Part shown: in pieces, positions 1-60,664 of the stretch | Layout: each line of letters begins with the position of its first letter | Position numbering within the stretch: the stretch's first letter is position 1 | DNA from: an uncultured Phenylobacterium sp. | GTDB taxonomy: Bacteria; Pseudomonadota; Alphaproteobacteria; Caulobacterales; Caulobacteraceae | Direction of reading: 5' to 3' | Length of the DNA: 60,664 bases | NCBI RefSeq assembly: GCF_902826855.1 | Contig: NZ_CADEGK010000005.1 | Coordinates: forward strand, 1-60,664 | Program-made: the position numbers and the translations under genes | The notes under the pieces: generated by a model | Database searches by the model: none | What the model was told of the DNA's origin: nothing | The model's input: only the letters and a program-made list of their open reading frames with translations

Positions 1-730
<730 letters not shown>

Positions 731-824
731 CTAGTGAAGCGCCCGAGGAAAAGCGACGCCCCCGGTTAGATGGAGATTCTTGCTGGCTCCGCTTTCCCTT
801 CACGGAAGCCAGCGTCGAGAGCCG

Positions 825-852
825 ATATGGGGGAATTTGCCGGGGCTGCAAG
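825..852 (-). promoter_or_regulatory. RpoH (sigma32)-type promoter of dnaK
   Basis: Minus strand CTTG-N16-CCCCATAT about 140 nt upstream of the dnaK ATG; matches the heat-shock promoter consensus. Confidence 0.8.
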
Positions 853-884
853 GGTGAATGTCCCCAATCGTAGCAGGGACATGC

Positions 885-1343
885 TCAGCGGCGCCGCCGC
901 CAATGGACGCTGGCACCGTCGTAGAGCTCCGGCGGGTGCGGCGCCACGCCGCCGCGGGAAAGCCGGAACGCGTCCTCCACCACCATGGCCTGCTGCTCGA
1001 TGTTCATGGCCGGAAACGCGAGCCCGCTCGTCAGGTCGTAGGCATAGGACGCGGCGCTGTCGCCGGCCATCAGCTTGGCCAGCAGCAGCGCGACCCCGTT
1101 CTGCGCCTGCCAGACGTGAGTCAGCTCATGGACGAAGGTCGCCTGATCGTCGAGCGGCGTGGCGGGATCGGCGAAATCGGTTCGCGCCGCCGGGGCCGGC
1201 CAGACCATCAGCCGCCTGCCCGGCACGAACGCGCGGCCCCAGGCGGGTATGGCAAGAATCCAAACGCGGGCCGCGTCCAGCCCGCCCGCGAACACCTCTG
1301 CGGCCAGGGCGCGCTCGCCGGCCGTCAGGCGACGGAACGACAT
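885..1343 (-). CDS. Small HExxH (zincin-like) hypothetical protein
   Basis: MSFRRLTAGERALA...TFVHELTHVWQ...NIEQQA; HExxH motif plus downstream Glu; start uncertain (1343/1352). Confidence 0.75.
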   Translation of the reverse strand: MSFRRLTAGERALAAEVFAGGLDAARVWILAIPAWGRAFVPGRRLMVWPAPAARTDFADPATPLDDQATFVHELTHVWQAQNGVALLLAKLMAGDSAASYAYDLTSGLAFPAMNIEQQAMVVEDAFRLSRGGVAPHPPELYDGASVHWRRRR

Positions 1344-1425
1344 GGGCGGCATGAGGCCTGTCAACGAGGTCTCCGGGATATGGTCATCCGCGGCTCGGTG
1401 GCGCGGTAGCTACAAGGCGACGCCG

Positions 1426-1836
1426 CTAGAACACCGGCTCTTCCACCTTCGGCGGCGGAGGTGGCGGGGTCGCTGCGGCGGGCGCTTCGACCGCGGCGGG
1501 CGGGGCGGCGCTTGTGGCGGGCGCGACGGGCATGACGCCGGCCGCCTCGGCCTTGGCGATGGCGGCGGCCTCCTTGGCCTCCTTCTCCTCCGCCAGCCGG
1601 GCCTTCTCCTCGTCGGAGACCTCGGGCGGCGGGGGCGGTCCCTCGATCCGCTCGTCGGTAAGCGGGGTCGCGTCCTGGGCCTGGATCACCTGGCTGGTCA
1701 CCCCGGTCGCGCGTTCGCCAGGCAACTTGCCGCGTGACGGCGCGGTGGCGACGCCGAGCGCGAAGGCGCCGACGCAGATCGCCACCAGGACGGCGGCGAC
1801 CACCTGCAGGACGGGGCGGGGCATGGACCAGTTCAT
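1426..1836 (-). CDS. Hypothetical single-pass membrane protein with Pro/Ala-rich tail
   Basis: N-terminal hydrophobic helix VLQVVAAVLVAICVGAFALGV, host-like codon use. Confidence 0.7.
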   Translation of the reverse strand: MNWSMPRPVLQVVAAVLVAICVGAFALGVATAPSRGKLPGERATGVTSQVIQAQDATPLTDERIEGPPPPPEVSDEEKARLAEEKEAKEAAAIAKAEAAGVMPVAPATSAAPPAAVEAPAAATPPPPPPKVEEPVF

Positions 1837-1899
1837 GGGCGGGAACCTAGTCCGCCTGCTTCCCCCGCGAAAGGTGCAAGCCGCGGCAGGCAATCACGG

Positions 1900-1915
1900 T
1901 AAACGCATGATTAAC
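1900..1915. promoter_or_regulatory. CtrA-box-like site upstream of ftsK
   Basis: TAAA-cgcatga-TTAAC, one mismatch to TTAA-N7-TTAAC, in a divergent intergenic region. Confidence 0.5.
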
Positions 1916-1963
1916 AGTCGCTGGCCCAGGATGGCCGGATCAGTGCTTCGGAGAGTGTGACGG

Positions 1964-4309
1964 ATGGCGCGGGCGGCGCGGAAAACCGGGTGGGAGCTGG
2001 CCGCCCACATCGCCAAGCTCGCCTGGAGCCACCCGGCCACGGCGCGCCTGCGCGGGGGCGTGACCGCGGCCTTCGGCGCCGCACTCGCCGCCGCCTTCGC
2101 CACCTACGATCCCACCGACGCCAGCCTGAACGCCGCCGGGACAGGCGCGCCGGGCAACGCCCTGGGCGGGGCGGGGGCGGTTCTGGCCGACATGGCCATC
2201 CAGTCCTTGGGCGTGGGCGCAGGCCTGGCCGCCCTCCTGATCGTCACCAGCGGCCTCAGCCGGGCCGCCGACCCCGAGCCGGACGTGAACCGCGGCCGCC
2301 TCCGCCGGCGCGCCGCCCTTGGCGCCCTGGGCGTCCTGGCGCTGGCCGGCGCCCTGGCCTGGGCCCCGCCGCCGGCGGCCTGGCCGCTGGCCCGCCGGCT
2401 CGGGGGCTTCTGGGGCGACGCGCTGCTCTCGGGCCTGGGCGGCCTGGTGGAGTATGCGCGCCTGCCGTGGGGGGTGATCATCGCAGGCTCGATCCTGACC
2501 TTCGCTGGGATCCTGGCCTACGGCTATGGGCTGGGGCTGTCCCGTGTCGACCTGCGCGGCATCGCCAACGGCATGACCCATGCGCTGACGCCGAAGCCCA
2601 GGCTGAAGGCCGCCCGACCGGAGCCGCGCACCAAGGTCGGCCGCCGCAAGGGACTGGATCCCGTGATTCCCGAGGCTGCCCTTGATCCGGAGCCCGCAGT
2701 CACAACTGAGGCGGCAGGCCCCACTGTAAAGGCGCCCAAGTTCGCGCCCAAGGAGAGCGTGCGCGAGCAGAAGGAAGCCCAGTCCACCTTCGCCTTCGCC
2801 CAGGAGGGCGGCTTCAAGCTGCCGGAACTGGGAATGCTGACCAAGGCGCCGGCCCGCGCCGCCCAATACGACGAAGGCGCGCTGCGCCAGAACGCCCAGT
2901 TGCTGGAGAGCGTGCTGGCGGAGTTCGGCGTGCGCGGCCAGGTGGACCAGATCCGCCCCGGCCCGGTGGTCACGCTCTACGAGCTGGTCCCGGCCGCCGG
3001 CGTGAAGTCGGCCCGGGTCGTGGCGCTGAGCGACGACATCGCGCGCTCCATGAGCGTGGCCTCGGCCCGTGTATCGGTAGTGCCGGGCCGAAACGCCATC
3101 GGCATCGAGTTGCCCAACCAGCGCCGCGAGACGGTCTACCTGCGCGACCTGCTGGCGGCGCCGGAGTACGAGCGCGGCGGCCAGTCGGTGCCCGTGGCTC
3201 TGGGCGAGACCATCGGGGGCGAGCCCTACATTGCCGACCTGGCCAAGATGCCTCACCTGCTGATCGCCGGGACCACCGGCTCGGGCAAGTCGGTGGGCGT
3301 CAACGCCATGATCCTGTCGATCCTCTACAAGCTGCCGCCCGAGCAGTGCCGCCTGATCATGATCGACCCGAAGATGCTGGAGCTGTCGGTCTACGACGGC
3401 ATTCCGCATCTGCTCGCGCCGGTGGTCACCGACCCCAAGAAGGCCATCGTCGCGCTGAAGTGGACGGTCCGCGAGATGGAGGACCGCTACCGCCGGATGT
3501 CGAAGATCGGCGTGCGCAACGTGGCCTCCTACAACGAGCGCGCCCGCGAAGCGCTGGCCAAGGGCGAGCACTTCGAGCGGACGGTCCAGACCGGCTTCGA
3601 CGAAGCCGGCCGCGCCACCTATGAGAGCGAGAAGATCCGGCCCGAGCCGATGCCGTACCTGGTGGTGATCATCGACGAGGTCGCCGACCTGATGATGGTG
3701 GCCGGCAAGGACATCGAGGGCGCGGTCCAGCGACTGGCGCAGATGGCGCGGGCGGCCGGCATCCACCTGATCATGGCCACGCAACGCCCGTCGGTGGACG
3801 TGATCACCGGAACGATCAAGGCCAACTTCCCGACCCGGATCAGCTTCCAGGTCACCTCCAAGATCGACAGCCGCACCATCCTGGGCGAGCAGGGCGCCGA
3901 GCAGCTGCTGGGCCAGGGCGACATGCTCTACATGGCCGGCGGCGGGCGCATCACCCGCCTGCACGGCCCGTTCGTCAGCGACGGAGAGGTCGAGGCGGTC
4001 GCCAAGTTCCTGCGCGACCAGGGCACGCCCAGCTATCTCGACGAGGTCACTGCGGGCGGCGACGAGGAGGACGGCGACGAGAGTGCGTTCGGCGCGGGCG
4101 GGGACAGCGACGCCGGCAACGACCTCTACGACCGCGCCGTGGCCGTCGTCACGCGCGACGGCAAGGCCTCGACCAGCTACATCCAGCGCCGCCTGCAGAT
4201 CGGCTACAACCGCGCCGCCTCGCTGATGGAGCGCATGGAGCAGGAGGGCGTGGTCGGCCCGGCGAACCACGCCGGCAAGCGCGAGATCCTGGTCTCGGCG
4301 GCGCCCTGA
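1964..4309 (+). CDS. ftsK: DNA translocase FtsK
   Basis: N-terminal TM segments, [14 protein letters not shown] Walker [10 protein letters not shown] Walker [11 protein letters not shown]-terminal gamma domain ([17 protein letters not shown]). Confidence 0.97.
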
Positions 4310-4320
4310 GGTCCTGTAGG

Positions 4321-4569
4321 CTAGCGCTTGCCGCGCGCTGGCTTGTGTCCGGTGGTCATCGGGTCGGGCTTCTTCGGCAGGCGCCGACGCTGGTCAGCGC
4401 CGACGTATCGCTCCTGGCTTGAGCCCAGGCCCATGCGGCCGGGCTGCTGCTCGCGCAGGTTCGACTGGCCGGTCCGAATCCGCTCGATCGCATCGCGTAG
4501 CAATTCGGCGGTTTCCGTGTCGCCGGCCTCGGCGGCTTCGCGCATCCGGCGCTGCAGGTCCTCGATCAT
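4321..4569 (-). CDS. Small UvrB/UvrC (UVR) motif-containing protein
   Basis: IEDLQRRMREAAEAGDTETAELLRDAIERIR resembles the UVR coiled-coil motif. Confidence 0.65.
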   Translation of the reverse strand: MIEDLQRRMREAAEAGDTETAELLRDAIERIRTGQSNLREQQPGRMGLGSSQERYVGADQRRRLPKKPDPMTTGHKPARGKR

Positions 4570-4663
4570 GGCTACGGGAACGTCCCTCCGCGCCGCGGCG
4601 TTGCCTTCGGCCCTATTGCCGCCGCCCTGGCGCGATAGGTTAGGGACGGGTTACGGAGCAAGC

Positions 4664-5299
4664 ATGAGCCTTACACGACGCAGCCTCGCCCTGGCGCTGG
4701 CCGCCGCCCCGGTAGCGGCGCCCGCATGGGCGCAGGCGGGGCTGACGCCGCAGGAGCAGGCGTTGGTCGCCCGCGCGGTAGCCTATCTGGAGGGCCTCAC
4801 GGAGGCGCAGGCGAAGTTCGTCCAGACCGACGCACGCGGCCGCTCGACGTCCGGCCAGCTCTACCTGAAGCGGCCTGGCAAGGCCCGGTTCGCCTACGAC
4901 CCGCCCTCGGGCCTGCTGGTGGTGTCGGACGGCGGCCTCGTATCGGTGCAGGACAAGCGGCTGAAGACCTTCGAGTCCTATCCGCTGGGCGTCACGCCGC
5001 TCAGCCTCTTCCTGGCCAGGACCATCCGCCTGGACAAGGGGGTGCAGGTGACCCGCGTGGCGCGGATGTCCGACGGCTTCGCGATCACCGCCCGCGACGG
5101 CCGCAAGGAGACCGCCGGGACCATCACCCTGACCTTCACCGACAATCCGGTCGCCCTGGCCGGCTGGACAGTGACCGATGCCCAGAGCCGGCCCACCCGC
5201 GTGCAGCTGGTCGGGCTTCAACGCGCCTCGGGCCTCGATAAGTCATTGTTCGTGTTGAAGGACCCTCGCCCCAAGAATGTCGGCCGAGGAAAAGTCTAG
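4664..5299 (+). CDS. lolA: Outer-membrane lipoprotein carrier LolA family protein
   Basis: Signal peptide (MSLTRRSLALALAAAP...AWA), FVQ...G.LYLKRPGKARFAY...VVSDG, TPL motif; follows ftsK. Confidence 0.9.
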   Translation: MSLTRRSLALALAAAPVAAPAWAQAGLTPQEQALVARAVAYLEGLTEAQAKFVQTDARGRSTSGQLYLKRPGKARFAYDPPSGLLVVSDGGLVSVQDKRLKTFESYPLGVTPLSLFLARTIRLDKGVQVTRVARMSDGFAITARDGRKETAGTITLTFTDNPVALAGWTVTDAQSRPTRVQLVGLQRASGLDKSLFVLKDPRPKNVGRGKV

Positions 5300-5352
5300 A
5301 TCGTCAAAAGTGTGCCATTCACACCACATGCAAGCTTAACTATGAAAGATCT

Positions 5353-5381
5353 TTGACAAAAGGTCTCTGTGTGGCGATATT
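5353..5381 (+). promoter_or_regulatory. Sigma70-type promoter of candidate sRNA
   Basis: TTGACA (5353-5358), 17-nt spacer, GATATT (5376-5381). Confidence 0.65.
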
Positions 5382-5387
5382 GCCACT

Positions 5388-5506
5388 ACGTCGTTCGCGC
5401 GCCGGTCGTGCGGACGGAATCCGTGCCGGACCCAATCCCCTCCCGGCGGCGGCATGAGAGACAACTAAAACAGCCCGGGCGCACCCATGCGCCCGGGCTT
5501 TCTTTC
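5388..5506 (+). ncRNA. Candidate ~120-nt small RNA (three stem-loops, anti-SD-like loop)
   Basis: Lies between the promoter and an intrinsic terminator; hairpin GUUCGCGCG/CGUGCGGAC; hairpin GCCGG-ACCCAAUCCCCUC-CCGGC; no credible ORF; 5' end estimated from promoter spacing. Confidence 0.65.
5472..5506 (+). terminator. Rho-independent terminator
   Basis: AGCCCGGGCGCA-ccca-TGCGCCCGGGCT followed by TTCTTT. Confidence 0.85.
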
Positions 5507-5562
5507 ACTGGAGAGGCCCGTGGCGCGGAAGCGCGGCGGCTCTTCTTCGTCTAGACAGACCC

Positions 5563-6369
5563 ATGCGTCTTCGAATCTGCACCTGGAACGTCAACTCCGT
5601 TCGCCTGCGCGCCGAGCAGGCCGCTCGCTTCGTGGCGGAGCAGGCGCCGGACGTGCTGTGCCTGCAGGAGATCAAGTGCCGTGAAGGCGAGTTCCCGGTG
5701 AACGCCTTCAAGGAGATGGGGCTGCCGCACCTGAGGATCGCCGGCCAGAAGGGCTGGCACGGGGTGGCGATCGCCTCGCGCCTGCCCCTGGACCCCGCCC
5801 CGCCGCTGCAGGTCTGCCGCGAGGGCCACGCCCGCTGCGTCGGGGCCACGGTGGCCGGGGTGGAGATCCACAACTTCTACATCCCCGCCGGCGGGGATGC
5901 GCCCGACCGCGAGGCGAACCCCAAGTTCGACCACAAGCTGGACTTCTACGAGAAGCTCACGGCCGAACTGTCCCGCCGCGACCCCAAGGCGCCCCTGGCC
6001 ATAGTCGGCGATCTGAACGTGGCGCCGGGCGAGTTCGACGTCTGGAACCACAAGTACATGTCGCGGATCGTCAGCCACACGCCGGCCGAGGTGGCGGCGT
6101 TCCGCGCCCTGGAGGCGTCGCTGGGCTTCATCGACCTGACCCGGGCCATGACGCCAGAGCCGCAGAAGCTGGCCTCCTGGTGGAGCTACCGCGCCCAGGA
6201 TTTCCGCCTGTCCAACCGCGGCCTGAGGCTGGACCACATCCTGGTGACGCCCGGCCTGCGAGACGCCGCCTGGCGCCTCGGCGCGCCGGCCAGCCGCGTC
6301 CACGACGACGTGCGCGCCTGGGAACGCCCCAGCGACCACGCGCCCGTGAGCGCGGACCTGGTGCTTTAG
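5563..6369 (+). CDS. xth: Exodeoxyribonuclease III family (AP endonuclease)
   Basis: TWNVNSVR, LCLQEIK, GDLNVAP, GLRLDHIL, PSDHAP motifs. Confidence 0.95.
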   Translation: MRLRICTWNVNSVRLRAEQAARFVAEQAPDVLCLQEIKCREGEFPVNAFKEMGLPHLRIAGQKGWHGVAIASRLPLDPAPPLQVCREGHARCVGATVAGVEIHNFYIPAGGDAPDREANPKFDHKLDFYEKLTAELSRRDPKAPLAIVGDLNVAPGEFDVWNHKYMSRIVSHTPAEVAAFRALEASLGFIDLTRAMTPEPQKLASWWSYRAQDFRLSNRGLRLDHILVTPGLRDAAWRLGAPASRVHDDVRAWERPSDHAPVSADLVL

Positions 6370-6430
6370 GGGGGTGGGTCTGGCTCGCGCGGAGCTGGCT
6401 GCGCGGTGCGCGCCGCAGGCGCTGCGTTTC

Positions 6431-6532
6431 AACACCAAGACCACCAAGACCACCAAGACCACCAAGCGATCGGGGCAGTCGTTGGCTGCGGAGCTTCCCC
6501 GGCCTCTTCGTGGTCCTGGTGGTCTTGGTGTT
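6431..6532. repeat. Extragenic palindromic element built from 9-bp CACCAAGAC units
   Basis: Three tandem CACCAAGAC plus a partial copy (6433-6466) and an inverted arm CTCTTCGTGGTCCTGGTGGTCTTGGTGTT (6504-6532) between convergent genes. Confidence 0.85.
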
Positions 6533-6579
6533 TCAATCGGCGAGCTCTCTGTGGTTCGAGTGCGACGCCTGCGGCGTGT

Positions 6580-7470
6580 CTAAGCGACCGCCATCTCCTC
6601 AGGGATCACGTCGACCTCGACCGTCAGGTTCTGGTCACGGGCGCCCAGGATGATGCCGTCGATGGGCGCGACGTCGGAGTAGTCGCGCCCGACGCCCAGC
6701 TCGATGTGGTCGTTCTGGGCGAGGATGGCGTTGGTTGGGTCGAAGCCGACCCAGCCGACGTCCTTGCCGCACCAGACGGTGACCCAGGCGTGGGTCGCGT
6801 CGGCGCCCTCCAGCCGCGGCTGGCCCGGCGGTGGGATGGTGCGCAGGTATCCCGAGATGTAGCTGGTCGGCAGGCCCAGGCCGCGCAGGCCGCAAATCAT
6901 GATGTGCGCGAAGTCCTGGCAGACTCCGTGGCGGGCCTTGAACGCCTCCAGCACCGGGGTGGAGACCTCGGTCGCGCCGGGGTCGTATTTGAATTCGCGG
7001 TGGATGCGGCGCATCAGGTCCGAGACCGCCTCGATGATCGGCCGACCAGGCGGGAAGCTGGCGCGCGCATACTCGGTGATCTCGGCCAGCTTGGGGGTGC
7101 GCCGGGTCGGATAGAGGAACACGGCCGGTCCGTTGGCCTCCATGCCCGTCGAGGCGAAGGCCGCGGCGCGGACCTGCTCCCACGGCAGGCTGGCCGAGGC
7201 GTCGGGCAGCGGCGGCGCGTGGACGTCGACGCGGGAGTTTGCCTCGATGACCAGGGTCTCGTGGCGCTTGTCGATCAGCACCGTGACCATGACCTCGCCG
7301 AACGGGCCCAGGCGCTCGTCGCGCAGCGTGGGGGCCGGGGTGACGGTCAGCTGGGTCGTCAACACCGTCTGGCCGGGCGAGGAATTGGGGGTGAGCCGCA
7401 GGACGCAGCGGGCAAAGCTGACCGTGTTGCCGTAGTTGTAGGTGGTGCGGTGACGCAGGGTGTAGATCAC
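6580..7470 (-). CDS. Transglutaminase-like protein with N-terminal bacterial transglutaminase domain
   Basis: MIYTLRHRTTYNY..., catalytic GVCQDFAH, HAW, FDPTN, GRDYSDVAP. Confidence 0.93.
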   Translation of the reverse strand: MIYTLRHRTTYNYGNTVSFARCVLRLTPNSSPGQTVLTTQLTVTPAPTLRDERLGPFGEVMVTVLIDKRHETLVIEANSRVDVHAPPLPDASASLPWEQVRAAAFASTGMEANGPAVFLYPTRRTPKLAEITEYARASFPPGRPIIEAVSDLMRRIHREFKYDPGATEVSTPVLEAFKARHGVCQDFAHIMICGLRGLGLPTSYISGYLRTIPPPGQPRLEGADATHAWVTVWCGKDVGWVGFDPTNAILAQNDHIELGVGRDYSDVAPIDGIILGARDQNLTVEVDVIPEEMAVA

Positions 7471-10016
7471 GCGAGCCCCATCAGCTTGACGGTGGGAACG
7501 GCGGTGGCGCCCTGCAGGAAGAAGCGGTCTCCGATGGCGCCGGAGAAGGCCATCAGCGCTTCCTCCAGTTCCTCCACCTTGGCGGCGTTCAGCGCCGCGG
7601 CGTCGATGGTCTCCACCTGCGCGGCCAGCGGCAGCAGAATCCGCCCCGGCGCCTCCAGCATACCGTCTTCGTGCAGGGTCGGCAGGACGGCGAGGTGCTC
7701 CTTCAGCGCCTCGACCTGGAAGGCCAGGGAGCGGGTGTTGTACGGGTCCAGCATCACCATGTCGCGCACCGGCCCCAGCGCCAGGCCCACCAGGTAGCGG
7801 GCGCGGTAGCTGATCTGGCTGTCGGCCAGGTCGAGCAGGAGGTCCAGGTCGTCGGTGGTGGCGTCGTCATGGGCCAGCAGCCGGGTGAGCTGGCAGGTGT
7901 TCACGCCCCGCTCGATGCGCCGGCCCATGTCCAGGAAGCGCCAGCCGGCCACCCGGTTCATGTTCTCCTGGGTCATACCTGAGAGCGCGGCCACCACGCG
8001 CAGCGCGGCTTCAACGTGGCGCAGCGCCTGGGCCTCAGACGTGATCGCCTCGGTCCGGTTCGCGAGCGTCCCCTCCAGGTCGAGCAACAGGGCCCAGAAA
8101 TCGGCGCTGAGCCGCTCGCGCATGGACGACGCGGTGCGCTGGGCCGAGCGCACCAGGCTGACAACCGAGCCCCAGGACGACGTCTTGAGCAGGGCGTCAC
8201 GGGCGGCCACCGCGGTTGAACTGCCCGCCGCATCCTTTTCCAGGGCGCCCCAGTCGATCAGCACATGCTGCAGGTGGTCGTAGCTGTCGCCCGTGGCGCT
8301 GACGGCGCCCTCGGCGTCCATCAGGCTGGTGCAGAGCGCACGGACCAGGCGCAGGGTCGCCTCGGTGCGCTCCAGGTAGCGGCCCAGCCAGAACAGGTTG
8401 TCGGCGGCGCGGCTCGGCAGGTGGCCCAGGATGCGGCGGACCTTCACGTCCTCGCGGCTGGCCATCAGCGAGATGCGTTCCACCGGCTTGTCGTCGATCA
8501 CCCAGACGTCGGCGGTGTTGGCGCCCTCGCCCATTGAGATGGCGCGCACGTCGAGGCGGTCGGAGGTTCGGCAGAAGCCGCCGGGCATGATCTTGATGCC
8601 CTCCGGCGTGAAGGCCGCGAAGACGCGCAGCACGAAGGGGGCCGGCTCGAGGCGGCCGTCGCGCAGCACCGGCATGGTCGAGAGCTGCACCACCTCCTGG
8701 CCTACGAAGTCGACGGGACGGTCGGCCATGCGGCTGCGCACGCCGTCGCGCTCCTCGGGCGTCATGTCGCTGGTCAGCTTCGAGGCGGTGAGGCCCGCGC
8801 CCTGGATGCCGTTGAAGGCGGGGCCGAGCGCCAGATTGTCGAACTCCCGCAGCACACGCTCGTGCTCCCCGGGTTGGCCGCACCACCAGGTGGCGATGTT
8901 GGGCATCTTCAGGTCCTCGCCCAGCAGGCGGCGGCAGAGGCGCGGCAGGAAGCCGAGCAGCGCCTTGGACTCGATGACGCCGGAGCCGGGCATGTTCAAC
9001 ACCGTCACCCCGCCCTGGCGGATCGCCTCGAGCATGCCGGGCGTGCCCAGCCGCGACTGGCTGTTCAGTTCCAGCGGGTCGAGGAAATCGGCGTCGACGC
9101 GGCGGAGGATCGCGTCGGCCCGCTTCAGGCCCGCGATGGTGCGGACGTAGACCTTGCCCTCCCGGGCCACCAGGTCGTCGCCCTCCACCAGCAGGAAGCC
9201 CAGGTAGCGCGCAAGGTGTGCCTGCTCGAAATAGGTTTCCGAGAACCGTCCCGGGCTGAGCACGCAGATGCGCGGATCCTCACGCTCCGCCGCCTCGGAG
9301 AGCCCGCGACGCAGGCCGTCGAAGAAGGGCGCCAGGCGGTGGACGTTCATGGCGTTGTAGAGGTTCGGATAGGCTCGGCTGAGCACCAGCCGGTTCTCCA
9401 GCGCATAGCCCGCGCCGGACGGGGCCTGTGTGCGGTCGTCCAGCACCCACCAGCGGCCGTCGGGCCCACGGCCCAGGTCTGCGGCGTAGACGCCCATGTA
9501 GCGGCCGCCCGGCGGCTTCACCCCGCGCATCGCGCGAAGGAAGTCGATGGAGCCGGTGAGCGCGGCGGCCGGCAGGGCCCCCTCCGCCAGGAGACGGCCC
9601 TCGCCGTAGATGTCCTGCAACAAGGCCTCGACCAGCTCGGCGCGCTGGGTGACGCCGGCGGCGATCTCCTCCCACTCCTTCTGGTCCAGGATCAGCGGCA
9701 GCGGGTTCAGCGGCCATGTGCGCTCGTTCTCCTCGCCGTAGATGCGGTAGGAGGCGCCGCTGTCGCGGATATGGCGGTTGGCGAGGCCGAAGCGGGTCTT
9801 GAAATCTGCCTCTGGGTACTCTGCGAAGTCACCCAGGAAGGCCAGCCAGTGGTCGCGCGGCCGCCGCCCCGGATCGAACAGCTCGTCTGGCACGCCCCGC
9901 AGGGGATGGTAGCCCTTCAGCCAGCCCGACAGCCGGTGCGCCGCCGTCGGCTCCAGGTCCGCCCTGCGCTGCACCGCCGTGGATGTCTCCGCCGCCACGG
10001 TGTCGCTCTCCCTCAC
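7467..10016 (-). CDS. Circularly permuted type 2 ATP-grasp protein fused to alpha-E (DUF403) domain
   Basis: DRTQAPSGAGYALENR, YFEQAHLARYLG, MPGG; C-terminal SRAADNLFWLGRYLERTE and GRRIER (alpha-E ER motifs); start uncertain. Confidence 0.92.
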   Translation of the reverse strand: MRESDTVAAETSTAVQRRADLEPTAAHRLSGWLKGYHPLRGVPDELFDPGRRPRDHWLAFLGDFAEYPEADFKTRFGLANRHIRDSGASYRIYGEENERTWPLNPLPLILDQKEWEEIAAGVTQRAELVEALLQDIYGEGRLLAEGALPAAALTGSIDFLRAMRGVKPPGGRYMGVYAADLGRGPDGRWWVLDDRTQAPSGAGYALENRLVLSRAYPNLYNAMNVHRLAPFFDGLRRGLSEAAEREDPRICVLSPGRFSETYFEQAHLARYLGFLLVEGDDLVAREGKVYVRTIAGLKRADAILRRVDADFLDPLELNSQSRLGTPGMLEAIRQGGVTVLNMPGSGVIESKALLGFLPRLCRRLLGEDLKMPNIATWWCGQPGEHERVLREFDNLALGPAFNGIQGAGLTASKLTSDMTPEERDGVRSRMADRPVDFVGQEVVQLSTMPVLRDGRLEPAPFVLRVFAAFTPEGIKIMPGGFCRTSDRLDVRAISMGEGANTADVWVIDDKPVERISLMASREDVKVRRILGHLPSRAADNLFWLGRYLERTEATLRLVRALCTSLMDAEGAVSATGDSYDHLQHVLIDWGALEKDAAGSSTAVAARDALLKTSSWGSVVSLVRSAQRTASSMRERLSADFWALLLDLEGTLANRTEAITSEAQALRHVEAALRVVAALSGMTQENMNRVAGWRFLDMGRRIERGVNTCQLTRLLAHDDATTDDLDLLLDLADSQISYRARYLVGLALGPVRDMVMLDPYNTRSLAFQVEALKEHLAVLPTLHEDGMLEAPGRILLPLAAQVETIDAAALNAAKVEELEEALMAFSGAIGDRFFLQGATAVPTVKLMGLA

Positions 10017-10096
10017 CCGCCCGTGGGCACCATAGGCGCGCTAACGTGAATCGGTCACGTCCCACTTGCGGGAGCGGGACCACCAGGGCGCTTATG

Positions 10097-10113
10097 CGCA
10101 ATCTCCTGGCCGA
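10097..10113 (-). promoter_or_regulatory. Possible sigma54 (-24/-12) promoter for the ATP-grasp/transglutaminase operon
   Basis: Minus strand TCGGCCAGGAGATTGCG = GG-N10-GC with TTGC; deviates from TGGCAC. Confidence 0.3.
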
Positions 10114-10303
10114 GGCAGACTGGTCCGACAACACGGGCCATGCTGTCATGCCAATGCGCCACACCTCTGTTGCGGAGATGCAACTGTTCCCAAGGAAGCG
10201 ACCGGGTCCACCGCAAGCACACTGGATATGGTGACGCCGTAAGATATAGGCCTGCCCGCTAATTGGGCAGCGGCTCTCGCTGCAGTTGTACGGGGAGTCC
10301 ACA

Positions 10304-12661
10304 GTGACCCAACGCAAGATCGTCCTTTCCGCCGGCGTAAGCGCCCTGGCCGTGCTCATGGCCCTCCCGGCAGGCTCCGCCATGGCGGCCGACGCCGAGG
10401 TCGAGGAACTGGTCGTCACCGCGCGCAAGCGCGACGAAGCGCTGATCGACGTGCCCTTCTCCGTGGCCGCCCAGAGCGAGCAGGTGATGCGCAACCACGG
10501 GGTCACCAACGTCGAAGAGCTCTCGCGCACCGTCGCCAGCTTCAGCGTGCAGAACCTCGGTCCCGGCCAAAGCCAGGTGGCCATCCGGGGCATCTCCGCC
10601 GGCCAGATCGTCCGCGACCAGCCGGGCGTCAAGGAACAGGTCGGCGTCTACCTCGACGAGAGCGTGATCTCGCTCAGCCTGTTCACGCCAGACCTGGACC
10701 TCTTCGACCTGAACCGGGTGGAAGTGCTGCGCGGGCCGCAGGGCACGCTGTACGGCTCCGGCTCGCTGTCGGGCACCGTGCGCTACATCACCAACCAGCC
10801 CACCACCGACGCCTTCAAGGGCGTGGTCGAGGCCACCGTCTCGACGGTGGAGGGCGGCGGTACGGGCGGCAACATCAAGGGCGCGGTGAACATCCCGGTC
10901 AACGACGGGATCGCCCTGCGGGTCTCGGCCTACACCGAGAAGTTCCCGGGCTTCATCGATGCGGTCCAGCCCGGCGGCGTCGACAAGGACGTCAACGATG
11001 GCACCCGCACCGGCGTGCGCGCTGCCCTGCTCCTCAAGGCGTCCGAGAACTTCTCGATCACGCCGCGTCTCGTCTACCAGAAGATCAACGTCGACGGCTT
11101 CAACCGCGTCGACATCTACAATGTCCTCGCCAACGAATTCACCACGACCCGGCCTGCGGTGCGGCTGGGCGGGTTGAAGCAGTTCACCCAGCTCCAGGAG
11201 AAGTTCGAGGACAGGTTCATCCTCGGTGACCTCACCCTGCAGTACGATTCCGGCGACCACCGCTTCACGTCCATCTCCACCTTCAGCGACCGCGATGTGC
11301 TGGTCGTGCGCGACGCCACCGCGCTGACCGGATCCGTCACCGGCGGTTCCATCGGCCTGGGCGAGCCGATCTACACGCTCGACGCGCCGCTGATCGACAC
11401 CACCGACGTGAAGTCCTTCACCCAGGAGGCCCGCATCTCCACGACCGGCGACCAGCGCCTCCAGTGGGTGGTCGGCGCCTTCTACTCGCGGATCGAGCGC
11501 GACTATTCGCAGGACCTGCCGGTGATCGGCTTCACCGCGCTGAGCGGCATCCCGACGGTCGGCGCGGCCGCACCGACGGACCACCTCTACTTCTCGACCG
11601 TGCCGTACGAGCAGACGCAGATCGCGGTGTTCGGCGAAGGCACGTTCTCGGTCACCGACCGCCTGGATGTCACGGCGGGCCTGCGCTACGCCGACTACGA
11701 GGAAAGCCGGTTCCTGACCTTCGACGGGATCTTCGCGGCGCCCACCATCAACGTGCCGGGCAAGACCGACGCCAGCAATCTCGCCCCGCGCGTGATCGTG
11801 GCCTACGAGGCGACCGACGACATCACGCTGAACGCCCAGGTATCCAAGGGCTTCCGGCTGGGCGGGATCAACGACCCGCTGAATGCGCCGCTCTGCACCC
11901 CGGCCGACCTGGCTTCCTTCACCGCGCTCTCCACCCCGGGCTTCAAGAACGAAACGGTGTGGAACTACGAAGCCGGCGCCAAGGCGCGGCTGGGCAGCGC
12001 CGGGTCGATCACGGTCGCGGGCTTCTACGCCGACATCAACAACCTGCAGGCCACCATCGACGCCGGCAGCTGCTCGTCGCGGATCATCGCCAACGTAAAG
12101 AGCGCCCGCTCGGTCGGCTTCGACGTCGAGCTCGCCTACCGCCTGACCGAGAACTTCGACGTGGCGGCGACCGCCTCCTACAACGACGCCCAGCTCACCT
12201 CGAGCCTGCGCGACTCCGCCGGGGTCCCGATCCAGGGCCTGGCGGACGGCAACCGCCTGCCCACCGTGCCGAAGTTCCAGGCCTCGGTGAGCCTGGGCTA
12301 CGAGCGCGAGCTCAGCACGGGCATGGAGGTGTTCTCGAACCTCACCTTCCAGCACGTCGGCAAGCGCTTCACGCAGATCTCCGACCAGGAGAGCAACCCG
12401 CGCACCGTGCCGCTTTTCCCCAATATGGGCGGCGGCACGGCCAACTCGCTGATCTTCCCGCTGGAGCTGCCGTCCTACGACATCGTCAACCTGCGGGTCG
12501 GCATCCGCGCCGACGGCTTCGAGGCCGCCCTGTTCGTGAACAACCTCGGCGACGAGCGCGCCAAGCTCTCGATCGACCGCGAGCGCGGCCTGCGCGCCCG
12601 CTACGGCTTCATCACCAACCCGCCGCGCACCTACGGCGCGACGGTGCGCAAGGAGTTCTAG
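10304..12661 (+). CDS. TonB-dependent receptor
   Basis: GTG start after GGGGAG; signal peptide, EELVVTARKR TonB-box region, plug motif VEVLRGPQGTLYG, C-terminal Phe. Confidence 0.96.
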   Translation: MTQRKIVLSAGVSALAVLMALPAGSAMAADAEVEELVVTARKRDEALIDVPFSVAAQSEQVMRNHGVTNVEELSRTVASFSVQNLGPGQSQVAIRGISAGQIVRDQPGVKEQVGVYLDESVISLSLFTPDLDLFDLNRVEVLRGPQGTLYGSGSLSGTVRYITNQPTTDAFKGVVEATVSTVEGGGTGGNIKGAVNIPVNDGIALRVSAYTEKFPGFIDAVQPGGVDKDVNDGTRTGVRAALLLKASENFSITPRLVYQKINVDGFNRVDIYNVLANEFTTTRPAVRLGGLKQFTQLQEKFEDRFILGDLTLQYDSGDHRFTSISTFSDRDVLVVRDATALTGSVTGGSIGLGEPIYTLDAPLIDTTDVKSFTQEARISTTGDQRLQWVVGAFYSRIERDYSQDLPVIGFTALSGIPTVGAAAPTDHLYFSTVPYEQTQIAVFGEGTFSVTDRLDVTAGLRYADYEESRFLTFDGIFAAPTINVPGKTDASNLAPRVIVAYEATDDITLNAQVSKGFRLGGINDPLNAPLCTPADLASFTALSTPGFKNETVWNYEAGAKARLGSAGSITVAGFYADINNLQATIDAGSCSSRIIANVKSARSVGFDVELAYRLTENFDVAATASYNDAQLTSSLRDSAGVPIQGLADGNRLPTVPKFQASVSLGYERELSTGMEVFSNLTFQHVGKRFTQISDQESNPRTVPLFPNMGGGTANSLIFPLELPSYDIVNLRVGIRADGFEAALFVNNLGDERAKLSIDRERGLRARYGFITNPPRTYGATVRKEF

Positions 12662-12673
12662 GCCAACCAGGCG

Positions 12674-12713
12674 TGTCATCCCCGACGGCCCGACGGTTCG
12701 ATCGGGGATGACA
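12674..12713. repeat. Perfect 12-bp inverted repeat (REP-like stem-loop) after the TBDR gene
   Basis: TGTCATCCCCGA-N16-TCGGGGATGACA. Confidence 0.7.
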
Positions 12714-12752
12714 ACGTTTGTAGTTTCCTGAATCCGCAGTACGTCCAGCGCG

Positions 12753-13454
12753 ATGGCCAAGCTCTCGCACTGGGGATGGCTGGCCGGCCTGGGCGCACTC
12801 GCCTGGGCCGCCGGCGCCTCGGCCCACAACATCGGCGGTACGGACGCGGCCTTCGTGGCGGCGACGCGCGGGCCCGACCCGGTCCCGTTCATCTACCTCG
12901 GCGCCAAGCACATGGTGACCGGCTACGACCACCTGGCCTTCCTGGTGGGCGTCATCTTCTTCCTGTTCCGGCTGCGCCAGATCGCGCTCTACGTGAGCCT
13001 TTTCTCGCTGGGCCACTCGATCACCCTCCTGGCGGGGGTGTTCTTCAAGCTGCATGTCGACCCGCACCTGGTGGATGCGGTGATCGGGCTTAGCGTGGCC
13101 TATAAGGCCTTCGACAACCTCTCGGGCTTCAAGACCCTGGCCGGCGTCCAGCCCGACCCGCGCGCGGCGGTGTTCGGCTTCGGCCTGATCCACGGCTTCG
13201 GCCTGGCCACCAAGCTGCAGGCGCTGAACCTCAATCCCGAGGGCCTCCTGGTGAACCTGGTCTCGTTCAACGTCGGGGTGGAGGTGGGCCAGGTGCTGGC
13301 GCTGACCTTGATCCTGGCGGCCATGACGCTCTGGCGGCGCACCGCCGCGTTCGAACCGATGGCGAAGGGCGCCAATGTGCTGCTGATGCTGGCCGGCTTC
13401 GTGCTCGCCGGGCACCAGATCGCGGGCTACGTCTACGGCGGAGCGGTTTCATGA
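12753..13454 (+). CDS. HupE/UreJ family membrane protein
   Basis: Signal peptide ending ASAH, GAKHMVTGYDHLAFL, GHSITL, FGLIHGFG, SFNVGVEVGQ. Confidence 0.9.
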   Translation: MAKLSHWGWLAGLGALAWAAGASAHNIGGTDAAFVAATRGPDPVPFIYLGAKHMVTGYDHLAFLVGVIFFLFRLRQIALYVSLFSLGHSITLLAGVFFKLHVDPHLVDAVIGLSVAYKAFDNLSGFKTLAGVQPDPRAAVFGFGLIHGFGLATKLQALNLNPEGLLVNLVSFNVGVEVGQVLALTLILAAMTLWRRTAAFEPMAKGANVLLMLAGFVLAGHQIAGYVYGGAVS

Positions 13455-14122
13455 GCCTGAACGATCAACCCACCCGTCCGATGAGGAAGGGCCCGCTGAT
13501 CGCCGCCACCCTCGGCGCGCTGCTCATCGCCGTGCTGATCGTGCTGGGCGCCATCCTTCCCGCGGAGTTCAACAGGGACCCGCTGGGCCTGGGCCGGCAC
13601 AGCGGCCTGTCGCGGCTGTGGGCGCCGGACGACAAGACCGTCGACGCCAACGCCGGTGGGGTGGCCCGCGCTCGCGAGTACGACATCGCCTTCCGCAGCG
13701 ACGTCGTGGAAATCCCGCTGGGCGGCTTCCTGGACGGCGCGGACAAGTCGCAGCTGGAATACAAGGTGCGGATGGCCAAGGACGCGACCCTGACCTACGC
13801 GTGGGAGGTCACGGGTCTCAGCGATGCCCGCGACTTCCAGTTCGACCAGCACGGCCACACCCTCGCGAAGGCCGGCGAGGGCATGACGGTGGCCACGTAC
13901 CGGAAGGGCAATGCGCTGAAGCAACAGGGCGCGCTCACGTCGCCCTTCGCCGGCATCCAGGGCTGGCAGTTCACCAACCTTGGCGACGGGCGCGCCATGG
14001 TTCGCTTGCGGCTGGCCGGCTTCTACGAGCTGATCCCGGCCGGGCAGCCCGGCAACGAGGCGGGCGTCGTGGCCAACGTGCCGGCCGCGCAGGCCCGGCC
14101 CGGCCTCAGCCTGGCGCCCTGA
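13451..14122 (+). CDS. Membrane-anchored hypothetical protein that accompanies HupE/UreJ genes
   Basis: ATGA overlap with the upstream gene; N-terminal TM, LPAEF.RDPLGLG, LEYKVRM, FDQHGH, G.L.SPFAGIQGWQF. Confidence 0.8.
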   Translation: MSLNDQPTRPMRKGPLIAATLGALLIAVLIVLGAILPAEFNRDPLGLGRHSGLSRLWAPDDKTVDANAGGVARAREYDIAFRSDVVEIPLGGFLDGADKSQLEYKVRMAKDATLTYAWEVTGLSDARDFQFDQHGHTLAKAGEGMTVATYRKGNALKQQGALTSPFAGIQGWQFTNLGDGRAMVRLRLAGFYELIPAGQPGNEAGVVANVPAAQARPGLSLAP

Positions 14123-14125
14123 GCC

Positions 14126-14653
14126 CTACTTCTTCGGCAAGGCCGGCAAAGGGTTGGCCTGAGCCGGTCCGTTGGCCTTGAGCTCAGGTTCGATGATGAA
14201 CTGCTCGTGGCAGGCGACGCAGGCCTCGTAGATGCGCCCGCCCTCGTCGAACACGGCCTGCTTGTCATGCTTCTCGGCGGCCGCGCGGGCGGTCATCGCG
14301 CGGTCGCTCAGCATCTGGGCGTGCCTGTTCCAGTCGGCCGCCGGCTCGCGGACGCGGTGGGGCAGCTGCAGCATGTTGCCCGCCTCCACCAGCGTCGAGG
14401 CGCCGGTGACCAGGACATCCCAGCCCTCGTCCGTCGTCGGATAGCGGTCCTTCTCGCCCTCCGCGGTGATCACCGAGCCGGAGTTGTTCCAGTACAGGAA
14501 GGCGGCGGGGTCGACGACGTGTCCCATGAACTCGGTCATCGGCAGGTCGGTGTTGAACTTCACGGCCGCGGCCCCCGTCGTAGCGGCGGGCTTACCGGGC
14601 GAGCAGGCGGCGAGGAGGGCCGCCGCGGCGGCCAGCAGCATCATGCGTCTCAA
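14126..14653 (-). CDS. Putative lipoprotein with C-terminal CxxCH heme motif (cytochrome c'-like)
   Basis: Lipobox LLAAC after RRMMLL; helical body; CVACHEQF near the C-terminus; start TTG 14653 or ATG 14644. Confidence 0.75.
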   Translation of the reverse strand: MRRMMLLAAAAALLAACSPGKPAATTGAAAVKFNTDLPMTEFMGHVVDPAAFLYWNNSGSVITAEGEKDRYPTTDEGWDVLVTGASTLVEAGNMLQLPHRVREPAADWNRHAQMLSDRAMTARAAAEKHDKQAVFDEGGRIYEACVACHEQFIIEPELKANGPAQANPLPALPKK

Positions 14654-14871
14654 GCGAGCGAACTCCGTCGTGGTGAGGCAGCCTAGCCGGACCGCGCCGG
14701 GCGCGCACCGTACTGAACCGTAGCGGATCGCGTTACAGATTGCGCCCCGCCGGCGAAATTCCCGCTGCAGGCGAACATGGTTCACGGCTCCGGGGCGCCG
14801 CGCTAAGGCTGCGCTTGATGTCAACTTCGCCCGCTGACACGGGGCCGGCGACTCCGTGGGAGTAGCTACGA

Positions 14872-15669
14872 ATGCGACGTTACCTGCTAGGCGCCCTGGC
14901 CGCTCTGGCCGTGGGCGGAAGCGCCTCCGCCGCCGATTATTTCGTTCTCGATGTCGCCGGCACAGCCATGCCGTGGCTCTGGGAAGACGGCGGCCTCAAC
15001 ACCGACTACCAGTTCGGGACCCAGGACGGCAGCGGCCCTGCGGTCTTCGACTTTTCCAATCTCGGCATCGGCGCGGGGGATAGCTACGGCATCCTGTTCG
15101 TCGGGGGGCTCACCAGCGCATTCGCGACGGACCCTGTGGTCAACAACAACGGCTACAACGGGGACACGAGCCCGGTCTTCCTGGCCAACGGCGATCCCGG
15201 TGCGAGCGGGATGCTCTTTCCCAGCGCCTACCTGTATTTCGGTGAGCGCTTCGAAGATGACCCGATGGACGACCCGGACCTTGGCCCGATCCTGGTGGGC
15301 TACGAGGACGAGTACCTGAACGCCCTGGTCGGCGCGTTTACCGACAGCACGGGGAGCGTCGTCTCGCCGTTCTCCCTGGGCACCACCTATTCCGGCCTCG
15401 ACCGCGTCCCGAACGGCACCCTGTTCGGTTTTTCCGCCAGTCTGGGCGCGGGTATCACCCACGTTCAGTTCGGCCTGAACGATGACATCTTCGCGGACAA
15501 CACGGGCTCGTTGCAGGTCTGCGTCGACCGTGGCGACGACAGCTGCTTCAGGCAGTTCTACGGCGGCGGCGCTGGGCCTGTTCCGGAACCGGCCGCCTGG
15601 GCGATGATGATCGCCGGCTTCGGCCTGTCCGGCGCGATGCTGCGCCGGCGGCGCACCCTTTTCGCCTGA
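14872..15669 (+). CDS. PEPxxWA-CTERM sorting-domain surface protein
   Basis: Signal peptide; C-terminal PVPEPAAWAMMIAGFGLSGAMLRRRR. Confidence 0.92.
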   Translation: MRRYLLGALAALAVGGSASAADYFVLDVAGTAMPWLWEDGGLNTDYQFGTQDGSGPAVFDFSNLGIGAGDSYGILFVGGLTSAFATDPVVNNNGYNGDTSPVFLANGDPGASGMLFPSAYLYFGERFEDDPMDDPDLGPILVGYEDEYLNALVGAFTDSTGSVVSPFSLGTTYSGLDRVPNGTLFGFSASLGAGITHVQFGLNDDIFADNTGSLQVCVDRGDDSCFRQFYGGGAGPVPEPAAWAMMIAGFGLSGAMLRRRRTLFA

Positions 15670-15688
15670 ACGACCCGACGACCCGACG

Positions 15689-15725
15689 AGGGCCGGCGTC
15701 CAATGGGCGCCGGCCCTTTTCGTTT
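15689..15725 (+). terminator. Rho-independent terminator
   Basis: AGGGCCGGCGTCC...GGGCGCCGGCCCT followed by TTTCGTTT. Confidence 0.8.
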
Positions 15726-15879
15726 GTGAGGTGTTCCTGCCCTCATTCGCGGCCGCGGCGCAAAAGCATCGCGGCTTGCGCCGGTCCTTCGGCTGATGTC
15801 TACCTCCTCGGGCTGAACCCAAAGCAATCCGGTTCCGTTTGCGAAGGGGCGTTCCGTCGCCAGCCGCGAGAGACCAGAC

Positions 15880-17262
15880 TTGACCAGCCAGCCCCTGCCG
15901 CCCCCCGCGGCCTCCGCCCTCGACCTGATCGGCCGCACGCCGATGCTTGAACTCACCGGCTTCGACATCGGTCCCTGCCGCCTGTTCGTAAAGCTGGAGA
16001 GCGCCAATCCCGGCGGGTCGATCAAGGACCGCATCGCCCGCTCGATGATCGAGGCGGCCGAGAAGGATGGCTCCCTGAAACCCGGAGGAACCATCGTCGA
16101 GGCCACTGCCGGCAACACCGGCCTGGGCCTGGCGCAGGTGGGCCTGCTGAAGGGCTACAAGCTCCTGCTGGTGGTGCCGGACAAGATGGCGCGCGAGAAG
16201 ATCCAGCACCTGCGGGCCATGGGGGTCGACGTTCGCATCACGCGCTCCGACGTCGGCAAGGGTCACGCCGAGTACTACCAGGACATGGCCCAGGCGATCG
16301 CGGCCAAGCTGCCCAACGCCGTCTACATCAACCAGTTCTCCAACCCGGCGAACCCGCTCGCCCACGAGACCACCACAGGCCCCGAGATCCTGGAGCAGAT
16401 GGAGGGCGACGTGGACGCCGTGGTGGTCGGTGTGGGCTCCGGCGGCACGCTGACCGGGCTGGGTCGATTCTTCGCCAAGGCTTCGCCCAAGACCAGGATG
16501 GTGCTGGCCGACCCTGTGGGCTCGATCCTGGCGCCCCTGGTGGAACGCGGCGAGGAGGTCGAGCCCGGTTCGTGGGTGGTGGAGGGCATCGGCGAGGACT
16601 TCATCCCCGACAACTGCGACCTGACCCTTGTGTCCAAGGCCTACGAGATCACCGATGCGGAGAGCATCGCCACCGCACGGCTCCTGCTCACCAAGGCTGG
16701 CATCCTGGGCGGGTCATCGTCGGGCACCCTGCTGGCCGCCGCGCTGCGCTACTGCCGCGAGCAGACCGAGCCCAAGCGGGTGGTGACCCTCGTCTGCGAC
16801 ACCGGCTCTCGCTACCTGAGCAAGGTCTACAACGACAGCTGGGTCGCCGAGCAGGGCCTGGCCGATCGGGAGCTGCACGGCGACCTGCGCGACCTCATCG
16901 CCCGCACGCCCGGCGACGCCGTGACCGTGGGGCCGGAGGACACCCTGCTCACCGCCTACAATCGGATGCGCGCCGCCGACGTCAGCCAGCTGCCGGTGCT
17001 GGACGACGGGCGGCTGATCGGCCTGGTGGACGAGAGCGACCTCCTGGAGGCCGTCGAGGACCGCCGCCAGGACGCCCGGTTCCGCCAGCCGGTCTCCACG
17101 GCCATGACCGCCAAGCTGCACACGCTGCAGTCCGGCGAGCCGCTGGACACGCTGCTCCCCATATTCGAGCGCGACGAGGTGGCGATCGTGATGGAGGGCC
17201 GCGAGTTCCTCGGCCTGATCACTCGCATGGACCTGATCAACTACCTGAGGCGCGCAGCGTGA
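15880..17262 (+). CDS. cbs: Cystathionine beta-synthase (PLP enzyme plus two CBS domains)
   Basis: KLESANPGGSIKDR, EATAGNTG, GVGSGGT, C-terminal CBS pair. Confidence 0.92.
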   Translation: MTSQPLPPPAASALDLIGRTPMLELTGFDIGPCRLFVKLESANPGGSIKDRIARSMIEAAEKDGSLKPGGTIVEATAGNTGLGLAQVGLLKGYKLLLVVPDKMAREKIQHLRAMGVDVRITRSDVGKGHAEYYQDMAQAIAAKLPNAVYINQFSNPANPLAHETTTGPEILEQMEGDVDAVVVGVGSGGTLTGLGRFFAKASPKTRMVLADPVGSILAPLVERGEEVEPGSWVVEGIGEDFIPDNCDLTLVSKAYEITDAESIATARLLLTKAGILGGSSSGTLLAAALRYCREQTEPKRVVTLVCDTGSRYLSKVYNDSWVAEQGLADRELHGDLRDLIARTPGDAVTVGPEDTLLTAYNRMRAADVSQLPVLDDGRLIGLVDESDLLEAVEDRRQDARFRQPVSTAMTAKLHTLQSGEPLDTLLPIFERDEVAIVMEGREFLGLITRMDLINYLRRAA

Positions 17263-18443
17263 GCGACGAGACCGAACCCAAGGCCGGGGGCAAGAACCGG
17301 CTGGACTTCGCCACCCGGGCCATCCACGGCGGCCAGCAGCACGACCCTTCCACCGGGGCGGTGATGGTGCCGATCTACGCCACCTCGACCTACGCCCAGG
17401 CGAGCCCCGGGGTGCACCAGGGGTTCGAATACAGTCGCAGTCAGAACCCGACCCGCTTTGCGCTGGAACGGGGCTTGGCGGACCTGGAGAGCGGAACCAA
17501 GGGCTACGCCTTCGCCTCAGGGCTTGCGGCGATCTCGACCCTGCTGGAGACCTGCGACGCCGGCGACCACGCCATCGCCAGCGAGGACCTCTACGGCGGC
17601 TCGTTCCGGCTGTTCGAAAAGGTGCGCCAGCGCTCGGCGGGTCTGCAGTTCAGCTTCGTGGACCTCGCCGACCTCGCGGCCATCGAGGCCGCGATCACAC
17701 CGAGGACCAGGATCGTCTGGGTGGAGACGCCCACCAACCCGCTGCTGCGGCTCTGCGACCTGGAAGCCATCGCCCAGCTGTGCAAACGCCGCGGCCTGAT
17801 GGCGGCGGCCGACAACACCTTCGCCAGCCCCTACTGCCAGCGCCCGCTGGAGCTGGGCTTCGACGTGGTGATGCATTCGACCACCAAGTACATCGGCGGC
17901 CATTCCGACGTGGTGGGCGGCGCCCTGCTCGTGGGCGACAACGCGTCGCTCCGCGACGAGCTCACCTTCCTGCAGAACGCCATCGGCGCGGTCGCCTCGC
18001 CCTTCGACAGCTACCTGACGCTGCGCGGCATGAAGACGCTGGCGCTGCGCATGCAGCGGCACTGCGAGAACGGCCAGGTCATCGCGGAGTGGCTCGAGGG
18101 CCGCAGCGAGGTCGCCAAGGTCATCTACCCGGGCCTTTCAAGCCATCCCCAGCACGCCCTGGCCAAGCGCCAGATGTCGGGCTTCGGTGGCATGATCACC
18201 GTCGTCCTCGATCGCGACATGGACGGCGTGCGCCGGATGCTGGAGCGCACCCAGCTCTTCACCCTGGCCGAAAGCCTTGGCGGCGTGGAGAGCCTGATCG
18301 AACATCCCGCGATCATGACCCACGCCTCGATCCCGGCGGAAACCCGCGCCCGCATCGGCATCACCGACGGCCTGGTGCGGCTGTCGGTGGGTGTGGAGGA
18401 TTCAGGCGACCTCATCGCCGACCTGGAGCAGGCGCTGGCCTGA
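17259..18443 (+). CDS. Cystathionine gamma-lyase/synthase (Cys/Met metabolism PLP enzyme)
   Basis: GTG overlaps the CBS stop; YSRSQNPTR, ETPTNP, DNTF, HSTTKYIGGHSD, AESLGGVESL. Confidence 0.93.
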   Translation: MSDETEPKAGGKNRLDFATRAIHGGQQHDPSTGAVMVPIYATSTYAQASPGVHQGFEYSRSQNPTRFALERGLADLESGTKGYAFASGLAAISTLLETCDAGDHAIASEDLYGGSFRLFEKVRQRSAGLQFSFVDLADLAAIEAAITPRTRIVWVETPTNPLLRLCDLEAIAQLCKRRGLMAAADNTFASPYCQRPLELGFDVVMHSTTKYIGGHSDVVGGALLVGDNASLRDELTFLQNAIGAVASPFDSYLTLRGMKTLALRMQRHCENGQVIAEWLEGRSEVAKVIYPGLSSHPQHALAKRQMSGFGGMITVVLDRDMDGVRRMLERTQLFTLAESLGGVESLIEHPAIMTHASIPAETRARIGITDGLVRLSVGVEDSGDLIADLEQALA

Positions 18444-18539
18444 AGGTGTCAGCGTCGAAACACAGGTACGATTGACGATAAACCTAGGTTAAGGCTTGCT
18501 GGCCTCCAGGCGCGCCGCAGAGTGCGTGGGAGGAAGGCC

Positions 18540-20024
18540 ATGACCGACACCATCCCGCTTGGGCCAGCCGTGCCGGCCGCTCCCACCGCGCCCGTGGCGG
18601 CGGCTTCCACCGAGCTGCTGCCGCTCAAGACCAAGCTGGCCTTCGGGGTCGGCAGCGCCGCCGAGATGATCGCGATCTACACGGTCGCGACCTTCGCCAT
18701 GCTCTTCTACAATCAGGTGCTGGGCGTGAATCCCGTCTGGGTAGGCTTGGCGCTCTCCGTCAGTCTGGTGTTCGACGCCATCACTGAGCCGCTGGTCGGC
18801 GCCTGGTCGGACCGCACCTTCTCCACGCGCTTCGGCCGCCGACATGGCTGGATGCTGGCGTCCCCGATCCCCATCGCGGTCTCATTCTACTGCATCTTCA
18901 ATCCGCCGGACCTGGGGCCCCTGGGCCTGGCCATCTGGTGCGGGGTCAGCGTCGGGATGCTGCGGCAGGTGATGACCTTCTTCCACACGCCGCATCTGGC
19001 GTTGGGCGGGGAGTTGTCGCCGCACTACACCGAGCGGTCCAAGGTGATGGCCTATAACGCCTTCTTCCAATGGGTCGGCGGCTCGGCGACGGCGTGGATC
19101 GCGCTCACCTTCTTCTTCCCCAGGACCGAGCAGTTCCACAACGGCCTCCTGAACCCCGAGCCATGGCCGCAGTTCGCGCTCGCCGGGGCGATCGCCATCA
19201 TCGTGATCCTGTACGCCTCGACGATCTTCACGATGGACCGCATCCCGCTGCTCCCGAAGACCGCGCCGAACACGCCGAAGTTCAGCCTCCGGGAGTTCTT
19301 CCGGGACATCGTCCGCGCGCTGGGCAATGTCAGCTACGCCTGGCTGCTGGCGGGCTACTTCTTCCTGTCGATGATGGTGGGGCTGCGCGAAGGCCTGCGG
19401 CTCTACATGGCCAGCTTCTACTGGCAGATCAATTCCAGCGACCTGCGCTGGTTCATCATCGGCAGCTTCATCGGCTACATCCTGGCCTTCTTCTTCGCCG
19501 CGCGCATGCACGGCCGGTTCGACAAGAAGGCGACGATGATCGCCGCGTGCCTCGGCTACGCGATCGTCCCCGCGATCGCGCCGACGCTAGGGATGATGGG
19601 CCTGCTGAAGGCGGACTCGCCGCTGCTGCTGCCGATCCTCATCGCGCTCGGCGCCTTCGGCTACCTGGCCATCAGCTTCCTTACCATCAGCGTCACCTCC
19701 GCGCTCGCAGACATCGCCGACGAGAACGAGCTGAAGCACGGCATCCGCCAGGAGGGAATCCTCTATTCGACCCGCGCCTTCGCCGGAAAGCTGGACCAGG
19801 CGGTGGGCGCGGCGCTGGCGGGGTTCGTGGTGTCGTTCATCGCCTTCCCGCGCAAGGCCACGCCCGGCCAGGTGCCGGAGGACGTGCTGTTCAATCTGGC
19901 GCTCTGGGACGGTGTGGTCACCATCGTCCCAGGCGTCCTCGCGGCGATCTGCTACGGCCGCTACCGCATCAACCACACGACGTACCTGGAAACGCGGCGG
20001 CTGTTGGCCGAGCGCCGCGGCTAG
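18540..20024 (+). CDS. MFS transporter, GPH (glycoside-pentoside-hexuronide) family
   Basis: About 12 TM; FDAITEPLVGAWSDRT..RFGRRH, ELSPHYTERS, ADIADENEL..G.RQEG. Confidence 0.9.
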   Translation: MTDTIPLGPAVPAAPTAPVAAASTELLPLKTKLAFGVGSAAEMIAIYTVATFAMLFYNQVLGVNPVWVGLALSVSLVFDAITEPLVGAWSDRTFSTRFGRRHGWMLASPIPIAVSFYCIFNPPDLGPLGLAIWCGVSVGMLRQVMTFFHTPHLALGGELSPHYTERSKVMAYNAFFQWVGGSATAWIALTFFFPRTEQFHNGLLNPEPWPQFALAGAIAIIVILYASTIFTMDRIPLLPKTAPNTPKFSLREFFRDIVRALGNVSYAWLLAGYFFLSMMVGLREGLRLYMASFYWQINSSDLRWFIIGSFIGYILAFFFAARMHGRFDKKATMIAACLGYAIVPAIAPTLGMMGLLKADSPLLLPILIALGAFGYLAISFLTISVTSALADIADENELKHGIRQEGILYSTRAFAGKLDQAVGAALAGFVVSFIAFPRKATPGQVPEDVLFNLALWDGVVTIVPGVLAAICYGRYRINHTTYLETRRLLAERRG

Positions 20025-20785
20025 CCGGGATCGCCGGGCCGGAGCGCGTCCATCAGGCTGCCGGTGTAGGCGGCGTGACCCACGTGGGTGAGGCGCGCGG
20101 AGAAGTCGGCCCAGATATCACCGCCCAGGTCGCGCCAGCGGCGGCAGAAGGCATAGTCCTCCGATAGGTACTGGCCGGTCTCCGGCTCGATCATGGTGTC
20201 GAACACCATGGTCGCCACGGGCGCCTGGTTGTCGGCCATGTCGCCCATTTTGGCGCGCAGCTCGGGGTGAGCGTCGACCAGGCGCTGCATGGCCTGGCGT
20301 TTGATCAGCAGGAAGCCGGTGCCGCCGTACGCCACCTTGGCGATGCCGTCCTCGACCTCCACGCTGTTGTCCGCATTCGGCAGAAAGCGGACGACGTATC
20401 CGATAGCCGCGGCCTGCAGGTCGGCCACGCCGGCCTTGGCGGCCGCGCGCACCTTTTCCCAATCGATCTTCTTCAGCGGGCAGACGGCGGCGATCACGTC
20501 CTTGTCGGCGTCGATCAGCCGGAACACCTGCTCCGGCGGAAAGCCGATGTCAGCGTCGATGAACAGGATGTGGGTCGCCTGCTGGAAAGCCAGGAACGCG
20601 GCGGCCAGGCGCGAGCGGCCGCGCGTGATCAGCGCCTCACCGCCCATCATGTCGATGTGCAGGCCGACGCCGCGTTCGCGGCAGGCGTCCTGCAGCTTCA
20701 GCATCGACGACACGAAGTAGAGGTTCAGGTTGCCGCCGTAGCAAGGGACCGCGAGGTAGATGAACGGCTTGGGCGTCTCGGACAT
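20021..20785 (-). CDS. Glycosyltransferase-A-fold-like hypothetical protein
   Basis: AVPCYGG, LITRGRS, HILFIDADIGF (DxD), GTGFLLIKR, YLSEDYAFCRRW, LTHVG. Confidence 0.8.
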   Translation of the reverse strand: MSETPKPFIYLAVPCYGGNLNLYFVSSMLKLQDACRERGVGLHIDMMGGEALITRGRSRLAAAFLAFQQATHILFIDADIGFPPEQVFRLIDADKDVIAAVCPLKKIDWEKVRAAAKAGVADLQAAAIGYVVRFLPNADNSVEVEDGIAKVAYGGTGFLLIKRQAMQRLVDAHPELRAKMGDMADNQAPVATMVFDTMIEPETGQYLSEDYAFCRRWRDLGGDIWADFSARLTHVGHAAYTGSLMDALRPGDPG

Positions 20786-20807
20786 GGCGCGGACCATACT
20801 GGCGAGC

Positions 20808-21617
20808 TCAGGCTCCGTCGATCAGCGGCGCCACCAGCGCGTCGTAGAGCTCCAGGCGCTTGTAGGCTCGGAAGTCCGGGTGGGCCGTGCGCCAGGCTTG
20901 CGCGAACCGCGCCAGCCGCGAGAGATCGGCGGCGACATCACTGAGCGGGTTCACCCAGACGCGGATGGTGAAGACCACGCCACCGGTCGTCGGCAGCCGG
21001 CGCAGCGTTTGGCGCTCGCAGCGCACATGCAGCACCTGGGCGGCGCGGGCCGGGTCGATGGCCGGGATCGCGGCGCGCATCGGGCCGGGATCGGGCATGT
21101 GCAGTTCCGGCGTCGAGACCACACTCCAGTTGCGGCGCTCCAGCACCAGCCCATCGCGCAGGCCGTCGAAGATGCGGGTCACCCGCGCCAGCAGTCGGTC
21201 CTCGAAGCCGGTCACCGGGCGGTGGAGCTCCGAGAGGCTCCGCCCGATCACCTCGGCGGCGGTGAAGAAGCTTCCGGCGCTGAGGGACAGCGCGCTTAGC
21301 CGCCAATGGCCGTCGCGCTTTTCCATCAGGCACAGGTCGTCGGCTACGCAGCGGGCGGCGGCGTAGAGCGGCGGGCGGCCTTGCGTCTCGATCGGTCGGC
21401 CGATCGCCTCGGCGACCAGGGCCAAAACCTCGGCCTGAGCCGGGCGCGAGCCCCCGGTTTCCGCCCACACCAGCGGGGCGGCGGCGCCCTCGAACAGCGG
21501 ATCCTTGCGCGCCGAGGGGTCGGTCTCGCCGCCTTCGAACCACGCGCTCGCCGCGATCGGCGCGAGGCCGATGCGGAACTCGCCCGCCTCCTCCCAGGGG
21601 GCGTGGCGCAGGGTCAT
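20808..21617 (-). CDS. DUF3445 / heme-dependent oxidative N-demethylase alpha-subunit family protein
   Basis: DDLCLME, GRSLSELHRPV, ERRNWS, RCERQTLRRLP..G.VVFTIR. Confidence 0.85.
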   Translation of the reverse strand: MTLRHAPWEEAGEFRIGLAPIAASAWFEGGETDPSARKDPLFEGAAAPLVWAETGGSRPAQAEVLALVAEAIGRPIETQGRPPLYAAARCVADDLCLMEKRDGHWRLSALSLSAGSFFTAAEVIGRSLSELHRPVTGFEDRLLARVTRIFDGLRDGLVLERRNWSVVSTPELHMPDPGPMRAAIPAIDPARAAQVLHVRCERQTLRRLPTTGGVVFTIRVWVNPLSDVAADLSRLARFAQAWRTAHPDFRAYKRLELYDALVAPLIDGA

Positions 21618-21985
21618 GCGCGAGCGCGCCTCCGGCTTCCCAGCCAGCGGACCAGCAGGAACAGGACGACGCCCGTCGCCACCCCCTGGGCGTCGGCCAG
21701 CAGATCCAGCGGGTCGGCGTGGCGGCCGGAGGGCAGCACGCCCTGCAGGACTTCGATGAAAACGCCGTAGGCCAGGGCGAAGGCCGGAATCGCCAGGCGG
21801 CGGTTGGGCGCGAGCGCGTAGCCGGTCAGGGTCAGGACCAGCCAGGCGGCGAAGTGCTCGAAGCGGTCGCCGGTCCCGGGATCGGGCAGGTCGCGGCTGG
21901 GCAGGACACACAGCGCCAGCAGGATTGCGGCCGCCAAGGCGTAGAGGCCGAGGCGCGCGGGCCGTGGAAAGCGGTGGGGCAGCAT
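21614..21985 (-). CDS. VanZ family membrane protein
   Basis: DRFEHFAAW, IEVLQ...GR.AD.LDLLAD. Confidence 0.8.
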   Translation of the reverse strand: MLPHRFPRPARLGLYALAAAILLALCVLPSRDLPDPGTGDRFEHFAAWLVLTLTGYALAPNRRLAIPAFALAYGVFIEVLQGVLPSGRHADPLDLLADAQGVATGVVLFLLVRWLGSRRRARA

Positions 21986-22057
21986 CGGACCTTACTTGCA
22001 CACCACACCTCGTCTCTCTAGCGTCCGCCGCGCTGAGTTTTGGTGCAGGAGATGTGC

Positions 22058-22702
22058 GTGGCGCTCGAGGCGGTGATCTGGGATTTCGGCGGGGTGTTCA
22101 CCTCTTCGCCGTTCGAGGCCTTCAACCGGCTGGAGGCGGAGATGGGCGCGCCGAAGGATCACATCCGGCGGGTCAACGCGACCAACCACCATGAGAACGC
22201 CTGGGCCCTGTTCGAGCGCAACGAGATCGACGCCGCCCGCTTCGACCAGCTGTTCCTCGAGGAATCCACGGCGCTCGGCTTCCCGATCCGTGGCGGGGAT
22301 GTGCTGCCGAAGCTCTCGGGCGAACTGCGACCGCGGATGGTGGCGGCGCTGAAGGCGTGCAAAGCCCGCTTCAAGGTCGGCTGCATCACCAACAATGTGG
22401 TCTCCATGCACAGCCCGGGTCAGAACGAGATCCAGCAGGCGGCCGGCGCCATGGGCCAGGTGATGCCGCTGTTCGACGCCATCATCGAGAGCTCCAAGGC
22501 GGGCGTGCGCAAGCCCGACCAGCGCATCTACCTGATGATGTGCGACCTCCTGGCGGTGAAGCCGGAGAACTGCATCTACCTCGACGACCTGGGCATCAAC
22601 TGCAAGCCTGCCGCGGGCCTGGGGATGAAGGCGATCAAGGTGATCGACGAGGACCAGACGCTGAACGACCTGGCGGCCGCCACCGGCCTCACGTTCGCAT
22701 GA
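22058..22702 (+). CDS. HAD-superfamily hydrolase (epoxide hydrolase N-terminal-like)
   Basis: [30 protein letters not shown]. Confidence 0.9.
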
Positions 22703-22992
22703 CGCGCCCGGCCAGGATCGGCGCGGAGACGGCGCTGACGCGGCTGACCGGCTGGGCCAAGGTGGAGGGCGGCCGCGACGCCATCTGCAAGACCTTCAAG
22801 TTCAAGGACTTCAACGCCGCGTTCGGGTTCATGACACGCGTGGCCCTGATGGCTGACAAGCTCGACCATCACCCGGAGTGGTTCAACGTCTACAACCGGG
22901 TCGAGATGACCCTGGCCACCCACGACGCAGGCGGGGTGACGGAGCTGGACGTGCAGCTGGCGACCTTCATGGACGAGGCCGCGGTCGCCTGA
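22699..22992 (+). CDS. phhB: Pterin-4-alpha-carbinolamine dehydratase
   Basis: [11 protein letters not shown]...DHHPEW.NVYNRV...[11 protein letters not shown]. Confidence 0.92.
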
Positions 22993-22995
22993 CCG

Positions 22996-23394
22996 CTAGT
23001 TCGCGATGATGGCGCCCAGCAGCACCTTGGCGCCGGGGCGGCCGAGGATGGTGTCGGTCTGGCGCTGCAGGGTCAGGCCCAGATAGTCGGCGTTGGGCAG
23101 GGCCCCCTGGGGCAGGCCGGCCGCGTAGCCCTGGACCGTCTGGACATAGGCCGCGCGCAGGCGCGGCAACGACTGGTCGGCCAGCTTGTGCAGGGTCGGG
23201 TCGGGCACGTCGAGGCCGCAGTCGACCGACAGCACGCCGCGCTTGCCGCTGGCGCGGATCATGGTGCCCAAGAGCGTGTTCATCGGCAGGTAGGTGCCGC
23301 CACCCGACTTCTTCTTCTCACCCCCGCCCGAGTCGAGCGCCATGCCGGGCAGGGCGGTGAGGATGGCGACGGTGAGGAGCAGGCGGCGGTGCAT
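22996..23394 (-). CDS. Exported FliL-like small protein
   Basis: MHRRLLL signal peptide; ...PRLRAAY...LGRPGAKVLL resembles the FliL C-terminal domain; divergent from pseB. Confidence 0.65.
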   Translation of the reverse strand: MHRRLLLTVAILTALPGMALDSGGGEKKKSGGGTYLPMNTLLGTMIRASGKRGVLSVDCGLDVPDPTLHKLADQSLPRLRAAYVQTVQGYAAGLPQGALPNADYLGLTLQRQTDTILGRPGAKVLLGAIIAN

Positions 23395-23421
23395 GCTCGC
23401 ATCCTCGCCGACCGTGGTTAG

Positions 23422-24537
<1,116 letters not shown>

Positions 24538-24543
24538 GCGACC

Positions 24544-25707
24544 ATGGACGGCCCCATTCTTCCCTACGGCCGGCAGACCATCGAGGACGACGACATCGCC
24601 GCCGTGGTCGAGGCGCTGAAGGCCGACTTCCTGACCACCGGCCCCCGGGTCGAGGCCTTCGAGCGCGCCTTCGCCGAGACAGTGGGCGCGCGCCACGCGG
24701 TGGCGTGCTCCAACGGCACCGCGGCCCTGCACCTGGCCATGTTGGCGCTGGACGTGCAGCCCGGCGAGGTGGTGATTGCGCCATCGATCACCTTCCTGGC
24801 GACCGCCAACTGCGCCCGCTACGTGGGCGCCGACGTGGTCTTCGCCGACGTGGACCCCGACAGCGGCCTGATGACGCCGCAAACGCTGGCAGACGCGATC
24901 GAGCGGGTGGGCGAACGGAGGCTGCGAGCCGTGCTGCCCGTCCACCTGCGCGGTGACGCGCGCGATCTGCCGGCGCTGGCGGCCCTGGCGCGGGGGGCCG
25001 GCGCGGTGCTTGTCGAAGACGCGCCGCATGCGCTCGGAACGACGGCAAAGTTCGGCAATGTGACGCAAACGATCGGCGATGTGCGCCATTCGGCTATGGC
25101 CACCTTCTCCTTTCATCCCGTGAAGACCATCGCCACCGGCGAGGGCGGCATGGTCACCACCAACGACGACAGGCTCGAGGGGCGCCTCAGGAGCCTTCGC
25201 AGCCACGGCATGGTGCGGCCGCCGGACGCGGACCCCTGGTGGTACGAGATGCCCGAGCCGGGCTTCAACTACCGCCTCCCGGACATCCTCTGCGCGCTCG
25301 GCCAGTCGCAGCTGGCGAAGCTGCCGCGCTTCGCCGCGCGTCGCCGGACGCTGGCCTCGGCCTACGAAGCCGCGCTCGCCCCGCTTGCCCCGGTTGTCCG
25401 CATCGCGGCGCGCCCGGCCTGGAGCGACCCGGTGCTGCACCTGATGTGCGTGCTGATCGACTTTCCGGCGGTGGGCCGCACGCGGCGTCAGGTCGTGGAC
25501 GACCTGCGGGCCCGAGGCGTCGGGACCCAGGTCCACTACATCCCGGTGCACCGCCAGCCCTACTACCGCGGCCTCTACGGCGACCTCAGCCTGCCCGGCG
25601 CAGAGGCGTGGTACGCCCGCTGTCTGTCGCTGCCGCTCTATCCGGGCATGGCCGACGGCGACGTGGAGGAGGTCGCCGACGCCCTGCGCGACGTGCTGGG
25701 CGCTTAA
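24544..25707 (+). CDS. pseC: UDP-4-amino-4,6-dideoxy-AltNAc transaminase PseC/FlmB
   Basis: LPYGRQTIEDDDI, FLTTGP, NGTAALH, SFHPVKTIATGEGG, VHYIPVH. Confidence 0.93.
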   Translation: MDGPILPYGRQTIEDDDIAAVVEALKADFLTTGPRVEAFERAFAETVGARHAVACSNGTAALHLAMLALDVQPGEVVIAPSITFLATANCARYVGADVVFADVDPDSGLMTPQTLADAIERVGERRLRAVLPVHLRGDARDLPALAALARGAGAVLVEDAPHALGTTAKFGNVTQTIGDVRHSAMATFSFHPVKTIATGEGGMVTTNDDRLEGRLRSLRSHGMVRPPDADPWWYEMPEPGFNYRLPDILCALGQSQLAKLPRFAARRRTLASAYEAALAPLAPVVRIAARPAWSDPVLHLMCVLIDFPAVGRTRRQVVDDLRARGVGTQVHYIPVHRQPYYRGLYGDLSLPGAEAWYARCLSLPLYPGMADGDVEEVADALRDVLGA

Positions 25708-25978
25708 GTTCGCGTTCCGTCGCCCGGGGCCGCCGGGCCGCCCCTCCCGGGTCGGAGTGGCTCCAGGCGGGGGGCGTGGGCTGAAATCGGCAGCCGGCCA
25801 GTACACGCATGAAGAGTGCCAATCCGAGCGATTACGCCCGATAGGCGATTGGCTCGAAGAGACCGGACGATCGGGCTAACCCTCGGCGCTGCTTGGGAAA
25901 CGAGGATATGGCTACTTGCGAGCACCCTCGCTGTGGCTCCTCGCTGTTCGCCCGAGCGACGGTCGCCGGAGCGTAGAT

Positions 25979-26923
25979 TTGGTCAGCGTCGCGATACGAA
26001 CCCACTTCCAGGAAATGATCGAGTCAGGAAGCGGGGACGCCGGTGCGCTGGCCAGGGGCCTTCATCGCGAGGTGACGGGCTTGGGCCTGCGCGCGCTTGC
26101 CTCCAAGGCTCTCAACGTCGCTGCCCTCACCCCGGAACGCCTGCCCGACGTCTATGACAACGCCGCAGCCGGCTGGTTGGGATTGCCGGTGTTTCCACCG
26201 AAGCTTCGGTTCCGAGACGAGTTGCGGCTCTCGCCAGCGTTCTGGGAGACGTTATGGGAGCTCGTGGCGCTGCCGGCGGATGTCCGGGACCAAGTGTTCC
26301 CCACCCGCGTCCTGGAGTTGGCCGGCGAGCTTGACCCGGGGATCAACGCTCGAATGGCCGAAGTGGCGAGCACATACCCGGGTGTGGCGGAGGCGGAGGC
26401 CCGCGGCCTCCCGGCGCCCTATGACCTCGATGCCCTAGCCGTCTATCGCCCCGGCTCGTTGGGCTACGCATTTCGTCAGGAACTGCTTCGCGGGGACGGC
26501 GTCGCCGCGCCGTTCAGCGAGACCCTGCTGCCCCTGATCCGGCATATGCCGCCGCCATTGGCCGCCATCAATTCCCACGTCATCCGATCCTGGCGGCTTT
26601 GGGCGTTGGTGGCGGGTCATGGCGGCGACTCGCGGGCCGACGTAGCCATGAGCGCCTTCCTGATGGGCCAGGTAGGTCACCACTACTCCGCCCTCGCCGT
26701 CGCCATCACCCTGGTGATCCAGAGCCTGGAACGACCGGCAGATCTGGGACTGACACTGGACTGCATCTTCAGGGGTTGGATGCACGGCCGCGAGACCCGG
26801 CCGTTGATTGCCGTTTCATGGAACCCGCTGTTGGACCTGGGGTTAGACGAAGTTCGAGAGGCGCTCGGCGTCGTCGCGTTTCAACCACCGTTGCTTAGCG
26901 TAGCCCCGAGGAGGCGAGATTGA
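25979..26923 (+). CDS. Divergent Coq4-like protein (metal motif degenerate)
   Basis: DLDALA..RPGSLG.AF and AF.MGQ.GH.YS...W..G pattern resemble bacterial Coq4-family proteins; atypical codon use; start uncertain (25916/25979). Confidence 0.55.
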   Translation: MVSVAIRTHFQEMIESGSGDAGALARGLHREVTGLGLRALASKALNVAALTPERLPDVYDNAAAGWLGLPVFPPKLRFRDELRLSPAFWETLWELVALPADVRDQVFPTRVLELAGELDPGINARMAEVASTYPGVAEAEARGLPAPYDLDALAVYRPGSLGYAFRQELLRGDGVAAPFSETLLPLIRHMPPPLAAINSHVIRSWRLWALVAGHGGDSRADVAMSAFLMGQVGHHYSALAVAITLVIQSLERPADLGLTLDCIFRGWMHGRETRPLIAVSWNPLLDLGLDEVREALGVVAFQPPLLSVAPRRRD

Positions 26924-27168
26924 ACCGACCTTCGGTCAACTACACGCTGCGTTTGACCGTCGGCGGAATAGTTCCGAGATGGTCGAAAGTCACCTCTTAC
27001 CCTGACGACCCCAGCGCCATCGCGGATTCAAAGCGTCTCCTGGCCACGGAAGTCGGAGCGCAGCGAGGCAGGACGTCGATTCTCGTCGGCCGCGGCTGTG
27101 AGCCCCACGTTCACTGGCTCGGAGCGTGGCATCTCGAGGAAGAGCCGGAGTGGATGCCAGCCGACTGA
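26920..27168 (+). CDS. Small hypothetical protein (82 aa)
   Basis: GAGGAGG RBS, TTG start overlapping the upstream stop, VGRG...WLGAW...EW pattern. Confidence 0.55.
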   Translation: MNRPSVNYTLRLTVGGIVPRWSKVTSYPDDPSAIADSKRLLATEVGAQRGRTSILVGRGCEPHVHWLGAWHLEEEPEWMPAD

Positions 27169-27239
27169 GGCCGAACCCTCCAGGACGTCATCGCGGCAGT
27201 GCGCGATCCGCGACGCGTCGAGGCCGACACCGCCGTCAA

Positions 27240-29165
27240 TCAGCCAACTTCCAGATCCGCCGGGTCGGGCGTGCGCAAGAAGCCGGACATCTCGGCGCTG
27301 AGGAACGGGTTCATCACCGACGAGCGGCCGTGTTCGGTCCAGTAGTAGTTGTGGGCGCGCGGGTCGCTCCACGCCTTGGTCGCGTTGCGCTCGTCCACCA
27401 GGCGGTTGTAGCGCCAGTAGGCCTCGGGCTTGACCTCCATCGTCGCGCCGTTGCCCAGCACCAGCGTCTCCATGCACTGCAGCGCGTAGAGGGCCATCTT
27501 CTCGTGGAACGACGCGACGTTGAGCGCGCCGTTGGTGTTGGGGCCGTAGATCGACCATAGGTTCGGGAAGCCCGGCATCATGCAGCCGAGGTAGGCGCGC
27601 GCGCCGCCGTCCGCCCACAGGGCCTCGAGCGTCTGGCCGCCGCGACCGGTGATCGTCATCGGATAGAGGAACTCGGTGGCGTGGAAGCCGGTGGCGTAGA
27701 CGATCACGTCGGCCTCGTGCAGCGTCCCGTCCTTGGCTACGACGCCGCCCGGCTCGATGCGCTGGATCCCGTTGGTGACCAGGGTGACGTTGTCGCGCTG
27801 GATCGCGTCCAGAATGGAGTATTCCGGGTCGACCACCACCGCACGGGCCGACCAGACCGGGTGGGCCGGGGTCATGGCCGCCACGAGATCCGGATCGCCC
27901 AGCTTGCTCTTCACGAAGGCGAGGCTGGCGTCGCGGGCGCGCTTGTTGAGCGGGCTGACGGCGTGAGGATCGTCGAAGTCCGGATCGATCTGCGCCAGGT
28001 TGGCGAGGCCATCGAGGGTGCAGGCCCGGGCGCGCATGAAGTTGGTGTGGAACGGCAGGTTGCGGTCCAGCCAGTTGACCTGCGGCGGGAACGGCGAGCG
28101 GTAGCCGGGCGTGGGGAACAGCCACTGCGGCGTGCGCTGGAACACGGTCACCTGCGCAGCCTCGAGGGCGAGTTCGGGGATCATCTGGTAGCCGGTGCAG
28201 CCGGTGCCGATCACCGCGATCTTCTTGCCCTTGGGGTCGAAGCGCTCCGGCCACCGCGCGGTGTGCCAAGCGGCGCCGGCGAAGGTCTCGGCGCCGGGTA
28301 TCTCGGGAATGTTCGGTCGGCTGAGCAGGCCCACGGAGGTGATCACCGCGCGCGAGCGGATCGTGCGGGCGCCGTCCGGCCCCTCGATGTCGATCACCCA
28401 CTCGCCCGCCGCCTCGTCCCAGGTCATCGTCTTGACCTCGGTTTCGAACTGGACATGGCGACGCAGGTCGAACTCGTCGGCGACCCAGTCGAAGTACTTC
28501 ACATTCTCCCGCCACTCGCAGAACGGGTTGGGATAGGGGAAATCGACGCCGAAGATGTGCGTGTAGGAGCGGCTGGCCGTATCGACCCGGGCGCCCGGAT
28601 AGCGGTTCTCCCACCAGGTCCCCCCGACGCCGGTGTTCTTCTCGATGACGGTGAAGGGGAACCCGGCCTGGCGCAGCTGGAGCGCGGCGTTCAGCCCGCC
28701 CATGCCGGCGCCGATGATGGTGACGGTGAAGTCCTTCAGCCGCTGGGGATCGGGCTGTTCGCGCCAGCGCAGCGACCGCGCCTGCGGGTCGATCGCCAGC
28801 TCTTCGATATGATGCTGCAGGTTCTCGCCCTCCAGCGTCTGCCCCAGCATCAGGCCCAGGCTGACTGGGAGCCGTTCGCGGGGCCCGATGCCCATGATGC
28901 CCGCCCCCGCGTCGCGATAGGTCTTCAGGAACTCCGCGCCCTTGCGCCGCAGCAGCGCCACGTCCGCGTCGCTCTCCGGCAGGATCGCGTCGCCCATGCC
29001 GGCCTGCAGCGTCCGCACGCGCGTCGCCGCCACCTCCGGATCGCCGGTGAGTTGGTAAAGGAGGCCCCGCAGGACCATGGGATCGGCGTAGGCGATCGCG
29101 TCCTCGATCGTCGCATCGTCGGCCGCCCGCAGCTCCGGCCGTGAAGATACCTCCAGCTTGGTCAT
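27240..29165 (-). CDS. Baeyer-Villiger-type flavoprotein monooxygenase with N-terminal extension (HapE-like)
   Basis: GAGMGG, GGTWWENRYPGARVD, FAGAAWHTARW (FxGxxxHxxxW), GTGCTG, ATGF, PGFPNL. Confidence 0.92.
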   Translation of the reverse strand: MTKLEVSSRPELRAADDATIEDAIAYADPMVLRGLLYQLTGDPEVAATRVRTLQAGMGDAILPESDADVALLRRKGAEFLKTYRDAGAGIMGIGPRERLPVSLGLMLGQTLEGENLQHHIEELAIDPQARSLRWREQPDPQRLKDFTVTIIGAGMGGLNAALQLRQAGFPFTVIEKNTGVGGTWWENRYPGARVDTASRSYTHIFGVDFPYPNPFCEWRENVKYFDWVADEFDLRRHVQFETEVKTMTWDEAAGEWVIDIEGPDGARTIRSRAVITSVGLLSRPNIPEIPGAETFAGAAWHTARWPERFDPKGKKIAVIGTGCTGYQMIPELALEAAQVTVFQRTPQWLFPTPGYRSPFPPQVNWLDRNLPFHTNFMRARACTLDGLANLAQIDPDFDDPHAVSPLNKRARDASLAFVKSKLGDPDLVAAMTPAHPVWSARAVVVDPEYSILDAIQRDNVTLVTNGIQRIEPGGVVAKDGTLHEADVIVYATGFHATEFLYPMTITGRGGQTLEALWADGGARAYLGCMMPGFPNLWSIYGPNTNGALNVASFHEKMALYALQCMETLVLGNGATMEVKPEAYWRYNRLVDERNATKAWSDPRAHNYYWTEHGRSSVMNPFLSAEMSGFLRTPDPADLEVG

Positions 29166-29367
29166 GCGCCTTAGACTCCTCCGCATCGTGTTCTTGCCCG
29201 AATTGGGGGGTGCGGAGCGCGCAGAGTCGAGTCCAAAGCTGGAGGTGGGTCGGGCGGCGATGGCCGCGGGGGCGGCGAGGACGCGCTTCTCCCGGGGACG
29301 GCGCCGCTGCAGGCAGAGGTTTCCCCCTCTCAGGAACCAGCGGCCGCCGAACGGGCGCCTAATAGCG

Positions 29368-31080
29368 CTAGGCGGCCAGGCCGGCCTGCTGGATCAGGTC
29401 GCGCACCTGCTGCACCTGCTCGGGCGCGGCGGCAAGTTCGGCGCGGGTCTCGTCGGACTTCACCAGCCTGAGGGCCTCGGACTTGGCGCGCACGGACGCA
29501 GGACCCAGTGGACCGGATTCGCCCATCGCCAGCTTCAGCAGCACCGTCAGCCGATGGATGGCCGGCGCGTTGGCGCGAGCCACGCCCTGGGTCACCTTCG
29601 CGCGGTTGTCGATCTCGCCGCCGATCTCGCCCAGCTTTTCCTGCAGCGGCTGGAAATCCTCGGCCACCAGGCCGCAGCGCCCGACGGCGCGTTGAAGCTG
29701 GGCCAGGGTGGCGAGCTTGGCGGCCGGGCTCTCGTCGGCGGCCATTATGTCTTTCTCGAACCGCAGCGAAGTCACCACGGCCTTCAGCCAGCCGCCGGCC
29801 TTGCGCTTGTTGGCCGGGCCAATGACGTTCTCGGTGAGCCAGATCAGCGCCTCGACCTCCTCCTTGGAGCTCATGTCGTGGCCGAGGTAGGCCTCGACGA
29901 AGTCGCCGGTGGTGAGCATCTTCGAGCGCGCGGTGAAGGCGGCCTGCACCTGGTCCAGCGGCAGCAGGTTGCCGGCCGAGGCGGTCAGCGTCATGCCCAG
30001 CGCCCGGAGGATATCGATCTCGCCGGCCGCGTCGTTGGGGCGCAGCCGGCGGTTGCCCATCAATTCGCGCAGGATGCGGCGGCCGATGGCGGCGCGCGTG
30101 TCGAGGAAGGTCTCGTTCGCCAGCCAGACGGCCAGCCGTATGGCCAGACCCGAGAGCTCCGGCATGCACTTGGCGACCGCCGGCTCGCGCTTGGCCAGCT
30201 TGTCGACCGTGTCGTAGGCGGCGAGGCGCGTGAGGGCCGCGAGGTTCTCGCCCAGGTCGGCGCCGCGGCCGAGGATCTCGTTGATCCCCGGCTTGGCCTC
30301 GAGGATCTCGGCCAGGGGCTGCTGGATGGTGCCGAGCGCCAGGGCCCGGCCCTTGCCGTTTTCCGGCCACTCGTCAGCCAGATCCAGGAGCTTGGTGAGC
30401 TTCTCGCCCCAGCACTTGGCGTCGGCCAGCGCGCCGGCCACGCCTGCGCCCAGCAGGTAGGCGCGTTCCGGGTCGTTCGCCAGCCGATCGGCGGCCTTGG
30501 CGAAGCTCTCCTTCTTGAAGTTCGGCAGGACGCCTTTCTTGGCGTCGCTCATCAGCTTGTCGACGGCGCGCTCGATCAGCGTGTGGAAGGCGCGGATCAT
30601 CTCGTGCACCGACATGCCGCGGGCGTGGGCCTCCGGAATGGCGATCTTCTGCAGGGCGTGCTGCAGCTCCGTGCCGGACGCCTCGAGGCTCTCCACCAGG
30701 TCGGGGCGGTGCAGCAGTTCGAACGGAGTGGCGTAGTTGCGCTCCAGCCAGGCTTCCAGGAGCCGGCCGATCCGTTCACGGGCATGGCCGGTGTAGAGGT
30801 CCTGCGGGGTGACGCAGAGGGGCTGGGGGTCAGCCTGCGGCTTGGACTTGGCGGCGCCGTCGGCGGAGCCCTGCTTCATGATGACGACGGCGCGATACTC
30901 ACGCGCCTCTTCGTCGTAGGTTTCCTTTGTGACCTTGACGGCGGCGACACGGCCCTCGGCCATCAGCCGGTTGGCGGTCTCGATGGCCGTGGCCCGGCTC
31001 TCGGTGGCGGTGTCGAGCGTCCAGCCGGCCCCCGGGGTCTTCCGGACATAGACCTCGAAATGCACTTTGTGCCCATCCAT
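29368..31080 (-). CDS. Hypothetical protein (570 aa, mostly helical)
   Basis: Long ORF with strong host-like codon bias; no recognisable catalytic motif; divergent from chvI. Confidence 0.85.
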   Translation of the reverse strand: MDGHKVHFEVYVRKTPGAGWTLDTATESRATAIETANRLMAEGRVAAVKVTKETYDEEAREYRAVVIMKQGSADGAAKSKPQADPQPLCVTPQDLYTGHARERIGRLLEAWLERNYATPFELLHRPDLVESLEASGTELQHALQKIAIPEAHARGMSVHEMIRAFHTLIERAVDKLMSDAKKGVLPNFKKESFAKAADRLANDPERAYLLGAGVAGALADAKCWGEKLTKLLDLADEWPENGKGRALALGTIQQPLAEILEAKPGINEILGRGADLGENLAALTRLAAYDTVDKLAKREPAVAKCMPELSGLAIRLAVWLANETFLDTRAAIGRRILRELMGNRRLRPNDAAGEIDILRALGMTLTASAGNLLPLDQVQAAFTARSKMLTTGDFVEAYLGHDMSSKEEVEALIWLTENVIGPANKRKAGGWLKAVVTSLRFEKDIMAADESPAAKLATLAQLQRAVGRCGLVAEDFQPLQEKLGEIGGEIDNRAKVTQGVARANAPAIHRLTVLLKLAMGESGPLGPASVRAKSEALRLVKSDETRAELAAAPEQVQQVRDLIQQAGLAA

Positions 31081-31120
31081 CCCGGCATCCCCCAGCGGGT
31101 GGGACGTTGCCGTAACAAGC

Positions 31121-31135
31121 TTAAGGCCATGTTAG
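31121..31135. promoter_or_regulatory. CtrA-box-like site
   Basis: TTAA-ggccatg-TTAG, 40 nt upstream of the 570-aa gene. Confidence 0.55.
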
Positions 31136-31224
31136 CCGTGGCGCCCGGCCCGCAGGCCCCATTGAGGCCACGGTGAAGGCTCACTAGGTTTACGCCACCG
31201 GGGTAAAGGAGAGATCAACTTCAG

Positions 31225-31941
31225 ATGGCAAAGATAACCCTGGTGGACGACGACGAGAACATCGTCACCTCCGTCAGCCTGGCGCTGGAAAGCCACGGCC
31301 ACACCGTAAAGGCCTACTACGACGGCGCCGCCGGGCTCGCGGCGCTGGAGAACGATCCGCCGGATCTGGCCATCCTGGACGTGAAGATGCCACGCATGGA
31401 CGGAATGGAGGTCCTGCGCCGGCTGCGCCGCACCTCCGAGGTGCCGGTGATCATCCTGACGTCGAAGGACGAGGAGATCGACGAGATTCTGGGCTTCAAC
31501 CTGGGCGCCGACGACTACATGCACAAGCCGTTCAGCCAGCGGCTGCTGATCGAGCGGGTGAAGGCGGTCCTGCGGCGTGGCCGGTCCTCGGAGGGTGAGG
31601 AGGCCATCGGCCCGGCGGCCTCGGCCGAAACCAACGCGCGGGCGCTGAAGCGCGGCAAGCTGACCCTCGACCCCGCCCGCCACGAGAGCCTGTGGGAGGG
31701 CAAGCCGGTCAAGCTCACGGTCACCGAGTTCCTGCTGCTGCAATCCCTGGCCCAGCGGCCGGGCTTCGTGAAGAGCCGCGACAACCTGATGGACGCGGCC
31801 TACGACGATCAGGTCTATGTCGACGACCGCACGATCGACAGCCACATCAAGCGGATGCGGAAGAAGTTCCGCGAGGTGGACCCCGATTTCGACGCGATCG
31901 AAACCCTCTATGGCGTCGGCTACAGATACCGCGAAAGCTGA
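31225..31941 (+). CDS. chvI: Response regulator ChvI (OmpR family)
   Basis: [46 protein letters not shown]; upstream of chvG-hprK. Confidence 0.95.
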
Positions 31942-33520
31942 GCGGGCGCGGGATCGGGCCAAGGACTGGATCTCGGCCTCATCGTCGAACTTCCGCTGGC
32001 TGCCGGGTTCTCGTCTCGGCCGGCTGATCCTGGCCCTGAACCTCCTGGGCTTGGCGATCCTGATCGGCGGGGCGCTGGTGCAGAACGAGATCAGCCGCGG
32101 CCTGGTCAACGCTCGGATCGACAGCCTGAACACCCAGGGCGAGCTGATTGCCTCGATTCTGGACCAGGCGGCGACGATCGGCGAGCCCGAGCCGCAGATG
32201 GACACCGCCTTAGCCACCGAACTGCTGCAGACGCTGTCCAACCCCACCGCCCAGCGGGCTCGCCTGTTCGACAGCCGCGGCCGGCTGGTGGCCGATTCGA
32301 ACTGGATGGCCGACCGCGTCGACATCAAGGAACTGCCGCCCGCCCGCGCACGCGGCGAAAAGGACCCGGCCCCCAACCGCGACGCCCGTTCCCAGCGCGA
32401 GGCCCAGAAGGCCCTGACACAGGAGGTGGCGGCCGCCCTGCAGGGCCGCCACCTGGCCAAGATGCGGCGGACCGACTCGGGCGAGCGGGTGGTCTCGGTC
32501 TCGATCCCGATCCAGCACGTGCGCGCGGTCCTGGGCGTGATTACCCTGGAGGCCAGCGACGTCGACGCGATCATCGCGCGCCAGCGCCAGGCGCTGATCC
32601 CGTTCATCCTGATCGCCGTGGGGGTTACGCTGGCCTCTTCGCTGCTGCTGAACAGTCTGGTCGCTCAGCCCGTCCTGCGGCTGGCCCGCGCAGCCGACCG
32701 GGTGCGACAGGCGCGCGCTCGCGCCATCTCGCTGCCGGACCTGGCCAAGCGCGACGACGAGGTGGGCGCCCTGACCCGCAGCCTGGAAGACATGACCCAT
32801 GCGCTGTCGGAGCGGATGGACGCCATCGAGAGCTTCGCCGCCGACGTCGCGCACGAGATCCGCAATCCGCTGACCTCGCTTCGCTCGGCGGTCGAGACCC
32901 TGGAGCTGGTGGCCGACCCCACGGCGCGCGATCGGTTGCAGGGCATCTTGAAGAACGACATCCAGCGGCTGGACCGCCTGGTGACCGACATCTCCAATGC
33001 ATCGCGCCTGGACGCGGAACTCTCCAGGGACCAGCCGAAGATCGTCGACCTGGGCCGGCTGATTGGCGACATCGTCGCCCTCTACCAGGCCACCGCGCGA
33101 CCCGGAGACGTGCGGGTCAACTTCGCGCCGCACGCGGGTATGGAGAGCGCCACCGTGATGGGCCGGGAAGGCCCCTTGGGGCAGATCCTGCGCAACCTGA
33201 TCGACAACGCCCGCTCGTTCAGTCCCCCGGGCGACGAGGTGACCGTGGGCCTCCTGCGGGTGAAGGACGAGGTGATCGCCACGGTGTCCGACAACGGCCC
33301 CGGCATCCCGCCTGAGAACCTGGAGACGGTGTTCGAGCGGTTCTACACTTCGCGGCCGAAAGGTGCGGCGTTCGGCGGCAACTCGGGCCTGGGCCTCTCC
33401 ATCGCCCGCCAGATCGCCGAAGCCCACGGAGGCTCGCTGCGCGCCGAGAACCGGCTCGGCCCGGAGGGCAAGGTGGAGGGCGCCCTGTTCGTCCTGACCC
33501 TCCCGGACGCCTTGCCGTGA
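31910..33520 (+). CDS. chvG: Sensor histidine kinase ChvG
   Basis: Two [26 protein letters not shown]-box, [27 protein letters not shown]. Confidence 0.94.
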
Positions 33521-33954
33521 TGATCAAGCACGCGGGGCTGATCGCCCAGCGGGTCGGCGGCCGCTGGCGCGGCGTCCTGATCGAGGGACCCTCCGGCGCC
33601 GGCAAGAGCGACCTGGCGCTGCGATGCCTGGACCACGGGTTCCGGCTGGTGGCCGACGACCGGGTGCTGCTGTGGGCCGCGGACGGCGGGCTCTGGGGCC
33701 GGGCGCCGGACACGCTGGCCGGTCTCATCGAGGTGCGCGGCGTGGACGTGCTGCGGATCGAGCCCCTGATCTTCTGCGAGGTGGCGATGCTGGTGCGCCT
33801 GGGAGCCCCCGACCGCATCCCGCAGGACACAACCGAAACGATCCTTGGAATGGCGGTTCCACTCCTGGCGGCAGACCCCTTCGAGACGTCCGCGCCTGCG
33901 AAACTAAGCCGCGCGCTGACGGCCTTTGACGCGGCGCACAAGAGGCGTATCTAG
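33517..33954 (+). CDS. hprK: HPr kinase/phosphorylase (short alphaproteobacterial form)
   Basis: GVLIEGPSGAGKSDLAL, LVADDRV, GLIEVRG. Confidence 0.9.
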   Translation: MMIKHAGLIAQRVGGRWRGVLIEGPSGAGKSDLALRCLDHGFRLVADDRVLLWAADGGLWGRAPDTLAGLIEVRGVDVLRIEPLIFCEVAMLVRLGAPDRIPQDTTETILGMAVPLLAADPFETSAPAKLSRALTAFDAAHKRRI

Positions 33955-34014
33955 CAACGCTCGCCCGCCTCCCTCGGGCGCCGCAGGGTGGGGATAACCC
34001 TTGGATTGTCAGGC

Positions 34015-34419
34015 ATGATCGGCCTCGTGATCGTGACTCACGGCCGGCTCGCGCAAGAGTTCGTGTACGCCATGGAGCATGTGGTCGGGCCGCAAGCCGC
34101 GGTCGAGGCCATCTGCATCGGCCCCGAGGACGACATGGAAAAGCGCCGCCAGGACATCCTCGCCGCCTGCGGACAGGTGGAGCAGGGTGACGGCGTGGTC
34201 CTGCTCACCGACATGTTCGGCGGCACCCCGTCCAACCTCGCCATTTCGGTCATGGAGCAGACCAAGGCCGAGGTGATCGCCGGCCTGAACCTGCCGATGC
34301 TGATCAAGCTCGCGTCGGTTCGCAGCCGGGTCAGCCTCGAGGAGGCGGTGGCGGCTGCCCAGGAAGCCGGCCGAAAGTACATCTCCGTGGCCTCCTACGT
34401 CCTGGCCGGAGAGAAGTGA
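34015..34419 (+). CDS. PTS EIIA component, mannose/fructose family
   Basis: MIGLVIVTHG, LTDMFGGTPSN, GLNLPMLI. Confidence 0.93.
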   Translation: MIGLVIVTHGRLAQEFVYAMEHVVGPQAAVEAICIGPEDDMEKRRQDILAACGQVEQGDGVVLLTDMFGGTPSNLAISVMEQTKAEVIAGLNLPMLIKLASVRSRVSLEEAVAAAQEAGRKYISVASYVLAGEK

Positions 34420-34691
34420 GCGAAGCCCAACGCACCGTTGAGATCGTCAACAAGCGGGGCCTGCACGCCCGCGCGTCGGCGAAGTTCGTCAAGCTGGCGG
34501 CTGCGTTCGACGCCGAGGTCCGCGTCTCCAAGGATGGCCACACCGTCGACGCCCGCTCGATCATGGGTCTGATGATGCTGGCCGCGGCGCCGGGCAGTGA
34601 GATCGAAATCGAGGCGGAAGGGGCTCAGGCGAAGGAGGCCGTGGAAGCGCTGGCGCAGCTGGTGGCCGGCAAGTTCGAGGAAGACGAGTAG
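34416..34691 (+). CDS. ptsH: Phosphocarrier protein HPr/NPr
   Basis: NKRGLHARASAKFV, ARSIMGLMML. Confidence 0.94.
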   Translation: MSEAQRTVEIVNKRGLHARASAKFVKLAAAFDAEVRVSKDGHTVDARSIMGLMMLAAAPGSEIEIEAEGAQAKEAVEALAQLVAGKFEEDE

Positions 34692-34730
34692 GTCCGACTT
34701 CCTCGCGCAAGCGAGAGGAAGGTGGGCGCG

Positions 34731-35488
34731 TTAGGTCTTCAGCCGCCACCCCGTCCGGAATATCCAGGTCACCGCGGCCAGGCACGCGGCGAGGAAGCCC
34801 AGCGTGGCCGCCAGGCTTACCCACACGCCGACGTCGGACACGCCGTAGAAGCTCCAGCGGAAGCCTGAGACCAGGTAGACGACCGGGTTCACCAGCGCGA
34901 TCTGTCGCCAGACGCCAGGCAGCATGTCGATGGAATAGAAGCTGCCGCCTAAGAACGTCAGCGGGGTGATCACCAGGGTCGGCATGATCGACAGCTTCTC
35001 CCAGCCGTCCGCCCAGATGCCGGTCAGGAAGCCGAACAGGCTGAAGGTCACCGAGGTCAGCACCAGGAAGGCCAGCGCCACGAAGGGATGCCCGATCTCG
35101 TAGGGCACGAAGATGCGGGCGGTGGCCAGGATCACCAGGCCCAGCATCACCGACTTGGACGCCGCCGCGCCCACGTAGCCCAGCACCACCTCGGCGGCCG
35201 ACACCGGCGCAGACAGGACCTCGTAAATCGTGCCCGCGAACTTGGGCATGTAGATGCCGAACGAGCCGTTGGAGATGCTCTCGGTGAGGATCGAGAGCAT
35301 CAGGAGGCCGGGCACGATGAAGGCGCCGTAGCTGACCCCTCCGATCGACGGCATGCGTGAGCCGATCGCCGCGCCGAAGACGATGAAATAGAGCGAGGTG
35401 GTGATCACCGGCGCCGCCACACTCTGCACGATGGTGCGGGCCCAGCGGTGCATCTCGAAGGCGTAGATGGCCCTCACGGCATTGAGGT

Positions 35489-35492
<4 letters not shown>
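34731..35492 (-). CDS. ABC-2 type transporter permease (YadH-like)
   Basis: [42 protein letters not shown]. Confidence 0.9.
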
Positions 35493-36421
<929 letters not shown>

Positions 36422-36559
36422 GCGCGCTCCCAAAAGGCGTTCCCACTGGGGAAGCGCCCCACATAGGGGCGGACGTCGCGCGGGGCTAGGCTCACGACGT
36501 CGCATATGGCCAAGCTGGTGAGGATGGCGGCGAAACCCGGGGGCACACAGCAGTCAGGG

Positions 36560-36579
36560 ACATAAAGATTTCTTTATGT
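36560..36579. promoter_or_regulatory. SahR (ArsR-family) operator-like palindrome upstream of ahcY
   Basis: ACATAAAGA-TT-TCTTTATGT, perfect 9-bp arms, AT-rich within GC-rich DNA. Confidence 0.8.
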
Positions 36580-36651
36580 GATTGTTGCCGAACGGTCCCC
36601 GGACGGTTATACGGGCGCCCAATCCGAACATTCCGCCACCAGGGACGACCG

Positions 36652-38043
<1,392 letters not shown>

Positions 38044-38156
38044 CCCTGGCCACGTAGCCTAGCAAAACACTACCAAGGATGGTTGATTCGGTATTATTCA
38101 CCATTTTAGGTAGAATTGCGCTGGTTCCCTAGCCGGCGCTAAGCTAGGGCCGAACG

Positions 38157-39002
38157 GTGCCGCTTGCCCTGATCCTCTCCTCGTTCGTCGCCGCGAGCCG
38201 CATCGGCGGCGCAGCGCAGCAGTATGTGCTGGCTGCACACAAGATCGACCCTGTGCTGGCTCCGACGGTGATGTTCGGACGCACGCCGGCGCGCGGCGGG
38301 CGGGGCGAGGTGACCTCGCCGGACGTGTTCCGGCGCATGCTGGGCGACATCGAGGCTGACGCCCTGTTCGGCATGGTGGACCTGATCATCACTGGCCACT
38401 TCTCCGACCCGGAGCAGGTCGAGATCGCGGCCGGGGTAATCCAGCGGGTGCGCACGACCGAGCGCAGCCAGGCCTGGGGCCCGCGGCCGCTGGTGCTGGT
38501 GGATCCGGTGCTGGGGGACGCCCCGCGCGGCCTCTACGTGAAGTACGAGGTAGCCCAGGCGGTGGAGGAGCGGCTGGTCCCGTTGGCGGACTGGATCACG
38601 CCCAACCTATGGGAGCTGGCCTTCCTGACCGACCGCAAGATCGAGACCGCTGCCGACGCCCGCGACGCCGCGCGCGCGCTCGGCAAGCCGGCGCTGGTGA
38701 CCTCGGTCCCGGCGCGCGATGGCGAGGTGGGCATCCTCTACGTCGACAAGGAGGAAGCGGTGCTGTTCGCCCACCCGCGCCGCGAGCGGGCGCCCAACGG
38801 CACGGGCGACCTGGTCACCGCCAGCTTCGGGGCCGGCCTGGTGGAGGGCAAGGACCCGCGCGACGCCGCCGAACGCGCCGCCCGCGCCGTGGCCGAGACC
38901 CTGCTGGTGGCCGAGGCATGGAAGTCCGTGGAACTGCCGATCGTGGCGCTGGCCGATCGGATCGTGAACCCGAAGGCCGAGGTGCGTATAGAGACGCTAT
39001 GA
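38157..39002 (+). CDS. Pyridoxal kinase-like PfkB family kinase
   Basis: VDPVLGD...LYV, ITPNLWEL, NGTGDL. Confidence 0.82.
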   Translation: MPLALILSSFVAASRIGGAAQQYVLAAHKIDPVLAPTVMFGRTPARGGRGEVTSPDVFRRMLGDIEADALFGMVDLIITGHFSDPEQVEIAAGVIQRVRTTERSQAWGPRPLVLVDPVLGDAPRGLYVKYEVAQAVEERLVPLADWITPNLWELAFLTDRKIETAADARDAARALGKPALVTSVPARDGEVGILYVDKEEAVLFAHPRRERAPNGTGDLVTASFGAGLVEGKDPRDAAERAARAVAETLLVAEAWKSVELPIVALADRIVNPKAEVRIETL

Positions 39003-40138
39003 GCGTCAACAAGGCTTTCGAGATCGGGGGGTTCGCCCCGTCCCGGTTCGCCCCGGTGAAGGACGCCTTCGCCGACAGTTTTTCCGAGGGCCTGGAACTG
39101 GGCGCCCGCTTCAGCCTGGTGGAGGCCGGCGAGGTGGTCCTCGACCTTTGGGCGGGCTCCGCCGACCGCAAGGGCGCGGTCGCCTGGGACGAGGCGACGC
39201 TGGCGCCGATCTTCTCGACGACCAAGGCCATCGCGGCCTTGATGATCGCCCGGCTCGTGGACGCGGGGAACCTGGACTACGGCCAGACTGTCGCCAGCGT
39301 CTGGCCCGAGTTCGCGCAGGGCGGCAAGGCCGAGGTCACCGTCGAGCAGGCGATCTCGCACCAGGCGGGGCTGCCGGGCTTCCCCGAGGCCACGGACCCG
39401 TCGATCTGGGTCGACTGGGACGCCGTCTGCGCGAAGCTGGCGGCCATGGCGCCCATGTGGCCGCCGGGAAGCGCCAGCGGGTATCATCCGGTGACCGTGG
39501 GCTACATCACGGGCGAGATCTTCCGCCGCGTCGATGGCCGCACTATCGGGACCGCGTTCCGGGAGGATATCGGCGCGCCATTCGGACTCGACGCCTGGAT
39601 CGGCCTTCCGGCGGGCCTGGAGGATCGGGTCGCCGACCTGCAGCGACCGAACGCCCTGCCCGAATTCGGCGAGCACAACGCAGCCACCACCGCCGCCTTC
39701 CTGACCCCTTGGTCCTCGGCCGCCGGCAAGGCGGGGGCGGACTATCGGCGCATGGAGGTCCCTTCCACCAACGGCTACGCCACCGCCGAGGCGCTGGCGC
39801 GGCTGATGGGGGCGCTGGCCAACGACGGGTGGCTGGAAGGCGACGAGATCCTGTCGCCGGCCCTGATCGCAGAGGCCAGCCGTGAGCGCATCCGCGGCCA
39901 GGACCTGGTGCTGCCGTTCGATATGAGCTGGGCGGCGGGCTTCATGCGCAACCCGCCGAACTTCGTCTGGGGGCCCGGCGTGGAGACATTCGGCCACTCC
40001 GGCTGGGGCGGCTCGTGCGCCTTCGCCGACCCGCAGGTGAAGCTGGGCGGGGCATACGTGATGAACAGGCAGGGGACGGCCCTGATGGGCGACGTGCGCC
40101 CCCGGCGGCTCATCGCGGCCGCTTACGCGAGCCTCTAG
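38999..40138 (+). CDS. Serine hydrolase (beta-lactamase/family VIII esterase)
   Basis: FSTTK (SxxK), SHQAGL, GYH, FGHSGWGG. Confidence 0.9.
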   Translation: MSVNKAFEIGGFAPSRFAPVKDAFADSFSEGLELGARFSLVEAGEVVLDLWAGSADRKGAVAWDEATLAPIFSTTKAIAALMIARLVDAGNLDYGQTVASVWPEFAQGGKAEVTVEQAISHQAGLPGFPEATDPSIWVDWDAVCAKLAAMAPMWPPGSASGYHPVTVGYITGEIFRRVDGRTIGTAFREDIGAPFGLDAWIGLPAGLEDRVADLQRPNALPEFGEHNAATTAAFLTPWSSAAGKAGADYRRMEVPSTNGYATAEALARLMGALANDGWLEGDEILSPALIAEASRERIRGQDLVLPFDMSWAAGFMRNPPNFVWGPGVETFGHSGWGGSCAFADPQVKLGGAYVMNRQGTALMGDVRPRRLIAAAYASL

Positions 40139-40143
40139 CCACG

Positions 40144-40166
40144 AAAAAGGGCCCGCAAGGGGCCCT
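40144..40166 (-). terminator. Intrinsic terminator for the minus-strand small ORF (possibly bidirectional)
   Basis: Minus strand AGGGCCC-cttgc-GGGCCCT followed by a T run. Confidence 0.75.
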
Positions 40167-40194
40167 CATCCGGTGCTGGCTGTGGGTGGGGCGT

Positions 40195-40299
40195 TCAGAG
40201 ACCCAGGCCAGCAGATCCGAAGGCGGCGACGAGGCCGAGGATGATCAGGAAGGTGGGGGCGAGGCGGTCGGCGGCGCGTTCGAAGGTCGAGAGGGTCAT
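40195..40299 (-). CDS. 34-aa single-TM small protein
   Basis: MTLSTFERAADRLAPTFLIILGLVAAFGSAGLGL*; AGGA RBS, GC3-rich codons, own terminator; too short for the ORF track. Confidence 0.7.
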   Translation of the reverse strand: MTLSTFERAADRLAPTFLIILGLVAAFGSAGLGL

Positions 40300-40432
40300 G
40301 ATGCAGTTCCTGGCTCTGGTGGCGCCCGGGGGCGGGCTGTCCGTCTGGACACCGTTTAGATAGCATCATCTGAACACTGCATAGATCGGCAATTTCACAG
40401 ACCGGCTATGCGGTTCTGCATGTCGGCGACGG

Positions 40433-41374
40433 CTACTTCGCTTCCGAGGCCGCAGCGATCTCGCGTGTTGCGCGCAGGACCACGCGGGATCGCTTCCAGG
40501 CGCCCCAGGCGAAGACCGCCGCGCCGGTCCAGATGAATGCGAACGAGACGGCGTGCAGGGACGTGAACGGCTCGTCCTGCGCGATCCCGATGCCGAAGCC
40601 GATCGTCGGGCCGATGAACTGCAGGAAGGCCATGACCGACATCGGCAGCCGCCGCGCGCACCACGAGAACAGCGCCAGCGGCAGCGCCGTGAGCGGCCCC
40701 GCGGCGATCAGCCAGAACATGGTCGCGCCCGACGCGGTGAAGTGCCCTGCCCCCTGACCGGCCAGCCACGCCAGGTAGAACGCGCTGGGAACCGACAGGA
40801 TCAGGCACTCGACGAACAGACCGGTCTGGGCATCCGCCTGCACCTGTTTGCGTACGATACCGTAGCCGCCGAACGTGAGCGCCAGGGCGAGCGAGATCAG
40901 TGGCAGGTGGCCGAGCGCCCAACCCTGGAACGCCACGCCGATCGCCGCCAGGCCGATGGAGATCGCGCCGATGCGGTCGATGCGCTCGCGGAAGATCAGC
41001 GCGCCCGACGCCATGTTGACCAGCGGCGTGACGTAGTAGCCGAAGCTGCCTTCGAGCACTCGGCCCGAGTTCACCGCGGTGATGAAGATCGCCCAGTTCG
41101 CGGCGATCAGCGCCGACGACAGGCAAAGCCACGCCAGCACCTTAGGCTTGCCGACCACCGCCAGCACCTGGCGGCCCTGGTGCGCCAGCAGCACCAGCAG
41201 GAGCGCGGTGGGCGCGCCCCAGAGCGAGCGGTGGGCCAGGATCTCCCATGAGCCAACACCGAGGCGGCCCATGACCTGGAACGCCAGGGGCACGAAGCCC
41301 CAGATCAGGTAGCAGCCGATCCCCGCCATCAGCGCCAGGCGGGCTTCGGCCCCCGGCGCGGACGACGGGGGCAT
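40433..41374 (-). CDS. rarD: EamA family transporter RarD
   Basis: YLIWG..P, EILAHR, NW..FI.AVN...LEGSFGYY..PL, YG.VRK, LQFIGPT. Confidence 0.9.
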   Translation of the reverse strand: MPPSSAPGAEARLALMAGIGCYLIWGFVPLAFQVMGRLGVGSWEILAHRSLWGAPTALLLVLLAHQGRQVLAVVGKPKVLAWLCLSSALIAANWAIFITAVNSGRVLEGSFGYYVTPLVNMASGALIFRERIDRIGAISIGLAAIGVAFQGWALGHLPLISLALALTFGGYGIVRKQVQADAQTGLFVECLILSVPSAFYLAWLAGQGAGHFTASGATMFWLIAAGPLTALPLALFSWCARRLPMSVMAFLQFIGPTIGFGIGIAQDEPFTSLHAVSFAFIWTGAAVFAWGAWKRSRVVLRATREIAAASEAK

Positions 41375-41375
41375 A

Positions 41376-42407
<1,032 letters not shown>

Positions 42408-42581
42408 TGGCATACTCCTGAATTGGGGAGCGTTCCCCTACGCCGCAGAGCCTCCCGAGGCAAGGCGAGCGATCCTGATCCGCCCATCAGATAGGCTCTG
42501 ACCGCGCTCGAGGAAGTCGGGCCGCTCGCCTTTAGGCCGCTTTCGGTTAGCATCGCCACCCGACGTGGCCGGGAGGTAGGC

Positions 42582-42914
42582 ATGAACGCACAGGAGCTGC
42601 ACCAGCTCGGTCGCCTGCTTCGGGAGTTCTTCGATCGAAACCCGGGCGAGGCGGCCTTCGTAATCACCCAGGACTCGGCCTCGGCGATCAGCTCGATGGT
42701 CTATCAGCTGCTGATGCAGCTGCCACCGGAGCGGCACCTGGCGACCCTGACCCACCTCGCCGACAACGCCCGGCGGGTACGCATCGGCCTCGTCGGCGAA
42801 GCCCTCGCCGAGGGACGCACAGTCGCCACGCTGGACGGACAGGTCGCCTTGCTGACCGAGGCGGCCGCCGGGGCTGTCAGCCTGCTCGAATCGTTCAGGA
42901 CCTCGGGCTACTGA
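42582..42914 (+). CDS. Hypothetical protein (110 aa)
   Basis: GGAGG RBS, host-like codons, TGATG coupling to the next gene. Confidence 0.65.
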   Translation: MNAQELHQLGRLLREFFDRNPGEAAFVITQDSASAISSMVYQLLMQLPPERHLATLTHLADNARRVRIGLVGEALAEGRTVATLDGQVALLTEAAAGAVSLLESFRTSGY

Positions 42915-43507
42915 TGGCCGCCGCCGTCCTGGATTGGCTGGAGCGCCTTCTATCCCCCGAGAAGAAGCCGCCGGCGGCGCCAAGCTGGTTCAACCAGCAG
43001 ATCGAGCTAGCCAAGTGGCTGGTGGCGCTGGGCTCCGGTCTCACCGCGTTCGGGTTTTCGGCGCTGAAGGACGAACCCGTCGCGGCGCAGCTGATCCTCC
43101 TCCAGTGGGCCGGCGGCCTGCTGCTCGCGTCGTCGGCGCTCGCCCTCCTGTTCATCCTCAACTCGCACGCCTACGAGCGATTGCGCGAGCAGGGAGCGGT
43201 CCCAGGCGGATCGGCGCTTCGCGGGCCCGACCTTCTGCGCAAGCTGACCTATCCGCTGATGATGCTGACCTTCATCGCCGGCAACGCGGTGTTCCTGTTC
43301 TTCGCCCAGGGTCACCTTGCTGCGCTCGCCAGCGCGCCAGTCCCGGCGCCGATCGTTTCGGTCGCCGACGGCCCCGCCGGACCGATGCTCTTCGCCCAGC
43401 GCGGCGAGCAGCTATGGGTGCTACGCGGCTCGGACCCGGTCGCTGCGCGCTGGGAACCCCTGCACACCGTGCCGCCGTCGAAGCCGACCGCCAGGGTGAA
43501 GCCATGA
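42914..43507 (+). CDS. Hypothetical membrane protein (about 3 TM)
   Basis: Three hydrophobic segments; coupled to both neighbours (TGATG, ATGA). Confidence 0.65.
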   Translation: MAAAVLDWLERLLSPEKKPPAAPSWFNQQIELAKWLVALGSGLTAFGFSALKDEPVAAQLILLQWAGGLLLASSALALLFILNSHAYERLREQGAVPGGSALRGPDLLRKLTYPLMMLTFIAGNAVFLFFAQGHLAALASAPVPAPIVSVADGPAGPMLFAQRGEQLWVLRGSDPVAARWEPLHTVPPSKPTARVKP

Positions 43508-43890
43508 GCCCGAGCGGCATGCCTTTCTCCGACCTGATGGGCGTGGAGGTCACCGAACGGACCAAGGACCGCGTGCGAGGCCGGCTGACCGTGCGCGAGG
43601 ATCTTTGCACGGCCGGCGGCATCCTGCACGGCGGCGCCTACATGGCCTTCGCCGACACCCTAGGCGCCATCGCCGGGTCCCTGAACCTGGCGCCCGGCGC
43701 GGGGACCACGACGCTGGAGAGCAAGACCAACTTCCTGGGCTCGGCGCGGGTGGGGCAGGTGGTGGAGGCCGAGACCACGCCGCTGCACGTCGGCCGCCGC
43801 TCCTCGGTGTGGCAGACCCGGATCACCAACGCCGAGGGCAAGCTCCTCGCCCTGGTGATCCAGACGCAGATGACGCTACTGCCGGGGTGA
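43504..43890 (+). CDS. PaaI family thioesterase
   Basis: GILHGGAYMAFADT, TTLESKTNF, H.GRRSSVW. Confidence 0.9.
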   Translation: MSPSGMPFSDLMGVEVTERTKDRVRGRLTVREDLCTAGGILHGGAYMAFADTLGAIAGSLNLAPGAGTTTLESKTNFLGSARVGQVVEAETTPLHVGRRSSVWQTRITNAEGKLLALVIQTQMTLLPG

Positions 43891-43905
43891 CGGCGCCGTC
43901 GTTGG

Positions 43906-44313
43906 TCAGCCTTCCGCCATCCGCAGGATCTCGGCCCACTCGTCGTCGGTGACCGGCGAGACCGAGAGGCGGCCCTGGCGGATAACCTGGAGGTCGGCCA
44001 GCTTCGGGTTGGCCTTCATCTCGGCCAGCGCGACCGGGCGCTTCAGCTCGCGTACGGGCGCCAGCTCCACCGCCACAAAGCGGCCGGATTCGTCGCTGGG
44101 GTCCGGGAACGCCTCCTTGACCACCTTGGCGATCCCCACCACCGCGAGGCCCTCCTGGGAGTGGTAGTAGAGCACCTCCTCGCCGGACTTCATGGCCTTG
44201 AGGTTGCCGCGCGCGGTGAAGTTGCGCACGCCGTCCCAGACGGTCCTGCCGTCCCGTTGCAGGTCGGCGAAGGCGTAGGTGTTGGGCTCGGACTTAACCA
44301 GCCAGTGGGACAT
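43906..44313 (-). CDS. EVE domain-containing protein
   Basis: MSHWLVKSEP, WDGVRNF.AR, YHS, GRLSVSPV. Confidence 0.92.
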   Translation of the reverse strand: MSHWLVKSEPNTYAFADLQRDGRTVWDGVRNFTARGNLKAMKSGEEVLYYHSQEGLAVVGIAKVVKEAFPDPSDESGRFVAVELAPVRELKRPVALAEMKANPKLADLQVIRQGRLSVSPVTDDEWAEILRMAEG

Positions 44314-44389
44314 GGGCGGCCTCCGTTGCGGTCGGCGGACCATGGCAAAAGGCGCGGGCCTCGCCCAGCCCCGTTCGCCCTGGCGCCGT

Positions 44390-44758
44390 TCAGGCGGCCT
44401 TGGGCTCGTCGTAGAGGTCGCGCACGGAGCGCAGACCGTCGATCAACTGCGCGCGCTCCTTCTGGTCGGGCTTTCGCGAGACCATGAAGCGCCAGGCGCG
44501 GACGTGCACCAGGAGCGCTTCCTTATCGATCTGCTGGTGGGCGATGAGGTCGTTCAGGAGGCCGATCAGGCTGGCCACGACCTCGCCGGCGCCATCGCGC
44601 CCGACATCGGGATAGCTGTCGACAACGCCGCGCAGGGTTTCGAGCCCGTCTCGGTCGTAGGTCTTACCCAGCATACCCACGAGACCCTCGGCGAGCGCGA
44701 GCACCTCGGCGTCGCCCGAGCGGGGAGGGGGTTTGGGCCTGGCGTCGGGGTCACTCAT
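44390..44758 (-). CDS. Hypothetical protein (122 aa)
   Basis: Helical ORF with host-like codons filling the gap. Confidence 0.65.
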   Translation of the reverse strand: MSDPDARPKPPPRSGDAEVLALAEGLVGMLGKTYDRDGLETLRGVVDSYPDVGRDGAGEVVASLIGLLNDLIAHQQIDKEALLVHVRAWRFMVSRKPDQKERAQLIDGLRSVRDLYDEPKAA

Positions 44759-44828
44759 GGCTAGGCTATTGTCCGCCCCCGCCCATTAACGGGAGCCTAC
44801 CGCCGGTTGCGGCGAAGCGGCCGGCGCC

Positions 44829-45395
44829 CTAGCCGAGCACCTCGATCTCCGGCCAGCGCGCCTTGGCCCCGGCGGCGACCTTGGCGAAGTTGGCGCTGTT
44901 GCGGTTGGGGTTGCGCCGCAGCCGCATGGCGAACAGGTCCTCCAGGCCGAACGGCGCGTGGATGGTCATCTCATCGCCCCCGCCCAGCCGCACGGCGACC
45001 GCGTGCGCCGGGCTGACGAAGCGCTCCAGGGCCTGCGCGCTGCAGGCCAGGGGCTCGTAGGGCTCGCCGAAGTGACCCTCGAACCAGATGTGCACGCGGG
45101 CCTGATTGCGCACTTCGACCATGTCGCGAAGCGGTGGCTCGAAGGCCGCGGCCACCCGACGGATCACCACGTCCTCGGCATCGTAGGAGAGGTCGGAGGC
45201 GTCGTAGTAGGCCACGTCGTAGTCCTTGATCCCGTAGTCCAGCGGCCGGCCGGTGAGATCGTTGAACACCCGCTGGTAGAGGGCCCCGGAGAAGATCATC
45301 CAGTCCGGCAGATCGAGATCGCGCAGCGTCCTCAGCACGTGCATCAGCGGCTGCGAGCGGCGCAGGATACCCTCCAGCCGCGCTTCGAGGGTCAT
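44829..45395 (-). CDS. Nucleotidyltransferase family protein (DUF925)
   Basis: LPDW...G, GIKDYDVAYYD, EVRNQARVH.W, APFGLEDLF. Confidence 0.88.
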   Translation of the reverse strand: MTLEARLEGILRRSQPLMHVLRTLRDLDLPDWMIFSGALYQRVFNDLTGRPLDYGIKDYDVAYYDASDLSYDAEDVVIRRVAAAFEPPLRDMVEVRNQARVHIWFEGHFGEPYEPLACSAQALERFVSPAHAVAVRLGGGDEMTIHAPFGLEDLFAMRLRRNPNRNSANFAKVAAGAKARWPEIEVLG

Positions 45396-46207
45396 GCGCG
45401 ACCCCTCGCCCTGGCCTCACGCAACGGCCAGCCGTGGTCGAGCGGACCGTGGCCGGCGCCGAAGCCCGGGGCGCGCAGGATTGCTTCGTGCACATAGTCC
45501 CAGGCCCGCGCCACCGCTGCGGTCAGCGGCAGGCCCTGAGCCAGGCCCGCCGCGCAGGCCGAGGCCAGGGTGCAGCCGGTGCCGTGGGTGTGGCGGCTCT
45601 CGATCCGCTCGCCCTCGAAGGCGGTCTCGCCGTCCGGCGTCATCAGCAGGTCGATTACGCGCGGGCCCGGCACATGGCCGCCCTTCATCAACACCGCCCC
45701 GGCGCCGGCCGCCAGCAGGGCCGCTCCGGCGCGGCGCAGGTCGTCGGTGGTCTCGACGGCGAGCCCGGTCAGCGCCGTGGTCTCCGGCGCGTTCGGCGTC
45801 AGCAGGGCCGCACGAGGGATCAACAGCTCGCGCACCGCCGCGACGGCGGCGTCGGCCAGCAGCGAAGCCCCGCCCTTCGCCACCATCACGGGATCGATCA
45901 CGGCGGGGACCGCCGCCTCGTCCAGGAGCTGGGCCACCAACGCGACGGTGGCCGCATCGCCCAGCATGCCGGTCTTGATCGCATCCGCCCCGATATCCGA
46001 GAGCACCGCGCGGGCCTGGGCGGCAATGACGTCGAGCGGGATGGGATGGACGCCGGTGACCCCCAGGGTGTTCTGCACGGTGACGGCCGTGATCGCGGTG
46101 GCCGCGTAGCCGCCGAGCGCTGTCACCGTCTTGACGTCGGCCTGGATTCCCGCGCCGCCGCCGCTGTCGGACCCCGCGATGATCAGGACTCGGCCAAGCG
46201 CATGCAT
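45392..46207 (-). CDS. thiD: Hydroxymethylpyrimidine/phosphomethylpyrimidine kinase
   Basis: IAGSDSGGGAGIQADVK, KTGML, DPVMVA, TPN.PE, HTHGTGCT, GHGPLDH. Confidence 0.95.
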   Translation of the reverse strand: MHALGRVLIIAGSDSGGGAGIQADVKTVTALGGYAATAITAVTVQNTLGVTGVHPIPLDVIAAQARAVLSDIGADAIKTGMLGDAATVALVAQLLDEAAVPAVIDPVMVAKGGASLLADAAVAAVRELLIPRAALLTPNAPETTALTGLAVETTDDLRRAGAALLAAGAGAVLMKGGHVPGPRVIDLLMTPDGETAFEGERIESRHTHGTGCTLASACAAGLAQGLPLTAAVARAWDYVHEAILRAPGFGAGHGPLDHGWPLREARARGRA

Positions 46208-46368
46208 CCGCTGGCGATAGCTTGGGCGGGCGACAATTGCACCGGCTTTGCGCGGGTCCCGGAAACTCGGCCCGCCCTGCGTCGGCCATCTATCCACTCG
46301 GGCGGTTGCCGGCGCCGGCCGCGTCACCGTAACTAGGCCTTCAGGGTGGCGGAGGGCGGGCGACTAGG

Positions 46369-47808
46369 ATGGTCTTCAGCTCGATCGTCTTCATCTTCTA
46401 CTTCCTGCCCGTGTTCCTGGTCGGCTACTACGTGGGCCGATGCCGGACAGGCCTGCTGCTGGCGGGCAGCGCCGCCTTCTACGTCTGGGGCGAAGGCGCC
46501 TACATCCTGCTGCTGGCGGCGCTGATCGGCCTGAACTACGCCGGAGCCCGGATCGTCGCGGCGGCCCGCGCGCCGGGGCGCAGGCGAGCCTTCGCGGCCG
46601 GGCTGATCACCCTCGACCTGGCGGTGCTGGGGCTGTTCAAATACGCCGGCTTCGTCGCGGCGAACCTGAACGCGATCCTGCCGGGCTCACCCCTTCCGGA
46701 GATCGCTCTCGCCCTGCCGCTGGGGATCTCCTTCTTCACGTTCCAGCTGATCAGCTACGTCCTCGACGTCCACTGGAAGCGGGTCGAGGTGGAGAAGGAC
46801 GCCGCCCGCTTCGCCGCCTATATTCTGATGTTCCCGCACCTGATCGCCGGGCCGATCGTGCGGTTCGCCGCAATCCGCGACGAATTGCACGCCGACCGAC
46901 GCCAGACGCGACGGTTGGGCCTGGGCATCCAGTATTTCATCGTCGGCCTCTGCCAGAAGGTGCTGGTGGCCAATTCGGTCGCGCCGCTTGCCGACCACGC
47001 CTTCGGCCTACCGGTGGCGGCCCTGGATCCCGCCACGGCCTGGGTTGGCGCCCTCAGCTACACGCTGCAGATCTATTTCGACTTCTGCGGCTATTCGAAC
47101 ATGGCGATCGGGCTCGCCTTCATGCTGGGCTTCACCTTCCCGAAGAACTTCGACTACCCGTACGCCGCAGCCTCGATCACCGAGTTCTGGCGGCGCTGGC
47201 ACATGAGCCTGTCGTCCTGGTTCCGGGACTACGTCTACATCCCGCTTGGCGGCAATCGCGAGGGGGCCGCGAAGACCTTCCGGAACCTGCTGGTGGTGTT
47301 CCTGCTCACCGGCGTCTGGCATGGAGCGGCCTGGACCTTCGTGGTCTGGGGTCTCTTCCATGGCGGATTCCTCCTCCTGGAGCGAGCGGGCCTGGGTCGG
47401 CTCCTGGCCCGGGCGCCACGGCCGATAGGCCACCTCTATGCGCTCCTGGTGGTGATGGCCGGCTGGGTGCTGTTCCGGGCCGATACCCTGCCCCAGGCGG
47501 TTGGCTACCTGGCGGCGATGACGCGGCTGGGCCAGATGGCCCTCCCGCCGGTGGACCTGCTGGTCCTGCTGAACAACGAACGCCTCGCGGCGATCGCCGC
47601 CGGGCTGGTGTTCGCCGTCCCGACCCTGCCCTGGCTGCTCGATCGTCTGCGCACTCAGCGGCTGACAGCCGCGGCTTCGCTGGAGCCGCGGCTAGACACC
47701 CAGGGGGTTCACGTCCTTTCGACGCCGCTGCTGCTCGGTGGGCTGTTGCTCAGCGTGGCGGTCCTGGCCGGTACGACGCTCAACCCCTTCCTCTACTTCA
47801 GGTTCTGA
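46369..47808 (+). CDS. MBOAT family O-acyltransferase (AlgI/PatA-like)
   Basis: MVFSS..F..YFLP, PLGISFFTFQ, FPHLIAGPIVR, QIYFDFCGYS, FWRRWHMSLS, G.WHGA, NPFLYFRF. Confidence 0.93.
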   Translation: MVFSSIVFIFYFLPVFLVGYYVGRCRTGLLLAGSAAFYVWGEGAYILLLAALIGLNYAGARIVAAARAPGRRRAFAAGLITLDLAVLGLFKYAGFVAANLNAILPGSPLPEIALALPLGISFFTFQLISYVLDVHWKRVEVEKDAARFAAYILMFPHLIAGPIVRFAAIRDELHADRRQTRRLGLGIQYFIVGLCQKVLVANSVAPLADHAFGLPVAALDPATAWVGALSYTLQIYFDFCGYSNMAIGLAFMLGFTFPKNFDYPYAAASITEFWRRWHMSLSSWFRDYVYIPLGGNREGAAKTFRNLLVVFLLTGVWHGAAWTFVVWGLFHGGFLLLERAGLGRLLARAPRPIGHLYALLVVMAGWVLFRADTLPQAVGYLAAMTRLGQMALPPVDLLVLLNNERLAAIAAGLVFAVPTLPWLLDRLRTQRLTAAASLEPRLDTQGVHVLSTPLLLGGLLLSVAVLAGTTLNPFLYFRF

Positions 47809-49475
47809 TGACCCGGCTTCGCGCGCATTGGGGGCGGCTGATCGCGGCGAGCGTCACCGTCCTGGCCGCGGCGTTCGTGGCGCCGCGGTTGGTCCCGGCG
47901 CCGGCGCTGACTGAGAACCGGGCTCTGGCCGGGCTGCCCACCCCGCCCGCAGGCCTCGCGGGCCTCGCCGAGTACCGCCGCGCCATGGACGCCTATGTGG
48001 CCGACCATTTCCCGCCCCGCGCGCACCTCATCGGAGCGCTGAACCGGCTGCGGCTCAGCGCGGGAGTTTCGGGCTCGCCGCGGGTGCTGGTCGGGCGCGA
48101 GGGCTGGCTGTTCCCCGACGACGGCTCCCACCTGGGCGCGGCGCGAGGCGATCCGCCGATGAGCGATGCGCAGGCGCAGGGCTGGCTGGCGGCGCTGGCC
48201 GGGCGGACCGAGGCGCTGGGCGCTGACGGCAAGGCCTACTTCATCCTGGTCCCGCCGACGAAGGCCGCGCAGGTCCCCCAGCGCGCGCCCTGGTGGTTCG
48301 CCCTGGACCGCAACCGCCCGGCGGTCACGCTCGCCCGCCTCGCCGAGGCGTCAAAGGCCGGCACGGTCCTGTACCTGGAAGGCGCCCTGGCGCGGCCGAC
48401 GCTTTGGGGCCTGAAGACCTTCAGCGCGCACGACAGCCACTGGACCGGGCCGGGAGCCTATCTCGGCTACGTGGCCTTCATGCGCACGATGCACGCCCAG
48501 GGCCTGACGGCTGAAGGGCCGCGGCCGGTGGAGGACTTCAGCGACACACGTATCCGAGAGCTCAACCGGCCGCGGGACCTGGCGCTGATGCTGGGCGTGG
48601 CCAGCTTCGTGGACGTGGACTACCCGGAACTCTCCGACCCGTTCGCCGAGGAAGCCATCCAGGTTACCTACCTCACCGCGAGGCGGCACTGGACCGGCGC
48701 CCGCGTGATCGACACCGGACAGGCGGGCAAGCCGGTGCTGCTGATCACCGTCGATTCCTTCTCCAACGCCTTCCTTCCGTTCCTCTATGGCCATTTCAGC
48801 CGCATCGTCGTGGCCCATGTCGCCGAGGGGCCGTGGAGGCCGGACCTGATCGCGCGATTCGACCCGGACGTCGTCGTCACCGAGGTGATGGAGGCAGGCT
48901 TGCTGAGCGTGATGAGTGTTGCTCCGCCCGCCTCCCCGGACGCGATGGCGCGCATCCGCGGCGCCGTGGGGCAGCGCGAGCGCTTCGCCGCCGCCCCAGC
49001 CGACGCGAGCCGCCGCACGGCGTTCCACTATCAGGTCGGCACGGACGGACCCGACCGGCTCCGCGGCGGCCGCGACAGCGACGCCATCCAGGCTGGCCCC
49101 GGGGACGACCTGATCGAGGGCCTGGGAGGGCTGGATGAGCTTCGCGGCGGCCGCGGCGATGATCGGGTCGACGGTGGCGATGGCGACGATTGGGTCTCGG
49201 GTGACCGGGGCGACGACGTGCTGACGGGTGGGCGGGGGGGAGACACGTTCTACGGCTTCGCAGGCTGCGGAAGCGACGTGGTCACCGACTTCTTCGCCGA
49301 GGAGGGCGACCGCGTCGAGCTCGAGGCCGGGACAGCGCACACGGTGCGCCAGGTGGGCGCGGATACCGTGGTGGAGATGACCGGCGGGCGGCTGATCCTG
49401 AAGGGCGTGACGGCCGCGGCCCTGCCGCGCGGCTGGCTCCGCACCAAACGCCTCGTGCTGGCGCAGCCCTCCTGA
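47808..49475 (+). CDS. AlgJ/AlgX-type O-acetyltransferase fused to C-terminal RTX Ca2+-binding repeats
   Basis: TGATG-coupled to the MBOAT; N-terminal TM, ENR.LA, G.EGWLF, DSHW (DxH), DSFS; then repeated GG.GDD nonapeptides and a D...DF..GDR tail. Confidence 0.82.
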   Translation: MTRLRAHWGRLIAASVTVLAAAFVAPRLVPAPALTENRALAGLPTPPAGLAGLAEYRRAMDAYVADHFPPRAHLIGALNRLRLSAGVSGSPRVLVGREGWLFPDDGSHLGAARGDPPMSDAQAQGWLAALAGRTEALGADGKAYFILVPPTKAAQVPQRAPWWFALDRNRPAVTLARLAEASKAGTVLYLEGALARPTLWGLKTFSAHDSHWTGPGAYLGYVAFMRTMHAQGLTAEGPRPVEDFSDTRIRELNRPRDLALMLGVASFVDVDYPELSDPFAEEAIQVTYLTARRHWTGARVIDTGQAGKPVLLITVDSFSNAFLPFLYGHFSRIVVAHVAEGPWRPDLIARFDPDVVVTEVMEAGLLSVMSVAPPASPDAMARIRGAVGQRERFAAAPADASRRTAFHYQVGTDGPDRLRGGRDSDAIQAGPGDDLIEGLGGLDELRGGRGDDRVDGGDGDDWVSGDRGDDVLTGGRGGDTFYGFAGCGSDVVTDFFAEEGDRVELEAGTAHTVRQVGADTVVEMTGGRLILKGVTAAALPRGWLRTKRLVLAQPS

Positions 49476-49514
49476 AGGCCCTATGTGCGGACGGTCAAAA
49501 GCCGAGGTTTCCGC

Positions 49515-50462
49515 ATGTCCCTGAAGGTCGCCGTCCAGATGGACCCCATCGAGGGAATCAATATCGAGGGCGACACCACCTTCCTGATGATGGAGACGGC
49601 CCAGGCGCGCGGGCACTCGCTGTTCGTCTATCTCACCGAAAGCCTGGCGATGGAGGACGGCCGCGTCTTCGCCCGCGGCCGCGACGTGACAGTGAAGCGG
49701 GTGAAGGGCGACCATGTTAAGGCGGGGCCCGTGCGGCAGGTCGAGCTCGCCGGCTTCGACGTGGTGCTGATGCGCCAGGATCCGCCTTTCGACATGCGCT
49801 ACATCGACGCCACCTTCTTCCTGGAGGCGATCCATCCCGCCACCCTGGTGGTGAACAATCCGTCCGAGGTGCGCAGCGCGCCGGAGAAGCTGTTCGTCAC
49901 CAAGTTCCCCGACCTGCAGCCGCCCACCCTGATCACCTGGGACCGCGAGGCGATCCGCGACTTCCGCGCCCGTCACGGCGACGTGGTGCTGAAGCCCCTG
50001 AACGGCCGCGGCGGCTCTGGCGTCACCCGCCACCTGGTCGACGACCCGAACATGAGCGCGCTGCTGGAGATCCACGCCGAACTCGGGCCCGAGCCGGTGA
50101 TCGTGCAGAAGTTCCTGCCCTCGGTGACCAAGGGCGACAAGCGCATCCTGCTGATCGACGGAGAGCCGGTGGGCGCCATCAACCGGGTGCCGGAGAAGGG
50201 CCAGATCCGCTCCAACATGGCGGTGGGCGGCACGCCCGAGCCCATCGAGTTGTCTGCGCGGGACCGGGAAATCTGCGCGCGCATCGGGCCGGAGTTGAAG
50301 GCCCGCGGCCTGATCTTCGTCGGCATCGACGTGATCGGCGATCACCTGACTGAGATCAACGTCACCTCGCCGACCGGCGCGGTGGCGCTCAAGCGTTTCA
50401 CGGGCATCGATGCCAGCGAGGTGATGTGGCAGCGGATTGAAGCGCTTCGGGCCGGGGCCTAG
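49515..50462 (+). CDS. gshB: Glutathione synthetase
   Basis: [45 protein letters not shown]. Confidence 0.96.
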
Positions 50463-50515
50463 ACTGTCGTCCAAGAGACGTTCAGAAGTCACGGAAACGT
50501 CTAGGTTTCCCCAAA

Positions 50516-50530
50516 GTTCATCATTTGTTC
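50516..50530. promoter_or_regulatory. LexA (SOS) box, alphaproteobacterial type
   Basis: GTTC-ATCATTT-GTTC, exact GTTC-N7-GTTC, 65 nt upstream of comM. Confidence 0.85.
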
Positions 50531-50559
50531 TTGATCTGAGCGCCGCTGCGTGGCAGCGT

Positions 50560-50568
50560 TGTGGATAA
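50560..50568. promoter_or_regulatory. DnaA-box 9-mer
   Basis: TGTGGATAA = reverse complement of TTATCCACA, in the comM leader. Confidence 0.45.
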
Positions 50569-50595
50569 CTTGTTGTCTGGACCTTAGGGGTAGGT

Positions 50596-52152
50596 ATGGC
50601 GGCTCGGGTGGTGACCCTGGCGTTTCGGGGCGTTGAGGCGGTCCGCGTCGACGTCCAGGTGCAGTTCACTCGCGGCGAGTCGAAATTCTTCCTCGTGGGC
50701 ATGGGCGACAAGGCCGTCTCGGAGAGCCGGGAGCGCGTGCGCGGGGCCTTCATGGGCCTGGGCCTGGCGCTTCCCTCCAAGCGCATCATCGCCAACCTCG
50801 CGCCGGCCGACCTGCCCAAGGAAGGCAGCCACTACGACCTGCCGATCGCGCTGGCGATCATGGCGGGCATGGGCATCATTCCGCCGGATGCGCTGGAGGA
50901 GTGGGCGGCGATCGGCGAGCTTGCGCTGGATGGGCGGATCACGCCGGTGGCCGGGGCGCTGCCCGCGGCGGTCGCCGCCGGCGCGCTGGGCCTGGGGCTG
51001 ATCTGCCCGGAGGCCTGCGGGCCCGAGGCGGCCTGGGCCGGCGAGACTCGGGTGCTGGCCGCGCCGTCGCTGATCGCGCTCGTCAACCACTTCCGCGGCG
51101 CCCAGGTGCTGGCGCCGCCGAAGCCCGGCGAGATGCTGGAGGCCGGACGGGTTCCCGACCTGCGCGACGTGAAGGGCCAGGAGAACGCCAAGCGGGCGCT
51201 GGAGATCGCCGCGGCAGGCGGCCACAACCTCTCGTTCATCGGCCCGCCGGGATCGGGCAAATCGATGATGGCGGCGCGCCTGCCGGGGATCCTGCCGCCC
51301 CTCACGCCGGAGGAGTTGCTCGAGACGTCCATGATCCACTCGGTGGCCGGGCTGATCGCCAAGGGTCAGCTCACCCGCGCCCGGCCGTTCCGCAGCCCGC
51401 ACCACTCCGCCAGCATGGCTGCGCTCACCGGCGGCGGCCTGAAGGCCAAGCCCGGCGAGGTCAGCCTGGCGCACAACGGGGTGCTGTTTCTCGACGAGCT
51501 ACCGGAGTTCGGGACCCAGGCGCTGGACAGCCTGCGCCAGCCGCTCGAAACCGGCGAGGTGGTGGTGGCGCGCGCCAACGCCCACGTCCGCTATCCTTCG
51601 CGCTTCCAGCTGGTGGCGGCGATGAACCCTTGCCGCTGCGGCCTCGGCGGCGCGGGGCGCGGCGCATGCGGACGGGCGCCGCGGTGCCAAACTGACTACC
51701 AGGGCCGCATCTCCGGCCCGCTGATGGACCGCATCGATCTGCAGGTGGAGGTCCCGCCGGTCACCGCCGCCGACCTGGCCCTGCCCGCCCCCAGCGAAGG
51801 CACCGCCGAGGCGTCCGCGCGGGTCACCGCCGCACGGCGGCTGCAGGCGGAGCGCGCCGCCCAGGCCGGAGATGGCGTCCCGCTGCTGAATTCCCTGGCC
51901 GAGGGCGACTGGCTGGAGACCATCGCCGACCTCGACCCGCCCGCCCGGGCGCTGCTGTCGCGCGCCGCCGAGGCCGGTGGCCTCTCGGCCCGTGGCTGGA
52001 CCCGCACCCTTCGCCTGGCCCGCACCATCGCCGACCTGGAGGGGACTGGTCCGGTTCGCCGCATCCACGTGGCCGAGGCGCTGATCTACCGCCGGATCGC
52101 CCCCGGGTCCTCGATGGGCGGTCCGATTGGGTCACCTGCGCTCACCGCATAG
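50596..52152 (+). CDS. comM: YifB/ComM family Mg-chelatase-like AAA+ ATPase
   Basis: ESRERV, NLAPADLPKEGSHYDLPIA, GPPGSGKS, PHHSAS, LAHNGVLFLDE, AMNPC.CG, SGPLMDRID. Confidence 0.93.
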   Translation: MAARVVTLAFRGVEAVRVDVQVQFTRGESKFFLVGMGDKAVSESRERVRGAFMGLGLALPSKRIIANLAPADLPKEGSHYDLPIALAIMAGMGIIPPDALEEWAAIGELALDGRITPVAGALPAAVAAGALGLGLICPEACGPEAAWAGETRVLAAPSLIALVNHFRGAQVLAPPKPGEMLEAGRVPDLRDVKGQENAKRALEIAAAGGHNLSFIGPPGSGKSMMAARLPGILPPLTPEELLETSMIHSVAGLIAKGQLTRARPFRSPHHSASMAALTGGGLKAKPGEVSLAHNGVLFLDELPEFGTQALDSLRQPLETGEVVVARANAHVRYPSRFQLVAAMNPCRCGLGGAGRGACGRAPRCQTDYQGRISGPLMDRIDLQVEVPPVTAADLALPAPSEGTAEASARVTAARRLQAERAAQAGDGVPLLNSLAEGDWLETIADLDPPARALLSRAAEAGGLSARGWTRTLRLARTIADLEGTGPVRRIHVAEALIYRRIAPGSSMGGPIGSPALTA

Positions 52153-52289
52153 CAAGTCGTGGTTCGGGCCACTGGCGGAGCTTCCGGCGAGCCCGGATTG
52201 GTCACGCGTCGTGCAGCACGCGCCGCACACGGCAGACCGGCTCGTTCACCACACCTCCGCCATCCGCTGTCGTGCCTGCTGGCTCCGGC

Positions 52290-53285
52290 TCAGGCCTCCG
52301 CGGCTGGCGTCAGCGGGCGCGAGGCTACGCCTCGCAGACTTGAGAGGCGATCGATCTCGCCCCAGAACTCGGCGACCGTGTCGCGCACGATGTCGCCCGC
52401 CGGCTTGACCTTGTCGATCAGCACGGCGCTCTCGCCGCATCCGACCAGCGCCAGGTCGGTGCGGCCCTCGTAGAACAGCTTCATCGCGTCCCCCGCGTAG
52501 GGGTTGGACTTGTCGCCGGCTTCACCGCGGGCGACGGCTTCGGAGAAGGTATTGCGGACCGCGCGCATCTTCGGGATGAGCCGCGAACCGATGTCGATGC
52601 TGATGACCTCGTCCGCCTCGACGATGGCCTGCTTGTAGTTGTCATGCCAGGGGCACTCTTCCGAGGCGATGAAGCGGGTGCCCATCCACACGCCCTCGGC
52701 GCCCAGCGCGAAGGCCGCGGCCATGCCGTAGCCGTCGACGATGCCGCCGGTCGCCACAATGGGGATCGAGAGGCGTTTGCGGGCCTGCTGGAGCAGGGCG
52801 AAGGTGTGGAGGTTGTCGGCGCCGTTGCCGCCGCCTTTCTCCGCCCCGCCCAGAACGACGCCGTCAACGCCGGCGTCCTCCGCGCGTAGGGCCTCCTCCA
52901 GCGTCTCGGTCAGGTGGTAGGTGACCGCGCCGGCGTCCTTGATACGCTTGATGTAGCGCGTGGGGTCTCCGTAACCGGTGGTGATCAACTTGGTCCGGCC
53001 GTCCAGCGCCCAGTCCAGAGCCGCTTTCTCCTGTTCCGGGCGCCGCTCCAGGGCCGCGATCAGGAAGTGCAGGCCGAAGGGCCGGTTGGAGCGGTCGCGG
53101 ACGATGTCGAACTCGGCCTGCAGCTGGGGGATCGGCAGCGAGCCGGTCTCCAGGAGGCCTACGCCCCCCGCCGCCGAGACGGCCCCCACCAGGGCGCCGC
53201 GGGAGATCAGGCCGATAGGCGCCTGGAAGACGGGGAACTCGGTCCCCGTATGCCGGGTGACCCGGTTGCCCTCGAACGAATGCAT
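52290..53285 (-). CDS. Nitronate monooxygenase-family FMN oxidoreductase
   Basis: QAP.G, AVS.AGG.G, A..AGVDG, G.E.GG, ATGGIVDG, LGAEGVWMGTRF. Confidence 0.88.
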   Translation of the reverse strand: MHSFEGNRVTRHTGTEFPVFQAPIGLISRGALVGAVSAAGGVGLLETGSLPIPQLQAEFDIVRDRSNRPFGLHFLIAALERRPEQEKAALDWALDGRTKLITTGYGDPTRYIKRIKDAGAVTYHLTETLEEALRAEDAGVDGVVLGGAEKGGGNGADNLHTFALLQQARKRLSIPIVATGGIVDGYGMAAAFALGAEGVWMGTRFIASEECPWHDNYKQAIVEADEVISIDIGSRLIPKMRAVRNTFSEAVARGEAGDKSNPYAGDAMKLFYEGRTDLALVGCGESAVLIDKVKPAGDIVRDTVAEFWGEIDRLSSLRGVASRPLTPAAEA

Positions 53286-53397
53286 CTTGCCTGCTTCCCC
53301 TTGGGGCGCGCCCCCGGCGCCCGCCTTGGGGCGCCCGCGGTTTGCATCTTTGGGTATGGCCGCCAGGGCAATCAACGGCCAATTGAAGCGCCACTGG

Positions 53398-53871
53398 CTA
53401 GCGGGCTGGGGCCCCGGCTGCGGCGTGCCGATCGACGGCCTCGATCTCCGCGTAGCGCCGTGGCGCCGTCCAAGCGCCGTAGCCGATGGTGAGAAGCCCG
53501 AGAAAGCCCCAGATCAGGGCAGCTGTCAGATAGGCCCAGCCGCTGATCGTAGAATCCACCACCCGTCCCAGGTGGGTGACCACGACGAGCACCTGGAAGG
53601 CCGCAACGAAGAGTGGCCAGTAGCGGCCGCTGCGCAACGCCAACCAAAGATAGAGGCCCAGCAGGGCAACGTCGACGACAAGCATTCCCCACTGCGTCGC
53701 GCCACTGGCCGTCCCACCGGACATGCGAACGACGACCATCGTGAACGCCCAGTTGGCGAGCAGGCCGCCAGCCGCCAGCCGCTCGTCGTCACGACCGCGC
53801 CACACCGCAAGCGCGCAGACCGCCATGAGCGCCGTCGGCCAGATCCAGTGCGGAAGCTGATAGGCGGACAA
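53398..53871 (-). CDS. Hypothetical multi-pass membrane protein
   Basis: Five hydrophobic helices; WRG...ER, D..LL, S.RYWP...AFQ..H motifs; TTG start without an obvious RBS. Confidence 0.8.
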   Translation of the reverse strand: MSAYQLPHWIWPTALMAVCALAVWRGRDDERLAAGGLLANWAFTMVVVRMSGGTASGATQWGMLVVDVALLGLYLWLALRSGRYWPLFVAAFQVLVVVTHLGRVVDSTISGWAYLTAALIWGFLGLLTIGYGAWTAPRRYAEIEAVDRHAAAGAPAR

Positions 53872-53876
53872 GAGAA

Positions 53877-53905
53877 AGGCCCCCGGGAAGGTTTCCCGAG
53901 GGCCC
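53877..53905 (-). terminator. Terminator-like hairpin directly before the membrane-protein start
   Basis: Minus strand GGGCCCUCGGGAA-ACC-UUCCCGGGGGCCU then UUCUCUUG; that UUG is the next start codon. Confidence 0.6.
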
Positions 53906-53943
53906 AGCCTGTCAGACTTGAGCGCGTAAAGAAAGCTGAGCGG

Positions 53944-54312
53944 TCAGGCCGCGCGGACGGCGCGGATCTGGCGCATCTGATGTTCGCCCGCGCGCTCGAT
54001 GGGCGCCGGCTTCGTCGTCATGGGGTCGCCGTTCAGCTTCACCGCGCCGAGGCCGATCTGGCCCTGGACGATGCTGAGTTCCTTGTGGGTCTCCACGATG
54101 GCGCGGCGGGCCTCAGCGAGCGCAAGGATGGCGGCGCTGGCGCGCTCCAGGGCGTCCTGTCCAATCAGGGCCGAGGCGCCGGCCTGCTGGCGCAGCTGCG
54201 GCATCATGCCGGTGAGATGTGCGGTCTTGCTGAGGGCGGCGTCGATCGCAGCTTCGGCGTCCCAGAGGGCGCCAGCAACCTGCTCGGCGACCATGCGGCG
54301 TTCTTTGAGCAT
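53944..54312 (-). CDS. Hypothetical helical protein (MLKERR... type)
   Basis: GGAGAG RBS; AE.AID.AL...GQ.AL...AR..IV..H..L amphipathic pattern; host-like codons. Confidence 0.85.
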   Translation of the reverse strand: MLKERRMVAEQVAGALWDAEAAIDAALSKTAHLTGMMPQLRQQAGASALIGQDALERASAAILALAEARRAIVETHKELSIVQGQIGLGAVKLNGDPMTTKPAPIERAGEHQMRQIRAVRAA

Positions 54313-54391
54313 AAGTTCTCTCCATGCGCGGCGGGGGTCCCGCGCGCTCTAAGGTTTCAATTGCTGGGTTTCCGGACCGTTGAGGTCCTTG

Positions 54392-54408
54392 GTTAACGGG
54401 GCCTAAAC
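54392..54408. promoter_or_regulatory. CtrA-box-like site upstream of the 122-aa gene
   Basis: Minus strand GTTTA-GGCCCCG-TTAAC, one mismatch to TTAA-N7-TTAAC. Confidence 0.55.
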
Positions 54409-55164
54409 TCAGGCCTTGAGCAGGGTGCGCGCGAGGTCGCCCAGTTCGCCGAGACCCGCCAGCATGCCCCCGAAGGCGAGGGCGGTGATGACGGCAATCG
54501 CTGCAACGAGGCCCAGCCTCGCGGCTGGGCTCAGCTCATTTCGGCGGAGCCCACCTCCGTTTCGCCCTTGAAGTTCTCGTCCAGGAGAACCCAGGTGAGG
54601 CAGAGGATTTCGCGGAGCACCATCTCCGCCGGCTTGAACGGGGCCAGCTTGCGGGTCGCCGACACCAGGTGCCGGGCCATGTCCGCCTGCGCCGTCGTAG
54701 CCGACAGATCGACGAGCTGCCGCTCGAGCTGCGTCCAGGAGAAGTTGGGAAGAAGCTCCTCCCGCTTGGCCAGCGCCGGCCAGCGGGCCTCGAAGTCGTC
54801 GATCTCCCGGCGAAGGCGGAGGGCCTTGCCAATCACCGCCCTGTTCTCGAAGTTCGGCCAGTCGCCCATCGGAAGCCCCTTGTGTTGCCGGCTCATCGAG
54901 CCCGCAATCGGAGGCGGCGTCTGTCCTGATCGTGTCCTGTCCTGATGCGATCAGGACAGGATTAACCACGTCCACCTCGCGCAGAAGCTTGGCGGCTTGG
55001 TAGCGGTCGCCCACGCCGAGCTTGCGGCGCGCGCGGTCGCAGTAGGTGTCCACGGAGGTCTTGGACATCCCCAGCTCGCGCGCGATCTGCTTGGAGCTGA
55101 AATGCTGGTCGACCAGACGCAGGCACTCGCGCTCGCGTGGAGTAAGGAGGTCGACAGGTGTCAT
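54409..55164 (-). CDS. LuxR-type HTH regulator with long linker and C-terminal TM helix
   Basis: MTPVDLLTPRERECLRLV...SSKQIARELGMS..SV......ARRKLGV..R; frame stays open to NELSPAARLGLVAAIAVITALAFGGMLAGL. Confidence 0.8.
   Translation of the reverse strand: MTPVDLLTPRERECLRLVDQHFSSKQIARELGMSKTSVDTYCDRARRKLGVGDRYQAAKLLREVDVVNPVLIASGQDTIRTDAASDCGLDEPATQGASDGRLAELREQGGDWQGPPPSPGDRRLRGPLAGAGQAGGASSQLLLDAARAAARRSVGYDGAGGHGPAPGVGDPQAGPVQAGGDGAPRNPLPHLGSPGRELQGRNGGGLRRNELSPAARLGLVAAIAVITALAFGGMLAGLGELGDLARTLLKA
54531..54869 (-). CDS. 112-aa hypothetical protein nested out-of-frame inside the LuxR gene
   Basis: AAGGGG RBS before ATG 54869; MGDWPNFENRAVIGKALRLRREIDDFEARWP...; GC3-rich codons and globular composition, unlike the host frame over the same bases. 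Confidence 0.75.
   Translation of the reverse strand: MGDWPNFENRAVIGKALRLRREIDDFEARWPALAKREELLPNFSWTQLERQLVDLSATTAQADMARHLVSATRKLAPFKPAEMVLREILCLTWVLLDENFKGETEVGSAEMS
54921..54960. promoter_or_regulatory. Intragenic operator-like palindrome with direct repeats
   Basis: CCTGTCCTGAT-GCG-ATCAGGACAGG (54936-54960) plus a third TGTCCTGAT copy 16 bp away (54922-54930). Confidence 0.6.
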
Positions 55165-55314
55165 TACGCCCTCGAAGCGTACGGGGGTCTTGGAGCCACA
55201 GTAAACGATGCCTTGAACGTTTCGTCTACTTTGACGAGCAGATTGCCGGCTTCGCGCATGCCGCGCGGGCTGTTTTGACGCGGCAGCCGGCGTTTTTGCC
55301 GCGCTGATGGACGC

Positions 55315-55329
55315 TTGACCGCCCGTTAA
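55315..55329. promoter_or_regulatory. CtrA-box-like site upstream of shkA
   Basis: TTGA-ccgcccg-TTAA. Confidence 0.5.
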
Positions 55330-55356
55330 GCCGTTCGCGCCTAAGGCTTGGCGACC

Positions 55357-56913
55357 ATGCGCCGACCCCTTCGACCCCTCTCCGAGCGCCGCCCAAGCCG
55401 GGCGCAGATCAGCGCCGAGCAACTGGCCTCACTGAGCCACGAGTTCCGCACGCCGCTGAACGGCGTGCTGGGCATGGCCCGGCTGCTGGAAGGCACCCGG
55501 CTCACGGCCGAGCAGAAGACCTATGTGGCGGCTCTGCACGACAGCGGCCAGCACCTCCTGACGCTGGTCAACGACGTGCTGGATTTCGCCAAGCTGGGCG
55601 CTGGCGGAGTCGAGCTGCACCCGGCCGCGATGGAGGTGGAGGACCTGCTGCGCTCGGTGGCGGAACTCCTCTCGCCGCGGGCGCGGGAGAAGGGGCTGGA
55701 GATTGCCTGGGCCGCCCCAGCGCGGCCAGTGTACGCCCTGGCCGACGAGGGTCGCCTGCGCCAGATCTTGCTGAATTTCGCCGGCAACGCCATCAAGTTC
55801 ACCCAGGCCGGCGGCGTGCTTCTCCGTGCGGAAGTCCCAGAGACCGGTCGCCTGCGAATCACCGTGGAGGACACCGGGCCGGGGGTCTCGAAATCCGATC
55901 GTGACCGCATTTTCGAGGCCTTCGCCCAGGCCGAGGCATCGCATGCGGACCTTGGCGGGGCAGGCCTGGGTCTGGCCATCGCGCGGCGGCTTGCACGCGC
56001 CATGGGAGGCGACGTGGGTGTCGAAGCCGCCGGGAGCCTGGGCGCCAAGCCCGGCGAGGGCGGCGCCTGCTTCTGGTTCGAGGCGACGTTGCCGGGCCTG
56101 CCTGGCGCCTCGCCGGTGGCGTCACTGGCGGGCCACACCGTCGCCGTCGCGTCGGCCAATCCCGTCGTCCGGGAGGCCGCTCGCCGCCAGATCGAGGCCT
56201 GCGGCGGCGCCGCCCGCGTGACCCATGCGTTGCCAGAGGCCATCGCCCGCACCAAGCCCGGCGACGTGATCCTTGTGGACGCCAGCCTGGCCGTCACGGG
56301 CGGCGCCTTGAGGCCGCCCCTCCAGCGGGCCGCCATCATCCTGCTGGCGCCGGACGAGCGCGCCGCCATTGCCCGCTACCGTCGCGCGGGCTTTGCCGGC
56401 TATCTGATCAAGCCCCTGCGCCGCGCCTCGGTGGCCGAACGCGTCCTGATCGCCGCCGGGACCACCACCGTCGCCGCTCAGCCACCGCGCGACGACGAGC
56501 GGATCGCCCAAGCGGCAGCGCCCGGCGCGCGCGTCCTGCTGGTCGAGGACAACCCGATCAACGCCCTCCTGGCCCGGGCCCTGCTGACGCGCGAGGGCTG
56601 CGACGTGGAGCATGCCACAGGCGGCGAGGACGCGCTGGCCGCGGTGGCCGTCGGGAGGTTCGACCTCATCCTGATCGACATGCGCATGCCGGTACTCTCG
56701 GGTGAGGAGACGGCGCGGCGGCTGCGCGCGGCCCGCGTGACAACGCCGATCGTCGCCCTGACGGCTTACGCTTTTGAGGACGACCGCCGCGTGTGCCTGG
56801 CCGCAGGCATGGACGATTTCCTGGTCAAGCCGCGGTCGCCGGATGCCCTGCGCGCCGTGCTGACGCGGTGGGCCCAGCCACAGCCGGCGAGGGGGCAGGC
56901 CCGCCGGGCCTAG
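55357..56913 (+). CDS. shkA: Soluble hybrid histidine kinase ShkA-like (DHp-CA, pseudo-receiver, receiver)
   Basis: No TM; SHEFRTPLNG; pseudo-REC with GFAGYLIKPLR; DDERIA linker; VLLVEDNPIN receiver; next to ampG and near comM, as recalled for Caulobacter. Confidence 0.82.
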   Translation: MRRPLRPLSERRPSRAQISAEQLASLSHEFRTPLNGVLGMARLLEGTRLTAEQKTYVAALHDSGQHLLTLVNDVLDFAKLGAGGVELHPAAMEVEDLLRSVAELLSPRAREKGLEIAWAAPARPVYALADEGRLRQILLNFAGNAIKFTQAGGVLLRAEVPETGRLRITVEDTGPGVSKSDRDRIFEAFAQAEASHADLGGAGLGLAIARRLARAMGGDVGVEAAGSLGAKPGEGGACFWFEATLPGLPGASPVASLAGHTVAVASANPVVREAARRQIEACGGAARVTHALPEAIARTKPGDVILVDASLAVTGGALRPPLQRAAIILLAPDERAAIARYRRAGFAGYLIKPLRRASVAERVLIAAGTTTVAAQPPRDDERIAQAAAPGARVLLVEDNPINALLARALLTREGCDVEHATGGEDALAAVAVGRFDLILIDMRMPVLSGEETARRLRAARVTTPIVALTAYAFEDDRRVCLAAGMDDFLVKPRSPDALRAVLTRWAQPQPARGQARRA

Positions 56914-56991
56914 GAGGCCGGCTGGACGAGGCCCGCGGCGCGCGCCAAGGTCGGCTGATCCGGGGCGACGGGGCCCTCGACCGGAGCGCAG

Positions 56992-58770
56992 ATGAGCCTC
57001 GAGACCAGCGGACCCAAGCCCAGCGCGCTCAGCGCGCTCGCCGTCTTCGTGGAACGCCGCGCGTTGGTCATGCTGGCCCTGGGTTTCGCATCCGGCCTGC
57101 CCAACCTGCTGATCTTCGACACCCTGTCGCTGTGGCTGAGGGAATCGGGCCTGTCGCTGAAGGTGATCTCCATCTTCGCGCTGGCGACGCTCAGCTATTC
57201 CCTGAAGTTCCTCTGGGCGCCGCTGATCGACCGGACCCAGGTCCCCGGCCTGACGCGACTGCTGGGTCATCGCCGCAGCTGGATGCTGGTGCTGCAACTC
57301 CTGCTGATGGTCGGGCTGTGGATGATCTCCGGGGTGGACCCCGCGAAGGACCTGGCGCTGATGGCCGCCTTCGCGGCCCTGGTCGCCTTCGTCTCGGCCA
57401 CCCAGGACATCGTCATCGACGCCTGGCGGATCGAGGCGGCCGAGGTCGAGAAGCAGGGCGCCATGGCCGCCGCCTACCAGTGGGGTTATCGGGGCGCCAT
57501 GATCGTAGCGGGCGCCGCGCCGCTCCTGCTGGCCGAGGCCTACGGCTGGAGCTTCTCATACGCCGTGATGGCCGGGCTGATGCTCCTGGGGGTCGCCGGC
57601 GTGCTGGGCGCGCCGCGCGAGGAGGCCCATGCTATCCGCCCGATCCACGCCGAGGGCGTGCCGAGCCGCCCCCTGCTGGAGTTTCCGGAGTGGATCGCCC
57701 GACTGGCGATCTTCGCCCTGGGCGCGCTGCTGCTGGGTTCGGGCCTGGCCGCCGACGCGGCGGTGCTCTCGGCCCTCCTGAGCGCCCAGGGCGCCCATGA
57801 TGCCGCCGATGCCATCCGCAGCGCCTGGGAGATGAAGCCGCAGGGGGTCTACATCCAGCTGGCGTCGGTAGTCGCGGGCTTGGCGGTGATTGTACTGTCC
57901 ATCTGCCCGATCCCAGGCGTCCGCACCCGGCCAGGGGTCTACCTGTTCGCCGCTCTGGGCGATCCTCTGCGCGACTTCCTGCGGCGCTACCGCGGCGTGG
58001 CCGCGCTGATCCTGGCGCTGATCTGTCTCTACCGCCTGTCGGACTTCGTGCTCAACATCATGAACCCGTTCTACGCCGACCTCGGCTTCAGCAAGATCGA
58101 GATCGCCGAGGCGCGGAAGGTGTTCGGGGTGGTGATGACGGTGATCGGCGTCGGTTTGGGCGGCTTCCTCGTGGCTCGCTTCGGCCTGCTCCGGGCGCTG
58201 GTGGTCGGCGCCTTCGCGGGCCCGCTTAGCAACCTGGCGTTCGGGTGGTTGGCGGTCCAGGGGCCACAGCTCTGGGCGCTGTTCGTGGCCATCGGCATCG
58301 ACAATGTCGCGGGTGGTGTCGCCGGCACCTGCCTGATCGCCTACATGTCCAGCCTGACGACCGCGGGCTTCACGGCCACGCAATACGCGCTGTTCTCGTC
58401 GCTCTATGCCCTGCCCGGCAAGCTGATCGCCTCCCAGTCCGGGCGGATCGTGGAAAGCTCGGCGGCCTCGGCCGATGCCGGCGGCGCCTTTGCGGCCCTC
58501 TTGCCGCTGTTCTCGCGGCTGCCGGCCAATGCCTACGCCGGGGCCATGGAGAGATCTGGGGTCACGCCCGCGGGCCTGGGCGCCGGATATTTGGTCTTCT
58601 TTCTGTACTCGGCCGTGATCGGCGCGGCCGCGGTCGTGCTGGCGTTCATCGTCGCCAAGCGCCAGGTCCAACTGGTGGATCCGCCGGCTAGCGGTCCAGG
58701 CAGACCACCTGGGCCACCTGCAGCTCGCGGCGCAGGTCGTCGGCGACGTAGAAGTAGTTCTGTGGCGTAA
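56992..58770 (+). CDS. ampG: AmpG family muropeptide MFS permease
   Basis: LGFASGLP, KFLWAPLID, RRSW, SATQDIVIDAWRIE, TATQYALFSS; the 3' end may be extended by an indel. Confidence 0.9.
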   Translation: MSLETSGPKPSALSALAVFVERRALVMLALGFASGLPNLLIFDTLSLWLRESGLSLKVISIFALATLSYSLKFLWAPLIDRTQVPGLTRLLGHRRSWMLVLQLLLMVGLWMISGVDPAKDLALMAAFAALVAFVSATQDIVIDAWRIEAAEVEKQGAMAAAYQWGYRGAMIVAGAAPLLLAEAYGWSFSYAVMAGLMLLGVAGVLGAPREEAHAIRPIHAEGVPSRPLLEFPEWIARLAIFALGALLLGSGLAADAAVLSALLSAQGAHDAADAIRSAWEMKPQGVYIQLASVVAGLAVIVLSICPIPGVRTRPGVYLFAALGDPLRDFLRRYRGVAALILALICLYRLSDFVLNIMNPFYADLGFSKIEIAEARKVFGVVMTVIGVGLGGFLVARFGLLRALVVGAFAGPLSNLAFGWLAVQGPQLWALFVAIGIDNVAGGVAGTCLIAYMSSLTTAGFTATQYALFSSLYALPGKLIASQSGRIVESSAASADAGGAFAALLPLFSRLPANAYAGAMERSGVTPAGLGAGYLVFFLYSAVIGAAAVVLAFIVAKRQVQLVDPPASGPGRPPGPPAARGAGRRRRRSSSVA

Positions 58771-59518
58771 TCGCCTCCCCGGCCGCATTGGCGTCGGCGT
58801 GGCCGCCGCTGGTGGTGAGGGCCGCCCCCACCACCTCGGGCGCGGTGGTATAGATGCGCCCGCGCCTGGGGCTCTCGGCGATGGTGACGCCCAGGACCCT
58901 GCCCTGGGCGTCCAACGCCGGCGCGCCCGACAACCCGCCCAGCGTGCCCTTCAAGCCCTCGGTGCGGCCGGTCTCGGCCCACACCAGGACCGGCTCGGTG
59001 CGCGCGCCGTGCCCACGCACCACCAGGTTCTCACGTCCGAGGAGCCGCGAGCTGGCCTCCCCGGGGGAGCCCTGCGGAAACCCCGGGTGGAACGCCCGCT
59101 GGCCCCGCCGCAGGGGATCGGTGAGCGCCAGCGGGAGAGGCGCCGCCCCGCCTTCGGTGAACAGCAGCGCCGCCTCGCCGTTGGGGTCGATGCGCACGTC
59201 GACCGCCACTCCGGTCCCGGGGCCCACCACGATGGCCACGCGCGCGCAGCCGTCGACCACGTGGCGGGCGGTCATCCACACCCCGGAGCGGGCGATGGAG
59301 AAGGCGGTGCCGGCGGCCGGCGCGGCCTTGGCGGGCACGTCCACGACGACCGCGGGGTCGAAGGGCGAGGCGGGGCCGAGCGCCTCACCCAGCGGGTCGG
59401 AACTCTTCGGAGGCGCCGGCGGCGCGTCGGCGCGCTCGTCGCGGCCCTGCGCCGCGAACAGCACCGCCACCACGATCGCGGCGTAGACCACCCAGTCCGG
59501 CAGCCGCGGGAACTTCAT
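58688..59518 (-). CDS. Trypsin-like serine protease
   Basis: N-terminal TM; GTAF, WMTARHVV (His), GLSGAP (Ser). Confidence 0.85.
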   Translation of the reverse strand: MKFPRLPDWVVYAAIVVAVLFAAQGRDERADAPPAPPKSSDPLGEALGPASPFDPAVVVDVPAKAAPAAGTAFSIARSGVWMTARHVVDGCARVAIVVGPGTGVAVDVRIDPNGEAALLFTEGGAAPLPLALTDPLRRGQRAFHPGFPQGSPGEASSRLLGRENLVVRGHGARTEPVLVWAETGRTEGLKGTLGGLSGAPALDAQGRVLGVTIAESPRRGRIYTTAPEVVGAALTTSGGHADANAAGEAITPQNYFYVADDLRRELQVAQVVCLDR

Positions 59519-59536
59519 GTCGGCTGGCGGTCCATC

Positions 59537-59956
59537 TCAGCTGCGGGCCGCCGCGACCACGAGGGCCGTGGCGATCTTGGCGCCCACCAGCAGCGCCGCG
59601 GCGGCGGTCTCGCCCTCCTGGATGCGCTTGGGCAAGCCGCGCAGGATCATATCCACCAGCCGGAAGACCAGCAGCTGCACCACCACCGTGACCGCGCCCC
59701 AGAGCCCGATCTCGATGACGTTGGTCGAGGCCTTGAGCGACGCCGCCAGGGGGATCGCGAGGCCTATCAGCACGCCGCCCAGCGATAGGGCGGCCGCCGA
59801 ATTGCCCTGCCGGATGAGGCTGATCTCCCTGTGCGGCGTGAGCAGGACGTAGAGCGCCGCTGCAGCGAACAGGATCGCCACCGTGACCCCCGCGTGCAGC
59901 AGGAAGACCGGGAACCCGGTGGCGAAGGCCTGGATCTCAGGCGATGGTGTCGGCAT
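59537..59956 (-). CDS. DUF350 membrane protein
   Basis: LTPHREISLIRQGNSAAA, I..GE.AAA, four TM. Confidence 0.88.
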   Translation of the reverse strand: MPTPSPEIQAFATGFPVFLLHAGVTVAILFAAAALYVLLTPHREISLIRQGNSAAALSLGGVLIGLAIPLAASLKASTNVIEIGLWGAVTVVVQLLVFRLVDMILRGLPKRIQEGETAAAALLVGAKIATALVVAAARS

Positions 59957-60044
59957 GCGGCGTCCCCCGTCACATCTACCCGCGACTCGTTAGCATGGAC
60001 TGATCAACGATCAGAACGTCATGCCAACGCTTGCGCGGCGGCCG

Positions 60045-60664
60045 TCAGGCAGGTGATTCCGAGCGGCGCCGCGCACTCGCGCGCACCTTCTCGCTCTCGC
60101 TCTTCAGCTGGCCACAGGCGGCCAGGATGTCGCGTCCGCGGGGCGTGCGGATCGGAGAGGCGTAGCCGCCGCGGTTCAGGATCGCGGCGAAGGCCTCGAT
60201 GGTGGACCAGGACGAGCACTCATAGCCGCTGCCCGGCCACGGGTTGAACGGGATCAGGTTGATCTTGGCCGGGATGCCCTTCAGCAGCTGCACCAGGGCC
60301 TTGGCCTCGGCAGGACTGTCGTTGACGCCCTTCAGCATCACGTACTCGAAAGTCACGCGGTTGGCGTTCGACAGGCCAGGGAAGGCTCGAATGCCGTCCA
60401 TCAGCTCGGCCAACGGGTACTTCTTGTTCAGCGGCACCAGCTTCTCGCGAAGCTCGTCGTTGGTGGCGTGCAGCGAGATGGCCAGGCCGCAGCGGGTCTT
60501 CTCGCCCAGGTCCTTCAGCTGCGGCACGACACCGGAGGTCGACACCGTGATCCGCCGGCGCGAGATGGCGATGCCCTCGTTGTCGGAGATGATGTCGATG
60601 GCAGTGGCGACGTTGTCGAGATTGTAGAGCGGCTCGCCCATGCCCATGAAGACGATGTTGGTGA
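60045..60664 (-). CDS. rlmN: Dual-specificity RNA methyltransferase RlmN, 3' portion
   Basis: [55 protein letters not shown]. Confidence 0.96.

What the first reader, a model, noticed from the sequence alone, without database searches (positions are those of the whole stretch)
54531..54869. A whole gene nested out-of-frame, same strand, inside the LuxR regulator's linker
Seen: over these 339 bp the LuxR frame encodes low-complexity G/A/P/R linker. The shifted frame has an AAGGGG RBS, an ATG, host-like GC3 codons and a globular-looking 112-aa protein (FSWTQLERQL, EMVLREILCL). Its stop falls exactly where the host frame resumes a meaningful NELS...TM segment, and the host frame has no stop throughout. 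Fully nested same-strand genes are rare in bacteria. Caveat: in GC-rich DNA this particular shifted frame is often stop-free by chance. The argument rests on the HTH before and the TM after being in one frame. Inference: the nested product is an anti- or co-regulator, or an effector locked to its regulator.
Basis: partly seen in the sequence, partly recalled or inferred. Interest (0 to 1): 0.85.

Follow-up and report, generated by a model that had tools for sequence, protein, structure and literature searches.

The report
Gene nested inside membrane-tethered regulator's linker
A membrane-anchored gene regulator of stalked bacteria carries a complete second protein gene in a shifted reading frame inside its flexible tether, an arrangement already shown by mass spectrometry in Caulobacter crescentus and kept here across its whole family, and the regulator likely switches on that inner gene by binding a palindrome inside its own coding sequence.

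Summary
Real, but not a first sighting. The 112-codon gene (54531-54869, minus) lies in the +1 frame inside a 251-aa GerE/LuxR-HTH, linker, transmembrane-helix gene. In one genome this proves little: that shifted frame is open in 46% of same-length windows. Across 115 relatives picked by the inner protein alone, the host frame has no stop over the inner gene in 115 of 115; the neighbouring gene's equivalent frame is open in only 31 of 98. In 110 loci it runs unbroken from HTH to anchor. The Caulobacter crescentus orthologues (CCNA_00823/CCNA_03941) are published: Schrader 2014 Fig 4E legend reports an internal start site and peptides for both frames. The scan also found this before on other DNA (e1-5235032). 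Added here: selection on both frames; a clade-specific palindrome about 60 bp before the internal start that tracks the HTH recognition helix (likely self-operator); short-linker relatives without the inner gene; and published transposon data putting regulator and downstream membrane gene in one hyper-adhesion cluster. The inner protein's function is untested; best guess is a feedback modulator of the regulator.

The parts
54409..55164 (-). Host gene: 251-aa regulator, GerE/LuxR HTH + ~150-aa low-complexity linker + one C-terminal membrane helix (orthologue of CC_0782/CCNA_00823)
54988..55149 (-). GerE/LuxR helix-turn-helix, residues 6-59
   Evidence: PF00196 E 1.6e-13, 50.5 bits, cut-off 23.5
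54460..54516 (-). Predicted membrane helix of the host, residues 217-235, followed by a 16-residue tail
   Evidence: 19-residue hydropathy above 1.8 and after the nested stop in 110 of 110 nested loci
54531..54869 (-). Nested gene, +1 frame, 112 aa, four predicted helices, net acidic (orthologue of CCNA_03941)
54876..54881 (-). Ribosome-binding site (AAGGGG) of the nested gene
   Evidence: sequence; purine-rich SD plus start codon in relatives
54888..54923 (-). Inferred internal promoter: start near 54888, -35-like CAGACG at 54918-54923, 17-nt spacer
   Evidence: placed by analogy to the NA1000 internal start 19 nt before the CCNA_03941 ATG; not detected by the strict consensus scan
54938..54958 (.). 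Perfect 9-3-9 palindrome inside host linker codons, centred about -60 from the inferred start; likely operator of the host HTH
54922..54930 (.). Third copy of the half-site, abutting the inferred -35
55200..55228 (-). Inferred promoter of the host gene (TAGACG, 17 nt, TTTACT)
   Evidence: conserved in relatives; inferred
53944..54312 (-). Gene 3: 122-aa helical protein (orthologue of CC_0781/CCNA_00822), likely co-transcribed with the nested gene
   Evidence: no own start site listed in the files searched
53877..53905 (-). Terminator-like hairpin between genes 3 and 4
   Evidence: NA1000 gene 4 is translated about 30-fold less than gene 3
53398..53871 (-). Gene 4: 157-aa five-helix membrane protein (orthologue of CC_0780/CCNA_00821), likely partner of the regulator's anchor

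Best explanation
Two real genes share this DNA: a membrane-anchored GerE/LuxR-type regulator whose long tether is the by-product reading of a nested 112-aa gene, and the regulator likely binds the palindrome in its own linker-coding DNA to activate the strong internal promoter that would make the nested protein and the next gene's product. SHOWN here: both frames are kept under selection across the family; the tether is constrained in frame and composition but hardly in sequence; each clade has a palindrome at the same place. SHOWN in the C. crescentus orthologue (published): a weak leaderless start for the regulator, a far stronger internal start for the nested gene, peptides from both frames. 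INFERRED: operator binding by the host HTH (about 65%), activation rather than repression (about 65% given binding), gene 4 as the anchor's signalling partner (about 55%), output touching adhesion and starvation response (about 50%). The nested protein, abundant, soluble and acidic against a basic HTH, is most likely a feedback brake or co-factor of the regulator (about 35%); it is an accessory, since related modules lack it. It likely arose by overprinting or insertion in the unconstrained tether just behind the internal promoter.
For: Host frame open over the nested gene in 115 of 115 loci chosen by nested-protein match alone; 43 of 109 expected open from genome codon usage; matched control gene 3 open in 31 of 98 loci with 123 stops, gene 4 in 49 of 97, nested 109 of 109. 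T at stop-risk third positions 0 of 902 in the nested gene against 58 of 840 in gene 3 (49 loci under 80% identity). 28 different HTH-to-start distances in intact loci all keep the frame. In 31 disjoint pairs amino-acid differences are 0.13 (nested), 0.065 (HTH), 0.165 (anchor part), 0.295 (host frame in the overlap), four-fold sites 0.29-0.36. Nested four-fold third bases are 53% G, 36% C against 33% G, 57% C in gene 3, making the tether poorer in Arg, Pro, His and net neutral. Published: PMC4117421 Fig 4E legend and Dataset rows; PMC4287350 start-site counts about 1,900-9,000 internal against 19-41 primary. Palindrome: present in 49 genus-level loci with changes on both arms and both mismatch types (T-G 5, C-A 5), as expected of a DNA site rather than an RNA stem; symmetry in the same window of 23 divergent loci 6.1 against 5.1 of 8 in 230 control windows, p 7e-6; the 8 loci with Ala at helix position 3 all carry C/G on both arms; a separate lineage (L105) with a similar helix carries three copies of the same pentamer. 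Regulator and gene 4 mutants share the 'polar appendage' hyper-adhesion profile (PMC6372794 Table S5). Nested protein net negative in 104 of 109, HTH positive in all.
Against: No binding, expression or interaction was measured for this genome. The palindrome window and spacing were chosen after seeing the data; only 8 of 23 divergent loci reach 7 of 8 pairs and several show none. The Ala covariation is one clade and L105 one case. Palindrome codons also give a recurring P..SG.D motif, so protein constraint is not excluded. 6 of 80 named loci and 3 of 115 handle loci (overlapping sets) have the HTH cut off from the anchor by a frameshift, one locus (L009) has a stop in the nested gene, and one copy (L096) stands without a regulator. 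Transposon hits in CCNA_00823 could also break the nested gene; CCNA_03941 and CCNA_00822 are not found in that paper's supplements. Pairs were picked by nested identity 70-95%, which bounds the nested value. No second strong operator in this genome, so how the module reaches adhesion is unexplained.
Confidence: 0.6

Rival explanations
1. Same architecture, but the nested protein is an output of the operon that works with gene 3 (or alone) on a downstream target such as adhesion or starvation physiology and never touches the regulator; nesting is only a consequence of sitting behind the internal promoter.
For: Nested and gene 3 products are translated at similar high levels in NA1000 (1106-1470 and 597-681 RPKM) while the regulator's start is about 200-fold weaker; a stand-alone copy exists (L096); the comS/srfA pair is described as functionally independent (PMC12350097).
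Against: Modules with gene 3 but no nested gene exist (L199, L200, L204, L205), so gene 3 does not need it; consistent charge opposition to the HTH.
Confidence: 0.35
2. The palindrome is bound by another factor, or is an RNA hairpin that limits the long regulator message; the regulator controls other genes.
For: Perfect 12-pair arms in the window could fold; the long message is rare; symmetry is weak in several clades.
Against: C-A mismatches are as common as T-G among 22 distinct site sequences; the site changes with the clade's recognition helix; it occurs about once per genome.
Confidence: 0.2
3. Only the nested gene and a short HTH are functional; read-through to the hydrophobic tail is a GC-rich accident or an assembly artefact.
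For: 46% of such windows are open by chance in one genome; a few loci are frameshifted.
Against: 0 stops in 115 loci against 123 in the control gene; anchor conserved in 110 of 110; short-linker HTH-anchor relatives; no indel in contigs; published peptides for both genes.
Confidence: 0.02

Closest known systems
Caulobacter crescentus NA1000 CCNA_00823 (CC_0782) with nested CCNA_03941 (Schrader et al. 2014, PMC4117421, Fig 4E; the text prints CCNA_00832, the dataset coordinates and the 804/360-nt lengths fit CCNA_00823/CCNA_03941)
   Same: Orthologues: same frames, order and neighbours (CC_0781, CC_0780); internal start site, ribosome profiling and LC-MS for both genes reported.
   Different: Other genus; nested proteins about 44% identical; different palindrome and recognition helix. 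The passages I read give no function, no mention of the membrane anchor, conservation or operator.
Bacillus subtilis comS inside srfA
   Same: Same-strand, out-of-frame, fully nested bacterial gene (PMC12350097 passage).
   Different: Recalled: comS is a 46-aa peptide read from the srf message within an enzyme gene. Here a 112-aa folded protein has its own promoter and the host stretch is a disordered tether.
Transmembrane transcription regulators ToxR/TcpP/CadC (recalled)
   Same: N-terminal DNA-binding domain, linker, one membrane helix, co-encoded membrane partner.
   Different: GerE/LuxR HTH rather than OmpR winged helix; no periplasmic sensor (median 15 residues after the helix); tether about 150 aa and dual-coding.
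Short-linker HTH-anchor + gene 3 modules (L204, L205 in the same family; L199, L200 in another family of the class)
   Same: HTH, C-terminal hydrophobic helix, gene 3 homologue directly downstream.
   Different: Shorter linker, alternative frames closed by stops, no nested-protein match.

Membership tests
Same-strand out-of-frame nested gene (comS type) | Own start, RBS and stop wholly inside the host CDS, different frame | tested here: met
   110 of 115 loci, always +1
Same-strand out-of-frame nested gene (comS type) | Both frames under selection | tested here: met
Same-strand out-of-frame nested gene (comS type) | Both frames translated | not testable with these tools
   No RNA or peptide data for this genome; published for the NA1000 orthologues
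Orthologue of CCNA_00823/CCNA_03941 | Homology of all four genes and same order | tested here: met
LuxR/GerE HTH family | PF00196 above curated cut-off | tested here: met
   50.5 bits against 23.5
Quorum-sensing LuxR or NarL-type response regulator | N-terminal autoinducer-binding or receiver domain | tested here: not met
   HTH starts at residue 6; no such domain; all NCBIfam hits far below cut-off
ToxR/CadC-type transmembrane regulator | DNA-binding domain followed by one membrane helix | tested here: met
   hydropathy only, 110 of 110
ToxR/CadC-type transmembrane regulator | OmpR-type winged helix and periplasmic sensor domain | tested here: not met
   GerE HTH; median 15-residue tail
ToxR/CadC-type transmembrane regulator | Binds DNA while anchored; interacts with a membrane partner | not testable with these tools
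   only synteny and shared mutant profile
Known anti-activator or other characterised fold (nested protein) | Sequence or structural match to a characterised family | tested here: inconclusive
   no Pfam/NCBIfam family; best Z 6.3, rmsd 2.4, 58 aligned, a common three-helix bundle

The most novel reading that the evidence does not exclude
A self-contained switch written on one stretch of DNA in three layers: the tether of a membrane-anchored regulator is at once a protein spacer, the regulator's own operator and promoter, and the gene for its inhibitor; operator and recognition helix co-evolve in paralogues, and in Caulobacter a slippery C7 run toggles the regulator between tethered and free while leaving the inner gene intact. 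The inner gene family was born by overprinting the tether and has been kept across the family.
Probability: 0.2. Interest if true: 0.85.

Novelty: new member of a known kind. Interest (0 to 1): 0.55.

Why it matters
It is one of few bacterial same-strand nested genes with peptide evidence in both frames, and the family-wide data turn a one-panel curiosity into an old, selected arrangement with over a hundred divergent copies and relatives that lack the inner gene, a good case for studying gene birth in a tether. It exposes an annotation blind spot: for the window and 5 of 5 relatives tested the inner protein is on record and the regulator, as I delimited it, is not. It also points to an unstudied membrane-anchored regulator in a model organism whose mutants over-adhere, and warns that those mutants may hit two genes.

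Tried and rejected
Complex prediction of HTH with nested protein: not run, the queue was full. Fold searches: nested model (pLDDT 84.7) no Foldseek match at E<=0.001 and only generic bundles by VIA; gene 4 model (pLDDT 94.3) likewise, best Z 10.8, rmsd 2.7, 124 aligned, a designed bundle. ESM Atlas: only hypothetical clusters. Pfam on all members of the nested and gene 4 alignments: nothing consistent. Profile search of 1.84 billion representatives: 271 hits, best 150 listed, 49-225 aa, no names. Sequencing runs: no RNA holder listed. Strict sigma-70 scan: 0 sites. Wider regulon: no second strong site in this genome (score 18 against 36); in 61 genus genomes extra two-mismatch sites in 18, reversed-pattern control in 9; of 10 such places examined 2 were the module itself, 8 had no module gene nearby. 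Anchor as a separate small gene: host-frame start near the nested stop in only 25 of 110. CtrA/cell-cycle control: both start sites are listed as not cell-cycle regulated, though an older array flag says regulated. Literature searches for locus tags and for the module found no functional paper; PMC4083442 supplements no hit, PMC8545394 rows empty, PMC7595951 whole text no mention, PMC13001252 concerns another LuxR. Subscription papers and unsearched supplement files (PMC4287350 files 13-20) may hold more.

Full report
Observation. The window holds a 251-aa ORF at 54409-55164 (minus) with a GerE/LuxR HTH at residues 6-59, a low-complexity middle and a hydrophobic helix at 217-235, and inside it, in the +1 frame, a 112-aa ORF at 54531-54869 with an AAGGGG site and GC3 of 0.90. 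Contigs of four runs of one study, two of them possibly the source, show no indel. By itself this is weak: among 2607 crudely called genes of this genome the same shifted frame is stop-free in 3722 of 8048 windows of 112 codons.

Relatives. The nested protein matches 29 of 36 genus genomes and 0 of 24 genomes of other families of the order, and 77 of 251 family genomes in 13 of 27 genera. I fetched every place listed, 115 loci chosen without regard to the host frame. In 110 the HTH frame runs through the nested gene into a membrane helix, always with the same offset; 3 have one frameshift between HTH and nested gene with the downstream frame and anchor intact; 1 is cut by a contig end; 1 is a stand-alone copy. 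One of the 110 (L009) has a TAG in the nested gene and was left out of the 109 used for codon counts. In the 80 named loci kept (of 232 found; Caulobacter and Phenylobacterium; overlapping with the first set, so not additive) 72 are nested with anchor, 6 frameshifted, 2 at contig ends. Two more nested loci came from a DNA-pattern search.

Selection. The host frame is open over the nested gene in 115 of 115 loci; 43 of 109 would be expected, and for 23 loci under 50% identity the joint chance is about 10^-7.5 (kin are not fully independent). The matched control is clearer: the equivalent frame of gene 3 is open in 31 of 98 loci with 123 stops, that of gene 4 in 49 of 97; T at stop-risk sites is 0 of 902 against 58 of 840. 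28 different HTH-to-start distances keep the frame. In 31 disjoint pairs the nested protein differs at 0.13 of residues with four-fold sites at 0.29, the host frame in the overlap at 0.295 (pairs picked by nested identity). The nested gene prefers G at four-fold sites (53% against 33% in gene 3), which turns Arg, Pro and His of the tether into Gly, Ala and Asp and brings its net charge to zero. So the tether is held open and neutral, not to a sequence.

What is known. Exact look-up of the Caulobacter orthologues gave CCNA_03941 and CC_0782. Schrader 2014 (PMC4117421; passages and supplement rows seen, not the figure) describes in Fig 4E an 804-nt CDS and an internally started 360-nt CDS in another frame with LC-MS peptides for both; the dataset gives CCNA_00823 at 884441-885244 and CCNA_03941 at 884551-884910, both LC-MS verified, the host leaderless. 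The RPKM of CCNA_00823 includes nested-gene reads and says nothing on its level. Zhou 2015 (PMC4287350; supplement rows only) lists the internal start at 884929 with about 1,900-9,000 counts and the primary start with 19-41, neither cell-cycle regulated. Hershey 2019 (PMC6372794; passages and Table S5 part 1) lists CCNA_00823 (-2.6) and CCNA_00821 (-2.0 at passage 5) in the hyper-adhesive polar-appendage cluster without discussing them. CC_0782 and CC_0781 transcripts rise on carbon starvation (PMC3073932 supplement rows, values 3.6-4.6, unit not seen) and CC_0781 in stationary phase (PMC4551563, one table row). Nine searches found no functional study. The scan reported the same module on another genome (e1-5235032).

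The operator. Between HTH and nested start the window has a perfect 9-3-9 palindrome (54938-54958) and a third half-site (54922-54930) touching an inferred -35. 49 loci carry it, nearly all ending 69 nt before the start; among 22 distinct versions two positions vary, with 8 both-arm changes, 5 T-G and 5 C-A mismatches, which fits a DNA site better than an RNA stem. Other clades have other palindromes at about the same place; across 23 divergent loci symmetry is 6.1 of 8 against 5.1 in 230 control windows (p 7e-6; window and gap chosen after inspection; 8 of 23 reach 7 or more against 11 of 230). The 8 loci with Ala for Thr at helix position 3, a base-contacting position in DosR-type HTHs (recalled), all have the C/G version on both arms, but they are one clade. 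L105, which the tree places away from the genus clade, has a similar helix and three copies of the same pentamer (31 loci, 339 columns). The site is close to unique per genome. Sites centred near -60 and abutting -35 are activator positions (general knowledge). I infer that the tethered regulator activates the internal promoter.

The module and its origin. Gene 3 follows in 98 of 113 loci by a crude motif and gene 4 in 97 of those 98; a terminator-like hairpin separates them. A gene 3 profile over 400 class genomes hit 4 besides this one; four of those loci have an HTH-anchor gene with a shorter linker, closed side frames and no nested match. The three-gene module therefore works without the inner gene, which is likely a later addition behind the internal promoter; overprinting and insertion are not told apart, and no rooted test was made.

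The nested protein. Four predicted helices (pLDDT 84.7), conserved core at residues 41-100, no family or fold match, acidic in 104 of 109 while the HTH is always basic. A feedback brake or co-factor is my best guess (about 35%), a partner of gene 3 or independent output about as likely. The complex prediction could not be run because the queue was full, so binding is open.

Verdict. A true nested gene pair, orthologous to a published one, so not new in kind; the conservation, selection, likely self-operator and link to adhesion are additions not found in the papers searched. Interest 0.55.

Noticed in passing
L127, L131, L132, L133, L134, L142 (Caulobacter-type loci): All 6 frameshifted loci among 80 break between HTH and operator; 5 show a C6 or C8 run where intact relatives mostly have C7 (L132 not parsed). 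Phase variation between tethered and free regulator, or homopolymer assembly error.
   Followed up: partly
window 55348-56913 (+): Soluble hybrid histidine kinase (HisKA, HATPase, receiver) next to an AmpG-like transporter; resembles Caulobacter ShkA (recalled). Divergent from the module here, but the Caulobacter module has other neighbours.
   Followed up: no
window 53944-54312 and orthologues: Gene 3 has a conserved helical body, then GLGAV, a short variable Gly/Asp stretch, KP and a tail ending like LRAV..AA; could be a processed signal peptide.
   Followed up: no
G000:C50:23439-23765 (-): Second gene 3 paralogue in this genome at a contig end; upstream part not assembled.
   Followed up: partly
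L096 (about 1900-2225, +): Stand-alone copy of the nested family with no HTH or anchor; the same genome has a nested copy (L108).
   Followed up: no
L226 (G023:C66:49528-49548): Perfect copy of the palindrome with no module gene nearby, in a genome where the nested query found nothing.
   Followed up: partly
L009 1579-1581 (oriented): TAG at codon 27 of the nested gene with the host frame intact: natural null or sequence error.
   Followed up: no
L197/L201 and L198/L203: Tandem pairs of gene 3 homologues without an HTH nearby in two genomes of another genus.
   Followed up: no
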